Of a stretch of DNA of 64,000 nucleotides, positions 1 through 64,000 are shown piece by piece. The position numbers and the translations under genes were made by a program. The notes beneath the pieces are model-generated. The model worked only from the letters and a program-made list of their open reading frames with translations. It was not told the DNA's origin and made no database searches. Positions within the stretch are counted from its first letter, which is position 1; each line of letters starts with the position of its first letter. The stretch is from Vermamoeba vermiformis (Eukaryota): the NCBI GenBank assembly GCA_045837725.1, contig JBEWZL010000073.1, positions 124,001-188,000 of the forward strand, in the 5' to 3' direction.

Positions 1-928
1 CACGAATAAATTCGAAGATCTGTTGAGTCTTGCCGGGGAACACCTTGTCGATATCAGAGGCATCTATTTATACAACGTTCTTATGAGTATTCATGCATAA
101 AGCTCATCTTTGAACAGATGTGCCTCATCTGTTGCCACGTACCGTTCAACTTGTCAGCGTGTTCGTCAGTGACGTCAATGGTGATGAACTTCCAGTCCAT
201 TTCACCCTCATCAATCATGGCGTAACCACCGAGCACTTTAGCTTGCACAATAGTGCCTGTGGCGTGTAACTTGGTGCCGATCTCGCACACGTCAACGGGG
301 TCGTTGTCACCTTGAGTAGAATAGTACGATTAAATGTTGGTAATAATTAAATTACATTGCTATGATGCGTACCCTTGGCCTTAGTCTCGGGGTCAACAAT
401 GGCGGGATTCTCCCAGGTTTGAGGAATAGCGCCATAGTTGTAAGGGAATGGGTATTGAGCAGCGATGTATCTCAACTTGCCGTTCTGCGTAAATATAAAT
501 AGATATTAATATTGTGGCATGGTACTACGCAGCAGGAGAAGAAAAAAAGACCACCGTAAAGCGACTTACCTTGACGTCTTGGGTAATAGGGTTGAAGGGC
601 TTAGTCTTGTGGCATTCGAGCTTAGCATGAGTACCACGAGGGATTTCGATGAAGATATTAATAATACCCTTCTCTTTATCGGCCCAAAGAGGCAGATCGT
701 GCACCAAGGAGACTGGAACTCCGTCTAAACGCAGAAGAAAATTAAAGAGGGTTCAAATAATGAGCATTATCCATTAAGAACCTATTAAAATATTTTTTTA
801 TGATATTTTTGAAATTATTTGTGTGCGTTCAGCATCTGTTGTTGCAGTAGGCCTTACTCACCCTTAGTGTGGTAGAGTTGATAGTCCAAGGTGCCGAACA
901 CACCGATTTGCTTAGTGGCGTAAGACAT
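1..928 (-). CDS. PPA1: Soluble inorganic pyrophosphatase, family I (multi-exon; 3' end runs off the window)
   Basis: Spliced translation MSYATKQIG...HDLPL...EIPRGTHAKLE...NPITQDVK..KLRY...YNYGAIPQTWE...GDNDPVDVCEIG...IDEGEMDWK; GT-AG introns. Confidence 0.93.
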
Positions 929-1359
929 GCTTAGAGAGTGGTGGTAGCTAATGCTTGTTGTGCAGGAAACAATCACCGCCTAGAGATCCAACGAATTTAT
1001 TTCCACCCAGCTTTTTTTGACAAGAAACAGCATTACGAACAAATCTCTTATTGATTTGACACAAACACAACAACAACAGCTTCTTCTTGGCAGACAATAG
1101 AGTACGTTAACCAGCACCAAGCAGATAAGGTGTTGTAGCCAGAAAGTCACTTTACGTCAGACAGGAAATAATTATTAATACTAATAATAATAATCGTGAT
1201 GACCTTGCAATTATACCAGTCATAGCGATTAAGGGCTTCAGGATCTTCATTTAAAATCGGATAATAATTGTCTTCCAATCAATATCTGGTGTTTTCGAGG
1301 CTAAATCTGCGCACACTATCGAGTATAATAGTCCTACTAACAATATTCGAATTAGAATC

Positions 1360-3106
1360 ATGGCGCAACAAGAGATCCACAAAGCCTCACCGTATCCAAT
1401 GCTGCCAGTGCCAGAAGCACTCTCTATCACCCTGGCACATACCCCTGTCATGCGCTCTCATAGTGTTGATATTCAGCAAGCACTAGGACGCGTTCTGGCC
1501 GAAGACGTTCACGCTGCAGATCCACTGCCACCGTTTCCTGCATCCATCAAGGACGGCTATGCAGTGGTAGCGGAGGTAACTGCAGTACTATAGGTGCTCC
1601 AAAAGCAGCTCGCTGACGTGCTTGCAGGACGGACTGGGCGAGTATCCCATCCTCGGCATCATCGCTGCTGGTCAAGTCCCCTCGTTCACGGTCACATCTG
1701 GTCACGTCGCTAAAATCACGACTGGCGCACCAGTACCACCGGGAGCGAATGCTGTCATTCAGGTACTTGCCTAGTTTAGTCAGAAGCGCGTGCTAATCAG
1801 TCGTCAGGTTGAAGACACAGTGCTCATCAAGGGCACGAATGGCGCACCAGATCGCGTCAGAATATTGAAGGCCGCAAGCAAGCCCAGTCAAGACATTAGA
1901 GCTGTTGGCTCGGACATCAAGTACGTGACTTGTTTGCCTTGCATCACTAACAACCATGTACGTGCAGCACAGGAGATGTCGTGCTGAAGACAGGCGAGGT
2001 GTTGGGTCCCGCAGAGATTGGCATATTGGCCACAGTCGGTGTCACCAAGTACGTGCTGAACATGTCCTAATATGGTAACTGTATCGCTAACTGTGCTGCA
2101 GAGTGCCCGTGTACAGTGCGCCAGTGGTGGGTGTGTTGTCGACTGGCGATGAGTTGGTGGAGCCCAGTGAGAGCCCTGGACCTGGGTACGGAGATATTTC
2201 CTAATTAGGAAATCGGAACTGACGTAGGAATCTCTACAGTAAAATTCGTGACAGCAACAGAGCTATGTTACTGGCAGCGATAAATAGTCTCAATCTCGGC
2301 GTTCATGCCGTAGATCTCGGCATTGCCTCGGACAAGCCTGCAGACCTCGAACAGCGCATGATTGAAGTGCGTGCTGGTCACTCTTTGACACGTGTCATTG
2401 GTACTGACCTGTCGTTTTAGGGTTTGAAAGAAGTCGATGTGCTGTTTACTTCGGGCGGTGTTTCCATGGGTGACTTTGACCTCATTCAGCCCATTTTATC
2501 CAAATATGGTAATTATTCTTTGTACAGTGCGGTTCAATCGTTTAATCACGTGCTCGAAAGGTCAAATTCACTTTGGACGCATTTGCATGAAACCAGGCAA
2601 ACCCTTGACCTTCGCCACAGTTACCATATTAGGCAAGTCCAAGCTCGTGTTCGGACTGCCGGGCAATCCCGTGTCGAGTCTGGTGACTTTTCAATTGTTC
2701 GGCATTCCCACGCTGCGAAAGATGTGCGGTCATGCGACACCGGAACTGACGGTCATTCAAGCCAAGGCACGTGTTGCTGTTGATATGCTGACTGCAGTGA
2801 GTGCAGTACTAATGCAACGAACAGATCACCAAGTCCCTCAAATTAGATCCGCAACGTCCCGAGTACCACCGCGCCACTATTCGCTGGGACCAACAGAGCC
2901 AGTGTTTCGTCGCTGAGAGCACTGGTGCGTGCACGAACAGCACTCTATTGCTGCAGTACTAACACCGCTGTTTAGGTGCACAAGCGTCGAGTCGTCTCTT
3001 GAGCATGCGCACAGCGAATGCACTGCTGTTGTTGCCGCAAGAGTCCGGTGTGATCGAGAGTGGTTCAGTTGTGCCTGCGTACCTGATTGGTGCCTTTGCG
3101 AATTAA
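1360..3106 (+). CDS. moeA: Molybdopterin molybdenumtransferase (MoeA / gephyrin E / CNX1E domain), multi-exon
   Basis: Motifs [77 protein letters not shown]. Confidence 0.92.
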
Positions 3107-3193
3107 CACCGAGAGGGAGACATCAAGACACTGCACCCAGCAGCTTGTAGCACATGTAAATAGGCAGTTCCAAACAATTCAGTGCATAATTAA

Positions 3194-4010
3194 TTACATT
3201 AGAATACAGCGTCGATCAGAGGTGGCTGTGGTGGCACTATTGGTCTTAGTAGCGCCAGTCATCTCCTGCTGAATGCGCGGCCAATTCGCTTCGACCATGC
3301 GCGTCAGAGTGTTGACAGCCTCGTCAATGTTGGTGTTGGTCTTGGCACTCGTCTCGATGTACGGCACGCCCAAGTGATCAGCCAGCTCCTTGGCCTCTTC
3401 GTACGAGACTTGGCGCCTCTCCACCTCGTCTACTTTGGTCGCTACTAGTATGCGTTGCACATGGCTCATGGAGTACTTGGCACTCTCCTCGAAAAACCGC
3501 GTAACGGATCTGAACGATTCACGATCGGTCACTGAGAATAAGATGAATATCCCTGCAGCACCGCGATAATAAGACGACGTAATCTGGCGAAATCTGTTGC
3601 AACATTAACACCCATAGAGCGACAACGTTGTTTCCACCTACCGTTCTCTGCTGGCCGTGTCCCACAGTTGCAGTTTAATCTTCTTGTTGGAGTCAGGCGA
3701 TGTAATAGTTTTTATTTTCTTATCAGTATCACAAACCGTTAGTAAACGCGTGCGAGGTTAAGCAATTTTACTTGAAATAGATCTGATTTTCAAATAAAAC
3801 CAACAGTTACTTACAAAATCAATGCCTATCGTTGCAATATGTTCGGGTATAAATGTACCATCAGCATACCGTAACAAAAATGAACTGCGGCCCGAATTAT
3901 AATCGCCAGCAAGCAATAACTAACGTTTGTTAATATTAACAAAACTGGTACAGGGGTTTCTAAATACGCACCTTATATAGATAATCGTGCTCTGTAGGTG
4001 TGTTGCTCAT
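3194..4010 (-). CDS. Rab1/Rab8-like small GTPase with divergent G-boxes, 4 exons
   Basis: HDYLYKLLLAGDYNSGRSS, TIGIDFK, WDTASRERFRQITSSYYRGA, TKVD, ETSAK, C-terminal CILM prenylation motif. Confidence 0.88.
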
Positions 4011-4170
4011 GGTTGCTTAGGGTTGCTAATTATACTGACGGAAAAACTCTGAACAACAAGTTGACAGGCGAAATAAAAGCACGTGCTCAATTCCAATTTC
4101 TAACTTGACCGGTCATTAGTCTACAACATTATAATTAGCAATTAAAGCCACGGAACACATTAATAGAGTA

Positions 4171-5863
4171 ATGGAGGCTAATACAAATACGACTCCCGCT
4201 GATGACAAGCCCACTCCACAAAACCAATCCGGTGAATCCGGACCAAAAATCACTGTAGAAAGTAAGAAAATATCATACATATACAGCTATTAATAGAGTT
4301 TAATTTCGCTAGTGAATTGTGACTACTTCTTCAGCGATCCAATCGAAAATTGTTATCAAAATCGCTTTAAAAATTATAATATCATCAAGCTTATCACCTC
4401 AAAGATTATTTGCGACCTATTGTTACACTAAAACTGGAAACAATTTTTTTCTAATTATTTTATTGACAGATCCGTGGCCGAAATTTGGTGAACCAGACAG
4501 CAAGCCTATTGTCTGCGTATTAATCGGTATGGCCGGCAGTGGAAAGACGACATTGATGCAGGTATGTTATTATGAGGGGTACTCTTCACCTGAAAAGTTC
4601 TCAACTTTGCGGATCGGATCTGGTTCTAACACTGTCCTTTTAGCGCATTAATGCACATGTACATATGCACAAATTGCCTTCGTATATTATAAATTTGGAC
4701 CCTGCCGTTGCTACAGTGCCCTACAGTGCCAACATTGATATTCGAGATTCGCTCAACTACAAAGAGGTGATGAAACAATACAGTTTGGGCCCTAACGGTG
4801 GTATATTGACGTCGCTCAATTTATTCGCCACGAGGTTCGATCAAGTCATGGACTTTGTTGAGAAACGAGCGCCCAAGTTAAAGTACGATCCTGGATGCAG
4901 CCGTGCTTTCGTTACTGATCCTTATTAGATATATCTTCATCGACACGCCGGGTCAAATTGAAGTGTTCAACTGGTCGGCATCGGGCACTATTATCACCGA
5001 AGCCTTCTCCAGCCAATACCCCACAGTCTTCATCTTCGTGGTCGACACTCCGCGCTCGTCCAATCCCGCCACCTTCATGTCGAACATGCTCTATGCGTGC
5101 AGTATATTGTACAAGACCAAGCTGCCGCTGCTAGTCGTGTTCAACAAGTGCGATGTAGTGCCGCACGACTTTGCACTGGAGTGGATGAAAGACTTTGACA
5201 AGTTTGAAGAAGCAGCGCGTGCCGGCAAGAACTACATGGCGCAATTCACGCAGTCCATGGGCCTGATGCTGCAAGAGTTCTACGAGAACTTGAGCACTGT
5301 CGGTGTGTCTGCTGTGACTGGCGCGGGCATGGAGCAATTCTTCAACACTATTAGCCACGCAGCTGTCGAATACGAGACGTGAGTGATATTTAGATTAGTA
5401 CTGCGTGAATATAATAACTGAGATGTCGTCAATCGTAGATATTACAAAGTGGATCTGTTGAAGAGGTTAGAAGAACGTGTAAGTGTACTTTCAACCACGA
5501 ATATCGATTGCTAACGTCTTCTTACTAGAATCAAAAAGAGAAACAGCGCCAAGAAGAGCAATTGAACAAGCTGAAAGCAGACATTTTGAAGACTAAAGGC
5601 GAGCAGCCAATCGACAACAAAGCACAACCACGCCGCAAGACCAAGTTTGTGGATGCTGACATGGAATACGATGTGAACGTCAATTTAGGAGGCGGTCAAT
5701 TCGAGGAAGATAGTGAAGATGATGAGGGTGAAGGTAAGACAATCATGTACATCAAGGGTGAGCCGATCTGACAATATTTTTTCTAGATTTTGATCCAGCC
5801 GAATTTGAATCAGAACGCCAAGAGTACGAAGAGTTTATGAACGAACTGCGCGGTAAAAAATAA
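4171..5863 (+). CDS. GPN1: GPN-loop GTPase 1
   Basis: [55 protein letters not shown]; acidic C-terminal tail. Confidence 0.95.
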
Positions 5864-5917
5864 ATAGCCGAAACTTAGATCTTCGCCGAAAACAAACTCC
5901 AGCACTAAAACACGTTT

Positions 5918-6340
5918 TTTTTTCATGAAGTCGATTTTTTCGTGAAACAGGTCAAACTTTGGTCAAAAGGTGTAGCGTGTCCTTACACGTGAACCCTGGT
6001 TTATCTACGGGCAAAAAGACGAGCTAAGTGGCCAATTTTTTCATGAAGTCGATTTTTTCGTGAACAAGGTCAAACTTTGGTCAAAAAAAACTGTACTAAG
6101 GTAACGCGAAGCCAAAGCGGTGTGGCATCTTTTACAGCACCTTGTGCACTTCACGATGAGGCCAATTGTTGGTAGGAGCTGTACAAACTAAGTTTAGGGT
6201 CGGTATTTACGCTGCGGAGCTCCGCACACAAAAAGAAACCTGCTTTACTTACTATTGGAATGACTCTTATGAACTGGTATGGTATGTCATGGTAACACAC
6301 TTTGGTGATATGAAAGTATGACTGCTATTTCGGCTCAACC
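5918..6340 (+). repeat. Modular dispersed repeat, copy 1 (two A modules, one B, one D)
   Basis: TTTTTCATGAAGTCGATTTTTTCGTGAA..GGTCAAACTTTGGTCAAA at ~5918 and ~6036; AGCGTGTCCTTACACGTGAAC at ~5974; CTTTACTTAC..GTCATGG..GGCTCAA at ~6243; similar to 15082-15380 and 22953-23475. Confidence 0.85.
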
Positions 6341-6487
6341 AAAGAGTTTTGAGGTCGAAGAACAAAGGATCTTGGCAACAAAAGCATTATATTTATCCCA
6401 TTTAGTTGCTTGTCTATTAACTCTTACTGTGTAATTAACTTTAATTCTTTATTCGACAAAGGAAACTTATCTACATGATCTGGCGTG

Positions 6488-8700
<2,213 letters not shown>

Positions 8701-8855
8701 TCAATATATGTGCCTGTGCCTGTGCCAGTGAATTGATTTAAATTACTACACTCTCTGAAAAACACACGTCAAAACATTGGCTTGACTAACTTTGACCGCG
8801 AATAAGACCGTCTTATTCGCGCTTTAATTTTGAAACTGCCTGCCCAACAAACACA

Positions 8856-10361
8856 ATGGAGAACTACACAAAGAAGGGAGAACTGGGTGCAGGTACTTTT
8901 GGTGTTGTATATGATGGCGAGCGTAAAGAGGATGGCCTCAGAGTTGCTATGAAGAAGATTAGGATGGGCGAGCGCAGATCAGGCGTCAGTTTTACAGCAA
9001 TCCGAGAGATCAAAATTTTGCAAGAATTAAAACATGAACATATCGTCGGGGTAAGTAGCCAAAAAGTAGTTAGAGCGACTCTACAATTTATTTTTAATTT
9101 TCTTCATTGATCTAATTATCTACCACGAGTCTCATACTAACCTCTTGTGATACATAGCTACTAGATGTATTTATTCACCATCAAAGCATTTTTTTGATAT
9201 TTGAATTCATGCAAACTGATCTTGAAGCGGTGGTGCTTGACAAATCCATTCCATTATCCGCAGCAGACATTAAGAGCTATATGCGCATGTTGTTGTTGTC
9301 AGTGGAGGTCTGTCACAAGCATTTCATTCTCCACCGTGTAAGTACATGCCGCCAGACAATTCATTTTCGTATTAGCTGAAGCTTATTAACATCCTCGCTC
9401 TATTGTAGGACATTAAGCCCGGCAACTTGTTGATCGGTGCTGACGGTACATTGAAGTTGGCTGACTTTGGTCTCGCCAAACAGTACGGCAGTCCCAATGC
9501 ACGCATGACCAAGACAGTTGTCACGCGTTGGTACCGCGCACCTGAACTGCTGTATGGTGCGGAACGATACGGGTAAGGCCTTAGTTGTTTGATTGGTTCT
9601 TTGAATGATGAGTACCGTGCCAATCCAAAGTCTCAAATACCTTACCTAACCGATGTGACCTATCAATAGCTTTGGCGTGGATATCTGGGCCTGTGGCATG
9701 ATATTCGCAGAGCTCATGTTGCGCGGCCCCCTCGCTCCTGGTGACTCGGACATTGATCAGCTAGGTACGCAAAGGTCTTCGTTCGTTTATTAGCGGTTAT
9801 TTAAACCATGTTGCAGCGAAGATATTTGCGGTGTTAGGCACACCGACTGAAGAGATGTGGCCCGTAAGTTTAAAGAGAACTCTATAGCTGTCGTGATTTA
9901 GTGTCTAACAGTTATCGCTGTAGGGCATGGAAAGTCTCCCCGACTATGTAGCATTTACTAAGACGCCAGCCATTCCGTTGAAACAAATGTTCAGCGCTGC
10001 ATCCGACGATGCAATTGACCTGCTCTCGAAAATGCTCAAGTACGATCCAAATCAACGTCCTACAGCCACTGAAGCCTTGCAACACCCTTACTTCTCGTCC
10101 GCACCGCTGCCCACACCTCCGAACAAGCTTCAATTGCCAAGACCGAAACACGTCCTGTAGTACGTAAAGGGATTCCTCTCGATGCTTCATCTGCTAATAT
10201 TGCGAACGTAGTAAGCAAGAGAACCCTCACACTAGAAACCTCCGCAAAGAGATGGAAGCGAGTAAGTGCAACGATAACATTGTCGAATCGTTCTAACAAA
10301 GATCTTGTTACCAGGCGGCGATACCTCCGTCAAAAAGAGGCTAGAAATGACTGACGACTGA
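8856..10361 (+). CDS. CDK7: Cyclin-dependent kinase 7 (CAK / CDKD-like), multi-exon
   Basis: [64 protein letters not shown]. The last two exons are inferred from GT-AG sites; an unspliced stop lies at 10160. Confidence 0.85.
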
Positions 10362-10944
10362 TGTTTCAGCTCAATTGTAAAATGTACATAACGATGTAAA
10401 TTCAGTGCACGGATTAAATTAATTTGCGTTGGGATGTTTCCCAAGCACGCGACCGGTACGGATGCGCTAAAAGAATGCATGCGTACCCTATATCAGCGTG
10501 CAGAACTTATATATAGAATAATAGTAATATTTCATTAATGAACCGCATGCAACTTATGCTGGCTTCACACAGTACTTGTTGCTCGGCGAAGTACTGCATT
10601 GCATTGGCACCATACCTTGCGTAATTCAGCAAAAAACTAGTGCAACAAAAGCTCCACTGCGCGTTCTTGATGTACGTTTCAAGGAGGGTGCGCAATAAGA
10701 ACAAGGACCAAAAAAAAAAAGGGTTGTGGTTCATGAAAAAGACCACGTGTAAGTAATGGAATACCACGTGCATCTAGTAATGGCCTGGATTTGGATTTCA
10801 GCTTGCCTTAGAGCTAAGCGTGTGCAGAATTAAATCATATTATTCGATTTTGAGTCCTCAACTCAGTTCCGGACTCGTCTTGGCCGCCAAATCCAGCCCG
10901 ATCAAGATGGAGGCAAACACAAATAACCGAGGTAATGTAGAACA

Positions 10945-13017
10945 TCATTTATCCTTTATATTTTTTTGCTCTTGGCGCTGCTTTTGTACCCGCGGATTAT
11001 TTTGGTTTTTTTGGTCGATCTTCTGCTTCTTTTTGTCTCCTGCATTTTCTAGCCGCTCTTCTAAAGATGCTGAGCAGAAACAGTCAGCTGCTATGGAAGG
11101 ATTAATAACAGACGTACCTTCAGTAGGGCGCTTGAACAGGGGTACGTAGGGAGTGCTTTTGAAGCTCTTCGTAGTGGCGCCAATGAACGAGTTGAGCACG
11201 CGCAGCTGTGGTGCATTGTTGCTTGCCCATGTCTTCAATGGTACAACGGTGTCATCTGCAAGAACGTCAATTACATGCTCGGCACATCACCACAACGTAC
11301 CGTGCTGATTATTCCTAGGTTCATTGTGCACGTAACTGTTCTCTAATCCTGACAGCAACGCACCAGCCACAGCGCTCTTCATTTCTTTCTCTTGCCACTG
11401 TCGGATCATGTGGTCGTACAGCTTTTTCATTTCCTCTGCGTAGCGGTAAACACTTAGCTGTTCTAATACGGACGCTCAAGGCACGTACCTGACTTTTGAA
11501 CGAATTTCACGTCTTCATAACTGCAATCGTATAAAATTAATGGCACTTCTGAAGCCATTTCATAGACAGGCTTGTTTGGATGCTTTTTGATGTCTAGCAT
11601 CTCGCCAATAATCTAATAATCGATTAATATCGAGGCGCTAACAGAGGGTTCAACATACGGATGGATCTTCGTGGCCAGCGCCAATCAAAAATAAGATCGC
11701 TACCATGCAGCGGATTTGATGCCACAAAAATGCAAAGCCAGTAATGGTGAAGTAATACATCTTGTGCGGGTCATTGTCGCTAAATGATGATGAGCGAGGT
11801 GCTCTTCTCAATGTTCAATGATCTTTTAGACTTACTCAATGCCATCGCCAGCAGGTGTGATGTCAATCGCCAAGATATTGCGCTCAAAGTTTGCCACATT
11901 GACGACGTCCATGCGACAGAAATTTCGAAAATCATGAGGACCTAGGTAAGCACGTGATGCTTCTTTCATTTTCTAAATAAAGGGGAATCAGCTGTAATCT
12001 CTGTTCTGCCCAATTTCGATGACAAGCATACCTTAATATCTAAATTCGATTTAAAGAAGTAGTAGCGATAAGTACGGCTAAGCGTCGAGAACCTGAACCA
12101 GAGTGAGTACTGGATCGCAACAAAAAAAGAGTAAATTTGCTTACCGAGCATTAAAGTGGAGTGGCACTGGTACCCAGCCAATGACTCGAATGTCTTCTGG
12201 CAACACGCCGTTGAGTGCTGATATGTAATCGATTTCTTCGTCTTTGTCTGCATCTGCTCTCGTTTAGTCAGCAGTGAAACTCGGAGTTGCATGCGTTATA
12301 CCTTTCATATTAGAACCGACTTCAACTACACCAAGTCCCGATTTAATTTTACTTCGCATGTGCAAAGAAATCACCTGGAAAAGACGCGATCAGGAATGAT
12401 CATGTCAAAACGTTAAAAATGAAATAAATACGAAGTTGTTTCGTATTTAAGTGCACATATAATATAGTACGCTCGCATTTCCATTTGTTTGTTTTAAATA
12501 ATTAATTACCTGCCCAAAAGCACTCACGCCCTTGTCCGTTCGTCCGCTGCGATTGAAATTGGCTGTTTTAATGTCCTCTATCATATGTGTCCTCAACAGT
12601 GCTCGAATTAAATGTCCTTCAACTGTTTCTTCGGTGTCTTGTTGCACGGCCAAGCCATGATAGTTCCAACCAATGTAAGCAACTTTTAAAGCAATGTGTC
12701 TCTTCGAATATTTGGACCAATCAATCGCACGTTGTATTTTCTGCTTTTTATTCTTAAGAGAATTAGTCCTGCATTGGTTTCAGTATCTACATGCGCCCGA
12801 GACTGCTTTTGGTTTTTTAAAAATTACCAAATTTCTCAAATTAAGGTACCCGTTTAATATTAATACTCACAGGCTTCTCAGGTGAATTTTCAAGCTGATC
12901 GAATTTGCGCTTATTGTTTTTGTTATTTTCGCCAATGCTCGGGCTCGCCCGCAATTTCAATACAAGCTCTATCAGCTCTTCTTTAGTACGAGACTCGAGT
13001 TCTTCTCTGGTGCTCAT
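10945..13017 (-). CDS. PUS3: tRNA pseudouridine(38/39) synthase, TruA/PUS3 family, multi-exon
   Basis: [62 protein letters not shown]-terminal [13 protein letters not shown]. Confidence 0.9.
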
Positions 13018-13100
13018 CTTCGATCCGCCGTTTGGGTGGGACCCAAAAATGTTGATTTGATTTTTTTTCATTTCTCCCTTTTTGGCTCTTGATCGCCACC

Positions 13101-14667
<1,567 letters not shown>

Positions 14668-15081
14668 AAACCTCTACCATTGTCATATAACACGTGTAAA
14701 ATATTGGTAAAACCTCACCATACCCATTGACTGGCTAGAGAGGATCAGTTGGTGGCGTCGATACGAACAAAAAAACGAGTTTTGGTTCATGAAACGGTAC
14801 ACTTTTTTGGGATTTTTCCCAAACTCAGGAAGCGTAAATCGGTCTTAACTTACTTTGTAATACTCTTGTTAACAATTGGCATGCGAAAATGTGGTGGTTA
14901 CGATATGTTCCAGCGGGTGCAATTGTTGGTTGGCAAAACTGAAGCGTAAACTCAGCTCTTTGTGCTCCTATTTGCCGTTGGTTGGTGCTCAGCGATAGTA
15001 CAACGTCAATAACATAAATGAGCACCGCATTTTGTTGTTGAAATTGCGTTTGTCTTTGTTAGAGTTCAGCAACAACAGGCG

Positions 15082-15650
15082 TTTTTTTCGTGAAGCCGAT
15101 TTTTTCATGAAAAAGGTCAAACTTTGGTCAAACGATGCAGCGTGTTCTTACACGTGAACGCTGGTTAAAGCGCGTCGTCAAAAAGATTGTAATCGATTTC
15201 CATGCCATTTGTTATCATGGAAGCATCGGAAAAAGAACAAAACGGTTTGAGCTCCGTCGCGAGGTACATTTCAAACTAAAAATAACTACCGATTGCAAAA
15301 CTGCTTTACCTACCTTTGAATAACTCGTAGTAGGCGTTATGAGCCGTCATGGCATTGTACTTGCATTATCGGCTCAATTAAATAAAAATTACGGTTGGAA
15401 GCGTAAACAAAAGATCCACTACAATTTGCTAGTTTTTGATCTTTTTTTTGGATATTTGATATTCATATGATGTTATTTAATTACAGGGCTATGCCAGTTT
15501 TATTCACTGGATAAAGTGCGTAACGTAATTCCGCTCGAAACAACAAAACTACTTTTACTTACCTTTGGACAACTCCTTGTGGACAGTATGAACCGTCATG
15601 GCATTGTACTTTTGTGATATAAATCATGCTTGCAATATCAACTCAACCCA
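15082..15650 (+). repeat. Modular dispersed repeat, copy 2 (modules A, B, C, D plus a second D at ~15552)
   Basis: Same modules as 5918-6340 and 22953-23475, including the hairpin TTCCATG...CATGGAA. Confidence 0.85.
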
Positions 15651-15776
15651 AGTATGTTTTTGAGCCCTTTTTACCCGCAAGGATCTGTTTTATTACGATC
15701 CGCTGGTACTGTACACCATTGCCATTCAGTGGCATTAGAGCTATAATTTGGTTGTTTGTATCGGTAGCTAGAGTGT

Positions 15777-18205
15777 TTATTTTTTGGTTTTCTTTACAAT
15801 CTCCACCAAGTACTTGAAGCGCAAAATACAATCTTGTTTGTTTTTTCCAGTTACTTCTGAAGCGATTTTGTCCCTAATTGATGGGTTAATATTTTATTCT
15901 CAGACTATTTATGCTTACCATCGGTCGGGTCCAGCAGTCGCAGGATACTTTCTGAGTGCAGTTTCAAGTTGTTTCTGCTGTTCAGCACTCCATTCTTGCG
16001 TGGCACTTGACTCGGCACTAGCAGGGGTCTCAACAGGTTTGGGAGCATTTGTCGCAGGAGTGGTGCTCGTGTTGGTGCTCAACTGTTCATTGTTCACTAC
16101 GGTAGTATTGGCGCCCACATCTTCGTATCGCTAGGTATTGACCGGTTAGTTCAAGGCCCTTCGGTGGCTATTAATACATACAACTGAGGGTACATTTTGA
16201 GGTTTCTTTGCGGTGACTATTTTCTTTTCTTTCTCGCGGGCAAATCGATCAAATTGTGACTCAACTTCGCGTGTGCCTTTAATCTTGAGATCTTTTCCAG
16301 CAATTAGAACGAGTAAAATGAAAGCAAGTTAGAATGGTACCATCTTCTTTGGCCTGTTTCACTTTGGCAATCACGTCTTGAGGAGTTTTAGTGCCGATGA
16401 ATTCTGAAATTAATTCCCAGCGGTTGGTCACACCACCAGGGTACCGCTTGATCGCCTTGGCAAGTAGTGATAACTCATCGGCATTCCAAATTGCATTGCC
16501 GTGTGCGTCGACTTGCGTCTTTTTGGGCGCTTGTTGTGAGGTTTGTGCAGTCTTGGCTTGTTCAAGGGCTCGTAACTGATTCTCGTTAGTAACATTGCCA
16601 GTGCCAGTAGTACGAGGATTACCTCAGCTTCGAGTGCAGCTTTGCCGGCATCATTGCTTGTGTCAAACGCAGCACAGATCGCAGCCAGTTTCTCCGCATC
16701 GACTTGAGCAATAATGAGCTCCAACTTGTCATCGTTGAAGGCAATCTCTTTGCCAACGCGACGGAGTTTTTGGCGGTTCTTCTTCACAGCGTTCTTTTGG
16801 CGCTCTTTTTCAGCCTTGGCCGCTGCCGCTTCTTCGGCTTTTTTGCGATCTTCTTCTTCTTTGCGCAGTCGCTCAGCTTCTGCTGCTTTTTCGGCCTAAT
16901 ACAACATTAGTAAACGTTTTTAACGAGTGAACGAGTTAGTCGCACCTCTTCGCGCTTCTTTCTCGCGACTTCTTCTTTTTCTTTCTTAATCTTGTCTTTT
17001 CTGGCCTGCTCTTCTTCCTTAATCTTTCGGATGCGCGGATCTACTTTGTAAGCGTTGTCTACGAGCTTGGCAATTCGTTGCATTTCTTCGCGCTTGTGTT
17101 TCGCTTGGCTACGTTCATTTTTCCTCTCCATCCATCGCTTCTCTTCGCGACTCTCAGCTTCTTTGGGATCGTACTCGTCCAAGAAGCTGAAGTCTCGCCA
17201 AGACTTGAAAGCACGCGTTAGTTTGCAAATTTGCTCGTACGAAGGCGATTTCTTACCTTGAATTCGAACCAAAAGTTGTAGAAGCGCTGCACTTGCTCGA
17301 TGGGTGTCTTGTCGTCTCCGAGACCCGGCACACCTCCGCGTGATGACCAGCGTGCATTGCGATCAAACGCTTCACCAAAAATGGAATAAAAGTCTTCGGG
17401 TTTTTTCACTGATTCAGTGCTTGGAATGCTGTCGTCAAATGGACCTTGAGAGTCGTACGCACGCTTTTTCTTGGGATCGCTCAGGGTTTCATAAGCTGTG
17501 CATCAGTTAGCGTCGTACGGAGTGGATACAAAGCACCGCTGCTTACCGATTTGAACTGTTTTGAACATTTCGTCGTCAAAGTCATCGCCTTCTTTTTTCT
17601 TGTCGGGGTGGTACTTCAGCACGGCCTTTTTATCTAGTATATTCGCGTTAGAGCAAAAAAATGCATAAATTGGGCAAGGATAACTTACAAGCTTTTTTAA
17701 TGTCGTCTGGTGTTGCTCTCCAGCGCAGATCGCCCAAACCCATCAACTCATAATAGTCTTCCAATATTTTGGTGGCAATGTGCTGTTTTTTCTTATGCTT
17801 GTAGCTTTCTTCTTCTTGCGCTTCTTGCTCTACAATTAATTAATTTTTAGTATTTTTTTGTTTTGATCGCGATCTGTCAGCACTCCGTAGTGCCTTCATT
17901 TTAGCAAGTTGACGCGCTGATATTATTACCATCCGTTTTCAATTCAGTTTCAGTTGCTTCTTCTTCTTCAAGCTCGGATTCACCACTCAGAAGTTTGATC
18001 AACTGAGAATATGCCTGACCAACTGGTTCTACGTGTATCTTCTTCAATGAACCTTAAATATATTTTTAATAATTATTACGCGAATAACAAATATTTTTCG
18101 GCGTGATCTTTGCGATCTGCTCGATTCGATCTTACACAAGGTTGTCTTGACTTGAGTCTCGGTAGAAGTACCGGCAGGTGCCAATAATATTTCGTCAATA
18201 TCCAT
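15777..18205 (-). CDS. DNAJC2: DnaJ C2 / MPP11 / zuotin-related factor (J domain, zuotin domain, two SANT domains)
   Basis: EPVGQAY, DYYELMGL, KYHPDK, FKSWRDFS, EKRWMER, LVDNAYKVDPRI, SANT repeats YPGGVTNRWE and WSAEQQKQLETALRKYP. Confidence 0.93.
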
Positions 18206-18278
18206 GGCGATCGTGTGCTATCACCGCTTTGAATAAGAAAAAATAAACTGATTTCTGATCACAAACGAAATAACACAG

Positions 18279-19752
18279 ATGGACAAATCAATCAAGAATC
18301 GGAAGCGAGCTGGCCTTGAAGATAAATACGAGCTCGAATATTGTGTCGGCCAAGGAACATTTGGAATGGTCTACAAGGCGAGAGAAAAAAAAAATCGAAA
18401 TCCGGTGGCTATTAAAATGTTCAAAACAACTAAAGAAAAAGAAGGCGAAGGAATTTCATTCACTGCCGTCAGAGAAATTGCAGTAAGATCTTTTTATCGC
18501 GAGATTCGCACTTAATTTAATTTTTAACGTATATTAATATTTTTATATTAGTTATTAAGAGAACTAAAGCACGAAAATATTGTGTCGTTGTTTGACGTAT
18601 TTATAGAACCACAAAACAAGTCGCTTTATTTGGTTTTTGAATACGCCGAGTATGATCTGTTCGTACGTCAATTGTTTAGACCAACAAGTCCATAAATCAC
18701 TGATATTAATGTCAAAAGGAAATCCTAAAAACACACCGTGAACGCAATCAGCCAATTCCCGAAGGCGCCATAAAATCATTTTTGTGGCAGCTCTTGAACG
18801 GCATCCATTACCTGCACGCGAATTGGATCATTCACCGCGACTTGAAGCCGAGCAACATCTTAGTCGCGGGACCGGGCAAAGATGAAGGCACCACCAAGAC
18901 TGGTAAGAGTGCAGTTATGGCTTCAAATAATTTGTTACTCATTGTTTCGCAGCGGATTTTGGTCTCGCGCGTCTATTTCAAGCACCGCTGCGCCCACTTT
19001 CAGAGAACGGTGTCGTGGTCACCATCTGGTACCGCGCGCCAGAGCTGCTCTTGTCGTCAAAGCATTATACAAAAGCTATTGGTATGATCGTGCTTTATTC
19101 TATAGTAGTGGGGCTAATCGATTCTCGTCAGACATTTGGGCTATTGGCTGCATATTTGCCGAGCTCGTCAAAACACAACCGTTATTCCCTGGCAAAGAAA
19201 AGGAGCCGAACAATCCTAAAGCTTTTCAAGATGATCAGTTGAGGAAAATATTTTCCATACTGGGCAGTTTGACGCCTGAGCAGTGGCCTGAATGCAAGTT
19301 ATTGCCCGATTGGTCAAAAATAGAGCATTGGGAGTACGTAGCGCGAGATGCTTCGCGGCATTGTTCGTTTACTCATCGCGTTATTTTGAAGACAATTTCC
19401 ACGCACTCTTCGCCAGCACATGAAACGACTCTCGAACAGTGGGTACGACCTGTTGTCACGCATGCTGGACTATGATCCGAACAAGCGCATCACCGCAGCA
19501 GAAGCTCTCGATCACGAGTACTTCAAAGAAGCACCACTGCCTATGAAAAAGTAAGCGATAGCCATTGTTGCAATTTGTTTAGAAACACTAACGGTAATCT
19601 CAGTGCTTTCGCGTATTTGAATGGTCCGTTGCCATACCCTCCACGTCAAGACATCAAAGCAAAGCGACGAGGTACGCATTTATGAAGTAAAAGCTAGGGA
19701 CAAAACTAACATACATAAAGATGACATTCCACAAGGCAATAATGCAAGATGA
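18279..19752 (+). CDS. CDK8: Cyclin-dependent kinase 8 (Mediator kinase, CDKE-like), multi-exon
   Basis: [83 protein letters not shown]. Confidence 0.9.
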
Positions 19753-19855
19753 GAAAAACCATGTGCCTTTCTGCAGTACACGTGGCAGGGGCCAGCCCGC
19801 AACCCCGAAAATTAATGTGAAAGTTCGCGAAGTACTAACTACGCGCTGCCCACCA

Positions 19856-21727
19856 ATGTCTGTGCTCTCATGCTGCTCGTTGGTTGAATTCTGGATGCGA
19901 CAACAGCGGAATTGGGTTCAAGGGACCAACCCTGCGGCCCTTGCCAGGCAATATTTAAGTCTATTGTACAGTACTCGCAGTTACTTTGGCGGAGTTGCGA
20001 AGTAATATATTAGTGCTTGGTGCGAAAAATAAGTTGCTGAAAAAGCGCTGTATTCCCGCAGTGTAAGTCTCTGAAATTGAATCCAAATTCTGAATTGTTG
20101 TACTAACTCACCGCGTGCAGCACCTACTATTTGCTCGATGAAGATATGACTGAGCTCAGAATGCCCAATCTCGATGAGGTGGATGATACGCTGCTGGACT
20201 TAAGTGAGTCTCCCTAAAGCAGATTCGGAACATGAAGCTGCGTTCAAAATCACCTATATTAACAGCACCCTATTCTCAGTGTCGCGTCGCTGCACACAGT
20301 TGCGTACAATCGATCTCTTCAAGTGCCTGTACTTCACGCACACAGGCCTCGCGACACTCATCGCTGCGCAGCACTCGCTCACGGTACGACGCAGGGGACA
20401 CAAAACTGAATGCATATAATACTGAATGCATATACTACTGAACAAGCACAGCTACTAACACCGTTGCCAGTCGCTCAACTTGAGCAAGTGCGACGCCCTC
20501 ACTGATCGCGCGCTGCAGTGTTTCCGTTCAATGAATTCGCTGCATCACTGGCCAGGGCGTGCTCGATGTCGTGCGCGGGTAAGTACCACGGAGCAGTATT
20601 GTGTGCATGACCGCAGACTGACCACGCACAGCTGCGCAGACTTGGTGCAGCTCGATGTGTCGCGTGACAGCCAATGACAGCACTGACAGCGCTATTTTTA
20701 GATCAGCACGCACTGTCGGTCACTGATCTGGCTCAATCTCGCGCTCTGCATCGGAATTACTCCGCACTCCTTCGCCGAATTCATCGCGCACGTGCCACAC
20801 CACTCTGCACGTGCTCAACTTGCGCAGCTGTCGCGCCAATGTTCGAGATAGTCTTCGAGATACATATTTGCAGCTCTACGGTGCCTTGTATTTGCAGCGC
20901 GATGCACTGCTGCAATCCTTGCCTCGTCTCGCCAAGTTGCGTGAACTGCACTTCTCAGGTGCGCAGAACAACTGCACTGTTTGAACACGGCACTGACAGC
21001 TTGACAGGCACAGGTACCGCCAAGAGGCTGACAATCACGTGGTGCACGAGATTGCAGCGCAGTGCACGCGACTGCAGGTGTTGGATCTGAGTGGCTGCGT
21101 GACCATCACCGGTGCGTAGACATCTGCGTTGTATTTGCACCAATTCTCACGCTCTAACAATAGATGATGCGACACGTGCCATTGCCAAACACGTGCGCGG
21201 GCTGCACACGCTGAATCTGTCCATCTGCGTGTCCGTGCGTGACTGGCGCGTGATTGTGGAGATTGTGCGCGCCAACACAGCACTGCGCTACATTGCACTC
21301 TCGGGACTCAAGTGTGAGTGGTGCGCAGAGATCTCGAATATGTACGTGCCTCATAGATACACCTATATACATATGCAACTGTCATAATAACACTCGCACA
21401 GCTCTCCCTGACCAGTCACTCGCAGATCAGCGACGCAGCCCTCGCGCAGTTAGGACAGCACTGTCGTCAGGTGCGCGAGTTGTGGCTCAAGGGCTGCATG
21501 CACGTCACTGATGCAGGTCTCAAACACTTGGCACACTGCAAGCAACTGCGAGAGCTCGGACTGTAGGGCATACGCGGCGTAACGGGCAGAGCGCTGCTGC
21601 AGCTGTGTGCTGACTGCTGGGGACTGCGCGAGCTCGTTTTGAGTGGCTGTGTGGGTGTAACGGACCCCAGTGCATCGATCGGCTCAAGCAGCAGCGCGTT
21701 GCCGTGTTCAAATCTAATCTGCTCTAA
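19856..21727 (+). CDS. Cysteine-containing LRR protein (AMN1/FBXL-like) with several apparent frameshifts; pseudogene or consensus errors
   Basis: Repeated LxxLxLxxCxxITD units (LQVLDLSGCVTIT, LHTLNLSIC, LWLKGCMHVTDAGL, LVLSGCVGVTD) with GT-AG introns; the frame cannot be kept continuous in several places. Confidence 0.65.
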
Positions 21728-22952
21728 TTGCTTGTAATTACCTTAAAATATAAGTGGTGTTCTTGGACCGTTACTCTTGGTGAATTGTTAAATCAGTATC
21801 ACAACGTGCTGCATATTAAATTGCGGTACAAAATGTTGTCACTCTGTTGCGGGCGAAAAAATGTGTTATTTTTCATGAAAAGCTGATCTGATTCAGTAAG
21901 GGACCACGTGCATATTCGCGTTAATCAGTAATACGGATGCGCATTAGTTCAAGTGGTGGATTTTGACCAACGGAATATGGTCAAGAAATTGATCACCGGG
22001 CAATATGCACCGCTTGCCCTTCGGAAAGCAAAATTTCTAGACAACAATGCGTAACTCACATTCTCAGCCTGGTACAACACTCAATAACGATTGTCTTTCA
22101 TTGGCGTGCTTGTCGTGGTGTGTTCTAGAGGGAGCAATCGTTGTTCGGCAAAACCAACCGTAAACAAAACACCTTGTGCTCCTATTCACCATTGGTTCGT
22201 GCTCGACGATGCTTCGCAGTATGGAGTATATCGATTTGTTGTCATAGACGCATTAGTTAGAACACAAAATCACCAGATCGAGAACAAACCTTGAAAAAAA
22301 TTCGTTTTTTAAAGATCCTGCTGATGATAAATTTTGGCTCACGTTAATCCTTAATGGCGAATGGACGGAGAGTGATCACGATTGTATTCAGAAGTTATTG
22401 TCTGCAGAGTCGTGGAAAAGAAATAGGCGATATAGCTATTTTAAAATTCCTGACGACACTCTGTACAAACAGAAGAAGAAATTAACGTTGTATTTTAAAG
22501 AATAATAGGAATAAAATTGGCATTAAAGATAAAAAAAAAAAAAAAAAATTCGTTTTGGTAAAGAGTGTCATAGTAAAGCGCTTTGCTCATATAAAAGCTT
22601 CTTTTCGCTTTCAGCTCAGAACGGAGCACTTTGAAATGTATCTATAGATCTCTGTTTGTTCTCTTACGGATTGTTGCCGCTCTAAGTTCTGCGTACAGTT
22701 AATTAAATCGACCTTAATCAGCAAGCTTTAATGCCACGATATTAACGTATATTGAATGCCATTTGGCGATAAAGGCTTGTTAAAACGATTTGAACTTTAC
22801 GCATAAGTAAATCGGTTTTAAACGCTTTGTATTACCTCTTATTGACCACTTTTACGCGTCATTATTATGCACTCAAGGTGTTTAAAAAGATGACCCTTGC
22901 GAATGTGCAACGCAAAATAGTGTCGCAAAGGGTTGGATTCGAAAAGATGGTG

Positions 22953-23475
22953 TTTTTCTTCATGAAGAACCGATTTTTTCGTGAAAGAGGTCAAACTTTG
23001 GTCAAACGATGCATCACGACAGCGTGTCCTTACACGTGAACCCTTGTAATAAGTCGTGGTTTTTATATCAAAATACAAAAAAGAATAAAATTTAAAATTG
23101 TGTATCTAAATATCTCGCGTAGAATCTCGACCACAGCTCACCCTTGGTCACGTAGATAAAGCGCGACCAAAAGTTATGTTGTATAAGAAATTAGGATCTG
23201 TACAAACTAAGTTAAGGTCGGATTTAGGTAAATAGTAGTCGGAGATAGTACAGTGTCAACAACATCGATTTCCATGCTATTTGTTATCATGGAAGTATCA
23301 GAAAAAAAACAAAAAGGTTTGATCTGGTTGGGACAAAAATAATTTCAAGGAACGAAAAAAAAAATACCGACGATAAAACAGCTTTACTTACCTTTGAATA
23401 ACTCGTAGTAGACGTTATGAGCCGTCATGGTAATGTATTTCGGTGATATAAAAGCATGCTTGCAATTTTGGCTCA
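22953..23475 (+). repeat. Modular dispersed repeat, copy 3, at the left edge of the island
   Basis: Modules A (22953-23006), B (23021-23041), C (23264-23295), D (23382-23475); also CTGTACAAACTAAGTT shared with ~6179. Confidence 0.85.
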
Positions 23476-23607
23476 GCACGTATAAGACTTCGATTACGTT
23501 TTATTCCCTTGGGAAGCGATTAACTTCTGTTGAGCACGCTTCTTTTTGTTGCATTTCTTATAGCACAACGAGGAACTCACCTGTTACTCATTTCGTTGTG
23601 CTCCAAA

Positions 23608-23872
23608 TATCCCATTTAGTTGCTTGTTATTAACCGTTACTGTGCAATTAATTTAATTCTTTATTCGACAAAGGAAACTTATCTACATTACGGTAGGCAC
23701 GAGTGACTTACGCGCTGAGAGCACCACCACCACCAACTTGGTAATAATGACGGAACCGATCTAGTGTTAGCTGCATTACTATCACGTACAGATAAGACTA
23801 GAATGCAGTACTACATACCTGCACGCGTTGTTTGAATGCCGTGGCTTGATTGTGTGCAGCTTGACCAATTGA
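23608..23872 (-). pseudogene. Deleted duplicate fragment of the SRP54 locus (3' flank joined to internal exon/intron sequence)
   Basis: 23608-23688 matches 6394-6476 and 23684-23872 matches 7416-7617, joined at a shared TACAT; intron sequence retained. Confidence 0.9.
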
Positions 23873-24830
23873 ATTTCAAATTAGATAATTTGCAGGATCA
23901 AATTTAACATTCGCATTACCTGTAAATACGTGCTTGCGTAATTATTATTTAGACCTCCTGAATCTTTTGTTGAAATTACTTGCAAAAACAAGTGCGGGGC
24001 CAAAGTTTAGTCTCTGTTTGTTCCAACGGTTGTCGGTGTGCTCTATTTAGAATACAAAATTACTGCAGTAGAGATTACAGAAAATGATATTTGCCAATTT
24101 AGTTTGAATGGAAATGCTATTATACTTCAGATATTTTGTTACAGAACTCAGCTTTTTATCTGGATTGTAACACTTTGGTTCAGTTGTTTTTTGATGTTAG
24201 TGAGTTGCTGCAAACTGACTTGCAAGGGACCAAGAATTTTGAAATGTGTATGCCACACTAGATCTTGTGGTGGTGCCTTACTGGAGGTTGAAGTGAATGT
24301 GACATCATACAGGTGGGCAGCAATACATTCCGCTGCTATACGTAACGTATATACAATATATTGGTGGCTGGGCTTCATCTGGCAACCAAATTGACACGAG
24401 AAACCTCATTTCAAGGGAAAATACATGAATGGTGGAAATGAGGTTACACTATAGTATGGCATATGTGATAAGCTCAAATAGTAATATTTTATAGTTTTAG
24501 CTCAAAATTCCACATTCAACCACATGTTGTACATACTAAATGAACAAGTTGTTAGAAATATTTTGCATTTAACTTCTCTTGTTTGTTTTGTGGCAATAAG
24601 GTCTGCTAATTGGAATGTCAAAATAAATTATGAAAGAATGCAATCTAAAACTTGGTCAACCCACCGACTAATTACTCACACATCTTGCTTTTAATTCACC
24701 TAGTTGCTGATTTATTTGGAAAGTAATTTTCGTTTATTTTTTTAAAAAAATGTTAACTTTTTTTGATGTTTTAGTGTTGATTTTTAATATTCCATTAATC
24801 TTTCATTGAATGGTTATCCACTAAAATAAC

Positions 24831-25889
24831 ATGAGTGTGAGCAACTTTGCCCTGCAACAATTACGTACTATTTCAGATTTCTGTGGGAACAGTTATGATG
24901 AAGCTAGACAGTATTTCGAGAATTATATTGGCTTGTGGTTGGGAAATATTGAGTTAAAATCTTCTGAGCGATGGCAATCGTGGATTACGGATGATAACAG
25001 CCCTTTTGACTGGAGCATTGTAATAACAAAAGAAGGAGCAATACCAAGAATAGTTTTTGAGCCACAAGGGGAAAAGAATGATGCTGCAAGCATGAAAATG
25101 AAAGCTTTTGAATATGTTAAATTTATAGCAAAGCACAGCTTGATTAATGATAAGTTTTTATTGGTAGAAAAACTTCTTCAAGAAACAAGCAATAAGAATC
25201 TTTGGTTTGCAACAGACTTTACTCCTTCACCCTTGTTTAAAATCTACTTTGGAGGACTTACTGATGAGCTTTATCAAAGTATTTACAATATTCTGGAAAT
25301 TCAAAGTCAAGTTTCTGACACAATACAGCACTTGGCTGGATTTGAATACTTAATAGAAGGGATATCCCTTGATCTAAATGAACAAAAGGATAACCGAGTA
25401 AAGCTTTACTGTCGAATCAGCAATTTTGAGACTGAAAAAGTGGTGAACCTAATTCAGAAATCATGCAAAGTATACGATCCAACAGTTAAATCGCTGTTAA
25501 ATGCTTTTGCTATTGGCAACAATTGTATTATACACAAACGATATGAAGGAGAGTGTTATATACCATCGAATATACTATTGACATTTGTTTATGTCAAAAA
25601 CTATCCAAGGGCTGTTTGTGCAAAGGTGCATGTGCCTGTACGATTTCACTTCTCAAATGATGAGTCTTTGCTAAGTGTAGCAGCTGCATTTATTGAACAA
25701 AATTTTTCTGCAAGCTTGGCAGACTCCTACAAAAAATTTATTCAAAATATGGCGGTGCACCGAGAGCTTAGTAAACGGACTGGAATTCAAAGTTTGATTT
25801 CTTATTCAAATACTACTGGGGATGATCCTGAACTAACAGTTTACATCTCTCCAGAGATGTATGCACCTGAAAGGTATACTCAACCTTGA
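24831..25889 (+). CDS. DMATS-type (ABBA) aromatic/indole prenyltransferase, intronless
   Basis: DDNSPFDWS..PRIVFEP, WFATDF..FKIYF, SLDL....RVKLY, KVHVPVR..SND, GIQSLISY...LTVYISPEMY follow the Trp-DMATS family pattern; 352 aa, close to bacterial members in length. Confidence 0.82.
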   Translation: MSVSNFALQQLRTISDFCGNSYDEARQYFENYIGLWLGNIELKSSERWQSWITDDNSPFDWSIVITKEGAIPRIVFEPQGEKNDAASMKMKAFEYVKFIAKHSLINDKFLLVEKLLQETSNKNLWFATDFTPSPLFKIYFGGLTDELYQSIYNILEIQSQVSDTIQHLAGFEYLIEGISLDLNEQKDNRVKLYCRISNFETEKVVNLIQKSCKVYDPTVKSLLNAFAIGNNCIIHKRYEGECYIPSNILLTFVYVKNYPRAVCAKVHVPVRFHFSNDESLLSVAAAFIEQNFSASLADSYKKFIQNMAVHRELSKRTGIQSLISYSNTTGDDPELTVYISPEMYAPERYTQP

Positions 25890-26255
25890 AGTAATGAAAC
25901 TTATAAATAAATGCCAATTTTGTGAAAAGTGCACAGATAGTTTTTGGCTGGGCTTTTTTAGAAAGTTAACGAAATTACAAACAAGTTTATAATGTTCTGC
26001 AATGCTTTATTGCTGGAATCAAGTGATAAACATTATCTCACTGAATGCCCCTATCTGATCATCTGCAAAGGGTAACGAAAACACCCCCTCTTATGCTGGG
26101 CGACATTTATCAACAATCATTTTTCTTGAGTTTGTAGGAAAATCTGGATGCCAACGAAAAAAATGCAACATTTTCATTTCATGAAATTGCTGGTTTCAAA
26201 AACAAGCCAAAATTCAATAGTTTTGCTTCTGTTTATTTTCATTTCATTTGGCCCA

Positions 26256-27593
26256 ATGGATACCAATACAAATATTAAAAGGGTTTTTGGGGTCCAAGAA
26301 GACTTCTCTAAAACTTTTGTAATTGAACCTGAGATAGTATTTGATACAAAAGGTAAAACTACAGAGGAGATTTCTGCCTTCATCAAAGTTCACTATGATG
26401 CTGGGAAAAAGATCAATCTTAGAGGATCTGGACACTCGACAAATAAAAGAAATGTTGGTAATGAAGTGTTGATTAGTAATTTTGAAGACACCTTGATCCC
26501 AGAACTAAAAGAAGACAGTATTGAGATATCAACAGCAGCTAATTTAGAATATCTAGAAGACTACTTGCAAAAAAATGGAAAGCACTTGGTTTGTTTACAA
26601 GATTGGACAAGATTAACCATTGGTGGATCAATATGTGTTGGAGGGGCAGGATGGGAGTCAGCCAAATATGGAACACAAGCAAATCAAGTAGAAAGCTTAC
26701 AAGTTATATTGCCAAGTGGGGAAGTAGTAAAATGCGATAAAAATGAGAATAGAAATTTGTTTCTCCATACATTAGCTGGCTTAGGGATGACTGGCTTCAT
26801 TAGATCTGTTAAAATTAAAATATACGACTACCTGCCCTTCTATGGATCTTATACCACCTGTTTTTCATCCCTAGAAGATTATTTCAAATATCTGCCTTCA
26901 ATTATTGAAAAATTTTGGACAGATGACTTGGATTTGTTGAATGGAGGAGTTCACTTGAAAATGTACAAAGAGGCCAGAATATCATATGGTAAAAGGTTTT
27001 TAACTGGTGAAGAAGCAAAAGCTTGGAATGGCCAGATTGAAGATGCAGCTTTTAAATACACTTTTAAAAAAGTTAACACGGGACTTCCTGCCAAAATGCC
27101 ACGTGAGATTCTAGAGAATTTGCAGGATTATCAATTATGGTGTGACTTTGCCTTACCAAGCTTGGACAGCATCAAATTGGTTCTCTCAGAATGCCTTGGA
27201 AAAGATTTATATAGCTCCCCCATTAAGCAGTGGAACGAACAAACTTCTATTTTAAAAAACCTTGTTTATATTACATTTGGCTACGTCCGTAATGTAGACC
27301 CTAAAATTCCCCTTGGTATGGTTCCAGCAAATTGTGGTGAATTAGCACATACTGTTGGTTTTGCGTACAATACTGCGAGCAAAAGCGATATTAGCAAAAT
27401 TCAAGAAGGCTGTGATTATTTGAAAATGATAGTACAAAAGCATGGTGGAAGGAGCTATAATTATGGTTTTCATTCTTTTACAGAGCAAGATGCATTAAGG
27501 ATGTATGGGAATGATTGGATAACTGCTCAACAGCTAATGCTTGAGTTAGATCCAAGAGGAACTTGGAATAAAGTGAACACAATACCGGTTTAA
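26256..27593 (+). CDS. FAD-linked oxidoreductase (VAO/PCMH family, cytokinin dehydrogenase-like N-terminal half), intronless
   Basis: RGSGHS covalent-FAD motif, LTIGGSICVGG.G..S.KYG.Q...V..L.V....GE...C, LF...LAGLG..G.I, C-terminal LDPRG.WN; alternative start at 26148. Confidence 0.85.
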   Translation: MDTNTNIKRVFGVQEDFSKTFVIEPEIVFDTKGKTTEEISAFIKVHYDAGKKINLRGSGHSTNKRNVGNEVLISNFEDTLIPELKEDSIEISTAANLEYLEDYLQKNGKHLVCLQDWTRLTIGGSICVGGAGWESAKYGTQANQVESLQVILPSGEVVKCDKNENRNLFLHTLAGLGMTGFIRSVKIKIYDYLPFYGSYTTCFSSLEDYFKYLPSIIEKFWTDDLDLLNGGVHLKMYKEARISYGKRFLTGEEAKAWNGQIEDAAFKYTFKKVNTGLPAKMPREILENLQDYQLWCDFALPSLDSIKLVLSECLGKDLYSSPIKQWNEQTSILKNLVYITFGYVRNVDPKIPLGMVPANCGELAHTVGFAYNTASKSDISKIQEGCDYLKMIVQKHGGRSYNYGFHSFTEQDALRMYGNDWITAQQLMLELDPRGTWNKVNTIPV

Positions 27594-28225
27594 TTTACAA
27601 CTTTAATTAGGATTATTAACACCAAAACAATAGAAAAGATGATTTTGTATATTTTAAAAGCCAAGTCAGATTTGGGGAAAAATCGAACATAAAACAGGAT
27701 ATACACACTTTTTTCTGTCCAATGATATGATTCCTTCAGTAAAAATGGAATATCTTCCACTACCATGTGTCTTATTGCCAAGCACGGAATCTTGCTTTGA
27801 AGAGGAAAAAAATCCTTGTTATGCATCCCAGGAGATTTGTTTCCAAGGTAAAATTCCCCTATCATTAAGCCTTTAGAAACAAACTCTGGCTTTAGAACCC
27901 TTTGTAGCTTATCCAGCAAAGAAAAATCAGTTAGCCAAGGCATAAATACAACAAAAGCGTAATCAGAGTCCAAAGAAGCTAGCTTTGTTTTGAGATTTGT
28001 GAATAACTTTGCAATGTCTGTGGTTAAAGCTGGCTGATTGATTATTATGGTAGTCACTTTCCCATATTTAATTGATAAAGGCATGAAAGGACATACTGCA
28101 CCAGTTCTACCTAATTTACCATGCGGTCTGCAGAGGTAGTCGTAATAAAAACTTTTGATATCATTGTGGGTGTCAGAATGCAATGAGTTTAACTCTTGGA
28201 TAGTTAATTCATCTTGTTGTGCCAT
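27590..28225 (-). CDS. DUF6875-like protein with C-terminal hydrophobic anchor (paralogue 1)
   Basis: YLCRPHGKLGRTGAVCPFM, GLMIGEFY...SPGMHN.DF.PLQS.IPCLAIRHMV.ED; stop overlaps the oxidase stop. Confidence 0.7.
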   Translation of the reverse strand: MAQQDELTIQELNSLHSDTHNDIKSFYYDYLCRPHGKLGRTGAVCPFMPLSIKYGKVTTIIINQPALTTDIAKLFTNLKTKLASLDSDYAFVVFMPWLTDFSLLDKLQRVLKPEFVSKGLMIGEFYLGNKSPGMHNKDFFPLQSKIPCLAIRHMVVEDIPFLLKESYHWTEKSVYILFYVRFFPKSDLAFKIYKIIFSIVLVLIILIKVVN

Positions 28226-28831
28226 AGTGAAAAATTGAAGATGTTTTATGTGGTGTTATTTTTAGCTTAGAGGGTTAATTGTGCAACTACAAACTTACAA
28301 GTTGAGATTTGGTTTATATTTGTTGTATGAGTTAAAATCTTAATTTCTTTGGCTTAAGCAATTTTTTCTTTTGTGGACAACCGGTGACTATCACATATTA
28401 AAAGTGAATAAATATTTTAAACAAACAGCATCATGTAGTCAGTCCCTAATTTCCCATACATTTTTTTGTTCCAAGGCTCCACCCAGTTCATTTTACTTGA
28501 AATATTTTGTCGCAAAATGATCTTGTGTGCACGAAGTAGTTTAGAACAATGTATCTGTAAGTACTGGTGATCTGTGACCTTTAAAATACTCATGTGAAAA
28601 TTACGTCGGGAGGATGTAAATGGAAAAAATTTGCTTTTCCCAGTAGTTCCTCTGGTTTGAGTATTGCATCATTACATTCTGGTACAATAATGTTTACTTG
28701 ATTATTGAACATTTACTACTAGGGCTGGTAGGTTTCCTCATAGGAAGAAGTCTGAGACTTTATTACCAAGCCTGGTTTTAGATCCCCTGTACATGAACGG
28801 CTAATAAAAACTCGGAGAGGACAAATAAATT

Positions 28832-29509
28832 TTATTGTAGAGGGAAATTTTTTGATTTGTAGTAATCAAGTTTCATCTTTACATATGCAGCATCTTGAAT
28901 ATCACTTTCAAAAGAAAAATTTTGGTGAGCAATAGATTTTTCAGTATTATACAGGGTTATCATATCATATCTTGTAAACAGATAAAGATCTAGAGGTAGG
29001 GACATTTCTGTTGCAGAAACATATGAAAGCATCTTTTCGGCAGCATCCAATGATATTAAGTATGCATGGGCTGAACAAACTTGATTAAGTTTGCCAAACC
29101 CTGTGTCCACGTCTGATAGAGAAGCTGTTGAGGGATCCCAGTAACCAAAGAACAGCATAAATGGCGTTGAGGGTAGGTTAACGACAATTTTGATGAGATT
29201 TTTTGCTGCATTATTTACAAAACAAACATCGTCTTCAAAAATGTATGCTCTAGGAATTCTGTTTTCTACAATGGCAGTCCATGCTTTAACGTGACTCAAA
29301 AAGCATCCTATTTCGGCTGGTTTCAGCCTGTTTTGTTCAAATTTTACTCCATACTGTTGCTGTGCCTTGATCACCTGTTGTTCATCTGTACCTTTGATAG
29401 CACTTAATACCTGAACGTTCGTAAAACCAGTATCAGTACAATTTTTTACTGCACTCATTCGTCGATCCTCTCGATGTGGAAGATTAATAATAAAAGCTGG
29501 AATATCCAT
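28832..29509 (-). CDS. Glycosyltransferase family 25, intronless
   Basis: FIINLPHREDRR, AIKG, EIGCFLSHVKAW, IFEDD, AHAYLIS...AEKM, PLD. Confidence 0.9.
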   Translation of the reverse strand: MDIPAFIINLPHREDRRMSAVKNCTDTGFTNVQVLSAIKGTDEQQVIKAQQQYGVKFEQNRLKPAEIGCFLSHVKAWTAIVENRIPRAYIFEDDVCFVNNAAKNLIKIVVNLPSTPFMLFFGYWDPSTASLSDVDTGFGKLNQVCSAHAYLISLDAAEKMLSYVSATEMSLPLDLYLFTRYDMITLYNTEKSIAHQNFSFESDIQDAAYVKMKLDYYKSKNFPLQ

Positions 29510-29757
29510 ACGCTGGCAAGATAGTCTTTTCTGGGAATATTGCTAGCCCTTTGATTTGTAATGTGTGTGTGTTTCCTTAATCAAAAACTAGGAACAGTCC
29601 TATTTTGCATAAAACGTGCATGGAAAAAGTTTTAGTAAATAAAATAAACTTAAAGTGAGAAAAAAAATCTTCAGTGGAGTGCTAATAAAGACTAGAACCT
29701 GCAGCAAGATGATTATCATCTTAACTTGGCCAATCAATTAATTAAAAATGCATGAGA

Positions 29758-31233
29758 TCACTTTGCTTTTCTTTTTATTAGTTTAATTAGCAAGATTGGG
29801 AGAGCGGCCATAATGATTTCTAAATATTTTTCCACCACACTAATTTTTTCTTCATAAGATATCAAATGAGAGTATCCTTGTTGAATAAACAGTGGTAATA
29901 ATTTCCTGATTGTTTCAGTTGAATTATAAGTTGTCAAGAGAATTTGTTGAGTCTTCACAGCTGCTATCTTATATGCATTCTGACCAATTTGCTTAATGTT
30001 GTTGACCACATCTGCTGTATCAAAATCTTTTCTTAAGATTATTCCAACTCCTAAATCAAGTACTCGTATAGCAACGTCAGGCTGATCTCCATACAATGGA
30101 TAAACCACTGAAGGTTTGCCATATTGTAAGGACTCCATGATACCGTTCAATCCGCCATGATTTATGAACTTTGTCACTTTCTTATCAGCAAGCACTGACC
30201 TTTGATGGATCCAGGGAGTATACTTAGTACATGAGCTGTTGCTCTCAGTTATCTCAATATTTGGCATACTCCAAATAAATTTTGTTCCATTATTTTCATT
30301 GCAGATTATTGACATTCCTTTGTAAATGGCATTTAACTGCTCTACCTTTAGAGAAGCACTAGTAGTTCCAAAGCTAATGTAAATGATTTCTTGCGCACTG
30401 TTGTACCACTCCTTGTCCCCAAGCATGTCTGCCAAGTCATATGTTTTTAAATTTAGAAGAGGACCTGTAAAAATGAATGAGGGACTTGTTGTCCTTGGGT
30501 AATCAAAAGGATAGCCAAAATTGCAAAAGATGGGATCTCTACCATAAAGTTCATCGATAAACGAGTTTGAGATCCAATTTGAAAATCCACGAACTGGCAT
30601 CATTCCTAAGTGAAGGATATAATGTCCTACACGGAGAGCAACCAAATTAAAAACATTGATAACTCTATCAACAAAACTCATGTAAGCTCCTTTTCCAAAC
30701 GTGCTAGCAGGAAAGCTTAAAGGATCAGATATTAAATTGGTAATGTAAGATGGAGCATTTTTAATCAACGGAAGACCAGCGTCATGAGCTGCCATCATTG
30801 CTCCCACAGTTAAGAAATCAACTACAACAAAACTGACATTCTAAAAATTATTAATACGTGACAGAAATAAGAATATTATTACATTAACTGCAAAGTATGC
30901 TGATAGGTACTGGTAGTAGTCAATTGATGTTGGTAAAAAATGGAAGCCAGATGCTTTCCATACATCAATATAATGAGGTCTGCCTTTTCCACCAGGAATA
31001 CCTTCTTCTCTTCTGTCACCATGGCATTCGAACTTAAAACCCCTTGTCTCAACTATTGTCCTTGCATCACATGTTGAAATGAATGTTATATTAAACTGTG
31101 GTTGAGCTATAATATCGGCAATATGTAGCAAAGGAAGGAGATGACCCTTATCAGACGTTGAAGAAAATACAATATTCTTCTGGGAACAGTAACATGCAGA
31201 TAAAAATAAAACAATTACTATTGAGTATTTCAT
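29758..31233 (-). CDS. UDP-glycosyltransferase (GT1/UGT) with signal peptide and C-terminal TM; one intron at 30841-30882
   Basis: GHLLPL catalytic His; signature WIHQRSVL...FINHGGLNGIMES..GKP...PLYGDQ; ends in a TM plus KRKAK. Confidence 0.92.
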
Positions 31234-31691
31234 TATTGATGACTGTTCACTCAAACTTCGAGCGCAATCATTAGTTTGGGAGTTTAAATAATTGAAAATT
31301 ACAAATATTATTTTAATTTTCTGTATGGTTAATTGATTATCCATTCTGGGTGGAGCAACCGCCAAAATAAATGCACTTCTGGGGTGGAGCACTCAGAAAT
31401 TGAGTGCTTGTAAGAGAAGATGGCAACATAATAGTGGAAATACAAGTAAAGAGTTAATTTGCCAAAACTTGACCTGACAGTGGTGAAATGGAAATTTTAA
31501 TTTTGCTAAATTTGTTAGTGGCTGCAATATAACAATCATTGTTTTAAATTTTGCAGAATCTCGTTTATTTGTTCAACAAGACCAAGTTTGAGTGTTCTTG
31601 CATGAGTTTAGAAGTATTGCAATAAACATTTATTCCTTGCTGTTAAAGCTACTTTTCCTCTGTATCTAATAGATAGTTATATTCTTTCACG

Positions 31692-32105
31692 TTATTCAAC
31701 ATTTGTTGATGACATCGAAGCTGAATTTGTCGAAGCAACTGAACTTTCATTTAGAGATTGCTGGCTTCGTCTATTAATAACCCATGCAGCTATTATCAAT
31801 CCTACAACGGCAAAGTTGATGAAAAATAATACTATAATGGATGCTATTTGGTTTCCATTTAAAGCCAAGGTCCTGTCTGGCAAGTTTCCTTTACAAGTTC
31901 CCAGAGCAATGTTACAATAAATAAAGTGATTTGATAACGCTGAACAATCCTCATCCCTTGTACATGGGCTACAGATATTTTGAGTGCATTTTGGAGTAAA
32001 TAGCGAGCAATCATTGGAACTCGAGCAAGCAGTGCCAATAGCTGTAATGTTAAGTGCTAAAGCAGCGTTTGCCAATAAAACAAATAGAAAAAAGGATTTA
32101 ATCAT
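31692..32105 (-). CDS. Small Cys-rich single-pass membrane protein
   Basis: Signal peptide, CSSSNDC..C..C.PCTRDEDC..C...C ectodomain, TM helix, Ser-rich tail. Confidence 0.7.
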   Translation of the reverse strand: MIKSFFLFVLLANAALALNITAIGTACSSSNDCSLFTPKCTQNICSPCTRDEDCSALSNHFIYCNIALGTCKGNLPDRTLALNGNQIASIIVLFFINFAVVGLIIAAWVINRRSQQSLNESSVASTNSASMSSTNVE

Positions 32106-32242
32106 TGTGTTGTTTAACCAAAACTATTTCGTTGAACACTGACAATAAAATCCACAAAAAACTCAAGCTGGAGATTTCAAAGTAAAAATAGGGCTTCTTA
32201 GATTAAAAAAATTTATTTAGTAAATTTTAATTGTAAACTGAA

Positions 32243-33769
32243 ATGTCCAAAATACTCTTTTTCACAGTTTTGTATTTGTGTCTATCCCAATCATCTTGCT
32301 CTTTGATCTTTCCAAATCCAATTAATGGTTCATTAGAATTTTCAGTAATTCCCGTAGTTTGGAACGAAGCTCAAGCAAAAGTTTTGTCTCTAACTGGAGA
32401 TCTAATTGATGGATCAAATACAAGTTTGCCTTTGACAGGAAAGATAGTATTAGCCCGAAGAATCTCAGCAGTGGTCGATACTGATGCATATTACTGGATG
32501 GCAGACCTTCCCTTGGCAATAATTTTGGTTACTCAGGGAGCAGCAGACAAAGGATCAGATGAGTATCTTCTTGATTGTTGGAGTTGTGCATCAGATTTCG
32601 TGGTTCCGGTGGTTTCCATTTCTTCCTCTGATGCTGATATTTTATGCCAAGCTATCAATGGAGGAGAAATTACAGGAGTTATAGTTAACTTTGGTAAGCT
32701 CTTTTTTTTATCAAAATGCTAGGTTAACCAACTTCCAGACGAGGAGAATGTGTTTCGTACTATTAAGATGTCTGGATTATGGACTGCTGGACAAGTAAAA
32801 TGTGATAGTTGATATTTGAATTTACATTGTATTACAGGTGATCGTTGCTGCCTTGTCTGCTGCAGTTATAGCAATTTCATTATGGAAATTGATTTCCTTC
32901 TGGAAAACAGCTGGCTTGGTTTTTTCTGTTGGTCAAGTATCTTTGTTAATCATTCTCTTAGCCAGTACCAGTATGTGCAGAAATCATTCTAACATTATGA
33001 ATTAACGTAATTCTAGTTTCACTGATCAACTGGGCTTTTGACCCCTACTTTTCACGCCGACTTTATCCATATTCTTTTTGGGCTTCATTCATTACTTCTT
33101 CAAACCCAATGATCGACATTGTAACGATGCTCATGGCATTATATTGGTGAGAAAAAAATGTTTACATTTTAACGTCGGAAAGTAAGTTAACTTTTACACG
33201 TTCAGGTTCGAGTTAATTTCTCTTCAAGCTTTGAGGGTGTCCGTCTTTATTGCAAAGCTTGCCATTCCGTTTTTTATTTATTCTTTGGTTTTAATTTTGC
33301 TTGAATACATTATTGCAATAGTCAGAAGTGCAAGTGGAGCAACATTCCCGATTATATTGGCACAAACTGTCATTTCCATAATTATTTGGATTGCAATCCT
33401 GGTATTTTATGTAATTACAAGCGTCAATGTTCTTAAAAAAATAGCGTCTATCAAAGGAGGGGATGCAGAAAGGTTGAAGAAGGTAAAAAATCATAACAAA
33501 ATGCAATTCTAATACTTTTTAAGACAACAATAACCTTTGTCTTTGCAACTTTTGGCCTACTTATCAGAATATGTTCAATTATCCCTGCAATTCTAGATTT
33601 TAGTTTGCCACCGCAGAATTTCCTCCCGTCTAGTTGGCTGGCTGCCTTTTCCAGTATGTGGATAGGACTTTCCTTAGCATTGTCCTTCCAGCCTCAACAC
33701 AAAAAGTACAAAGATTACACTAGATCAACTTATTCTGCATCAAGAACCAGCCAAGTTTCTTCCAAATAA
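32243..33769 (+). CDS. Signal peptide + PA-like domain + multipass (about 7 TM) receptor-like protein, about 5 introns
   Basis: GKIVLARR...VPVVSISSSDA PA-domain pattern, then hydrophobic helices across GT-AG exons and a Ser-rich tail. Confidence 0.6.
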
Positions 33770-34004
33770 AATCTTAATGTGTGTAACCAAGATATTAATT
33801 TATAGTTTATACCCTTTTCAAATTAACTTGCTTGTAAAACAAGTGCAACCAGTATACAAACCTAAACTGGATTTAGCTTTAAGTGATAACAATTAATTGA
33901 TGTTAGCTTGACCAGTTCAATTGGCAACAAAGGTTCAGCCTTTATCACATCTTGGTTTAAGTATGCTCTCACTTTATTACAATACAAAATCCCTTCTGAA
34001 TAGA

Positions 34005-35447
34005 CTAGAAATTGCTGGCATAAATAAACCATCTTTTAGAGCTGCCAAAAACATTGATTCCCAGTACAGAAGTGTCAACCAATAGCCCAGTATGGAGTAA
34101 TTGCAAAATATTCTGTTTTTGAAAATGTTCAAATAAAAAATCATTGTGCAATGTAAATATTGTCCTATTTGCCACTTCCCCTACACCTATTACATTAAGG
34201 TGAGGATGTATTTTTGTCAGCTCTTTTATTGACTTGAAGCAAGTCAGAAGGTAGGGATGTGACTTAACTAACTTTTCATCGTAAACCAATGCCAAATCTG
34301 GAATATCTAATAGAAATTCGGTATACAAAAGGCAATCTCCTGTGACTAAAGAAGCTTGTGAATAATTTTGCAAAGCCAACTTCAACTCGTTTGAATCTGA
34401 GGTTGTTCCGACATAGCTTAGAACGCATATGCCGGCAAAGAGTGCCATAATGATAGTAATTACTATCCTTTTAAAGTTGTTGTGCATGAATACTCCCAGC
34501 AGAAAAGTAATTGGAAAAACCGACATTAGTACATATCTGGGATTGTAAGGAAGACCAACAATTTTACATAGCACCCATAAAAAGACACTTTGAGCAGCCA
34601 TCAATATAAATAAAGCAAGTTTTGCACGCAGAATTTTAAACCTCTGCCCGCTACCACTGAAAAACATAGAGCAGTATGCAAATACAAGGCAAAACAAAGC
34701 AGAGGTACCAAATCTAAAGGGAATGGTCTGAATGTATGATAGTATTAAATTTTCTCCTGTTGCTTGTGTCCAGAAATGTTCAATATATCTACGACAGTTT
34801 AACGCTTGGTAAAGTAAGGGTGAAACAGCAATGGCATACACAAAGCCATTAAAAAAAATTTCTTTGTAAGGTAAAGGTTTAAAACACCAAACCACTGCAA
34901 ACAAACAGACAAAGTGTTGAATAAACATTAAGTGAGTGTAAGTACCCACAATATAGATTAAAACCAGTCTAAGTCGTATCCTTTTTGCATCAATGGTGAA
35001 CAAGAGCTCTTCTAAAAGAGCAGCCGACAAGAATAATTGAAGGGTATAGCCCCTTGCAAATAGTGAAAAAAAGAAATGATCAGTGCATAAAAAGAGAAAA
35101 ACTTGTATCCAAAAAAGGGTGCTTTCTTTCTCTTCTCGAAAGGAGAGATTTCTTAGTATCCAGAGAAAAGCTGTAAAACACAGAAAACTTGGCAATCTTA
35201 TTGCCCATAAATAATCTACATTAGGTAATAAATCTAAAAAGAATCGAAGCAAAAGGTAGTGGAAAGGTGGATTTGGATCTCCTCCTTCAATTAAAAAATT
35301 CCAGATAGCTGAATAGGTTGAGTTATTCACCGCCAAGTAGCTGAATACTTCATCTGCCCATAGAGGAATCTGACTGCATAAAATATACCATATCAAAGCA
35401 TACAAAGACACAGCAAGAAAAAAATGTTTCAGTTTCCAAGCTGTCAT
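34005..35447 (-). CDS. GT-C fold polytopic glycosyltransferase (ArnT/PMT-like), intronless
   Basis: LWADEVFS, DPNPPFHYLLL, IRLPS, ARGYTL, YTH, PRY motifs in about 10 TM helices. Confidence 0.82.
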   Translation of the reverse strand: MTAWKLKHFFLAVSLYALIWYILCSQIPLWADEVFSYLAVNNSTYSAIWNFLIEGGDPNPPFHYLLLRFFLDLLPNVDYLWAIRLPSFLCFTAFLWILRNLSFREEKESTLFWIQVFLFLCTDHFFFSLFARGYTLQLFLSAALLEELLFTIDAKRIRLRLVLIYIVGTYTHLMFIQHFVCLFAVVWCFKPLPYKEIFFNGFVYAIAVSPLLYQALNCRRYIEHFWTQATGENLILSYIQTIPFRFGTSALFCLVFAYCSMFFSGSGQRFKILRAKLALFILMAAQSVFLWVLCKIVGLPYNPRYVLMSVFPITFLLGVFMHNNFKRIVITIIMALFAGICVLSYVGTTSDSNELKLALQNYSQASLVTGDCLLYTEFLLDIPDLALVYDEKLVKSHPYLLTCFKSIKELTKIHPHLNVIGVGEVANRTIFTLHNDFLFEHFQKQNILQLLHTGLLVDTSVLGINVFGSSKRWFIYASNF

Positions 35448-35968
35448 TATATTTTTTGCTTTGTTAAACCGCAACACTATCCGACCTCAAAAACAGTATT
35501 AAAAATAAATTAAAACTTGCCATCACCTAAATAAATCAGCAACAAGTGTGAATTAAATGTAATAGGTGGGGAGTCAGTTAGAGGATAGATTGGTTTGCAA
35601 AGTTCATTGACAGGTATATTATTGTTCACATAGGTAGACCCTGTTTTTGGGAAACTCTACGAATTATAAAATACTCTAATTGGGAACTTCACTTTTTTGA
35701 TATGATAGTGTTGCCCAATAATAAGTGCCACTATTGATCTCGATTGTCAAACAATTACTGATTTAATAAGAAAACCCCCTATTATTCCTGGTTTATTAAC
35801 TACATTATATGTTTTTGATAAAAGTACTCAAGTTCAAAATTTAATGAAACCTCACAGTCATCTGATGTGGTACCATTTGTAGTGATTGAATTTGGCAACT
35901 TCAAAGAGTTATGCCAGCAAATTAAGAGAGATGAAATGGTCAAACTCTGCAACTGAAAAATTGAGATA

Positions 35969-36949
35969 CTATAGATCATTTTTGTCAAAAGAACTCTTGT
36001 GGATCAAAGAAATAGCATCCTTTAAGACTGTGAGAGAATCTGAAAATGTAAATTGAGCAAGTTTCCACAATGTTGTTGCCATGAAATGACTTCTCCATTT
36101 ATCAAAAACCTCATTTGATATGATGCGCTGACGAACTTCATTCCATTTAGCCCCCCATTTTGTTGGAGTGCCAAAAGTCCAGGGGTTTACACCTCCTGCA
36201 AAATGGACTATGGCAGGGTTTGTGTACGCATCCTTTAAAGAGGAAATATAAGCAGGATCAAATTCTTCTTTTGCTTTGCAATAAAAGAGGGTCTCTCTGG
36301 CATGATTAATCACATTCCAATGGGGCTTTATCTCTTTCCATTTGCTGTGATAGAGAACATTCATTGCATCTTGATCTCCAAAAGTAAAGCGCATTTTTCT
36401 TCGGTCTTTTAACAAATCCAAGACTTGATTAGTAAAATTTGATAATCTCATTAAATCAAGATTTAAAAGCATAACTCCACTATTAAAATAGGGGCCTTTT
36501 TCTATTCCCCAGTTCAAGAATAATTGATGATCATATGCAAAGTCTGGACAGTCAGAATCACGGGCTGCTCCAAACATAAAAGTCTCAATTTCGACATCCC
36601 ACAACTCGGATATGTTTCTTAGAACCAAGGTATCAGCATCCAAGTATATCATTTTTTTAAATTGCAAGAATAATTGAGGGGCAAGCAACCGAAGATAACC
36701 TATTTTCGACCAATTTTCTGGAAGTTTGGATTCACTTTCTACTGGAGCTTCAATTATATTGAGTTCTGCAATAATCTTTTGATCTAAATATTTAGCAAGC
36801 TCGTTTTTTACATTTAATTCTTCTGTGGGAAGGGTGAGAACAAATACTTTTGCAAGAGGTGAACTTGCTAATAAAGAAGACAAAGAAACTGAAAAAGGAA
36901 CCACAAATGAAGTGTTTATGCAATAAAGAACCGGTATAAATGGTTCCAT
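35969..36949 (-). CDS. Glycosyltransferase family 8 (bacterial GspA/LPS-type), intronless
   Basis: YLRL, IYLDADTLV..ISELW, YFNSGVMLLNL, GDQDAMN, IVHFAG..PW. Confidence 0.92.
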   Translation of the reverse strand: MEPFIPVLYCINTSFVVPFSVSLSSLLASSPLAKVFVLTLPTEELNVKNELAKYLDQKIIAELNIIEAPVESESKLPENWSKIGYLRLLAPQLFLQFKKMIYLDADTLVLRNISELWDVEIETFMFGAARDSDCPDFAYDHQLFLNWGIEKGPYFNSGVMLLNLDLMRLSNFTNQVLDLLKDRRKMRFTFGDQDAMNVLYHSKWKEIKPHWNVINHARETLFYCKAKEEFDPAYISSLKDAYTNPAIVHFAGGVNPWTFGTPTKWGAKWNEVRQRIISNEVFDKWRSHFMATTLWKLAQFTFSDSLTVLKDAISLIHKSSFDKNDL

Positions 36950-37093
36950 GTGTACGGTCTGTAATAAAATAATAGAACAATCTATAAAAAAATATTATGT
37001 AAATATGACAATTTGGTAAATGTCACAATTTCATTTTAACTTTACTATCATTCAGTACTACTTGATTATCAATCTCTTACTGCAATACATAAC

Positions 37094-37861
37094 ATGAGTC
37101 AACCTAAGTTAGGAATTTTAGTGCCGTATCGCGACAGGCCAGAACACCTTGCACAATTTCTACCAATGATGCAAAGTTTCTGCCAAGAAAAAAGATACGA
37201 CTATCAAATTTTCATTTTGCAGCAAGTGGAGGGAAAGCCTTTCAATAGAGGGAAACTTATAAATATCGGAATTTTAGAGGCAGAAAAAAATAATTGTAGT
37301 TATGTGATTGCTCACGATGTTGATGCTATTCCTTTGGATACGTCCTTAAATTATGGCCCTACCCCCACTGCCAGATTAATATACAGCCCTCACATGGACT
37401 CTTTAGGTGGTCTGGTAACAGCATTTAATATCGAAACACTTAAAAAAGTGAATGGATTTTCCAACAATTACTGGGGATGGGGATTTGAAGATGCAGATAT
37501 GAATTTAAGATTTAAAAATTGCAATATAGAGGTGGATAAGTCGGAGGTCCGAATTCGGTCGAGTGTTGAACAAAATCTAAGTGATAGGGAAAAAACCATT
37601 GAAATGGACGGATATCTGCAGCTTGGACATGTTCATTCTTTTTTAAAAGAGGAGAATTACTTGTCAGCAGCTGATTTAAATCTTTCTTTGGCAGCCCTGC
37701 AAGATGAGTTCAATAAACGTAGCAAGACTAAAAAGATTTTTGAAGAATTTGTTAAAAGACCAGAAATCCAATGGGAATCTGGGTTGTCAGACATCCAACT
37801 CAATGTAATGGAAAGACATCATCTAAATGCAAACGTGCTTGTTTTGACTTTAGAAATATAA
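37094..37861 (+). CDS. Glycosyltransferase family 7 (beta-1,4-galactosyltransferase-like) with no N-terminal TM, intronless
   Basis: VPYRDRPEHL, FNRGKLINIG, HDVD, VNGFSNNYWGWGFEDAD. Confidence 0.92.
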   Translation: MSQPKLGILVPYRDRPEHLAQFLPMMQSFCQEKRYDYQIFILQQVEGKPFNRGKLINIGILEAEKNNCSYVIAHDVDAIPLDTSLNYGPTPTARLIYSPHMDSLGGLVTAFNIETLKKVNGFSNNYWGWGFEDADMNLRFKNCNIEVDKSEVRIRSSVEQNLSDREKTIEMDGYLQLGHVHSFLKEENYLSAADLNLSLAALQDEFNKRSKTKKIFEEFVKRPEIQWESGLSDIQLNVMERHHLNANVLVLTLEI

Positions 37862-37870
37862 ATTTTTGTT

Positions 37871-39103
37871 TTATTTCTGTAGAAGTTGAGCCAATAGTGT
37901 ATTGAGTTGCTCCTTCATAGCAGCTACTAAATCGTGATCAGTTTTTACCTCACCAGAGGTTTCATAAGCCAAGCTTCTCGCCAGTGAAGTTGCATCATGC
38001 TTTGGGATAGTGCGCAAAAGTAAATTTTTGATAACATTTGCTAGTTCTGCATTTTTTTCAAAGTCAATCAACTCTCGCCATGTGCAAAATCGAAAAAATT
38101 TTGTGTTTGATGTTTCATCCTTCAGAGCTAGCTCATTTAAACTCTTGATGATATCCACAAGGGTTGTTTTTTTAAAAGTGGTAGCTAGATCAAGTTTGTT
38201 TTGTGTGCATAGTATTACTAAAGTTCTGAGACATTTTTCGCAAGATGAACAATTTAGCAAGTTGTCACTCTCATAGCAGCACCTTAAATATTTCATTGCC
38301 AATGGAGATAAAGCCCGCACTTTATCCACTCGAAAAACATGAGGACCATGAACAACCAATTGGGTATATCTTGTTGAATAATGAGGAATTACAAAGCCTG
38401 CTGACCCATGAAAGAGCTCAATGGATGCAGGCAAAGATGATGGGATAAAAACCTTCCAAAACCTTTTTCGGCATAAAAAAGCGATGGTAGCCATGATAAA
38501 TCCATGATTGATGTGCCATGGAATTACATCATACATCGTTTCTTTAACGTTAGTCTTGACTATATGAATCTGTTTGCCAATTTCCTCAGAAAAACCTTTA
38601 GCTGCTCTAACGGAGTTTTGAATTATATCGTTTTGGTCAAGTCGCATGTCAACTCCAATTATAAAGATCAATTCCGAGTTTTTAGTTAGGGAATCTTCTG
38701 CACAGTACATGGAATCAACTCCTCCAGAAAAAAATGAAGCAGTTTTGGTCCCAATAGCATCGGTACTTAAACAATCAGGAGCTTTTATACTAGTAGGTTG
38801 CATTGGTATCCCTTCTTTGAGAATTAGTTGATATAAGACATCACATGAACTTCGTGTTTCAGGAAGAATTTGAAAAGGGTAGTCCACGACCCCTCCAAAA
38901 GCATGGCCTAGACCTATAGTCATGAAGGCAAATGCTTGTTCAGCTATTGATTGGTCTACTTCAAAGACATTTGGAATGTCATACCATGCATGGTATTCTT
39001 TTCCGTTAGCTGTTCCAGTTATGCTAGCTCGTGTAAATTCTCCATTTGGGGTCACTGCTATATTGTGAACAAACACATCCTTTATAATTGGCCCAGTTTC
39101 CAT
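37871..39103 (-). CDS. PP-loop adenine-nucleotide alpha-hydrolase (QueC-like fold) with a Cys cluster, intronless
   Basis: SFFSGGVDS PP-loop; RVDKV..LRCC....NCSSCEKCLRT; likely start METGP at 39103 (ORF stays open to 39319). Confidence 0.7.
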   Translation of the reverse strand: METGPIIKDVFVHNIAVTPNGEFTRASITGTANGKEYHAWYDIPNVFEVDQSIAEQAFAFMTIGLGHAFGGVVDYPFQILPETRSSCDVLYQLILKEGIPMQPTSIKAPDCLSTDAIGTKTASFFSGGVDSMYCAEDSLTKNSELIFIIGVDMRLDQNDIIQNSVRAAKGFSEEIGKQIHIVKTNVKETMYDVIPWHINHGFIMATIAFLCRKRFWKVFIPSSLPASIELFHGSAGFVIPHYSTRYTQLVVHGPHVFRVDKVRALSPLAMKYLRCCYESDNLLNCSSCEKCLRTLVILCTQNKLDLATTFKKTTLVDIIKSLNELALKDETSNTKFFRFCTWRELIDFEKNAELANVIKNLLLRTIPKHDATSLARSLAYETSGEVKTDHDLVAAMKEQLNTLLAQLLQK

Positions 39104-39444
39104 TAGAAGATAGTGAATATTATTCGATTTTTTGTCGAAGTAGAAAATAAACAGTTTTTGGCAAGTTTTTTTCCTTGCTATTGTGTTCACAGTTCTTTTT
39201 ACTTTGTTATTCCTCTCAAAACAAACACACAATAACATATTCATTTCATTTTGAAATCGTGGTGGACTTATCCAGCGAAAGAATTCAGAGTATTGCCAAC
39301 ACAAACTGGGGCGTGTCATTCAAATAAAATTCCGATGGCATCTACAATCACTTGCATTGTAATGCAAAGAATTTCCTTAATACCGTGTTTTTTCTTTTAT
39401 TCAAAACTTGACTTCACATATTATTGCCTCCTTGACCAATACTG

Positions 39445-40833
39445 TCAGAACCTCTTGCCCAGAATTCTATTCAATATTTTTTTTACCAAATACTTGACTG
39501 AATTGTATATAATGAGAACCAAAATTGTATTATATATGTAAGAAAAACATAACACCAATGCTGATGGTGAAACAGGAAGCAAAAATTTTGGACTAGTGAC
39601 CAGGACTAAATCGATAATCTGTGCCGCCCTCATTTTGCTCTTTTTACTTTCACGCATGAGTAATGTGCTCAAGTGGTGGCTTTGAGAGCTGGATATAAAT
39701 TCCATTGACGACAAAATGAAGTGGGAGGTGTTAGCAAAAAAATCATTGAGATAAACCCATTTCCCAACATTCCAATGATCCATTCTTTTTGTAGTTTCAT
39801 GAACTATAGGGCTGGATACTATTGCAACAAAAGGTTTGTTTGCAACAATTGTTCGGGTAACCTTGATATGCTCTGCTGTGATTAATACCCCTTTAATGAT
39901 TTCATTATCAATCAAGGAATCAAAACTATGATATAAAAAGCTAATGCATGAGGAGTTCTGCTGACTGCTGTCAGAACTTCCCAAAACCCAAACAAAAGCA
40001 ATTTCTTTTGTTTGCTTGCACAGTTTGTTACACTCTGCAATTAAATGTTGTTGATTTTGTCTGTTTAGTGGGCTACCTCCAAAATCTATCAGTATGATTT
40101 TCTTATCTGTATCCAAACGGGTCAATTTGTCATCTGAAAATATTGGACCAACCAAGTTGTAGTTAGAAGCATGTAACCTTGGGATTTCGTACCCAAAACT
40201 GGAATCTACAATGGTTATATGATTCCATACGTTAAATCCTAAGTTTAAGTAAGCCAAACCAGCATAGAATATCCAGTATTGGACTTTACGAAGCAAAAAT
40301 TCTTTGAAAACATTAATGTTGTTGTTTACAAATGGCTGAGGACTGAAATATGTTGGGAACCATTCCGGGTCGTTTACAGGGTCTATTAAAGGCCAGGGAT
40401 TATGCTTTATAATGGGAATTTTTGCATGGACTGCACCAAGTACAGCACCAAAACTAAGCATATCGACAACTGATAGACAAACATTTGTCTCCACAATAAC
40501 TCTCTGAATGAGTTCATATTGGCTTCTAACCTTAACAAGCATTGGATGATCCAAATCAATTAAAGGCAAATAAATTTTTTGATGAGGAATTCTATCAAAT
40601 ATTTTCTTTCTGGCTAATGTGCCATTGCCATTCATTTGAAAGTATTCTCCTTCTTCATTCATAAATGCAATATCCAAATCCTTTGACTTAATATTATTAT
40701 ACTCTTTTGCAATGGCTACCAAGGGATTCCAGTGGCGAACATCTTGGTTCGCAAAAAAAAGTACAGATTTAGCCTGAGTGAGCACTAAAAGAAGCAAAAC
40801 CAAGCTACAATATTTTAGTGAGAGTATTACCAT
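39445..40833 (-). CDS. Divergent UGT-like protein with a degenerate sugar-nucleotide signature
   Basis: Signal peptide, RHWNPL, VVDMLSFGA..A..AKIP, GYEIPR...VGP, IDFGG, FVWV, C-terminal TM; no WxPQ/HGGxNS/DQ motif. Confidence 0.7.
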   Translation of the reverse strand: MVILSLKYCSLVLLLLVLTQAKSVLFFANQDVRHWNPLVAIAKEYNNIKSKDLDIAFMNEEGEYFQMNGNGTLARKKIFDRIPHQKIYLPLIDLDHPMLVKVRSQYELIQRVIVETNVCLSVVDMLSFGAVLGAVHAKIPIIKHNPWPLIDPVNDPEWFPTYFSPQPFVNNNINVFKEFLLRKVQYWIFYAGLAYLNLGFNVWNHITIVDSSFGYEIPRLHASNYNLVGPIFSDDKLTRLDTDKKIILIDFGGSPLNRQNQQHLIAECNKLCKQTKEIAFVWVLGSSDSSQQNSSCISFLYHSFDSLIDNEIIKGVLITAEHIKVTRTIVANKPFVAIVSSPIVHETTKRMDHWNVGKWVYLNDFFANTSHFILSSMEFISSSQSHHLSTLLMRESKKSKMRAAQIIDLVLVTSPKFLLPVSPSALVLCFSYIYNTILVLIIYNSVKYLVKKILNRILGKRF

Positions 40834-40940
40834 TTATTTATTTTTCATAACTCAAAATTTGAAGGAAAACTACAAAACATGCTGTTCATGATTTATAAAT
40901 AAATGAACGAAACCTAAGGAACAACTGTCATTAAGCGTAT

Positions 40941-42936
40941 ATGGATTGGAGGCAAATTAAGGAGACAGGCAGATTAATGTGGATTATTTTGTCCAAAGCT
41001 ATTAGTGGCAGTAAATCCTCATATATTTCTGTTATTGCTCTCTCTTTGGTTTCAATGTTTGCTAATGTTGCTGGTCCCGAAAAATTGAAATCGATTATTG
41101 ATATGGAGGACATGAGTTCCCATCGTTTACTGCGATTAGTTGGAGAATTTGCGTTAATTATTGGAGGTTCTTCTATTGCTAGGTTCTTGTCTCTACGGAT
41201 AGTGTATGCATTGGCACGTCAAAATCAAAAGTATTGGCGTGAAAAAGTACTAGTTAAAATATATAGTCTCCCAATGGAGTGGCATGATAAACAGTCGGCT
41301 GGGGCAATAGGTAATTGATGGTGTAATAAGAAATATTTATTGTCTTTTTTTAATTAGTTTTATTCTAGCAAATTCTGTGGATGTTGGGTCGAGGGCTGTT
41401 TGGAGTTTGCTCAACGGATGTTTTGGGCAGGAGTTTCTGAATTCAATTCCTATTTTAATTGCTGTGTTTATCAACGGAATGAGAAGTTTTCCAGACTTTA
41501 TGATAATTTTCTTACTCCCAGTACCATGTTACTTGGTTGTAAACCTTTGGTTAAGGTAATTTTTCAAACTTTGTTTCTTCCTAAGATTTTCTTTCACTAG
41601 TAATGCTTTGGCAAAGAAAGCTGCAGTTTTAGGAAGCTTAAGAGTTGCTCTTAGCCGACTTCTTACAGACACCTTTGTCAATATCAAGGTGGTCAAATAT
41701 TTTGCAAACGAAAAAGTAGAAGCAGGTATTTATTTAATGTTAAAATTTCTTTAATGTTGATTTCTAAAAACTTATAATAAGGTCATTTTTCCACAAACTT
41801 TGATGAGTACTCTAAAAAGGAATTTGAAGTCGAGATCCTTAATTTCAGCAGAGTTCTTTTGCAGAGTATTGTTGATATAATTGCCAGAGTTGCACTATTA
41901 ATATTAGCGGCTTACAAAGTGCAACAAAAAGAATTGACCATTGGATCCATTACAATGTTGTTATCATATCAGCAAATGATTACAGGCCCTTTGAGTATTA
42001 TCAACTCGTCTGTGATTAGTTCATTCCAATTTCTTCGATTGTTTAAGGAAATTTTTGATATTCTAAATATTCCCCAACAAAAAAGAGCAGGGGAGGACGA
42101 TCTCCCTCCATTAAAAGGAGCTCTAAAGTTCAAGGATGTTTCATTCAAGTATGAAAATGGTCACTCAGCACTGCAAAACATAAACATTAGCATCAAAGCA
42201 AACAAGTCAGTTGCTATCTTTGGAAAGAGTGGAGCTGGTAAATCAACCATGATATCTTTGATGATGAATCAATACAGGCCAACAAAGGGAGACATTACAT
42301 GGAATAATGAAAGCATTGACAAATATTCATTAGCCTCCTTGCTAAAGCAAATAGCAATTGTTCCACAAGATTCTTGTCTATTTCTAAGGAGTATTACTGA
42401 TAACATCAAATATGGAGATCCATCTGCACCTATTACCCGAGTTATTCATGCTGCAAAGCTTGCTGGTGCCCACGATTTTATCATGAGTAAGGTAACTTAT
42501 AAAGGAGAGAAAATTTTCTTAATATTTTTAAAGAATTGCCCCGTCAATATGATACTGTAATTGGAGATGCTGGAACTCAGCTAAGTGGTGGCCAAAAGCA
42601 AAGAATAGCAATTGCAAGAGCGATTTTAAAAAACCCTAGTATTCTTATGTAAGAGATGTCCGTCTAATCTTTTTCATTCTAACAACAAGCAGTTTTGATG
42701 AAAGCACAAATAGTCTGGATTCTGAAAATGAGGCAGCAGTTCAATCATCAATTGCAAACTTAAAAACATCCGTAACTTTGATTATTATTTCTCATCATAT
42801 TTCAACCATTCAAAATATGGATGAAATAATTTTCTTGGAAGATGGAAGGGTTTCTGCTATTGGAACGATCCAGGAGTTATTAAAAAAGAGCTCCTCCTTC
42901 AGAAGTCTATACGAGTTACAAAAACATAAAAATTAA
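40941..42936 (+). CDS. ABCB-type half transporter (TMD-NBD), about 5 introns
   Basis: [38 protein letters not shown]. Confidence 0.9.
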
Positions 42937-42947
42937 AGTGAAATATT

Positions 42948-43922
42948 TTATTTTGTTTCCCTAGTAGCTAGCACGAGTTTCTTGACACAATCCAAAGCAG
43001 TATTTAAATTATCTACAAGCATGACTTTGTTTGCTGGTGGCTTCCAAGTTCTAATATAGCTTGATATTTTTCCATAGTTATTATCCATAATAACTTGAGG
43101 CTTACCCAATAAACTCGAAAGAATATGACCGTGTAATCGATCTGTTAAAATTACTGCTCCTTCTGCCAAATACTCGAAGCCTTCTTTGGTTTTTTTGTTA
43201 CACCATTCATCGTATTTTTGGGGATTAGGCTGTAAGAAAGGCTCCTCTGGAGACTGCAATAATCCTGAACTTGATAGCCAATCCCCAAATTTTACCGAAA
43301 ATCCCAAGGCTTTGCAAAAACTAATCACATTGCTTTCTTTTGAGTGGAGACAGCCAGAAGTTGACTCAACATCAGTTCTTGCCAGAACTACAACATCATA
43401 CTGTATTTTTCCTGAAGGAATGTTTGTGTTAAGAAAAGCAATATCAGGGACCATTTTTACAATTTGAGGGCTTCTCAATTCCTTGACTAATAATTCATAA
43501 CTAACATCATCCCTAACTAGAAAAGTAATATTGCTTTCCTCAATAATGTAATTTATGAGTTCCATGTTTGATTTCATATGTGCTTTATCCTTATAATAAA
43601 CACTCTGAGGGCACATGATCATTTTTTTTTCACGATTGATCTTCATGAACAATAGTCTAAACAAATGAGGCATCTTCCAGGTATCTCCAAAGTTTCCCCC
43701 TCCATGAAGTAAAACAAGGTCCACAGTTTTGTCGTCCCAGCTTGTAAGAGTTTTGCCTCTCTTTGTCATGAAAGAAGTTTCACCAGTATATATTGCACTG
43801 TCTCCCTTATTGTCATGCAATGGCGGATCAGGAATGCAATATTTGGTCCCTGTAATTAACAAATCCAGCTCTTTTTCAAGCTCGTTCCTCTGCCTATCAA
43901 CATAATTTTGCAGTTCAGACAT
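42948..43922 (-). CDS. Polysaccharide pyruvyltransferase (Pvg1/EpsO-like), intronless
   Basis: NKGDSAI, HGGGNFGDTW, PQS, VRD..S, PDIAF, TDRLHGHILS.LLG.P....NNYGK. Confidence 0.92.
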   Translation of the reverse strand: MSELQNYVDRQRNELEKELDLLITGTKYCIPDPPLHDNKGDSAIYTGETSFMTKRGKTLTSWDDKTVDLVLLHGGGNFGDTWKMPHLFRLLFMKINREKKMIMCPQSVYYKDKAHMKSNMELINYIIEESNITFLVRDDVSYELLVKELRSPQIVKMVPDIAFLNTNIPSGKIQYDVVVLARTDVESTSGCLHSKESNVISFCKALGFSVKFGDWLSSSGLLQSPEEPFLQPNPQKYDEWCNKKTKEGFEYLAEGAVILTDRLHGHILSSLLGKPQVIMDNNYGKISSYIRTWKPPANKVMLVDNLNTALDCVKKLVLATRETK

Positions 43923-44083
43923 TTGAACAAAGCAGTAAGGTCAATAATTATTTGACCTGAAAATTTTTCTTCAAAATAATAATCTAATTATAAACTAATT
44001 ATTTGTTTAAAAAACTTGTTATCCAAGCAAATCAGCTTCTGAATTTTCTTTTTATTTGGGCAGAAGTTTGTAAACTAAATTTT

Positions 44084-46130
44084 CTACATAGTGAAACTCC
44101 TTTTTCTGAGTTCACTATCAACATCCATGTCTTCCATTTGCAAAGCACTTACAAAAGAGTTGTAGACCCCCTTTTTTTCCATCAAGTTTGAATGAGTTCC
44201 TTCTTCAACTATAGAACCCTTGTTCATAACGAAAATATTGTCTGCAGATTCAATTATTTTTAGGCGATGGGCAATTACAATTGTTAATTTGTCTTTCAAT
44301 TGTGCCAGGGATTGTAGAAGTGCTTCTTCAGTTTCTGGGTTTGAAAAGAAATTGATTAATAGTTCAAATAAAAGAAAAGTATATTGATACTTGAATCTAG
44401 TGCACTAGTTGCTTCGTCTAATACAATAATTGGTGCATCGCGCAAAAACATTGCAGCCAGCTGAATTCTTTGTTTCTGGCCTCCTGAAAGCATCGTTCCT
44501 TTTTCTCCAATAAATGTTTTAATTCCTTCAGGAAGCTCTTCTACAAACGCTAGAGCTTCTGCTTTCTATTACAGCAAAATTTAGCAAAATTGGAAATGGT
44601 TGCTACCCAATATTACGCACCTTTAATGCTTCTATCATTTCCGCGACTGTTGCATTTTCCTTAGCAAATCTCAAGTTATCCTCTACAGAGCCACTGAAGA
44701 GCAATGAATCTTGGGAAACCCAGGAGATTTGTTTATGCCACCAACTTTCATCAACAGAATCCAACTGGAGGTCATTAATGAATACTTGCCCAGTTGTTGG
44801 TTTGAGCAATCCCATAAGCAAATGAGAGAGTGTAGATTTACCGGACCCTGAAAGTCCTACCAAAGCAATTGTCTGTCCCTTTGTAACTCTAATTGATACA
44901 TTCTTCAAAATCTTGGTTTCAGAGTTACCGTGCACAAAACTAACATCTTGTAATTCTAATTTTTCAACTGCATCTGAAGGTACGATTTTTTTTTGTGGTT
45001 CAGGCAATGTATCCGTTGACCTTCTTTCTACTAGCCTTTCTACTCCTGCTAAGAGAGCTCCTAGCTTTGCAACCTCTCCCACAGACGAAAATAAAGCGAT
45101 TGCAGATTTGAAGAGAGTAGTTGACTGCACATATAAGGTTACTAATGATCCTTTCTTCAATTCTCCAAGAGATTGATACACATAGAAAAGGAGTAATGCA
45201 ACATAAAAACCTTGCAAAAGCAGATAACTGACAAACCAAAGAATAGCTCTAAGAGTTTGCAATTGCTTGCTCAGATTGTCTATGAACTGTAAAATGATTT
45301 GTAGTATGGGTAATTCTTTCTCTGTTGATGAATAAAGTTTAACCAGCTTGAAATTTTGAACACGCTCAGCAAAGTACTTTCCAGCCTAGCATTCCGTATT
45401 AATAAAGAACAGGAACAAATCATATGATTTTACCTCACCATGCTTAGAAATTTTTAAGGGAGCGTATCTTTGAAGCCTTCTGGTGTAAACTTGAAATATT
45501 GAAAGCATTGCAACCACGGCTCCAAGAAATATAAGAAATAGCTGCCAGCTAATGATGCAAAATATTACTGCTGAAGAAATGATTCCAAAAATATTCCTCG
45601 CAAACTAAGGCATTGTTAAAAATATTAAAAATCAGTGAAGCTTACGTCTGATAGAAATTGCGTAGTTTGCTCAATAGATAGGGCGTTGGCTACAACCTTT
45701 GTCGACATCTCGCTACTGTTCTTATCGATAAAAAAAGATGCCTAATATACTACTTTAAAAAAACCTCGTTTTTCAATGTTGACTTACATCTTTATGAAGG
45801 ATAGACTCTGCAGAAAATACATAAATAAATTTCATTAACCTTCTTTCAAAACTCTTCCAAATTGCAAATACAATAGCATTCATTGATGAGGACAGAACGA
45901 AAGAAGCAGCAGTAAGAATAATATACAGGATTTGTTCTTCATAATTATCAGTATTAATAAAAAGACCAAATAGATAAGCTGTTGCAACACTAGCGCTTGA
46001 TTCCAAAAAAGTTACTAATTGGAAAGTTAACGATGCTGGTAATGAACTACTTGTACTTACAGAAAAAGGCAACTACCATAAAGGCTGTGGAATTGCTTGC
46101 TTTTGCAAATCTAAAGAAGTTGTCAATCAT
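44084..46130 (-). CDS. ABCB-type half transporter (TMD-NBD), about 6 introns
   Basis: [36 protein letters not shown]. Confidence 0.9.
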
Positions 46131-46247
46131 TTCATTAGTGCCTGTAATGCTGTGAAACACTTTTCTGATTAGCTGAATTTACAAACAATTTTTTTTGTTT
46201 TTTGATTTCAGCAGAAATAGTTTACATTTACTATTGTAAACCAAACC

Positions 46248-47146
46248 ATGGCTGTTTCTGATACCTAGTAAGAAATTTCTTTAATCCTAAATCAAACTTA
46301 CTCCGTTACTAGTGTTAAAAATGAAGCTGCCCTGAAAAAATATGCAGGGGAGGATGTTGATATGTTTACAGGCAAAACTATTAAAGTAGTAGATATTTTT
46401 GGCTTCAAGGTATATTATAGAGGAGAAATAAATTCTGCAGGTTCTTATTTAGCAGGAGTTTATGTGGAATACATTAAAAAACGATGGCCAGGCAGATTCT
46501 TTCAAACAGCATATGAAATAGGATGTGGGCCTGGTTTCATGGGCTTTGCCTTGCTGGCTTCGGGGCTATGCTCACATCTTGTCCTGTCAGACATTGATCC
46601 TTCATGTGAGGAAGTCATCAGATTAACTATTAATGAGAATAATTTGAAAGATTCAGTAGAGTTCTATGTTAGCAATTCACTAGATAATATTCCAAAGATT
46701 TTGAAATTTGATATTGTAGTATCAAATCCTCCATGGAGTTATGGTAAAAATAATCTCTCTCATTCGTTAATTTACTAATTTTATTCTCCCTTACAGAAAT
46801 TCCTGAAGAAGTTGGGTCCAGCATATCTTGGATTACAAAGACCCATCGTTATGACGTTGATTATGCTTTTGTGGCTAGCTTTTATCGTTCAATCAAAGAG
46901 TACCTTACTTTGGGGGCTCCAATCTTATGGGCAACAGGGATGCCATTGGAAAAAAAATTCTTTAGAATACCTGGAGCTACTGTTTACGAAAGACCAGAAC
47001 CTCCAATTATTAGACTTACTAAATATGTAATTGACGGTGGCCTCTTTCTCCGCGAAGTCTGCCATCCAGATAATACATTGTGGTCTTTCTGGCTTCTGGT
47101 TTCTGAGAATCCAAGAGTGTCTTTGGAGGACGCTTACATTATCTAA
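46248..47146 (+). CDS. Class I SAM methyltransferase with NPPW motif (HemK/PrmC-like N-methyltransferase), 2 introns
   Basis: YEIGCGPG, SDID, FDIVVSNPPW. Confidence 0.82.
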
Positions 47147-47549
47147 AAAAGGATGGTTTTAGGATTAGGTCTCAAAGAAATGTGTAACAAACACACTGAA
47201 AATACAATAAATATTGTACTATGGATTCAATTGGCCATTAAATTTCGCAGAATTCGACAATCTGATTCCAGAAAGCCGCAGCAAACTTTCAGTGAGAACT
47301 TTTAGGCAAATTATTAGACGGATTCACAACTTTTTTATCAGAGTTTGAACTACAATCGCTAATAGTGCTATGCATATTTCCAGGCTGGCATGTATTGATA
47401 GAAATCAGCTGATAATGAGTTGATGTTATGTTGAGTACTGAAAAAGAATCAGCCTACAATCTCGGGGGAAAGGTTTCAAACTGATTACTTTAAAGAAAGC
47501 TGTTGTCCTTTATTGAGCTGCTTAATCTTTTATGGCTGATAAGATTTTA

Positions 47550-49058
47550 CTATATTGATTGAAATCTACAGTCTATTCGAGTTGGACCTGCAATAACCCT
47601 GAAATGCAAATGAGCCTTTTTTACCATTTCAATTTCAGATACTTACGTATTTAAATACTGAATTGATTCATAATCAAAATTATCAACCTTGACCAAATCA
47701 AAAAGTTCACATACTAGTCCAAGAATTATTGAAGCTTCTGCCTTTGCCAATGATTTTCCAGGGCATATTCTGGGGCCAAATCCAAATCCAAAAAAGTTTG
47801 TCTTGTTTTGTTGCCCATAAATCCATTGCTCTGGATTAAAAGCCTTCGGATTAGGATAAGTTTCTTCACTGTAGTGACAATTTAAATAGGATAAAAATAT
47901 GATGTTATCCTTTGCCAAATTTATTTCTCCATAATTAAATGGAGAAGATGCTTGAAAAACGTTAAATGCTGCAGGTGGATATAACCTTATTGCTTCGTAA
48001 AAACATGCAGTAGTGAATTTTAGTTGGGCCATCAAAGCTGGAGTTTTAACAGGGAGAAGTTTAACCTCTTCTCTAACTTTTCTTAATGCTTCTACATTTT
48101 GAAGTAAGCAGTAAAACGTCCATACTAATGAAGCTTTTGTAGTATCGTGTCCAGCAAACAGGAAGGTCATTAAATTCCCTAAAACTTCTTCCTCTGTTGC
48201 CTTGTTCATTAAAAAATTTGCAGCAAAAGTTCCATCACCTTCAATATTTGACATTATAATTCCTTTAATGTGATTTAGTGCCTCTTGTAGTTTTTCATCA
48301 GAATTAGAAAGTATTGCTTTTAACGGAGATGATGTAAACAAATTCTCTAGACCAATGTTTAAGTCATGAAAATACTGAGATGTCTTTGATTCATTTTCAA
48401 TTGAATTCAGATCAAAGCCAAGAATTGCCAGGCAAATACAATCCAAGCTTACTTTCTCACAAAAAGTAAGAAGATTTTGATGAGGACTCTTTTTAAGCCA
48501 TTCTATTGCCCTCTGCCCCACTTGATAAAATTTATTGTAGGTTGTTCTAAACCAAATTAACAACAATCAAAGTATATGCCAGTTATAATACCACAAACCT
48601 TAGAAATTCTTCATTAAATGATTTTGCACATATTCCTCGTTGTCTCTGCCACTCTTTCCCCTCAGCTGTAAAAAGCCCTTTGTCCCCTCCGCATTCATTA
48701 ATTGATTTGGAAAGCTCCTGTATTCTCCTGAAGGAAAATTCGGTATAAAAAAAAAAAGAAGTGGTATTGTCTTACCATAGCTTGTTAACTCTTTGACTGT
48801 GTAAATACTTGATATCTTCTGCATTTGTTACCACTGGTATTGACTTGTTTGGCAAAATTGGGAGAAAATAATTATTTTTCCGCTTTTTCCCAATCTGTTT
48901 GTATCTGATTGGTAATTGTAAGTAATCAATAATACAATTACCTCATAAAGATACCAATGAAGGCGCTTTCGTGTATATAAATAGTACCAAGTAGTAAAAA
49001 AGTTTCTCAAACAATATGCTCCAATAACTAAGCTCGTTAACAAAATATAAAAAAGCAT
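47550..49058 (-). CDS. Cytochrome P450, multi-exon
   Basis: N-terminal anchor MLFYILL, AGHDTT, EAIRLYPP, FNPEQW, heme motif FGFGPRICPG. Confidence 0.93.
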
Positions 49059-49285
49059 TCTGGGCAATTTGATGTTTTTATGTTTCTGTGAATATTTGTG
49101 AAAAAGCAAAAAGTTGTTGAAAGAATTAGGTTTGTAGGTTAAACGGGATCTAACCTTCTGGAAAAATATTTCAATCGTTACTTATTTCAGACCAATAGTT
49201 AACAGCAATTATATTCATCTTATATAATAGTGCACATATATGCATACAAATCACATACGGCACAATCAACAATTTTTCCGTTTAC

Positions 49286-50604
49286 TTAGTACAAAAAGTA
49301 ATTATTATCCCTTCTTTCTAACTCCATAATAACAACTTGATATCGATTGTGGCGAGCTGATAGTGCACAAAAGCAGCTAATTACAGCCAATTTTTTTGCT
49401 TCAAGAGTCCATTCTGTGTGATTGGATCCCAAATTTCTAAGCCACTCCAACTCTGATCGTACAAGATCTTCCTGGCTCATCCAACGAAGAGTTCGGAAAT
49501 GGAAGTATCTTTTAAACATATCCACTTCTGCCATCGAATAGGCATTGCACTGTGGAAGACATTTTGTTTGTAGATACGAGTCTAAAAAAGAGTTTTGCCT
49601 CTGCATGGGATCGTCACAACCCCTTACCACTAACTGTAGCCATACTTTTCCTCCCGGTTTCAATAACTTATGTACTAATTTTACTGCTTTGTAACGATCA
49701 TTTAGTGGAATGTGTTCAAACATTTCACAGCAAGAAATGCTATCAAACACTCCAATGCCTTTATCTTCTATGTCTAGAAAGTTTGCATAGATGGGAGTGC
49801 AATTCTCCAACTTTTCATCAGTAATTCGCTTTTCAATGTAGGCTAGCTGGTCTTTGTTGTAAACTATCCCTTTAACTTTTAAATGTGGATACCTTTTGGA
49901 TGCACGCGTAATCATTGTTCCCCAACCACAACCAATATCCAAATAAGAAGTCTTTTTGTCAAGTTCCAAATACTCAAAGCATTGGTTAACTCTTTTAGAA
50001 TGGGCTTCCTCAGGAGTTTGAGAATCACTAGAAAAACTTGTGTGAGACCACATCTTTGGGGTTCCAATGAATTTTACAATTTCCTTATATAATAAAAATT
50101 AATACTACAAGCAATTGATTTGTTCTTACATTTGAAGAATAAACCGCCAAATCAACTTTTGAATTGTTCTGCTCCCAAGAATTTCGTTTTACATCATATG
50201 GGATACTTTGTGGAATCAATTAGCTGATGTCATGATTTTAAGGGAGAAACTTACCTGAGCAAAGCATACGCATCCATAATGCTTAAATTCCGTATGTATT
50301 TTTCCCACTGTCCATTGCACAGACTAATAAGTTGATAGGCTTCCCAAATATCCCCATGTAAAAGAAGTTTGCCATTAGTCCATGCTTCCCAAAAAGGTCC
50401 ATTATTCCCAATGGTTTTCAGATATCCTATTGCCTCAACACCAGAGAAGGACAATTTCAACTTATTTTTTGCATCACCAAAGGACAGGGGTTGGTTGAAA
50501 TAATCTATTTTAATAAAAGCATTATTGATTGCAGGTTGCCAATAAGCCTTTAACAATCGATTGATGCGAGATCTTGAGTAGAAAATTTTGCTAATCAAAC
50601 CCAT
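49286..50604 (-). CDS. CFA-synthase / coclaurine N-methyltransferase-like SAM methyltransferase, about 2 introns
   Basis: YDV.N.F...LG..MWSHT, LDIGCGWG, SCCEMFEHI, LLKPGGK. Confidence 0.85.
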
Positions 50605-51191
50605 GGAGCAGTAGTTAAAAAAGAAGAACACCTTGACAAAAAAAAATAGAACAGACATGAGATAATATGTATTCAATAAATTAAGCTAGTTTAAGTAATG
50701 TGTAGTAAAATGGGTTCCTAATAAAGGATAAAACCTGTCTGAATTTGCATTTTTTACCGCTTTAATTTTGTATTTAAAATTTTTTCTTAACAAACATTTT
50801 TTTGAATGAAATTGACAGGGGAATAGCATTCTATTGGTTTTTTTATATTGGAATTTAGCTACTTTCGTCCCATAAAGCATGTTTAAAGTTTAATATACCT
50901 AGTCAACTCTTAAAGTATGTTTTGAGAATCACTTATTCCTCTTTACATTATAAAGTCATTTTGTCCACTAACATATTAAGTTGGCACTCATTTATGATAA
51001 GGATAGTGTTCTTTTCTGCAGCTTCAGTAAATCAAGAAATATACCAAACAAACGTTTCATAGTGCAGCGTTTTTGGATTCCAATTTTTTTGGAATTATTT
51101 AGTAATAAGGATAATAACGCACTGTATTTCAACTAGAACTTTAATTAGAGAGAAAATTTTGTAAGCTTGCTGGTAGATGCAGAAAATTGCT

Positions 51192-52833
51192 TTACTTCTT
51201 TTGATAGGAGGAAATTATGGATGCCAAATTTTCATTTAGAACTATTGGTAATTTCGGGAATGTTTCTTGAAGTTTGCGCCATGATCCTTCTTTGCAGATG
51301 ATTGTTTTTGGAGCAGTCAGTCTTCCTCTTGCATAAAAATTTGCAAATGACTCACAAGTATCCAGAAGGTCATTTTTAAGTAATTCATCCAGTTGACTAG
51401 AGTCTACGTTGCCATCAATTGTTTCCAGATAAACCAAGTGACAGACCTTTGCAGGATCATAAAATATTCCATAGTTGCCTAAGCTAGTACCCAGAATTGA
51501 AAGTGTCTTTACCAAAGACTCCCTGTAATTGGCAACTGGTATTTGTTCACCAAAAAAATTGACCATGTCAGAAACCCTTCCGAAAAATTCAAACACTGGC
51601 ATTTTGTTCTTGTAGAAGTCAACTATTTGGATGTAATCATCAGTTCGATACCGATAAAGCCCTGCATAGGTAGTAATTATCATCAAATATACTTTTCCAA
51701 GCTCTGCATCATATATTTGCTTAATAATCCCAGTATCCTTTTCTTGCAATTCAACAAAAATTTTTCTAGGAAGGAATACATATCGGGGGATGGGTTCTTC
51801 TAGAAAAATGTTCACTCCAATTATATCAGACTCCGTAGAACCAAACATTGGGCTCCAGATGAATACCCCAGGAGCAAGCTTCAGAAGATGAGCCTCCCAG
51901 TATTTTCCAGCCCTTGAGGTGCTGGCCATAATCATCTTTAAATTTGGCTGATATTGTGTCAATTAATTGATTCAATCATTATCATTATTACTTTCTTACC
52001 CAAATATGCTTGGCAAATCCATCCTGTTGAAGAGACTCTCTAATTTCATCTGCCCGTTTGGGATCAGGAACAGCCAAAAAATCTTTCAGAGGACCTTCAG
52101 GCAACTCCTCATTTATGCTTGCTGTTCCATTTTTAATGTCTTCAATAAGAGAGGATGCATTGTCCTTAATATATGTTATAAATGAAATTATGCTGGTGAT
52201 AAATGTTGAACCAATCATTTGCAAGTCAGACCTTCGCAGTACACATAGAGCGCTAAGATAGCTTAAGTGTTTTTGAAGCTTATCATTCATATAAAGATCA
52301 CGAGGAACTGCTAACTTCCATGAATCTGAAGGCGTCATGCAAATCTTGTACATTGTCATCTCCGTAGTGTACCATACTCGTGAAGGGTTAACAGGCTTGG
52401 ATTTAAAAAGAACATGAGTGCAACCCTCAAGTGAAAAATTAGTTTTTGAAGTTAGCTCTTGAAGAGACAAAGCCAAATTCTGAAACTTTGTAGAGTATTG
52501 AACATTTGGGAAAATTTTCCGTTGCCCTGTGGTTCCTCCAGTACAAATAAAATAATCAACCTTTTCTGGAACCATTATATTCTCCTCTCCAGAGAGCATT
52601 CTATCAACCAAAGGGCGGTATGTTTCCTCATATGCTGTTAGAGGAACTTGTTGATATTCTTCAATTGTGGTGATATGGTTTATTCCAAGCTGCTTTCCAA
52701 GAGTTGTCGATTTTCCATGTCTTAAAATATGAGACAGTGTTTGTTGAACAACCGCTTCAATATTTGCAATATCTTCATCATAAACGCTGCGAGTGCAACT
52801 AGCTGCTGCCCAAGAGTCAAAGGCAATTGACAT
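51192..52833 (-). CDS. GH3-family acyl-acid amido synthetase, one short intron near 51960-52000
   Basis: QQVPL..YE, TGGTTGQRKIFP (motif I), FGSTE (motif II), TT.AGLYRYRTDD (motif III), F.GR. Confidence 0.9.
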
Positions 52834-52956
52834 CGTTGTTTTTGTTTGTATAATTATAAGGTTTTTCTCTTATTATTACTGGAAAATATTTTATTATTAG
52901 TTGCTTCACTTAAAAAAGGCATGGCTAGTATTTAATTACCACAAAGTTGTGAAAAC

Positions 52957-53358
52957 ATGAGCCCCAGCCAAATTCTTGCATTACTAGCAATTTCTTTTTT
53001 TGATTTGCTTGGAGCAGTTGCACTACTACTAAATCCAACATATTTTTATGATTGTAATGAACCGAAAGCATTTGAACGTGCAACACGGAGGTTAGCCCTT
53101 CTTCTTATTGGTCAATGTATGTAATTAGTAAATTTTTCTGTTAGTTAAAATGACACTTTAGGCCTTATACCATTAATTGCTATTATGGCAGAAACTACGA
53201 TGTCCTTAATTTGGTTTTACTGCATTTATCACGTTGTTTTTTTGGCTGACAGCATATATGAGTACCTAAAGAAAGGAGGCTTTACCACCTTCAGAAGCAA
53301 TGCAATTTTTCATGGCATATCATCAGTGGTGATTGTAATCATATTTATTTTTACGTAA
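52957..53358 (+). CDS. Small (~118 aa) four-TM membrane protein, one intron; absent from the ORF track
   Basis: MSPSQILALLAISFFDLLGAVALLLNP...GQ, intron gtatgt...tttag, then CLIPLIAIM...YHVVFLAD...FHGISSVVIVIIFIFT*; splices in frame. Confidence 0.65.
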
Positions 53359-53805
53359 AATTGTTTTTCATAGCTCACATTTCATAAAATGAACAATAGG
53401 CAACTACCCCTAGGTTTTTTATGTAAGCTTCACGCTCTAGGGGTATTTCAGAACGAGGACTTCGAATTTGATGGTATTTTTAGGATAGGAAATTTTGCCT
53501 TAGGTTCTATGGATCCGGTCCCTATCCTAAATCTGCCCAAAAAATCGATTTTTTTTGCTGGAAGTACGGGATATTCTTAGATATATTATTTCCAACAACT
53601 TTTGTCTTAAAGATGTTTCACTCTTCAATAAATTTTTTTGGTGATCATGTTTTGAATGCAACCGGTAATAACTACTTGCATTTATTATAAAGGGCTACCC
53701 CCAACAATTGATTAATGGAAATCCAAATTGACTATTGACAGTCAAAATAAATGAAAAAATTTAAATTTTGCCCAAAACTTAACCTAACTGGCTGAGAAAA
53801 TCCCC

Positions 53806-55527
53806 ATGGCTTTTTTTGGTAATTTGTAATATTTTATCTAATGATTAGCAATCAGTATATTAAAAATTGGGTGCTTATTCCACAAGCCCTAAGGGCTAAA
53901 GATCCCTTGCCAGATGAATTGAAGTTTTTGGAAGAATGGAATGAGTTGCCAGGCTTGGGCAAGCCATCGAAGAATCTTTTTGAATTTGGAGATTTCCAAT
54001 ACTTAAGTAATTGACTCTCTGTTCAAATTAGTTTGATATTATAACATTTTATAGATCATGGTGCATTTGGAGTTGTTCCCCTGGATATTTTGAAGAAAAT
54101 GGAAAGACTTGAAAAAATTAGGGTTGGCCTCCATAACTTTAAAATGAAAATCTAATTTATCTTGTAGAATGCCAATCCTTTTAAATTTCAAAACTACTAT
54201 CTGCCATTGCTTCTTAGTTATGGCATTGCAGCATTGAGCTCGTTTGTGAAATCAGAGCCAGAATTAACTTTCTTTTGCGAGTCTGTTTGTAATGGTAAGA
54301 TACTTGAGCCTTACAGTATTAAACCAACATTTTAAGGCATTTATAACTGCTTGATGACCATTATGCAACAAAAAGCTAACCCAAGGGTGGCTTATGTCAA
54401 AGGATCTTATGGTAGGTAATCCATTTTTTTTTAATTTTTATTCTAATATCAAGTATATAAGTTGGGCTGGCATCAACTCTGGAGAGCTTAGCAGCAAAAA
54501 AAATGATTCAATTGACTCCCTTTGAATCTCAACAGCAAATTGACAGCAGCAAACTTTGTTCCTTTATTCAATGTAACAACATTGATGTACTTGTGCTTGA
54601 ACACATAACAAATACAACTGGAGTTCTTAATAACGTTAAAGATCTTGTTAATCAAGTCAAATCTCAGTAATTAATTCACTGTAGTCAGTAATTGTGTGCT
54701 AACAAATGTTTAAGGGGAGTAATAACCATTATTGACGGTGCTCACGCCCCTGGAAACATTGACCTTGACATTGCTGGCATCAATGCAGATTTTTATGTGG
54801 GATCATGTTATAAATGGCTGTTCAGCCTTCAAGTAAAGTAAAATCCAAGGCTACCTTATCTAACTTTGCTTAATAGGGCTGCTCGTTTGTTTGCATAAAC
54901 AAAGATTGGCAAAATAAGGTACTTGTATTTGGTTTTTAAATCTCTATCTGACCTTTATTTTTCAAGTTCTCTCCACCATTTGATACTTTCATGAAGATAA
55001 ACCAGCTCATTCCTTTTTACTGGAGAGGAGGAATAAATTATATGCCCTATATCTCTTGTATTTGTGGTATTAGCATGCTTAAACAGTATGGAATCCCTCA
55101 AGTTTGGCAGCATATTAAAGAAGTTAAGAACTCAATTGGTAAGTTATACCTCCTCTTATGAGATAATTATATATTTTAACGGTTTATTAAATGAAGAAAT
55201 CAATTTGACAAAGGAATGGGGAGCAGAAGTAATCAGTGCTAACGAGTTGTCATTTACTGTCCTTAAAGTAAACACTAACTTGAAAAAGGTAAGTTTGTCA
55301 AAATAAAAGTGTTTGATTAACTATTTGTCAAGAACTTAAACCTAGGAGTCTGCGCTCTTGAGATGACTGGCATTATTGCAGAAAAGCTGTCTTCTCAGAT
55401 TTCAATGACAATTCCTAGCTTTTCTGAGGTTTTAGTTCGAATCTCTCTGAGTATTTACAGTACTGCAGATGACGTAAGTCAGATCCAGGATTCCTTCCTG
55501 GAAATTGTAAAGCAATTTGAAAATTAG
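53806..55527 (+). CDS. PLP-dependent class V enzyme (Egt2 C-S lyase / L-cysteine desulfhydrase / isopenicillin N epimerase-like), about 10 introns
   Basis: YLNHGAFG..P, EHIT..TG, IIDGAHAPG...DI....ADFYVGSCYKWL, C-terminal VRISL.IY. Confidence 0.85.
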
Positions 55528-55682
55528 AAAGTTATAGCAGCAATAAAACTAGAACCATGTGCAAGTAAGATTTGATTGTTAGGGTTTATTGTCCTTATGA
55601 AATTTCAAATTTCATGAAACACAACTTGCAGACTATACGTACAAAATATTGCGCACTGGCACTGTGACGACTACAATTTATT

Positions 55683-56652
55683 TTACAAATCGACTGGAAT
55701 TGTTTTTGATGTGAAGTATGCTAATGTGAGGATGAGACCCTTTTCCAGTGGTATTTTTGGTGACCATTGCAGGAGTGATTTTGCTTTGTCAATATTTGGG
55801 CGTCTCATTTTTGGGTCATCGGGTCTAATGACTGGGTCTAAAAATGTGAAGGTTGACTTTGAATGGGTAAGGTCCACAATAATATTAGCTATTTGTAAAA
55901 TGGAGAGCTCCCCATCTGGGTTTCCCAGGTTCACCGGAGTGCTTTCATTTGATTGAGCAAGCAACCATAGCCCCTCTACAATATCACTTACATAGGTGAA
56001 GCTCCTTGTTTGGTTGCCGGTTCCGTAGATAGCAAGTGGTTTATCAGTGAGGGCTTGTTTTATAAATGCAGGGACAACTCTACCATCATCTATGTTCATT
56101 CTAGGCCCAAATGTATTAAATATACGGGCTATTCTTGTTTTAAGATCAAAAGTTCGATGGTATGCCATAGTAATGGCTTCAGCATATCTTTTACTTTCAT
56201 CATAACACGACCTTATGCCAATGGGATTGACATTTCCCCAATAATCTTCTGATTGAGGATGAAGGATCGGATCTCCATACACTTCTGAGGTTGAAGTAAG
56301 AACAAATATGGCGCTATTCTTTTTGGCAATCTCCAACATTGCTTGAGTGCCTTCCGACCCCACTTGCAATGTTTCAATGGGAAAAAGCATGTAATATTTT
56401 GGGCTTGCAAAACTAGCAAGATGAAAAACAAAGTCAAGCTTTCCTAAACTCTTCTATTACAGAGCTGCTAAGATTGCATACATCTGCTTTGATAAAAGTA
56501 AAGAGAGGATTGGTAAGCAAATGTGAAATATTATCTTCTGTTGAGCATGCCAGATTATCCAGAACTGTCACTTTATGCCCTAGGCCTAACAAGAATTCTG
56601 CCAAATGTGAACCAATGAAACCAGCACCTCCACTTATTAAGGAAACATGCAT
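55683..56652 (-). CDS. UXS1: UDP-glucuronate decarboxylase (UDP-xylose synthase) with a single frameshift near 56443-56447
   Basis: GGAGFIGSHL, FHLAS.ASP..Y, STSEVYGDP..HPQ.E.YWGNVNPIG.RSCYDESKR, RIFNTFGPRM..DDGRVV, DDP..R.P. Confidence 0.88.
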
Positions 56653-56750
56653 TCTATTCTTATGTTTTTAATTAAAAATGGATCCAGACAAAAACTTTTC
56701 CTATTTTCTCCCCAAAATTGCATTGGCCAGGGACAATTCTCAAATATATA

Positions 56751-57392
56751 ATGACTAGTACAATAAATTGGCTGGATGTCAAAGAATTACAAGTTCAGGA
56801 GGGAACTTGCTATGAAGAAATCAGGCGATTTTATTTCGAGTATCTGTCAAAACCACATCCTATGCTAGGAAGATCTGGAGCAGTATGCCCTTTTATGCCA
56901 TTATCATTAAAGTTTAACAAAGTGAAAACCCTGGTTTGGAAAAAGCAGGAATTTGATGAACAAGAGATTTTGGAGTTAATGCAAGAAGTATTGGATGAGC
57001 TTAAACGGTGCACGATTGACTGTGCAATGGTGGTTTTCTTTCCAAATATTGTTAATACTCAAGATATTGCTTTATTTCAAGAGAAGTACAAATCTCTGGC
57101 TGTCGGAAAAGGATTGATGATTGGGGAGTTTTTTGAATCAAATCCGTCCCCTGGTTTGCACAATAAACATTGGCAGCCTCTTCAGAGCAAAGTACCTTGC
57201 TTGGCCTTTCGGAAAATGGTCAAGGAAGATTTTGCATTCATGCTTAAACCATCTTATCGGTGGTCACAAAAAGTGGTTTACATTGCTTCTTACTTCCTTA
57301 CAATGCATTCAACTGCTATCAAAAGGGTAATAATATTCGCATGCACTCTTTATTTATTTTATTTTCTTGGTTGTTTGTTATCAGTTCAGTAA
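56751..57392 (+). CDS. DUF6875-like protein with C-terminal TM (paralogue 2)
   Basis: YLSKPHPMLGRSGAVCPFMPLS, GLMIGEFF...SPGLHN..W.PLQSKVPCLAFRKMVKED; collinear with 27590-28225. Confidence 0.7.
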   Translation: MTSTINWLDVKELQVQEGTCYEEIRRFYFEYLSKPHPMLGRSGAVCPFMPLSLKFNKVKTLVWKKQEFDEQEILELMQEVLDELKRCTIDCAMVVFFPNIVNTQDIALFQEKYKSLAVGKGLMIGEFFESNPSPGLHNKHWQPLQSKVPCLAFRKMVKEDFAFMLKPSYRWSQKVVYIASYFLTMHSTAIKRVIIFACTLYLFYFLGCLLSVQ

Positions 57393-57559
57393 ATCAAAAT
57401 GTGGAAAACAGCATTGCAATATTTTTCTTAGTCTCCATATGGGAGAGTCTTGTCCTCTCTGGTGAGATGAGTTTTTTAGTTATGCTGTTGCCAAACAAGG
57501 CTCGGTGAATGATATTTTCGACAAACTCTTTACAGGAATGGATGCCCACCCTCCTTTAC

Positions 57560-57834
57560 ATTATTGGCTAATATTTATTGTCGTTAAATGGGTTGACAAT
57601 CCTTTGGGAGCCAGATTGCCATTCATTTTGATTGGAGTGCTACGTGGTTTTCTTCCAGCACTCTAATTGTAAGGGGCTGGGATGTCAAACAAAGTAGTAT
57701 CTGCTATTTTTTTACTTTTGACTTCCATTCAACACTACTCAATTACTGGCGTCCATATCTATAATGGCATTAACGAAGCATTCCATTGTCAAGCACCATT
57801 AATTGTATGGCCACAAAACTACGAAAACTAATTA
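57560..57834 (+). pseudogene. Possible decayed UGT fragment
   Basis: Short frame NGINEAFHCQAPLIVWP resembles NGIMESLQYGKPSVVYP of the intact UGT; no long ORF. Confidence 0.3.
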
Positions 57835-58517
57835 ACATAGTGCTGTTCTATTCCTAGTAATAATAATTATTATTTTAATTCTTTTTTTTCCTCTCCTTGC
57901 TTTTTCCCTTTCTTCTTTTTTTCTCTTTCCGTATATATATATATAAAAAAAGGTTTTTTTTTTTGGAAAAAAATTTGGTTCATGAAAAAAAATGAAAGCA
58001 GTTTGTTTCATGAAAGAATAACCCAGTTTTGGTTTGAATGGGTAGATAAAAAATGCCTGAAATTACACTGCTATTGATGTAAAATAATTAATTACCCAAC
58101 ATCATAATTGTTAATTATAAATTAGCATAGCTGCTTAATATAATAAGTATGGTGCTTTTCTGCCGAGTCCCTGAAAACAAGTTGGAATTTAAGCGTTAAT
58201 TAATTATTCGTAGCATATTACTTGGATATTGCAGCAATAAATATTAACAAAAGATAGTTGTTGACTCTAAAATGAAGAAAAAATTAAGCTTATTTAATTG
58301 AAACCAACAACGACCAATCATGATCTGTTTAGATCCAAAAATTGCCTATTCTTTTTGCCGGGCAATTCAAAAAATTGCTAAGCCCTAAAAAATTACAAAA
58401 ATTTGGCATGGTTCACCCTGTAATTTAGTACAAGTTCAAACAAGACTATCACATCCAAAAAAATAATGGAAAAATAAACAAAAATTAACCACCCATCCAA
58501 ATAATAAGTCCGACACA

Positions 58518-58872
58518 GGATGTATTCATAGGGAGGAATTTGGCCGGGCCCTAACCCATCCAAGTGTCGAAGTCACGTTGAGGTGACTGACACGACCAAA
58601 ACCATGTGATTCATCAATAGAAAGGTTGCAGGCATCAAGGCGACACCCCTCCATAAAGGAGACCGTACAACAAAAGAGTGTCCGCTACGGCAAGTGACAA
58701 GTCACTTTCTAGCCATCCAACTCAGTGCCAGTGAGAGTGCTGTTCCGAACCAGCGGTGTTGCCGAGGCAACACGACCTCCAGACGATACTCTGACCCACA
58801 TCGTCGAGAATCAGCGCGTAACTTTCTCATTGTAGCGGCGCTAAGGCTTCACCCTTAGACGCCGGATGTATT
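58518..58872. ncRNA. Candidate structured RNA or short retroposed element, GC-rich, flanked by GGATGTATT direct repeats
   Basis: Many hairpins (58564-58593, 58756-58773, 58782-58805, 58837-58863) and a long-range helix CCGCTAC/GTAGCGG; no ORF. Confidence 0.5.
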
Positions 58873-58919
58873 ACAAACAGTATTTATTATACTACCTACA
58901 GCAAGTTTGTTAACAAATT

Positions 58920-61900
58920 CTATAGTTTAAGCTTACGACAAACAGGTTTGTGTGTGTTCTTACAAGTACTGCACAGAAAAATTGGTCTTTTTTTGTCGGA
59001 GCTGCATTTCCAACATACTGTGCTAATTTGCTTTCGTTTACGTGGGTTGCACGTTAGGCAAAAACCATTGACTCGTCTTTCAAAGACATCTTCGCTCTGA
59101 ACTCGCACATGAGAAGAGAGACTTTTTGATTTCAGATCTTTTGCGACAATTATTCTTCGGGTTCTGAGAGATCTGTGTCTAGTTAACAGAGATGCATTTT
59201 TCTTGTTGCGTGCAGACTGCTCTTGACTAAGTTCATCCTTTAAAATTTGCAAGAAATCTCGAAATTGATCTTCGTCATCGTTCTGAACTTTCTTATAGTA
59301 GCGATAGCACTGGTATGAATTCCAAGTGATTATATTTATAATATTTTCCCATACTACTTGTGTCCATTTTGTTAATCTGAATGGCCAATCAAACGTATGA
59401 ATTTGTCTTGCCGCCTCGTCGACAAATCCTTTGGTCTTTGTGTATTCTTGGACAATAAGTGTCTTTGTACTCTGCATTTACAACTAAATTAGTAACTTAA
59501 TGATGCAAGCATAAGAAGCTTACTGAAGTTGACGGTACTCCTTGACACAGATCTGTCGCGGATGATGACGCTGCAATGAAATTAGATAAACACTTTGATT
59601 AATATTGAACTAACCATCGACGTAATTGGAATAGAGATTCATAATTGCATTGTTATCGCGGAAAGAGTGAGCGATAATCGGACCAGCAGTGCCTTCTTTT
59701 TCAAACGTCAAGTGTTGCCCTGGTTCTTGTAGAGGATTTTGCAAAGTACCAAATATATATGAAGGAGCATTTTTCTTTGCCGACAACAAGAATTTAATGC
59801 CTTGTTCATCCAAAATAGTAGCCGTCTCTTCCGCACCCCATTTGCTATCTGTTATAATCACGTGGCCTGGCTTGTGATTGTTCAATTTCTCGGCTAGCTC
59901 TAACAGCTGATATTTAGGAGGCAGACATAGACCCAAGAATATATCGAAGTCCCAAATGTAGTAAGATTCATCGGCGGCCAAGTAGAGTAAGACACCGTTT
60001 GGATGTGGCTTGCTTGGAATGAATTGCTGAGTTACGTTAGTTAAAATGTATTATCTAACGATAACAAGTACTTACTCGGGCATAAAAGCGGCCCAAAAAC
60101 GGCAAGATGGTTTCATCAAAGGTAATTTTTTGAGATGGAGACCAATTATTTTGGCATCGTTGAGCTACTTCTTGAGTAACTTTGTCAATATCAAAGTGGA
60201 AATAATGCATAATCTGTTCGAATCGATCTCGGCCCATTTTTGACGATATCCATTCGTTGCCATACAAGGGATCTTTGATAGTCCAGTAATCTCTGAGGCG
60301 ACGACCTTTAACACAACGACTTGCGATACCAATGGCAATGAATATATCAAATTCTGGCAGCGTAAGTGGTTTCCAATTTGTTCTTTGCTTTTGAAAAGTA
60401 ACTTTGTCTTCTTCGGAAGGTTCAAACTCGGTACTAAAATATTCTTCCAAGCATGCTTTACGTTTGAAACCCAACTTGGTACCGTTAGCAATCCTAATTG
60501 TGATCAGAATGTTTGTTTTCTCGTTAGCTTATGTAATATTTACTTTGTATTTTTGTGTCGGCCAAAGTGAGGTGAGTGAAACGCATGCGTTCTTGCATAA
60601 CTTCAGAAAATGAAAGACTGGCATAACGGTTTATATCTTCGACCATCTGTAAACGGGTTTGCTCTGCGGTATTCATTAATTCTGAGAATATTCAACACTC
60701 GAATGAATGATATGTACCAGGCAAAAAGCGCGAAAAGATGCTAGCGTTGGTCATAGGCTGCTTATTGGTGGGCCCGCTAACCAACGTACAAAAGGAGGTA
60801 CGAACAAAACCTTTACTTGTTTTATCTCGTATTTGCCAACCTTGATTGGATAGTGCATGCGGAGATTGGAAGTACTTATTCATTATTAATAGTGCATTTG
60901 CCCGAATGTCCGACTCGCATATCCAATTTGTTTGCACCTTCTTATTTTTCCAATCGATGAGCCATTCCCATAGATCCTAGCCAAAATAAGACAAACATTC
61001 GATTATCTCGCATACGTACATTATGGAAGCGTACTTTGTAAATGCACTTGATTTGCTCAAGAGCTATTTTGCTTCCCGGTGCCACTTTATCCACCATAAG
61101 GAGATCGTCGGTTACAGCCTTAACAACAATATGCGAGTCTGGCAGCTGCCACTCCTTATCTATCGAAGGTGTCTGAAGCTTTGGTTGGCCTTTTTCCAAT
61201 TGCTTGGGTTCTTAACGGTGCATTAGAATTAAATTAGCCGCGTTGCACTTACTTTTTTTAGGAGGAGCAATTAAGTTGTCTTCTGTTTCCAACAGGTTGC
61301 ATGCGACACTGATTTTACGTTTCCTTGTTTGCATCGTACAGGAAGCAGGAACGGCAGTCTTCAACGGAAATTGAATGCCGACTTCGGCTTGTTTAATGTA
61401 AACCACTGCACTGGCAGAGCAAACACCACCACTTAACTGCGAAAGAATAGCAACACGCTCCTAATTGACATTTAGTCCAAGATCGCTTGTTGGAAAAAAC
61501 ATACCCGTGTAACTTTAGCATCATTATAATTGTTCCAATGTAAAGCACAGCGTTCGTTGACAACAACTCCATAATGTCCATTATTGTGAGTTTTTCCATC
61601 GTGCCAAATTACACCATAAAGTAGGTACAAAGTTCCTTCAAAGTGAACGGATGTTTCGATTGTCAAACGTCGAACTTGCTTGTGTTCATCGAGCTCGGAG
61701 AAACGATTGATTCGAATCAATAACAGTTTTGGGTGGTTCAACACCTGTTTGCGTAATTGGCAATCCTTTTTATCATTAGATCGAGTACTTCGTTAACAAA
61801 CATTGATAATAATTACCTTTGCTTGATATTCTACCACTTCCAGAGCAAAAAAATCGTCAATTCCTTGTTGAACACTCTGAATGGATGGCTTAAAGTAGAT

Positions 61901-62763
61901 GTCGATCCCTGTACTACGTTAGTTATGTGTCACAAAAACAATACGTACAGTTGATCTGCTCCACTCTTCCGTCGTTCACTTGAGTAGAATTTTCATCAAA
62001 TATCGCCGTACTGAATTGGATAGCTAGTTCTCGCCGTGAATCTACCAAATTTAACAAATCTTGTAACAATAGGGTAGCGTCTTGTTGTCCAGCTTGCACA
62101 ATTGTTCGTACATTAGAATCGATAGCGAGAGTAGTTGCTAGTCTTTCAAACAGAACTGCAGCATCGACCGGTTGGCTTTGTTCAACGAATTTGAGTAAAT
62201 ACTCGTTGACTAGCATCGCAATCTCGGTAGTTGACTGTTCAAACAGTTGCTGTAGACACGGGACCTTTGCAATAAGTACCAAGCATACGTGCAGAAAACA
62301 ACGAACACTTGGGTTAACAAACCCAAATTTAAACAGTGGAGACTATCGCAGAAAATTAGGATTACTGCACAAGATTATTATTCTTACCTCAAATTCAAAT
62401 GGATATAATTGTATCTTTCCTATCTTATGCGAAGTAAAATTGCCTCTATTTTTTGGCTGGCTGTAAATTTGTTAGCACAGAAGACAGATCGACCGTCGAA
62501 TTTTCTTACTTTAAAATGTTATTAATGATCGCAATAAATTCATCTTTTGCTATATTGCCGTGATATGCTTCGTAGACCCAGTGAATGTCGCCCATTGAGA
62601 GACCACGCTCATTTGTTTCGTGGAAGTGGATCAACGACTGCATGACATTTGGAGAAGCTACAAAACGTTGTAGATCGGTGTCTGAAGATACGACACATTA
62701 AAAATAATTTTTTAATAGTGCAAATAACATAGCCTTACCCGAAAAGACACGAACAAGCGACAT
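58920..62763 (-). mobile_element. piggyBac-family transposase gene with N-terminal USP (peptidase C19) and chromodomain, multi-exon
   Basis: USP Cys box GFVNPSVRCFLH, QQDA, His box HDG....GHY...NYND; chromo IYKVR..WEWLIDWK...NWICE; transposase GP..SIFSRF, LRDYW, MGRDRFEQI, FDE, FIPSKP, ITD, GFVD; C-terminal Cys-rich domain. Confidence 0.8.
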
Positions 62764-63017
62764 CTGCATCCAAAAAAAATAGTACCTTAGTATTGGCTAA
62801 AAAATGTAGTAAATTACTCTAGAACGTCCAAATTTAATTGAGATTTAAGCCGTTTGGGTAAAATAAAAAATATGAATATTCGATTTCAAATTAGGATCGG
62901 GGTCATTTACCCTACTGAAGGCCGGCAATTGGTGGTATCTTGCAACAACATAAGCGTCGAACTGGTTCAAAACAGAAAATGGCGAATTACTGAAGAAAAA
63001 GCACGTGAGTATTTATT

Positions 63018-64000
63018 TCAAGGAATTCCATCGAGATCACTCAGCTGGTTGAAAGCGGCAATGAATGCATTGGGATCGAACTCAGGAACTTCAAAAAGTC
63101 CAAGCGAGCAAAGCAACACTTCATAATGGAGCTGTAGGTACTGTAGCACCAGATCCAGTGGCTGCTCGCCAAATATTGTCGCCATAGCAAGCCCACCTGC
63201 GTCACTTAACTCTAACTCATCCACAACACCGGCAACTCGTTGGTACAATTCGCAAACTTGGACCAGCAATGGATCTGCAAAACTCAGCGTCAACAAAGTG
63301 CATGATAAAAATGACTCCTCTTACTGATCGTTGGTACTGAATGAGCCAAGGGGTGTTCGCATAGGAATTTATGACGATTGAATAGCTCAAATGTGTAGAA
63401 CGGCTCGACGGAGAATTCAGTGTATGCATCCAGGTTCACTCGACGAACTAACCACGTGCCTAATGAATCATTACACAAATTGACACGGTGCGAAAGTTGC
63501 TTACCGATGAATTGGAAGACATCTTCTTGATATTCAACCGCAATTTCGAGAGGAAGACAGTGATAACAATTGAGCCGCACCATGTCATTCCTTGCTGAAT
63601 CTGCCCCGCGATTGACGACAAATGAGCCATCAATCATCGTGCCGCCCGCCCCACCAACTGTTATAACCCCCTCGCGCCAATTACTCCAATTATTACCAGG
63701 GAAATTTTTCCGAAGTAACATCGACATACAACCTGGAGTGAATTAATCCATCGCGCCGTTTAATTTGCAGAATTGGAATTACCTATTTGACTGAGGCCAT
63801 TAAAGGAGGAGTCTATTGTTAAGCCACCAGTAAATTCTGCTTTGGCCAAATCGAACTTGGAATACAGCTCCCCAACCTGAGCTTTCGTTATTTTGATTGA
63901 AGTGATTAAACGTCAAGATTGTCACTTACTTTAAGATGTTTTCTCGGGCCGAAGATACATGATTTACCAACGGCACATTCATGCAACTGCTCGATGAGCA
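63018..64000 (-). CDS. Unknown spliced protein, 5' end outside the window; probable 1-nt frameshift near 63295
   Basis: ORFs 63290-63727 and 63018-63296 abut in different frames; GT-AG intron at about 63733-63783. Confidence 0.45.

What the first reader, a model, noticed from the sequence alone, without database searches (positions are those of the whole stretch)
58518..58872. Highly structured ~350-nt GC-rich segment next to the transposase stop codon
Seen: hairpins GTGTC-GAAGTCAC..GTGACT-GACAC, CTCC..GGAG, GTGAC-AA-GTCAC, GTGTTGCC-GA-GGCAACAC, GACGAT..ATCGTC, GAGAA..TTCTC and GGCG-CTAAGG..CCTTAG-A-CGCC. A long-range helix pairs 58682-58688 with 58832-58838. The surroundings are AT-rich. Exact 9-bp direct repeats (58518-58526, 58864-58872) bound it, 47 nt from the transposase stop. 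Inference: a transposon-associated ncRNA, or a SINE-like insertion with a target-site duplication.
Basis: partly seen in the sequence, partly recalled or inferred. Interest (0 to 1): 0.7.

Follow-up and report, generated by a model that had tools for sequence, protein, structure and literature searches.

The report
Folded RNA cassette inside piggyBac transposons
A group of cut-and-paste DNA transposons in a single-celled eukaryote carries, just behind the transposase gene, a conserved 340-letter stretch that looks built to fold as an RNA of no known family, which hints that these DNA elements make and use an RNA of their own.

Summary
The GC-rich segment is real, but it is not a SINE, and the 9-bp repeats are not a target-site duplication: 0 of the 8 other copies have both. 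It is an internal part of a 7.9-kb piggyBac-like transposon (ATAT target), 16-23 nt behind the transposase's AATAAA. Four diverged families in this genome (transposase exon 35-41% identical) carry a 315-350-nt GC-rich cassette in that slot, and two non-coding derivative families keep it whole. Families A and C share a 3' domain with compensatory changes, better supported on the transposase-sense (window minus) strand (alignment z -3.7 against -1.7). Homology of D and F to A/C is weaker: a covariance model missed both. There is no Rfam match, no host copy, no Fanzor in the genome, and the telomerase-template-like 9-mer is not conserved. A more distant piggyBac has an HDV-like ribozyme in the same slot. 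Best reading: a structured RNA released from the read-through part of the transposase transcript, acting in 3'-end processing (self-cleavage or exonuclease block). Bolder reading: an RNA partner of the transposase or its cargo. Expression is untested.

The parts
58527..58864 (-). Structured cassette (predicted ncRNA, about 340 nt), transposase-sense strand
   Evidence: 9 near-identical copies in G000; counterparts in families C, D, F; strand
58883..58888 (-). AATAAA, presumed poly(A) signal of the transposase mRNA
   Evidence: Starts 16-23 nt before the cassette in 5 of 5 versions A, B, C, D, F; background 0.3-1.3 per kb. Function inferred
58836..58864 (-). 5' terminal hairpin (5+6 bp, purine-rich loop)
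   Evidence: Pair probability 0.64-0.99 on this strand in window, A and B; a different-sequence hairpin sits at the same place in C
58666..58834 (-). Middle domain, closed by 58825-58834 with 58666-58675
   Evidence: 10-bp helix with 3 G-U pairs in A, one becoming C-G in B; 6-bp helix at the same place in C
58797..58816 (-). Short stem with GA-rich internal loop
   Evidence: A pattern fitted after the fact hits only the cassettes of window, A, C, D, D2 and F, all on this strand, in 284 kb; post hoc
58756..58773 (-). 7-bp hairpin, CUCG loop (UUCG loop with two G-U pairs in family B)
58692..58707 (-). 6-bp hairpin, CUUG loop; absent from family C
58649..58661 (-). 4-bp hairpin H0
   Evidence: One compensatory change A versus C
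58527..58606 (-). Conserved 3' domain: P1a (58602-58606/58527-58531), P1b (58594-58600/58539-58545), P2 (58564-58593), P3 with GGG loop (58546-58557), CUCCC tail (58527-58538); possible loop-tail pseudoknot
   Evidence: RNAalifold: 6 of 39 pairs with changes on both sides over columns 58524-58665; z -3.68, 0 of 150 shuffles. Pseudoknot found by hand, one double change
58920..59477 (-). Last exon of the piggyBac-like transposase (third catalytic Asp region and Cys-rich tail)
   Evidence: PF13843 E 0.00087; 35-41% identical to families C, D, F
59610..60474 (-). Upstream transposase exons, split by short introns; the window copy appears frameshifted near 60450
   Evidence: PF13843 E 9.6e-17 and 0.0047; introns and frameshift read by eye
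61472..62282 (-). Cargo: ubiquitin-specific protease (UCH) exons
   Evidence: PF00443 E 8.2e-9; also in C, D and F
63290..63727 (-). Cargo: SRA-like domain (weak call)
   Evidence: A low-confidence model of the family-D counterpart (pLDDT 58) has SUVH5/KRYPTONITE SRA as top rows, Foldseek E 0.13-0.55 and VIA Z 5.9
58518..58526 (.). Left 9-bp repeat; not a target-site duplication; spans the break point of the truncated copy
58864..58872 (.). Right 9-bp repeat; element-internal in family A
58435..58522 (+). Unrelated dispersed repeat that replaces the element's last about 257 bp in this copy
   Evidence: 17 other matches in G000; contig C242 starts with the same 88 bp and continues differently

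Best explanation
The segment is a transposon-encoded structured RNA cassette on the transposase-sense strand. SHOWN: it lies inside piggyBac-like elements, starts 16-23 nt behind an AATAAA, and its 3' domain covaries between families A and C. INFERRED: RNA polymerase II transcribes the element and runs past the poly(A) site. 3'-end cleavage frees the downstream piece, which begins at the 5' hairpin and folds. INFERRED and untested: the fold acts as a 3'-processing module, either self-cleaving or blocking 5'-to-3' exonucleases. It thereby fixes where element transcription ends, wherever the element lands, and leaves a discrete uncapped RNA of about 340 nt. Within this reading I put exonuclease-blocking or stabilising and an unrecognised ribozyme at about equal odds.
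For: Fixed place and orientation in 4 of 4 related families. AATAAA just upstream in 5 of 5 versions, background 0.3-1.3 per kb. A+C 3' domain: alifold z -3.68, 0 of 150 column shuffles; reverse complement -1.66, 7 of 150; control subterminal DNA -1.84 and 0.03. Consensus energy -32.4 sense against -23.7 reverse; D/D2 -63.0 against -53.8. A versus B: cassette 327 of 339 identical, terminal DNA 234 of 261, Fisher p 0.0012. B (4 copies) and D2 (1 copy) have no transposase yet keep the cassette. A more distant piggyBac (C210) has an HDV-like ribozyme fold whose first G lies 21 nt after the start of an AATAAA. [quoted passage not shown]
Against: No expression data. Single-sequence folding is weak and strand-mixed: A inward -3.9 against sense -1.6; D -0.6 on both strands. 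With A+B+C the two strands score alike (z -2.98 and -2.58). Several helices in D and the closing helix in F have G-U pairs that favour the other strand. A covariance model from A/B/window/C found neither D nor F, and a D+F sequence alignment shows no conserved structure (z -0.52). No known ribozyme model hits A, C, D or F. The C210 HDV-like hit is 30 bits, below the 50-bit cut-off, and was not reported. A 160-bp family-C derivative flanked by ATAT lacks the cassette. D versus D2: the 3' domain (99 of 103) is no more conserved than the terminal DNA (233 of 244). 340 nt is more than a terminator needs.
Confidence: 0.45

Rival explanations
1. The released RNA works in trans as a scaffold, guide or decoy for the transposase or for the element's chromatin-type cargo (dioxygenase-like, SRA-like and USP domains), helping transposition or escape from silencing.
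For: Multi-domain size. Two independent non-coding derivatives keep AATAAA plus the whole cassette, and in B the homology to A stops at the cassette's 5' edge. D versus D2 shows invariant blocks between replaced blocks. All four families carry the same cargo.
Against: No Fanzor/TnpB-type domain in the genome (0 candidates). Matches between each cassette and its own element ends are 5-8 nt, about chance. The RNA would end 200-260 nt inside the element, so a flank-derived guide is unlikely. No binding data.
Confidence: 0.25
2. The RNA is made from the other strand, from a promoter in the right end, as a convergent antisense regulator of the transposase.
For: Family A folds best on this strand (z -3.9). 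C-rich, DUSE-like and GATC-rich motifs lie upstream on this strand. Some G-U pairs in D and F favour it.
Against: The DUSE-like motif sits at inconsistent distances (-39 to -100) from the conserved start. Consensus folding is worse on this strand. The conserved G-U pairs of P1b in A, C and D become A-C mismatches.
Confidence: 0.12
3. It is ordinary GC-rich subterminal DNA (protein-binding sites or a pause element), and the hairpins are incidental.
For: Modest z-scores. Only two lineages can be aligned for covariation. D and F do not align structurally.
Against: Compensatory and G-U changes on one strand. A descriptor built on A and C finds D (5 of 1000 shuffles) and only one other site in 520 kb (I had already seen D by eye). 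Structured modules fill the same slot in more distant piggyBacs.
Confidence: 0.12
4. A captured telomerase RNA gene, with CCCUAACCC (58549-58557, + strand) as template.
For: The host has TTAGGG telomeres and a TERT; the 9-mer lies near one end of a 350-nt structured RNA.
Against: The 9-mer is not kept at that place in C, D or F. It is on the less favoured strand. No host copy and no fixed-distance snRNA promoter.
Confidence: 0.02
5. A SINE-like insertion with a 9-bp target-site duplication.
For: Exact 9-bp repeats in the window copy.
Against: The pair is absent in 8 of 8 other copies; all copies lie inside transposons; no tRNA-like part.
Confidence: 0.01

Closest known systems
piggyBac-like elements (PF13843, DDE_Tnp_1_7)
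   Same: DDE transposase with Cys-rich tail, ends starting CCC, 4-bp target duplication.
   Different: ATAT in place of TTAA (rare according to PMC5381638, passages), introns, 7.8-7.9 kb with cargo, and a structured cassette. That paper found no consensus in piggyBac UTRs. The Repbase label 'piggyBacA' for ATAT elements is recalled, not from a call.
OMEGA omega-RNA / reRNA (TnpB, IscB, Fanzor)
   Same: A structured RNA encoded near a transposon end, downstream of a gene; Fanzors occur in some piggyBacs (PMC13565253, passages).
   Different: No such nuclease in the element or genome; the RNA does not reach the element end.
HDV antigenomic ribozyme behind a poly(A) site; HDV-like ribozymes of R2 retrotransposons
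   Same: A folded RNA directly behind a poly(A) signal (PMC2396440, passages); an HDV-like fold fills this slot in the C210 piggyBac.
   Different: The cassette of this finding has no HDV fold, and it is in a DNA transposon.
Flavivirus class 1 xrRNA
   Same: Three-way junction plus a pseudoknot (PMC8374639, passages); the 3' domain can be drawn P1-P2-P3 with a loop-tail pseudoknot.
   Different: P1 is longer (7-10 bp), D lacks P2, the domain is at the cassette's 3' end, there is no Rfam hit, and resistance is untested.
Telomerase RNA of plants and ciliates
   Same: Size range, a 1.5-repeat template-like 9-mer.
   Different: The template is not conserved, there is no type-3 promoter at a fixed distance, and it occurs only in transposons.

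Membership tests
SINE / retroposed insertion | Target-site duplication flanking each copy | tested here: not met
   0 of 8 other copies have both repeats
SINE / retroposed insertion | Dispersed copies independent of other elements; tRNA/7SL/5S-derived head | tested here: not met
   9 of 9 copies inside piggyBac elements; no tRNA; no Rfam hit
piggyBac-like element (host element) | PF13843 transposase with Cys-rich C-terminus | tested here: met
piggyBac-like element (host element) | CCC-starting ends and 4-bp target duplication | tested here: met
   ATAT at 4 of 4 A right ends and 4 of 4 B left ends; both sides seen in 1 B copy, the other 3 end at contig ends
OMEGA omega-RNA | TnpB/IscB/Fanzor nuclease in the element | tested here: not met
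   No hit in 21 element frames; PF07282 0 candidates in G000. One domain model only; the assembly may be incomplete
OMEGA omega-RNA | Scaffold runs to the element end, guide from the flank | tested here: not met
   The conserved domain ends about 200-260 nt inside the right end in A, C, D and F
HDV-like ribozyme | Nested double pseudoknot with P1.1 GG and catalytic C in J4/2 | tested here: not met
   The descriptor finds the C210 control but nothing on the sense strand of A, B, C or F; only poor hits outside the cassette in D; Rfam blank
Hammerhead, twister, twister-sister, pistol, hatchet, hairpin ribozymes | Match to the family covariance model | tested here: not met
   No hit at E<=10 in A or E<=5 in C, D, F
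Any self-cleaving ribozyme | Site-specific self-cleavage | not testable with these tools
   Needs an in vitro assay
Class 1 xrRNA | Three-way junction plus pseudoknot | tested here: inconclusive
   Junction predicted in A and C and F, not in D; the pseudoknot has one double change and competes with P1a
Class 1 xrRNA | Ring around the 5' end, base triple, Xrn1 resistance | not testable with these tools
   Needs a structure or an assay
Telomerase RNA | Conserved template matching the host telomere repeat | tested here: not met
   Present in A and B, lost at that place in C, D and F
snRNA-type gene | Upstream element at a fixed distance, as at host U6/U2 genes (about -65) | tested here: not met

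The most novel reading that the evidence does not exclude
PiggyBac-type DNA transposons of this lineage encode their own 340-nt RNA, cut out of the transposase transcript, that forms a ribonucleoprotein with the DDE transposase or its chromatin-modifying cargo, or that is a new self-cleaving ribozyme class. The non-coding derivatives B and D2 would persist as RNA-only elements. That would be an RNA-assisted cut-and-paste transposon without any TnpB/Fanzor nuclease.
Probability: 0.3. Interest if true: 0.9.

Novelty: new variant of a known kind. Interest (0 to 1): 0.68.

Why it matters
PiggyBac is a standard gene-delivery tool and is thought of as protein plus DNA ends only. A conserved folded RNA behind the transposase gene, with different RNA modules in the same slot of other piggyBac families of one genome (one HDV-like ribozyme fold, one strongly covarying tandem motif), would add an RNA layer to cut-and-paste transposons. 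It also offers three cheap candidates for new ribozymes or exonuclease-resistant RNAs. The searches listed no paper whose title or abstract opening describes a natural structured RNA or ribozyme in piggyBac; the library lacks most subscription journals and Repbase.

Tried and rejected
Rfam: 0 hits at gathering level in the 64-kb window; only chance-level hits at E<=10 around the segment and at E<=5 in C, D, F. tRNA scan: 0 in 6 loci.

Expression: no RNA holder listed. The one raw RNA run laid gave 0 reads, which the tool marks as no test. Three contig runs held only short pieces of the element at 95-100% identity, one with a new flank at the right end.

Homologues elsewhere: none confirmed in metagenome, viral or prokaryote contigs. 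Only 4 protein clusters scored at E<=1e-30, and two homologue searches were blank. Atlas: nothing above 0.75.

Covariance model R2 missed D and F in 92 kb. The upstream 88-bp repeat was considered as an snRNA promoter and rejected: it continues into unrelated sequence with no Rfam gene. Resemblances by eye to the pistol loop, group II domain 5, RNase P/MRP and C/D boxes (all recalled motifs) failed on conservation in other families. Bridge-RNA-type pairing with element ends is about chance. HMM searches did not confirm the SRA or dioxygenase calls. Earlier scan findings: none returned. The chance rate of the AATAAA spacing was not computed beyond the per-kb frequency.

Full report
OBSERVATION. 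The listed hairpins, the long-range complementarity, the 9-bp repeats and the 47-nt gap to the stop codon are present. Folding beats dinucleotide shuffles only modestly: z -2.13 on + and -1.76 on -. Rfam has no match.

WHAT IT SITS IN. The host is a 43-Mb eukaryote assembly with introns, TTAGGG telomeres and a TERT. Five U6 genes read have a CCCA-type motif about 65 nt upstream. A Dictyostelium element (DUSE) lies about 60 nt upstream of ncRNA genes (PMC7919456, passages; its letters are recalled), so an amoebozoan host is inferred, not shown. The segment has 9 matches. Four are family A: identical 7.9-kb piggyBac-like elements with an intron-split PF13843 transposase. Four are family B: 1,566-bp elements without a transposase that share only 37 bp of the left end and the last about 606 bp with A. 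The ninth is the window copy, an A element cut at both ends, whose last about 257 bp are replaced by an unrelated repeat. The real duplication is ATAT. The 9-bp pair exists only in the window copy, so the SINE reading falls.

RELATED FAMILIES. A protein search found three more families, C (C3), D (C19) and F (C18), 35-41% identical in the last exon. All are 7.8-7.9 kb with collinear cargo. Each has a 315-350-nt segment of 48-52% GC between the transposase stop and the right end. In 5 of 5 versions an AATAAA starts 16-23 nt before it on the transposase-sense strand, so it lies behind the presumed poly(A) site. A second non-coding derivative, D2 (C83, 1.42 kb, ATAT-flanked), keeps the whole segment. 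Against that, a 160-bp C derivative lacks it and a B-like remnant at C221 has it scrambled. Sequence homology is detectable within pairs. The 617-bp A end finds C at E 1.7e-4 in 78 kb. With cassettes alone in 284 kb, A finds C at E 0.23 and F finds D at E 0.018, each as the best non-self hit. Between the pairs the link rests on position and short motifs. A covariance model from A/B/window/C missed D and F. A descriptor (helix of at least 7 bp, GGG loop, CUCCC tail) found D, with 5 of 1000 shuffles, and missed F. A GA-loop pattern fitted on all families hit only the cassettes.

STRUCTURE AND STRAND. For the 3' domain RNAalifold gives -32.4 kcal/mol on the sense strand, 6 of 39 pairs changed on both sides, against -23.7 and 2 of 32 on the other strand. 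Three of the four rows are near-identical, so this is one comparison, A against C. Against column shuffles, A+C scores z -3.68 (0 of 150) sense and -1.66 (7 of 150) reverse; a subterminal control scores -1.84 and 0.03; A+B+C scores -2.98 and -2.58; D+F scores -0.52. P1b keeps a G-U pair at the same position in A, C and D, and B turns one hairpin into a UUCG loop with two G-U pairs (helices were picked by hand on the sense strand, so that tally is biased). Single-sequence z-scores are mixed. The cassette is more conserved than the terminal DNA between A and B (327 of 339 against 234 of 261, p 0.0012), but not between D and D2 (3' domain 99 of 103, terminal 233 of 244, remainder 185 of 275). I put the sense strand (window minus) at about 80%.

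THE SAME SLOT IN OTHER PIGGYBACS. A decayed element at C210 has an HDV-like fold: Rfam RF00094 30 bits, E 0.75, below the cut-off of 50, not reported. My descriptor recovers P1, P2, P3, L3, the GG and a J4/2 cytosine there. Its first G is 21 nt after the start of an AATAAA (read). The C58/C69/C114 clade has two tandem motifs of about 150 nt after the stop, with 18 of 37 pairs changed on both sides (z -5.84 sense, -4.34 reverse). C301 has a structured-looking stretch after an AATAAA (read). None is homologous to the cassette studied here, but together they suggest that folded RNA behind the poly(A) signal is a habit of piggyBacs in this genome.

MECHANISM. Most likely (0.45) the cassette is a 3'-processing module in the read-through transcript. 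It self-cleaves or stops 5'-to-3' exonucleases, ends element transcription independently of the insertion site, and leaves a discrete RNA. Position, strand bias and covariation are shown; transcription, release and activity are inferred. The rivals are a trans-acting partner of the transposase or cargo (0.25), an antisense RNA from the right end (0.12), plain DNA (0.12), telomerase RNA (0.02) and a SINE (0.01). A Fanzor-type system is not supported: no PF07282 in the genome, no nuclease domain in 21 element frames, and the RNA stops well inside the element. Expression could not be tested.

LITERATURE SEEN. Passages: PMC13565253, PMC6431247, PMC11620745, PMC2396440, PMC5381638, PMC7919456, PMC8374639. 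PMC12133305: the first fifth of the text plus passages. Search listings only. No listed title or abstract opening describes a natural structured RNA in piggyBac. No supplements were read; those of PMC5381638 list ATAT elements and may bear on the element's classification.

VERDICT. A real, conserved, probably RNA-level module of an unusual cargo-bearing piggyBac clade; member of no tested family; function open but cheaply testable. Interest 0.68.

Noticed in passing
L053:2833-2894 (G000:C210): HDV-like ribozyme fold just behind an AATAAA in a decayed piggyBac, followed by about 230 nt more GC-rich sequence; single copy.
   Followed up: partly
L071:3551-3850, L072:4795-5080, L059:3090-3380: Two tandem motifs of about 150 nt after the transposase stop in three related piggyBac families; four-way-junction model with a GAAA tetraloop, 18 of 37 pairs compensatory; Rfam covered only parts of these loci and gave no hit there.
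   Followed up: partly
window 61472-64000 and L068, L078, L079, L080: Cargo shared by families A, C, D, F: a 2-oxoglutarate/Fe(II) dioxygenase-like region (HxD motif by eye, no HMM support), a Cys/His cluster, an SRA-like domain (weak fold match) and a USP deubiquitinase; it looks like an anti-silencing kit.
   Followed up: partly
window 58836-58864 (+ strand 58853-58863): The terminal hairpin of A and B contains an 11-nt match to the left end of family C; about 0.1 after allowing for the comparisons made (rough estimate); unexplained.
   Followed up: partly
G000 C200:1, C184:1, C48 end, C19:1, C18 end: Five contigs stop exactly at an element's right end; probably assembly breaks.
   Followed up: no
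L104-L109, L022-L026: Two distinct U2 sequence types with different upstream motifs, and more than one U6 type; the assembly may hold paralog sets or two organisms.
   Followed up: no
L075:3490-9255 (G000:C18): A 5.76-kb ATAT-flanked element nested in the family-F transposase gene.
   Followed up: no
L102 (C236) and L103 (C163), near 1500-1700: A 43-bp match to the family-C subterminal GATC-rich motif, followed by a short stem and a T run; possibly a remnant.
   Followed up: no
window 51988-57392: Host genes: GH3-family, NAD-dependent epimerase and DUF6875. GC drops from about 45% to 35% near window position 22,000.
   Followed up: no

Follow-up and report, generated by a model that had tools for sequence, protein, structure and literature searches.

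In the 64,000-nt stretch of Vermamoeba vermiformis DNA analyzed here (the window), the minus strand carries a predicted gene whose product contains, in order, a USP/UCH peptidase, a chromodomain-like segment, a piggyBac DDD core, and a Cys-rich domain. Judged from the DNA, the architecture in which a single reading frame unites a USP, a chromo-like, and a piggyBac part is real, and we favor, with a probability of roughly 0.55, the reading that this is an old and selectively maintained piggyBac-derived gene that has been domesticated and kept by the host, that it is not currently mobile, and that it encodes a chromatin-directed nuclease. The same module order is found, in one open frame of 968 aa, in L001, a metagenome contig of 3,989 nt, and the existence of a distant relative with this layout indicates that the fusion is old, maintained, and not a chance reading of the sequence.

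Gene model and continuity of the reading frame

The coding region occupies positions 58920..62763, running from an ATG at 62763 to a TAG at 58920, and is divided into 14 exons by 13 introns of 36-57 nt, all 13 of which are GT-AG; every feature of the gene given below lies on the minus strand. The predicted product is ~1,079 aa when two surplus bases in exon 11, considered in a later section, are read through. Exon 1 (62739..62763, start codon 62761-62763) is covered by no relative, and the start is therefore the least certain boundary, while exon 2 (62510..62681), which encodes the N-terminal region, matches 0 Pfam families. Exon 3 (62388..62460) is followed by the exons of the USP domain, with its first half in exon 4 (61949..62342), a further part in exon 5 (61817..61908), and its second half in exon 6 (61505..61765); the acceptor of intron 5 is uncertain, so that this intron is either 51 or 72 nt. 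Exon 7 (61253..61460) completes the USP domain and adds a linker, exon 8 (61020..61210) encodes a further linker and the start of the chromo-like segment, and exon 9 (60718..60976) encodes the rest of that segment, followed after a short linker by the piggyBac N-terminal motif. The transposase part continues with exon 10 (60544..60681), which encodes the piggyBac N-terminal region, exon 11 (60076..60493) with the first catalytic Asp, exon 12 (59615..60026) with the second, exon 13 (59524..59570), and exon 14 (58920..59471), which holds the third catalytic Asp, the Cys-rich domain, and the stop codon (58920-58922).

The three introns through which the initial annotation had carried the frame from the USP domain into the chromodomain are 61461-61504 (44 nt), 61211-61252 (42 nt), and 60977-61019 (43 nt), and all are GT-AG and keep the frame. 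Its description was likewise borne out for the gene as a whole, the USP domain, the piggyBac core, and the in-frame splicing, and departs from our results at the junction near ~60475-60600; for the chromodomain, HMM searches with half-domains gave no match. In three RNA runs bearing the species label of the best-matching DNA dataset, 0 reads fell anywhere on 58500-63100, a count that carries no weight for or against transcription. As the gene model is read from DNA alone, the locus might instead be taken for a pair of neighboring genes, one coding for the USP and chromo-like parts and the other piggyBac-derived, whose apparent fusion runs through short introns, and retention of intron 7 would indeed bring in a stop 10 codons on and yield a USP-only product. 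We regard such an arrangement as very improbable, because one uninterrupted exon, as had been claimed, encodes the latter half of the chromo-like segment together with the N-terminal motif of piggyBac, both in the window (exon 9) and in L001 (1316-1580), because the 968-aa frame of L001 contains no in-frame stop or start between the parts, and because all junction phases are conserved.

The USP domain and the chromo-like segment

The USP domain reported in the initial annotation is recovered by profile search. The exon with the His box (exon 6) scores 36.3 bits against Pfam UCH (E 6e-9; cut-off 23.9) and its L001 counterpart scores 41.2 bits; the exon with the Cys box (exon 4) scores 14.3 bits (E 0.032), which is below the cut-off, and the Cys-box and His-box exons match collinear positions of the UCH profile, 2-108 and 142-238, respectively. 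Residue roles were assigned by eye against known USP motifs, giving a Cys box at 62289-62324, a QQD box at 62052-62087, a His box (GHY) at 61559-61579, and the sequence NNYNDAKV at 61511-61534. The candidate catalytic Cys is residue 105 (codon 62298-62300), which aligns by position to the Cys box of the profile, with profile position 2 falling on the Gly. Both the GHY and the N-D pair are kept in L001, which lacks the Cys box because the contig ends there. A phmmer comparison of the USP exons with the PDB gave no USP match. The linker in exon 7 carries a basic TRKRK patch (61314-61328) that is also present in L001.

The chromo-like segment, at residues of about 455-510, begins in exon 8 (61020-61058) and its remainder lies in exon 9 (60869-60976). 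With the segment split by an intron, profile searches for Chromo (PF00385) were run on half-domains, and the four half-domain queries, taken from both species, returned 0 Pfam families even at E up to 10; one profile search and two single-sequence searches of the PDB with the half-domains likewise returned 0 matches. The identity of the segment as a chromodomain, which is probable, draws solely on language-model look-alikes and motifs: Chromo clusters rank best in ESM Atlas features, with scores of 0.93 and 0.92, and 23/30 and 26/30 of the matches fall in the Chromo set. AlphaFold2 applied to exon 9 alone with a 2-row alignment gave a poor model (pLDDT 50.7), and docking of the two exon-encoded halves scored 0.02 against a mark of 0.34. 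A hand alignment to the chromodomain consensus shows that the segment retains the Trp of the W-K motif, with the other two aromatic-cage positions non-aromatic in both the window and L001, so that one of three cage positions is aromatic and methyl-lysine reading by this module is doubtful. The HMM comparison suggested at the outset for the three domains thus succeeded for UCH and DDE_Tnp_1_7, both above cut-off on single exons, and gave no match for Chromo on the half-domains.

The piggyBac core and Cys-rich domain

Pfam DDE_Tnp_1_7 matches exons 11, 12, and 14 with 61.4, 32.9, and 19.1 bits (cut-off 22.4) and matches L001 with 53.4 and 37.7 bits, and in the PDB exon 11 matches the piggyBat transposase 9c0f (E 2.9e-7), with no match there for exon 12. 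The three Asp motifs previously picked out in the sequence are TFDET in exon 11 (60109-60123, Asp codon 60115-60117), IITDS in exon 12 (59844-59858, Asp codon 59847-59849), and GFVDE in exon 14 (59415-59429, Asp codon 59418-59420). They place the triad at residues 730, 803, and 914, in alignment columns that are Asp in 23, 23, and 22 of 25 piggyBac proteins drawn from the 31 matches of 500-700 aa among 150 listed. A fourth Asp, conserved in 20 of these 25 proteins, is replaced by Ala in the window as well as in L001. At the N-terminal side of the core, the piggyBac motif at the end of exon 9 (60719-60775) falls on the conserved N-terminal T-P..F..F motif in an alignment with 25 ordinary piggyBac proteins. 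At the other end, exon 14 aligns to residues 433-593 of Trichoplusia ni piggyBac (6x67; E 0.019), and a CxxC...CxxC...CxxC..H...C pattern, kept in L001, aligns with the Cys-rich tail of 6x67, which locates at 58938-59060 the C-terminal Cys-rich domain that had been proposed. The piggyBac core is apparently competent. That the protein is a working transposase is uncertain, given that terminal inverted repeats were not found in the flanks searched, that the fourth Asp is Ala, and that the window copy is frameshifted.

Relatives and selection

The window and L001 share 41-67% amino-acid identity per segment. All nine introns of L001 match window introns 4-12 in phase, seven of them at the identical alignment column and the other two within 6 columns, beside gaps; the window intron at 59472-59523, after exon 13, is without a counterpart in L001. 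Synonymous sites are saturated between the two (pS 0.71-0.98). Non-synonymous change is lowest in the piggyBac core (pN 0.21), followed by the chromo-like part (0.30) and the USP domain (0.33), and reaches 0.53-0.56 in the linkers. By this measure each of the three modules evolves more slowly than the linkers and is under constraint.

The full layout was found at just one other locus, L001 itself, which lacks its 5' end and was the single locus to emerge from 143 pattern matches in a metagenome scan. The family is represented by at least six diverged lineages (the window, L001, and P0001-P0004), with only four close relatives among 339 matches in 1.84 billion representative proteins. The contigs that encode P0001-P0004 measure 2.9-8.4 kb. 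Protein word-index searches with exon 11, an exon 9 profile, and a USP profile gave 0 matches each, and no relative was found among viral contigs. A further candidate, L002, a MAG contig from the bacterial and archaeal genome contigs, gave one weak match of 37-39 residues at 36% identity, lacked any sign of a USP or chromo part, and was set aside. Taken as an interpretation, then, the initial annotation stands for the one-frame architecture, which is conserved in L001 with every module constrained; its chromodomain is not backed by an HMM, and its working transposase is uncertain.

The intron 10 junction and a second DNA version

In the region ~60475-60600 the initial annotation had called for either a GAA|GTTATG...AG splice or a 1-nt correction, and neither holds. 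The locus is accounted for by an ordinary intron 10 (60494..60543; 50 nt, GTAAAT...TTAG, phase 1) together with two surplus bases at 60451..60452 that shift the frame of the window copy. Intron 10 is identical in position and phase to intron 7 of L001, and its region is one contiguous ORF in the relatives P0002-P0004. A 127-nt intron at 60475-60601 with the GTTATG donor was rejected as the main form, the stretch that it skips being coding in L001 and P0002-P0004; as an in-frame GT...AG splice that would skip the break, it may represent a possible rescue splice. The two surplus bases are absent from a second DNA version of this locus, a contig of run X2 that is in frame, and the frame around them is intact in L001 and P0002-P0004.

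As it stands, the frame of the window copy ends at residue 714, ahead of the first catalytic Asp, and the gene may therefore be dying in the window haplotype. Taken further, the window copy could be a decaying pseudogene of a fusion that was functional in its ancestors and still is in its relatives, and in keeping with this, the second DNA version has 27 additional bases within 60542-60583 of exon 10 that the window copy is without, at the place where L001 has 9 additional residues. Over the 2,574 exon bases that were covered, the two versions differ at 11 synonymous and 11 non-synonymous sites, a ratio that shows moderate constraint only. We nevertheless consider decay improbable, since the second version is free of the surplus bases, the break is a single one, with no other interrupting stop in any of the 14 exons, and differences are rarer in exons (22 in 2,574 nt) than in the flanks (12 in 278 nt; introns have 6 in 461). 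In addition, the splice at 60475-60601 would bypass the break, and the surplus could be an assembly error.

Flanking sequence and mobility

A search for inverted repeats between 1.2 kb upstream (1,237 nt, a span set by the window edge) and 0.5 kb downstream found none beyond chance, the best score being 15 and shuffled sequences having a mean of 14.2 and a maximum of 27. The TTAA-bounded ends that the initial annotation had proposed looking for were likewise not found in the flanks within the window, and no second copy of the gene or repeat of its flanks occurs elsewhere in the 64 kb. Contig depth in run X2 is ~2,350-2,550 over the gene and ~2,000 over the upstream flank, and this similarity is a weak hint in favor of a host gene over a mobile element.

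Outside the gene, the only sequence common to the window and the L001 contig is a GC-rich non-coding block of ~350 nt downstream of the stop, and that contig carries no neighboring genes. Its best-conserved part in the L001 alignment, at 58522..58604, is 78% identical over 83 nt to L001 3662-3741, and the consensus fold of the block includes 4 pairs that persist although both partners have changed. Rfam gave no match in the whole window at gathering scores and none on 58000-58950 at E up to 1. The block also carries the complement of 1.5 TTAGGG repeats.

These flanks bear on the possibility, which we consider less likely than domestication, that the gene encodes the transposase of a piggyBac-like transposon that is, or until recently was, autonomous and whose ends lie outside the window or are atypical. 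In such an element the chromo-like module would steer integration into particular chromatin, as in Gypsy-type integrases, and the USP domain would be an accessory protease, like Ulp1 or OTU. The intact DDD triad and Cys-rich DNA-binding domain, the spread of the family over its diverged lineages, and the frameshift in one copy, a common state of transposon copies, would all be expected of a transposon, and the downstream block, kept despite saturated synonymous sites as a required cis-acting end sequence would be, could be subterminal transposon sequence. It is also in keeping with a transposon that piggyBac is described as tolerating N-terminal fusions (PMC5381638) and that Gypsy-type (chromovirus) elements whose integrases carry a chromodomain are reported to tend toward heterochromatin (PMC6839031, citing Gao et al. 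2008). Against a transposon, the flanks yielded neither inverted repeats nor TTAA-bounded ends, the downstream block, inspected by eye, ends in both species without the usual ...GGG/TTAA, the window holds one copy, the protein libraries searched contain very few relatives, intron positions are conserved, and the fourth conserved Asp is lost. The gene combines purifying selection over a long divergence with flanks in which no transposon ends were found, as is expected of a domesticated gene.

Proposed function and comparison with known systems

If the gene is indeed a domesticated, host-kept nuclease gene, the chromo-like module would dock the enzyme on nucleosomes, where the USP domain may remove ubiquitin from histones, or alternatively from the enzyme itself or its partners, and the DDD core and Cys-rich domain would bind and cut DNA. 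The combined outcome would be chromatin-directed DNA cleavage or rearrangement.

Among the closest known systems are Tetrahymena Tpb2p and Paramecium PiggyMac, host-kept, piggyBac-derived nucleases without transposon ends whose action is tied to marks of heterochromatin. For Tpb2p, the Cys-rich domain is described as binding H3K9me3/K27me3 tails and as needed for DNA elimination (PMC3861120), and separate chromodomain proteins, such as Pdd1p, are described as marking DNA for removal in ciliates (PMC5766162). Unlike in the ciliate enzymes, the predicted chromo-like module and deubiquitinase here share a polypeptide with the nuclease, and unlike the ciliate systems, the organism uses all three stop codons, and its introns are of the ordinary GT-AG type with lengths of 36-57 nt. 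A bolder proposal is that the protein is a non-ciliate, one-protein machine for chromatin-guided DNA cutting, in which a chromatin reader and a deubiquitinase are permanently joined to a nuclease, with programmed DNA elimination, chromosome-end processing, and locus-specific rearrangement as examples of what it might do; this is speculative and we think it improbable. Within that proposal, the TTAGGG complement in the downstream block could hint at a link to telomeres, and to our knowledge no DNA elimination has been described for this organism.

New genes are known to arise through the fusion of host genes to transposases. Vertebrate examples are PGBD1, which has a SCAN domain, and CSB-PGBD3, where in-frame splicing attaches host exons to the N-terminal side of a piggyBac transposase and the fusion is conserved under selection; piggyBac is described as a natural 3' exon trap (PMC5381638). 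In contrast to the SCAN domain or CSB N-terminus of those proteins, the partners here are a USP peptidase and a chromo-like segment, the join falls within a single exon instead of at a captured splice site, and 5 introns interrupt the transposase part. The words "chromodomain" and "ubiquitin" have 0 mentions in the main text of that review. Gypsy-type integrases are alike in fusing a chromatin-reader module to a DDE-type integration enzyme, but their chromodomain is C-terminal on a retroviral-type integrase, whereas the chromo-like segment here, which is not HMM-confirmed, is N-terminal to a piggyBac DDD core. Cysteine-protease domains are carried by other DNA transposons, with Ulp1 in Ginger and further superfamilies and OTU elsewhere. 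An Ulp1 cysteine protease is reported in Ginger DNA transposons (PMC2836005), and the Ulp1 and OTU elements resemble the present locus in encoding a protease for a ubiquitin-like modifier together with a transposase; the protease here differs in belonging to the USP/UCH (C19) family and in being fused in frame to the transposase.

The initial annotation had considered this architecture unfamiliar for piggyBac, and indeed the literature searched contains no description of the USP, chromo-like, piggyBac arrangement and no paper pairing UCH with a piggyBac transposase domain; this would be the first USP-family protease that we could find linked to any transposase. In ciliates, reading and cutting are divided between different proteins, or the Cys-rich domain does the reading, whereas here a probable reader, a ubiquitin-removing enzyme, and the core appear to be carried on one chain. 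If active, the protein would provide a compact and testable model for the coupling of chromatin state and ubiquitin signaling to DNA cleavage or integration, and it would be a natural precedent for chromatin-targeted piggyBac tools.

Structure and context of the fusion gene

The window region is eukaryotic, and the minus-strand open frames between 58920 and 62763 can be joined through 13 short introns (36-57 nt, each GT...AG), most of which have a CTAAC-like motif 10-25 nt ahead of the acceptor. The resulting 14-exon gene runs from a start codon at 62761-62763 to a stop codon at 58920-58922 and encodes, in order, a ubiquitin-specific protease (USP/UCH) domain, a chromo-like segment and a piggyBac core with a Cys-rich domain. 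Three introns named in the initial annotation are present at 61461-61504, 61211-61252 and 60977-61019, all GT...AG. The adjoining genes are ordinary: the downstream neighbor, 1.5 kb away on the opposite strand, is a DUF6875 gene, and the upstream one is unrecognised and ends ~250 nt from the fusion gene.

In contrast to this gene of 14 exons, the adjacent 24800-57400 contains a dense series of long, mostly uninterrupted ORFs of the families Trp_DMAT, FAD_binding_4, UDPGT, Glyco_transf_8, PS_pyruv_trans, P450, GH3, GDP-mannose-dehydratase/epimerase type and DUF6875, which are types frequent in secondary-metabolite or sugar-modification clusters. The G+C content falls at ~22 kb, from 0.41-0.51 (1-22000) to 0.34-0.36 (22000-58000). 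RNA-seq runs X15-X17 gave 0 reads on 58500-63100 (4.6 kb, including neighbor-gene flanks); these runs carry the species label of the best-matching DNA run, the DNA runs of that label contain only 0.47-0.65 of sampled window words, and the organism from which the RNA came may differ from that of the window. Water metagenomes contain 0.10-0.30 of the sampled words.

Relatives and constraint

Scanning metagenome contigs with exon 11 (60076-60493) identified one locus, L001 (3,989 nt), on which tblastn with the window model places the USP, chromo-like and piggyBac segments collinearly on one strand, with 41-67% identity per segment. The L001 gene model has 10 exons in a single open frame of 968 aa, its N-terminus being lost at the contig end, and its exons match Pfam UCH (41.2 bits) and DDE_Tnp_1_7 (53.4 and 37.7 bits). 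All nine L001 introns have the same phase as window introns 4-12, with seven sharing the exact alignment column and the other two at most 6 columns off, next to alignment gaps; window intron 13 is without counterpart in L001. The fusion architecture is real, with stronger support than the window sequence alone could give. Synonymous sites between the two genes are saturated (pS 0.71-0.98), and pN is 0.21 in the piggyBac core, 0.30 in the chromo-like segment, 0.33 in the USP core and 0.53-0.56 in the linkers, which indicates that the three modules have been retained jointly under constraint over a long time.

A HMMER search with exon 11 against 1.84 billion representative proteins gave 339 matches at E ≤0.001, only four of which are close relatives, P0001 (77% identity) and P0002-P0004 (44-47%), the remainder being ordinary piggyBac proteins at ~30% identity. 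All four stem from metagenome or run assemblies, where they appear as short ORF fragments, and each forms a cluster with no other member. Together with the window gene and L001, these sequences place the family in at least six diverged lineages, yet it is rare in sequence libraries. A bacterial MAG contig, L002, carries a short piggyBac-like match at 1708-1839 (39 residues at 36% identity, E 5e-4), with neither a USP nor a chromo signal; the match could stem from an IS-type relative or from stray eukaryotic DNA.

The catalytic modules

When exons were queried singly, Pfam DDE_Tnp_1_7 matched three of them (61.4, 32.9 and 19.1 bits; cut-off 22.4). Exon 11 aligned with the solved piggyBat transposase 9c0f (E 2.9e-7), placing window TFDET on LDEG, and exon 14 (58920-59471) aligned with Trichoplusia ni piggyBac 6x67 (E 0.019), placing GFVD on GGVD and the Cys-rich tail onto the Cys-rich domain, which bears out the C-terminal domain initially proposed. 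The three catalytic Asp motifs also proposed there align with columns in which 23, 23 and 22 of 25 full-length piggyBac matches have Asp; these 25 were taken in id order from 31 of 500-700 aa among 150 matches listed. In a fourth column 20 of the 25 have Asp, and the window and L001 carry Ala; four Asp form the reference motif of a piggyBac review (PMC5381638).

The USP domain is divergent, and its exons had no phmmer match among solved USP structures. Candidates for the claimed Cys and His boxes are both present. UCH exceeds its cut-off of 23.9 bits on the His-box exon (36.3 bits, profile positions 142-238) and not on the Cys-box exon (14.3 bits, positions 2-108, collinear with the His-box match). 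By eye, a QQD box, GHY and an N-D pair can be recognized alongside a Cys box whose candidate catalytic Cys is residue 105; QQD, GHY and the N-D pair are kept in L001, whose contig ends ahead of the Cys box.

The chromo-like module

The chromo-like segment is divided by an intron in window and L001 alike, and neither half, queried separately, was matched in Pfam or the PDB; profile searches uphold the UCH and DDE_Tnp_1_7 assignments of the initial annotation on single exons and are silent on this one. A structure model of exon 9 (60718-60976) alone was unusable. When ESM Atlas features were queried with residues 1 to 42-44 of exon 9, the best matches were Chromo clusters for both the window (two scores of 0.93, with 184 and 188 features shared, Chromo set 23 of 30 matches) and L001 (0.92 and 0.91, 169 and 171 features, 26 of 30). 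By eye, the segment has chromodomain spacing and W-K and (N)TW.PE.N(L/F)-like motifs. A chromo-type fold is quite likely, and a chromodomain in the fusion protein is probable rather than proven. Chromodomains have an aromatic cage of three positions, only one of which is aromatic here by eye, and methyl-lysine reading is considerably less likely than the fold itself. Ordinary piggyBac proteins share a conserved N-terminal T-P..F..F motif, with which the last part of exon 9 aligns, indicating, as first noted, that the chromo-like segment is joined to the transposase inside one exon and not through splicing.

Two versions of the locus

Both the initial annotation and our first model placed an unusual 127-nt intron at 60475-60601. 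This intron was rejected: the stretch is coding in L001 and P0002-P0004, the last three reading through it as one contiguous ORF, with the shared frame ...INR(Y/F)A...ER...SW..N(V/L)K.L..YF... The true intron is a normal one of 50 nt at 60494-60543, in phase 1 and at the column of L001 intron 7. Downstream of it, two surplus bases (60451-60452) shift the frame, and the window copy as it stands reaches a stop at residue 714, ahead of the first catalytic Asp. Contigs from a DNA sequencing run, X2, represent another version of the locus, with ~1% of exon positions different, which lacks exactly these two bases and is in frame at the site; it has 27 additional bases within 60542-60583, where L001 has nine more residues. 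Among 40 single-base differences of 41, 22 lie in exons (11 synonymous, 11 non-synonymous), 6 in introns and 12 outside the gene, a density of 22 per 2,574 exon bases versus 12 per 278 flank bases. The allele in the window may have broken recently, or 60451-60452 may be an assembly error.

Host gene or transposon

We favor a piggyBac-derived gene retained by its host (probability roughly 0.55). That the gene is instead an autonomous piggyBac-like element seems rather unlikely: a check for terminal inverted repeats found none between the gene flanks, no further copy of either flank or of the gene lies within the 64-kb window, intron positions are kept between window and L001, relatives are scarce, the fourth Asp is replaced by Ala and, as a weak indication, X2 contig depth is about equal over gene and flank. 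The flank comparison covers only 1,237 nt upstream, and L001 is without its 5' end. An element would also fit a GC-rich non-coding block kept in both species 60-400 nt past the stop codon (window ~58520-58870, L001 ~3425-3745), since a cis-acting transposon sequence might behave so. At best (window 58522-58604) this block has 78% identity over 83 nt despite the saturated synonymous sites of the gene, and it is positioned beyond a likely AATAAA signal. It contains an invariant 12-mer, GGGCCCTAACCC on the plus strand, which includes the complement of 1.5 TTAGGG repeats, and a flanking helix and hairpin with changes on both sides; Rfam has no match for the block, and the window has no TTAGGG array. 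Candidate identities for the block are a telomerase-RNA-like gene on the plus strand, subterminal sequence of a transposon and a binding site.

Novelty and possible function

In our full-text literature search, no natural piggyBac protein carried a chromodomain or USP/UCH domain; supplements may list such architectures. The main text of the piggyBac review mentions neither "chromodomain" nor "ubiquitin" and names SCAN and CSB as the only added parts (PMC5381638); the accessible text of a piggyBac survey that excludes end-less elements and domesticated genes has no "ubiquitin" (PMC10813416), and that of a DDE survey has neither word (10.1101/2021.09.26.461848). Elsewhere, Gypsy-type integrases bear chromodomains (PMC6839031) and Ginger transposons bear Ulp1 proteases (PMC2836005). 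The gene is a new domain architecture among piggyBac-derived fusion genes or elements, which are themselves known.

The closest working analogy to the protein is Tpb2p of Tetrahymena, a domesticated piggyBac nuclease that cuts DNA carrying heterochromatin marks and binds H3K9me3/K27me3 through its Cys-rich domain (PMC3861120). The targets in Tetrahymena are marked by separate chromodomain proteins (PMC5766162), whereas the fusion gene builds a reader-like module and a deubiquitinase into the nuclease chain itself. In the simplest model by this analogy, the fusion protein would dock on nucleosomes, ubiquitin would be taken off histones or off the enzyme itself, and the DDD core would then cleave or integrate DNA.
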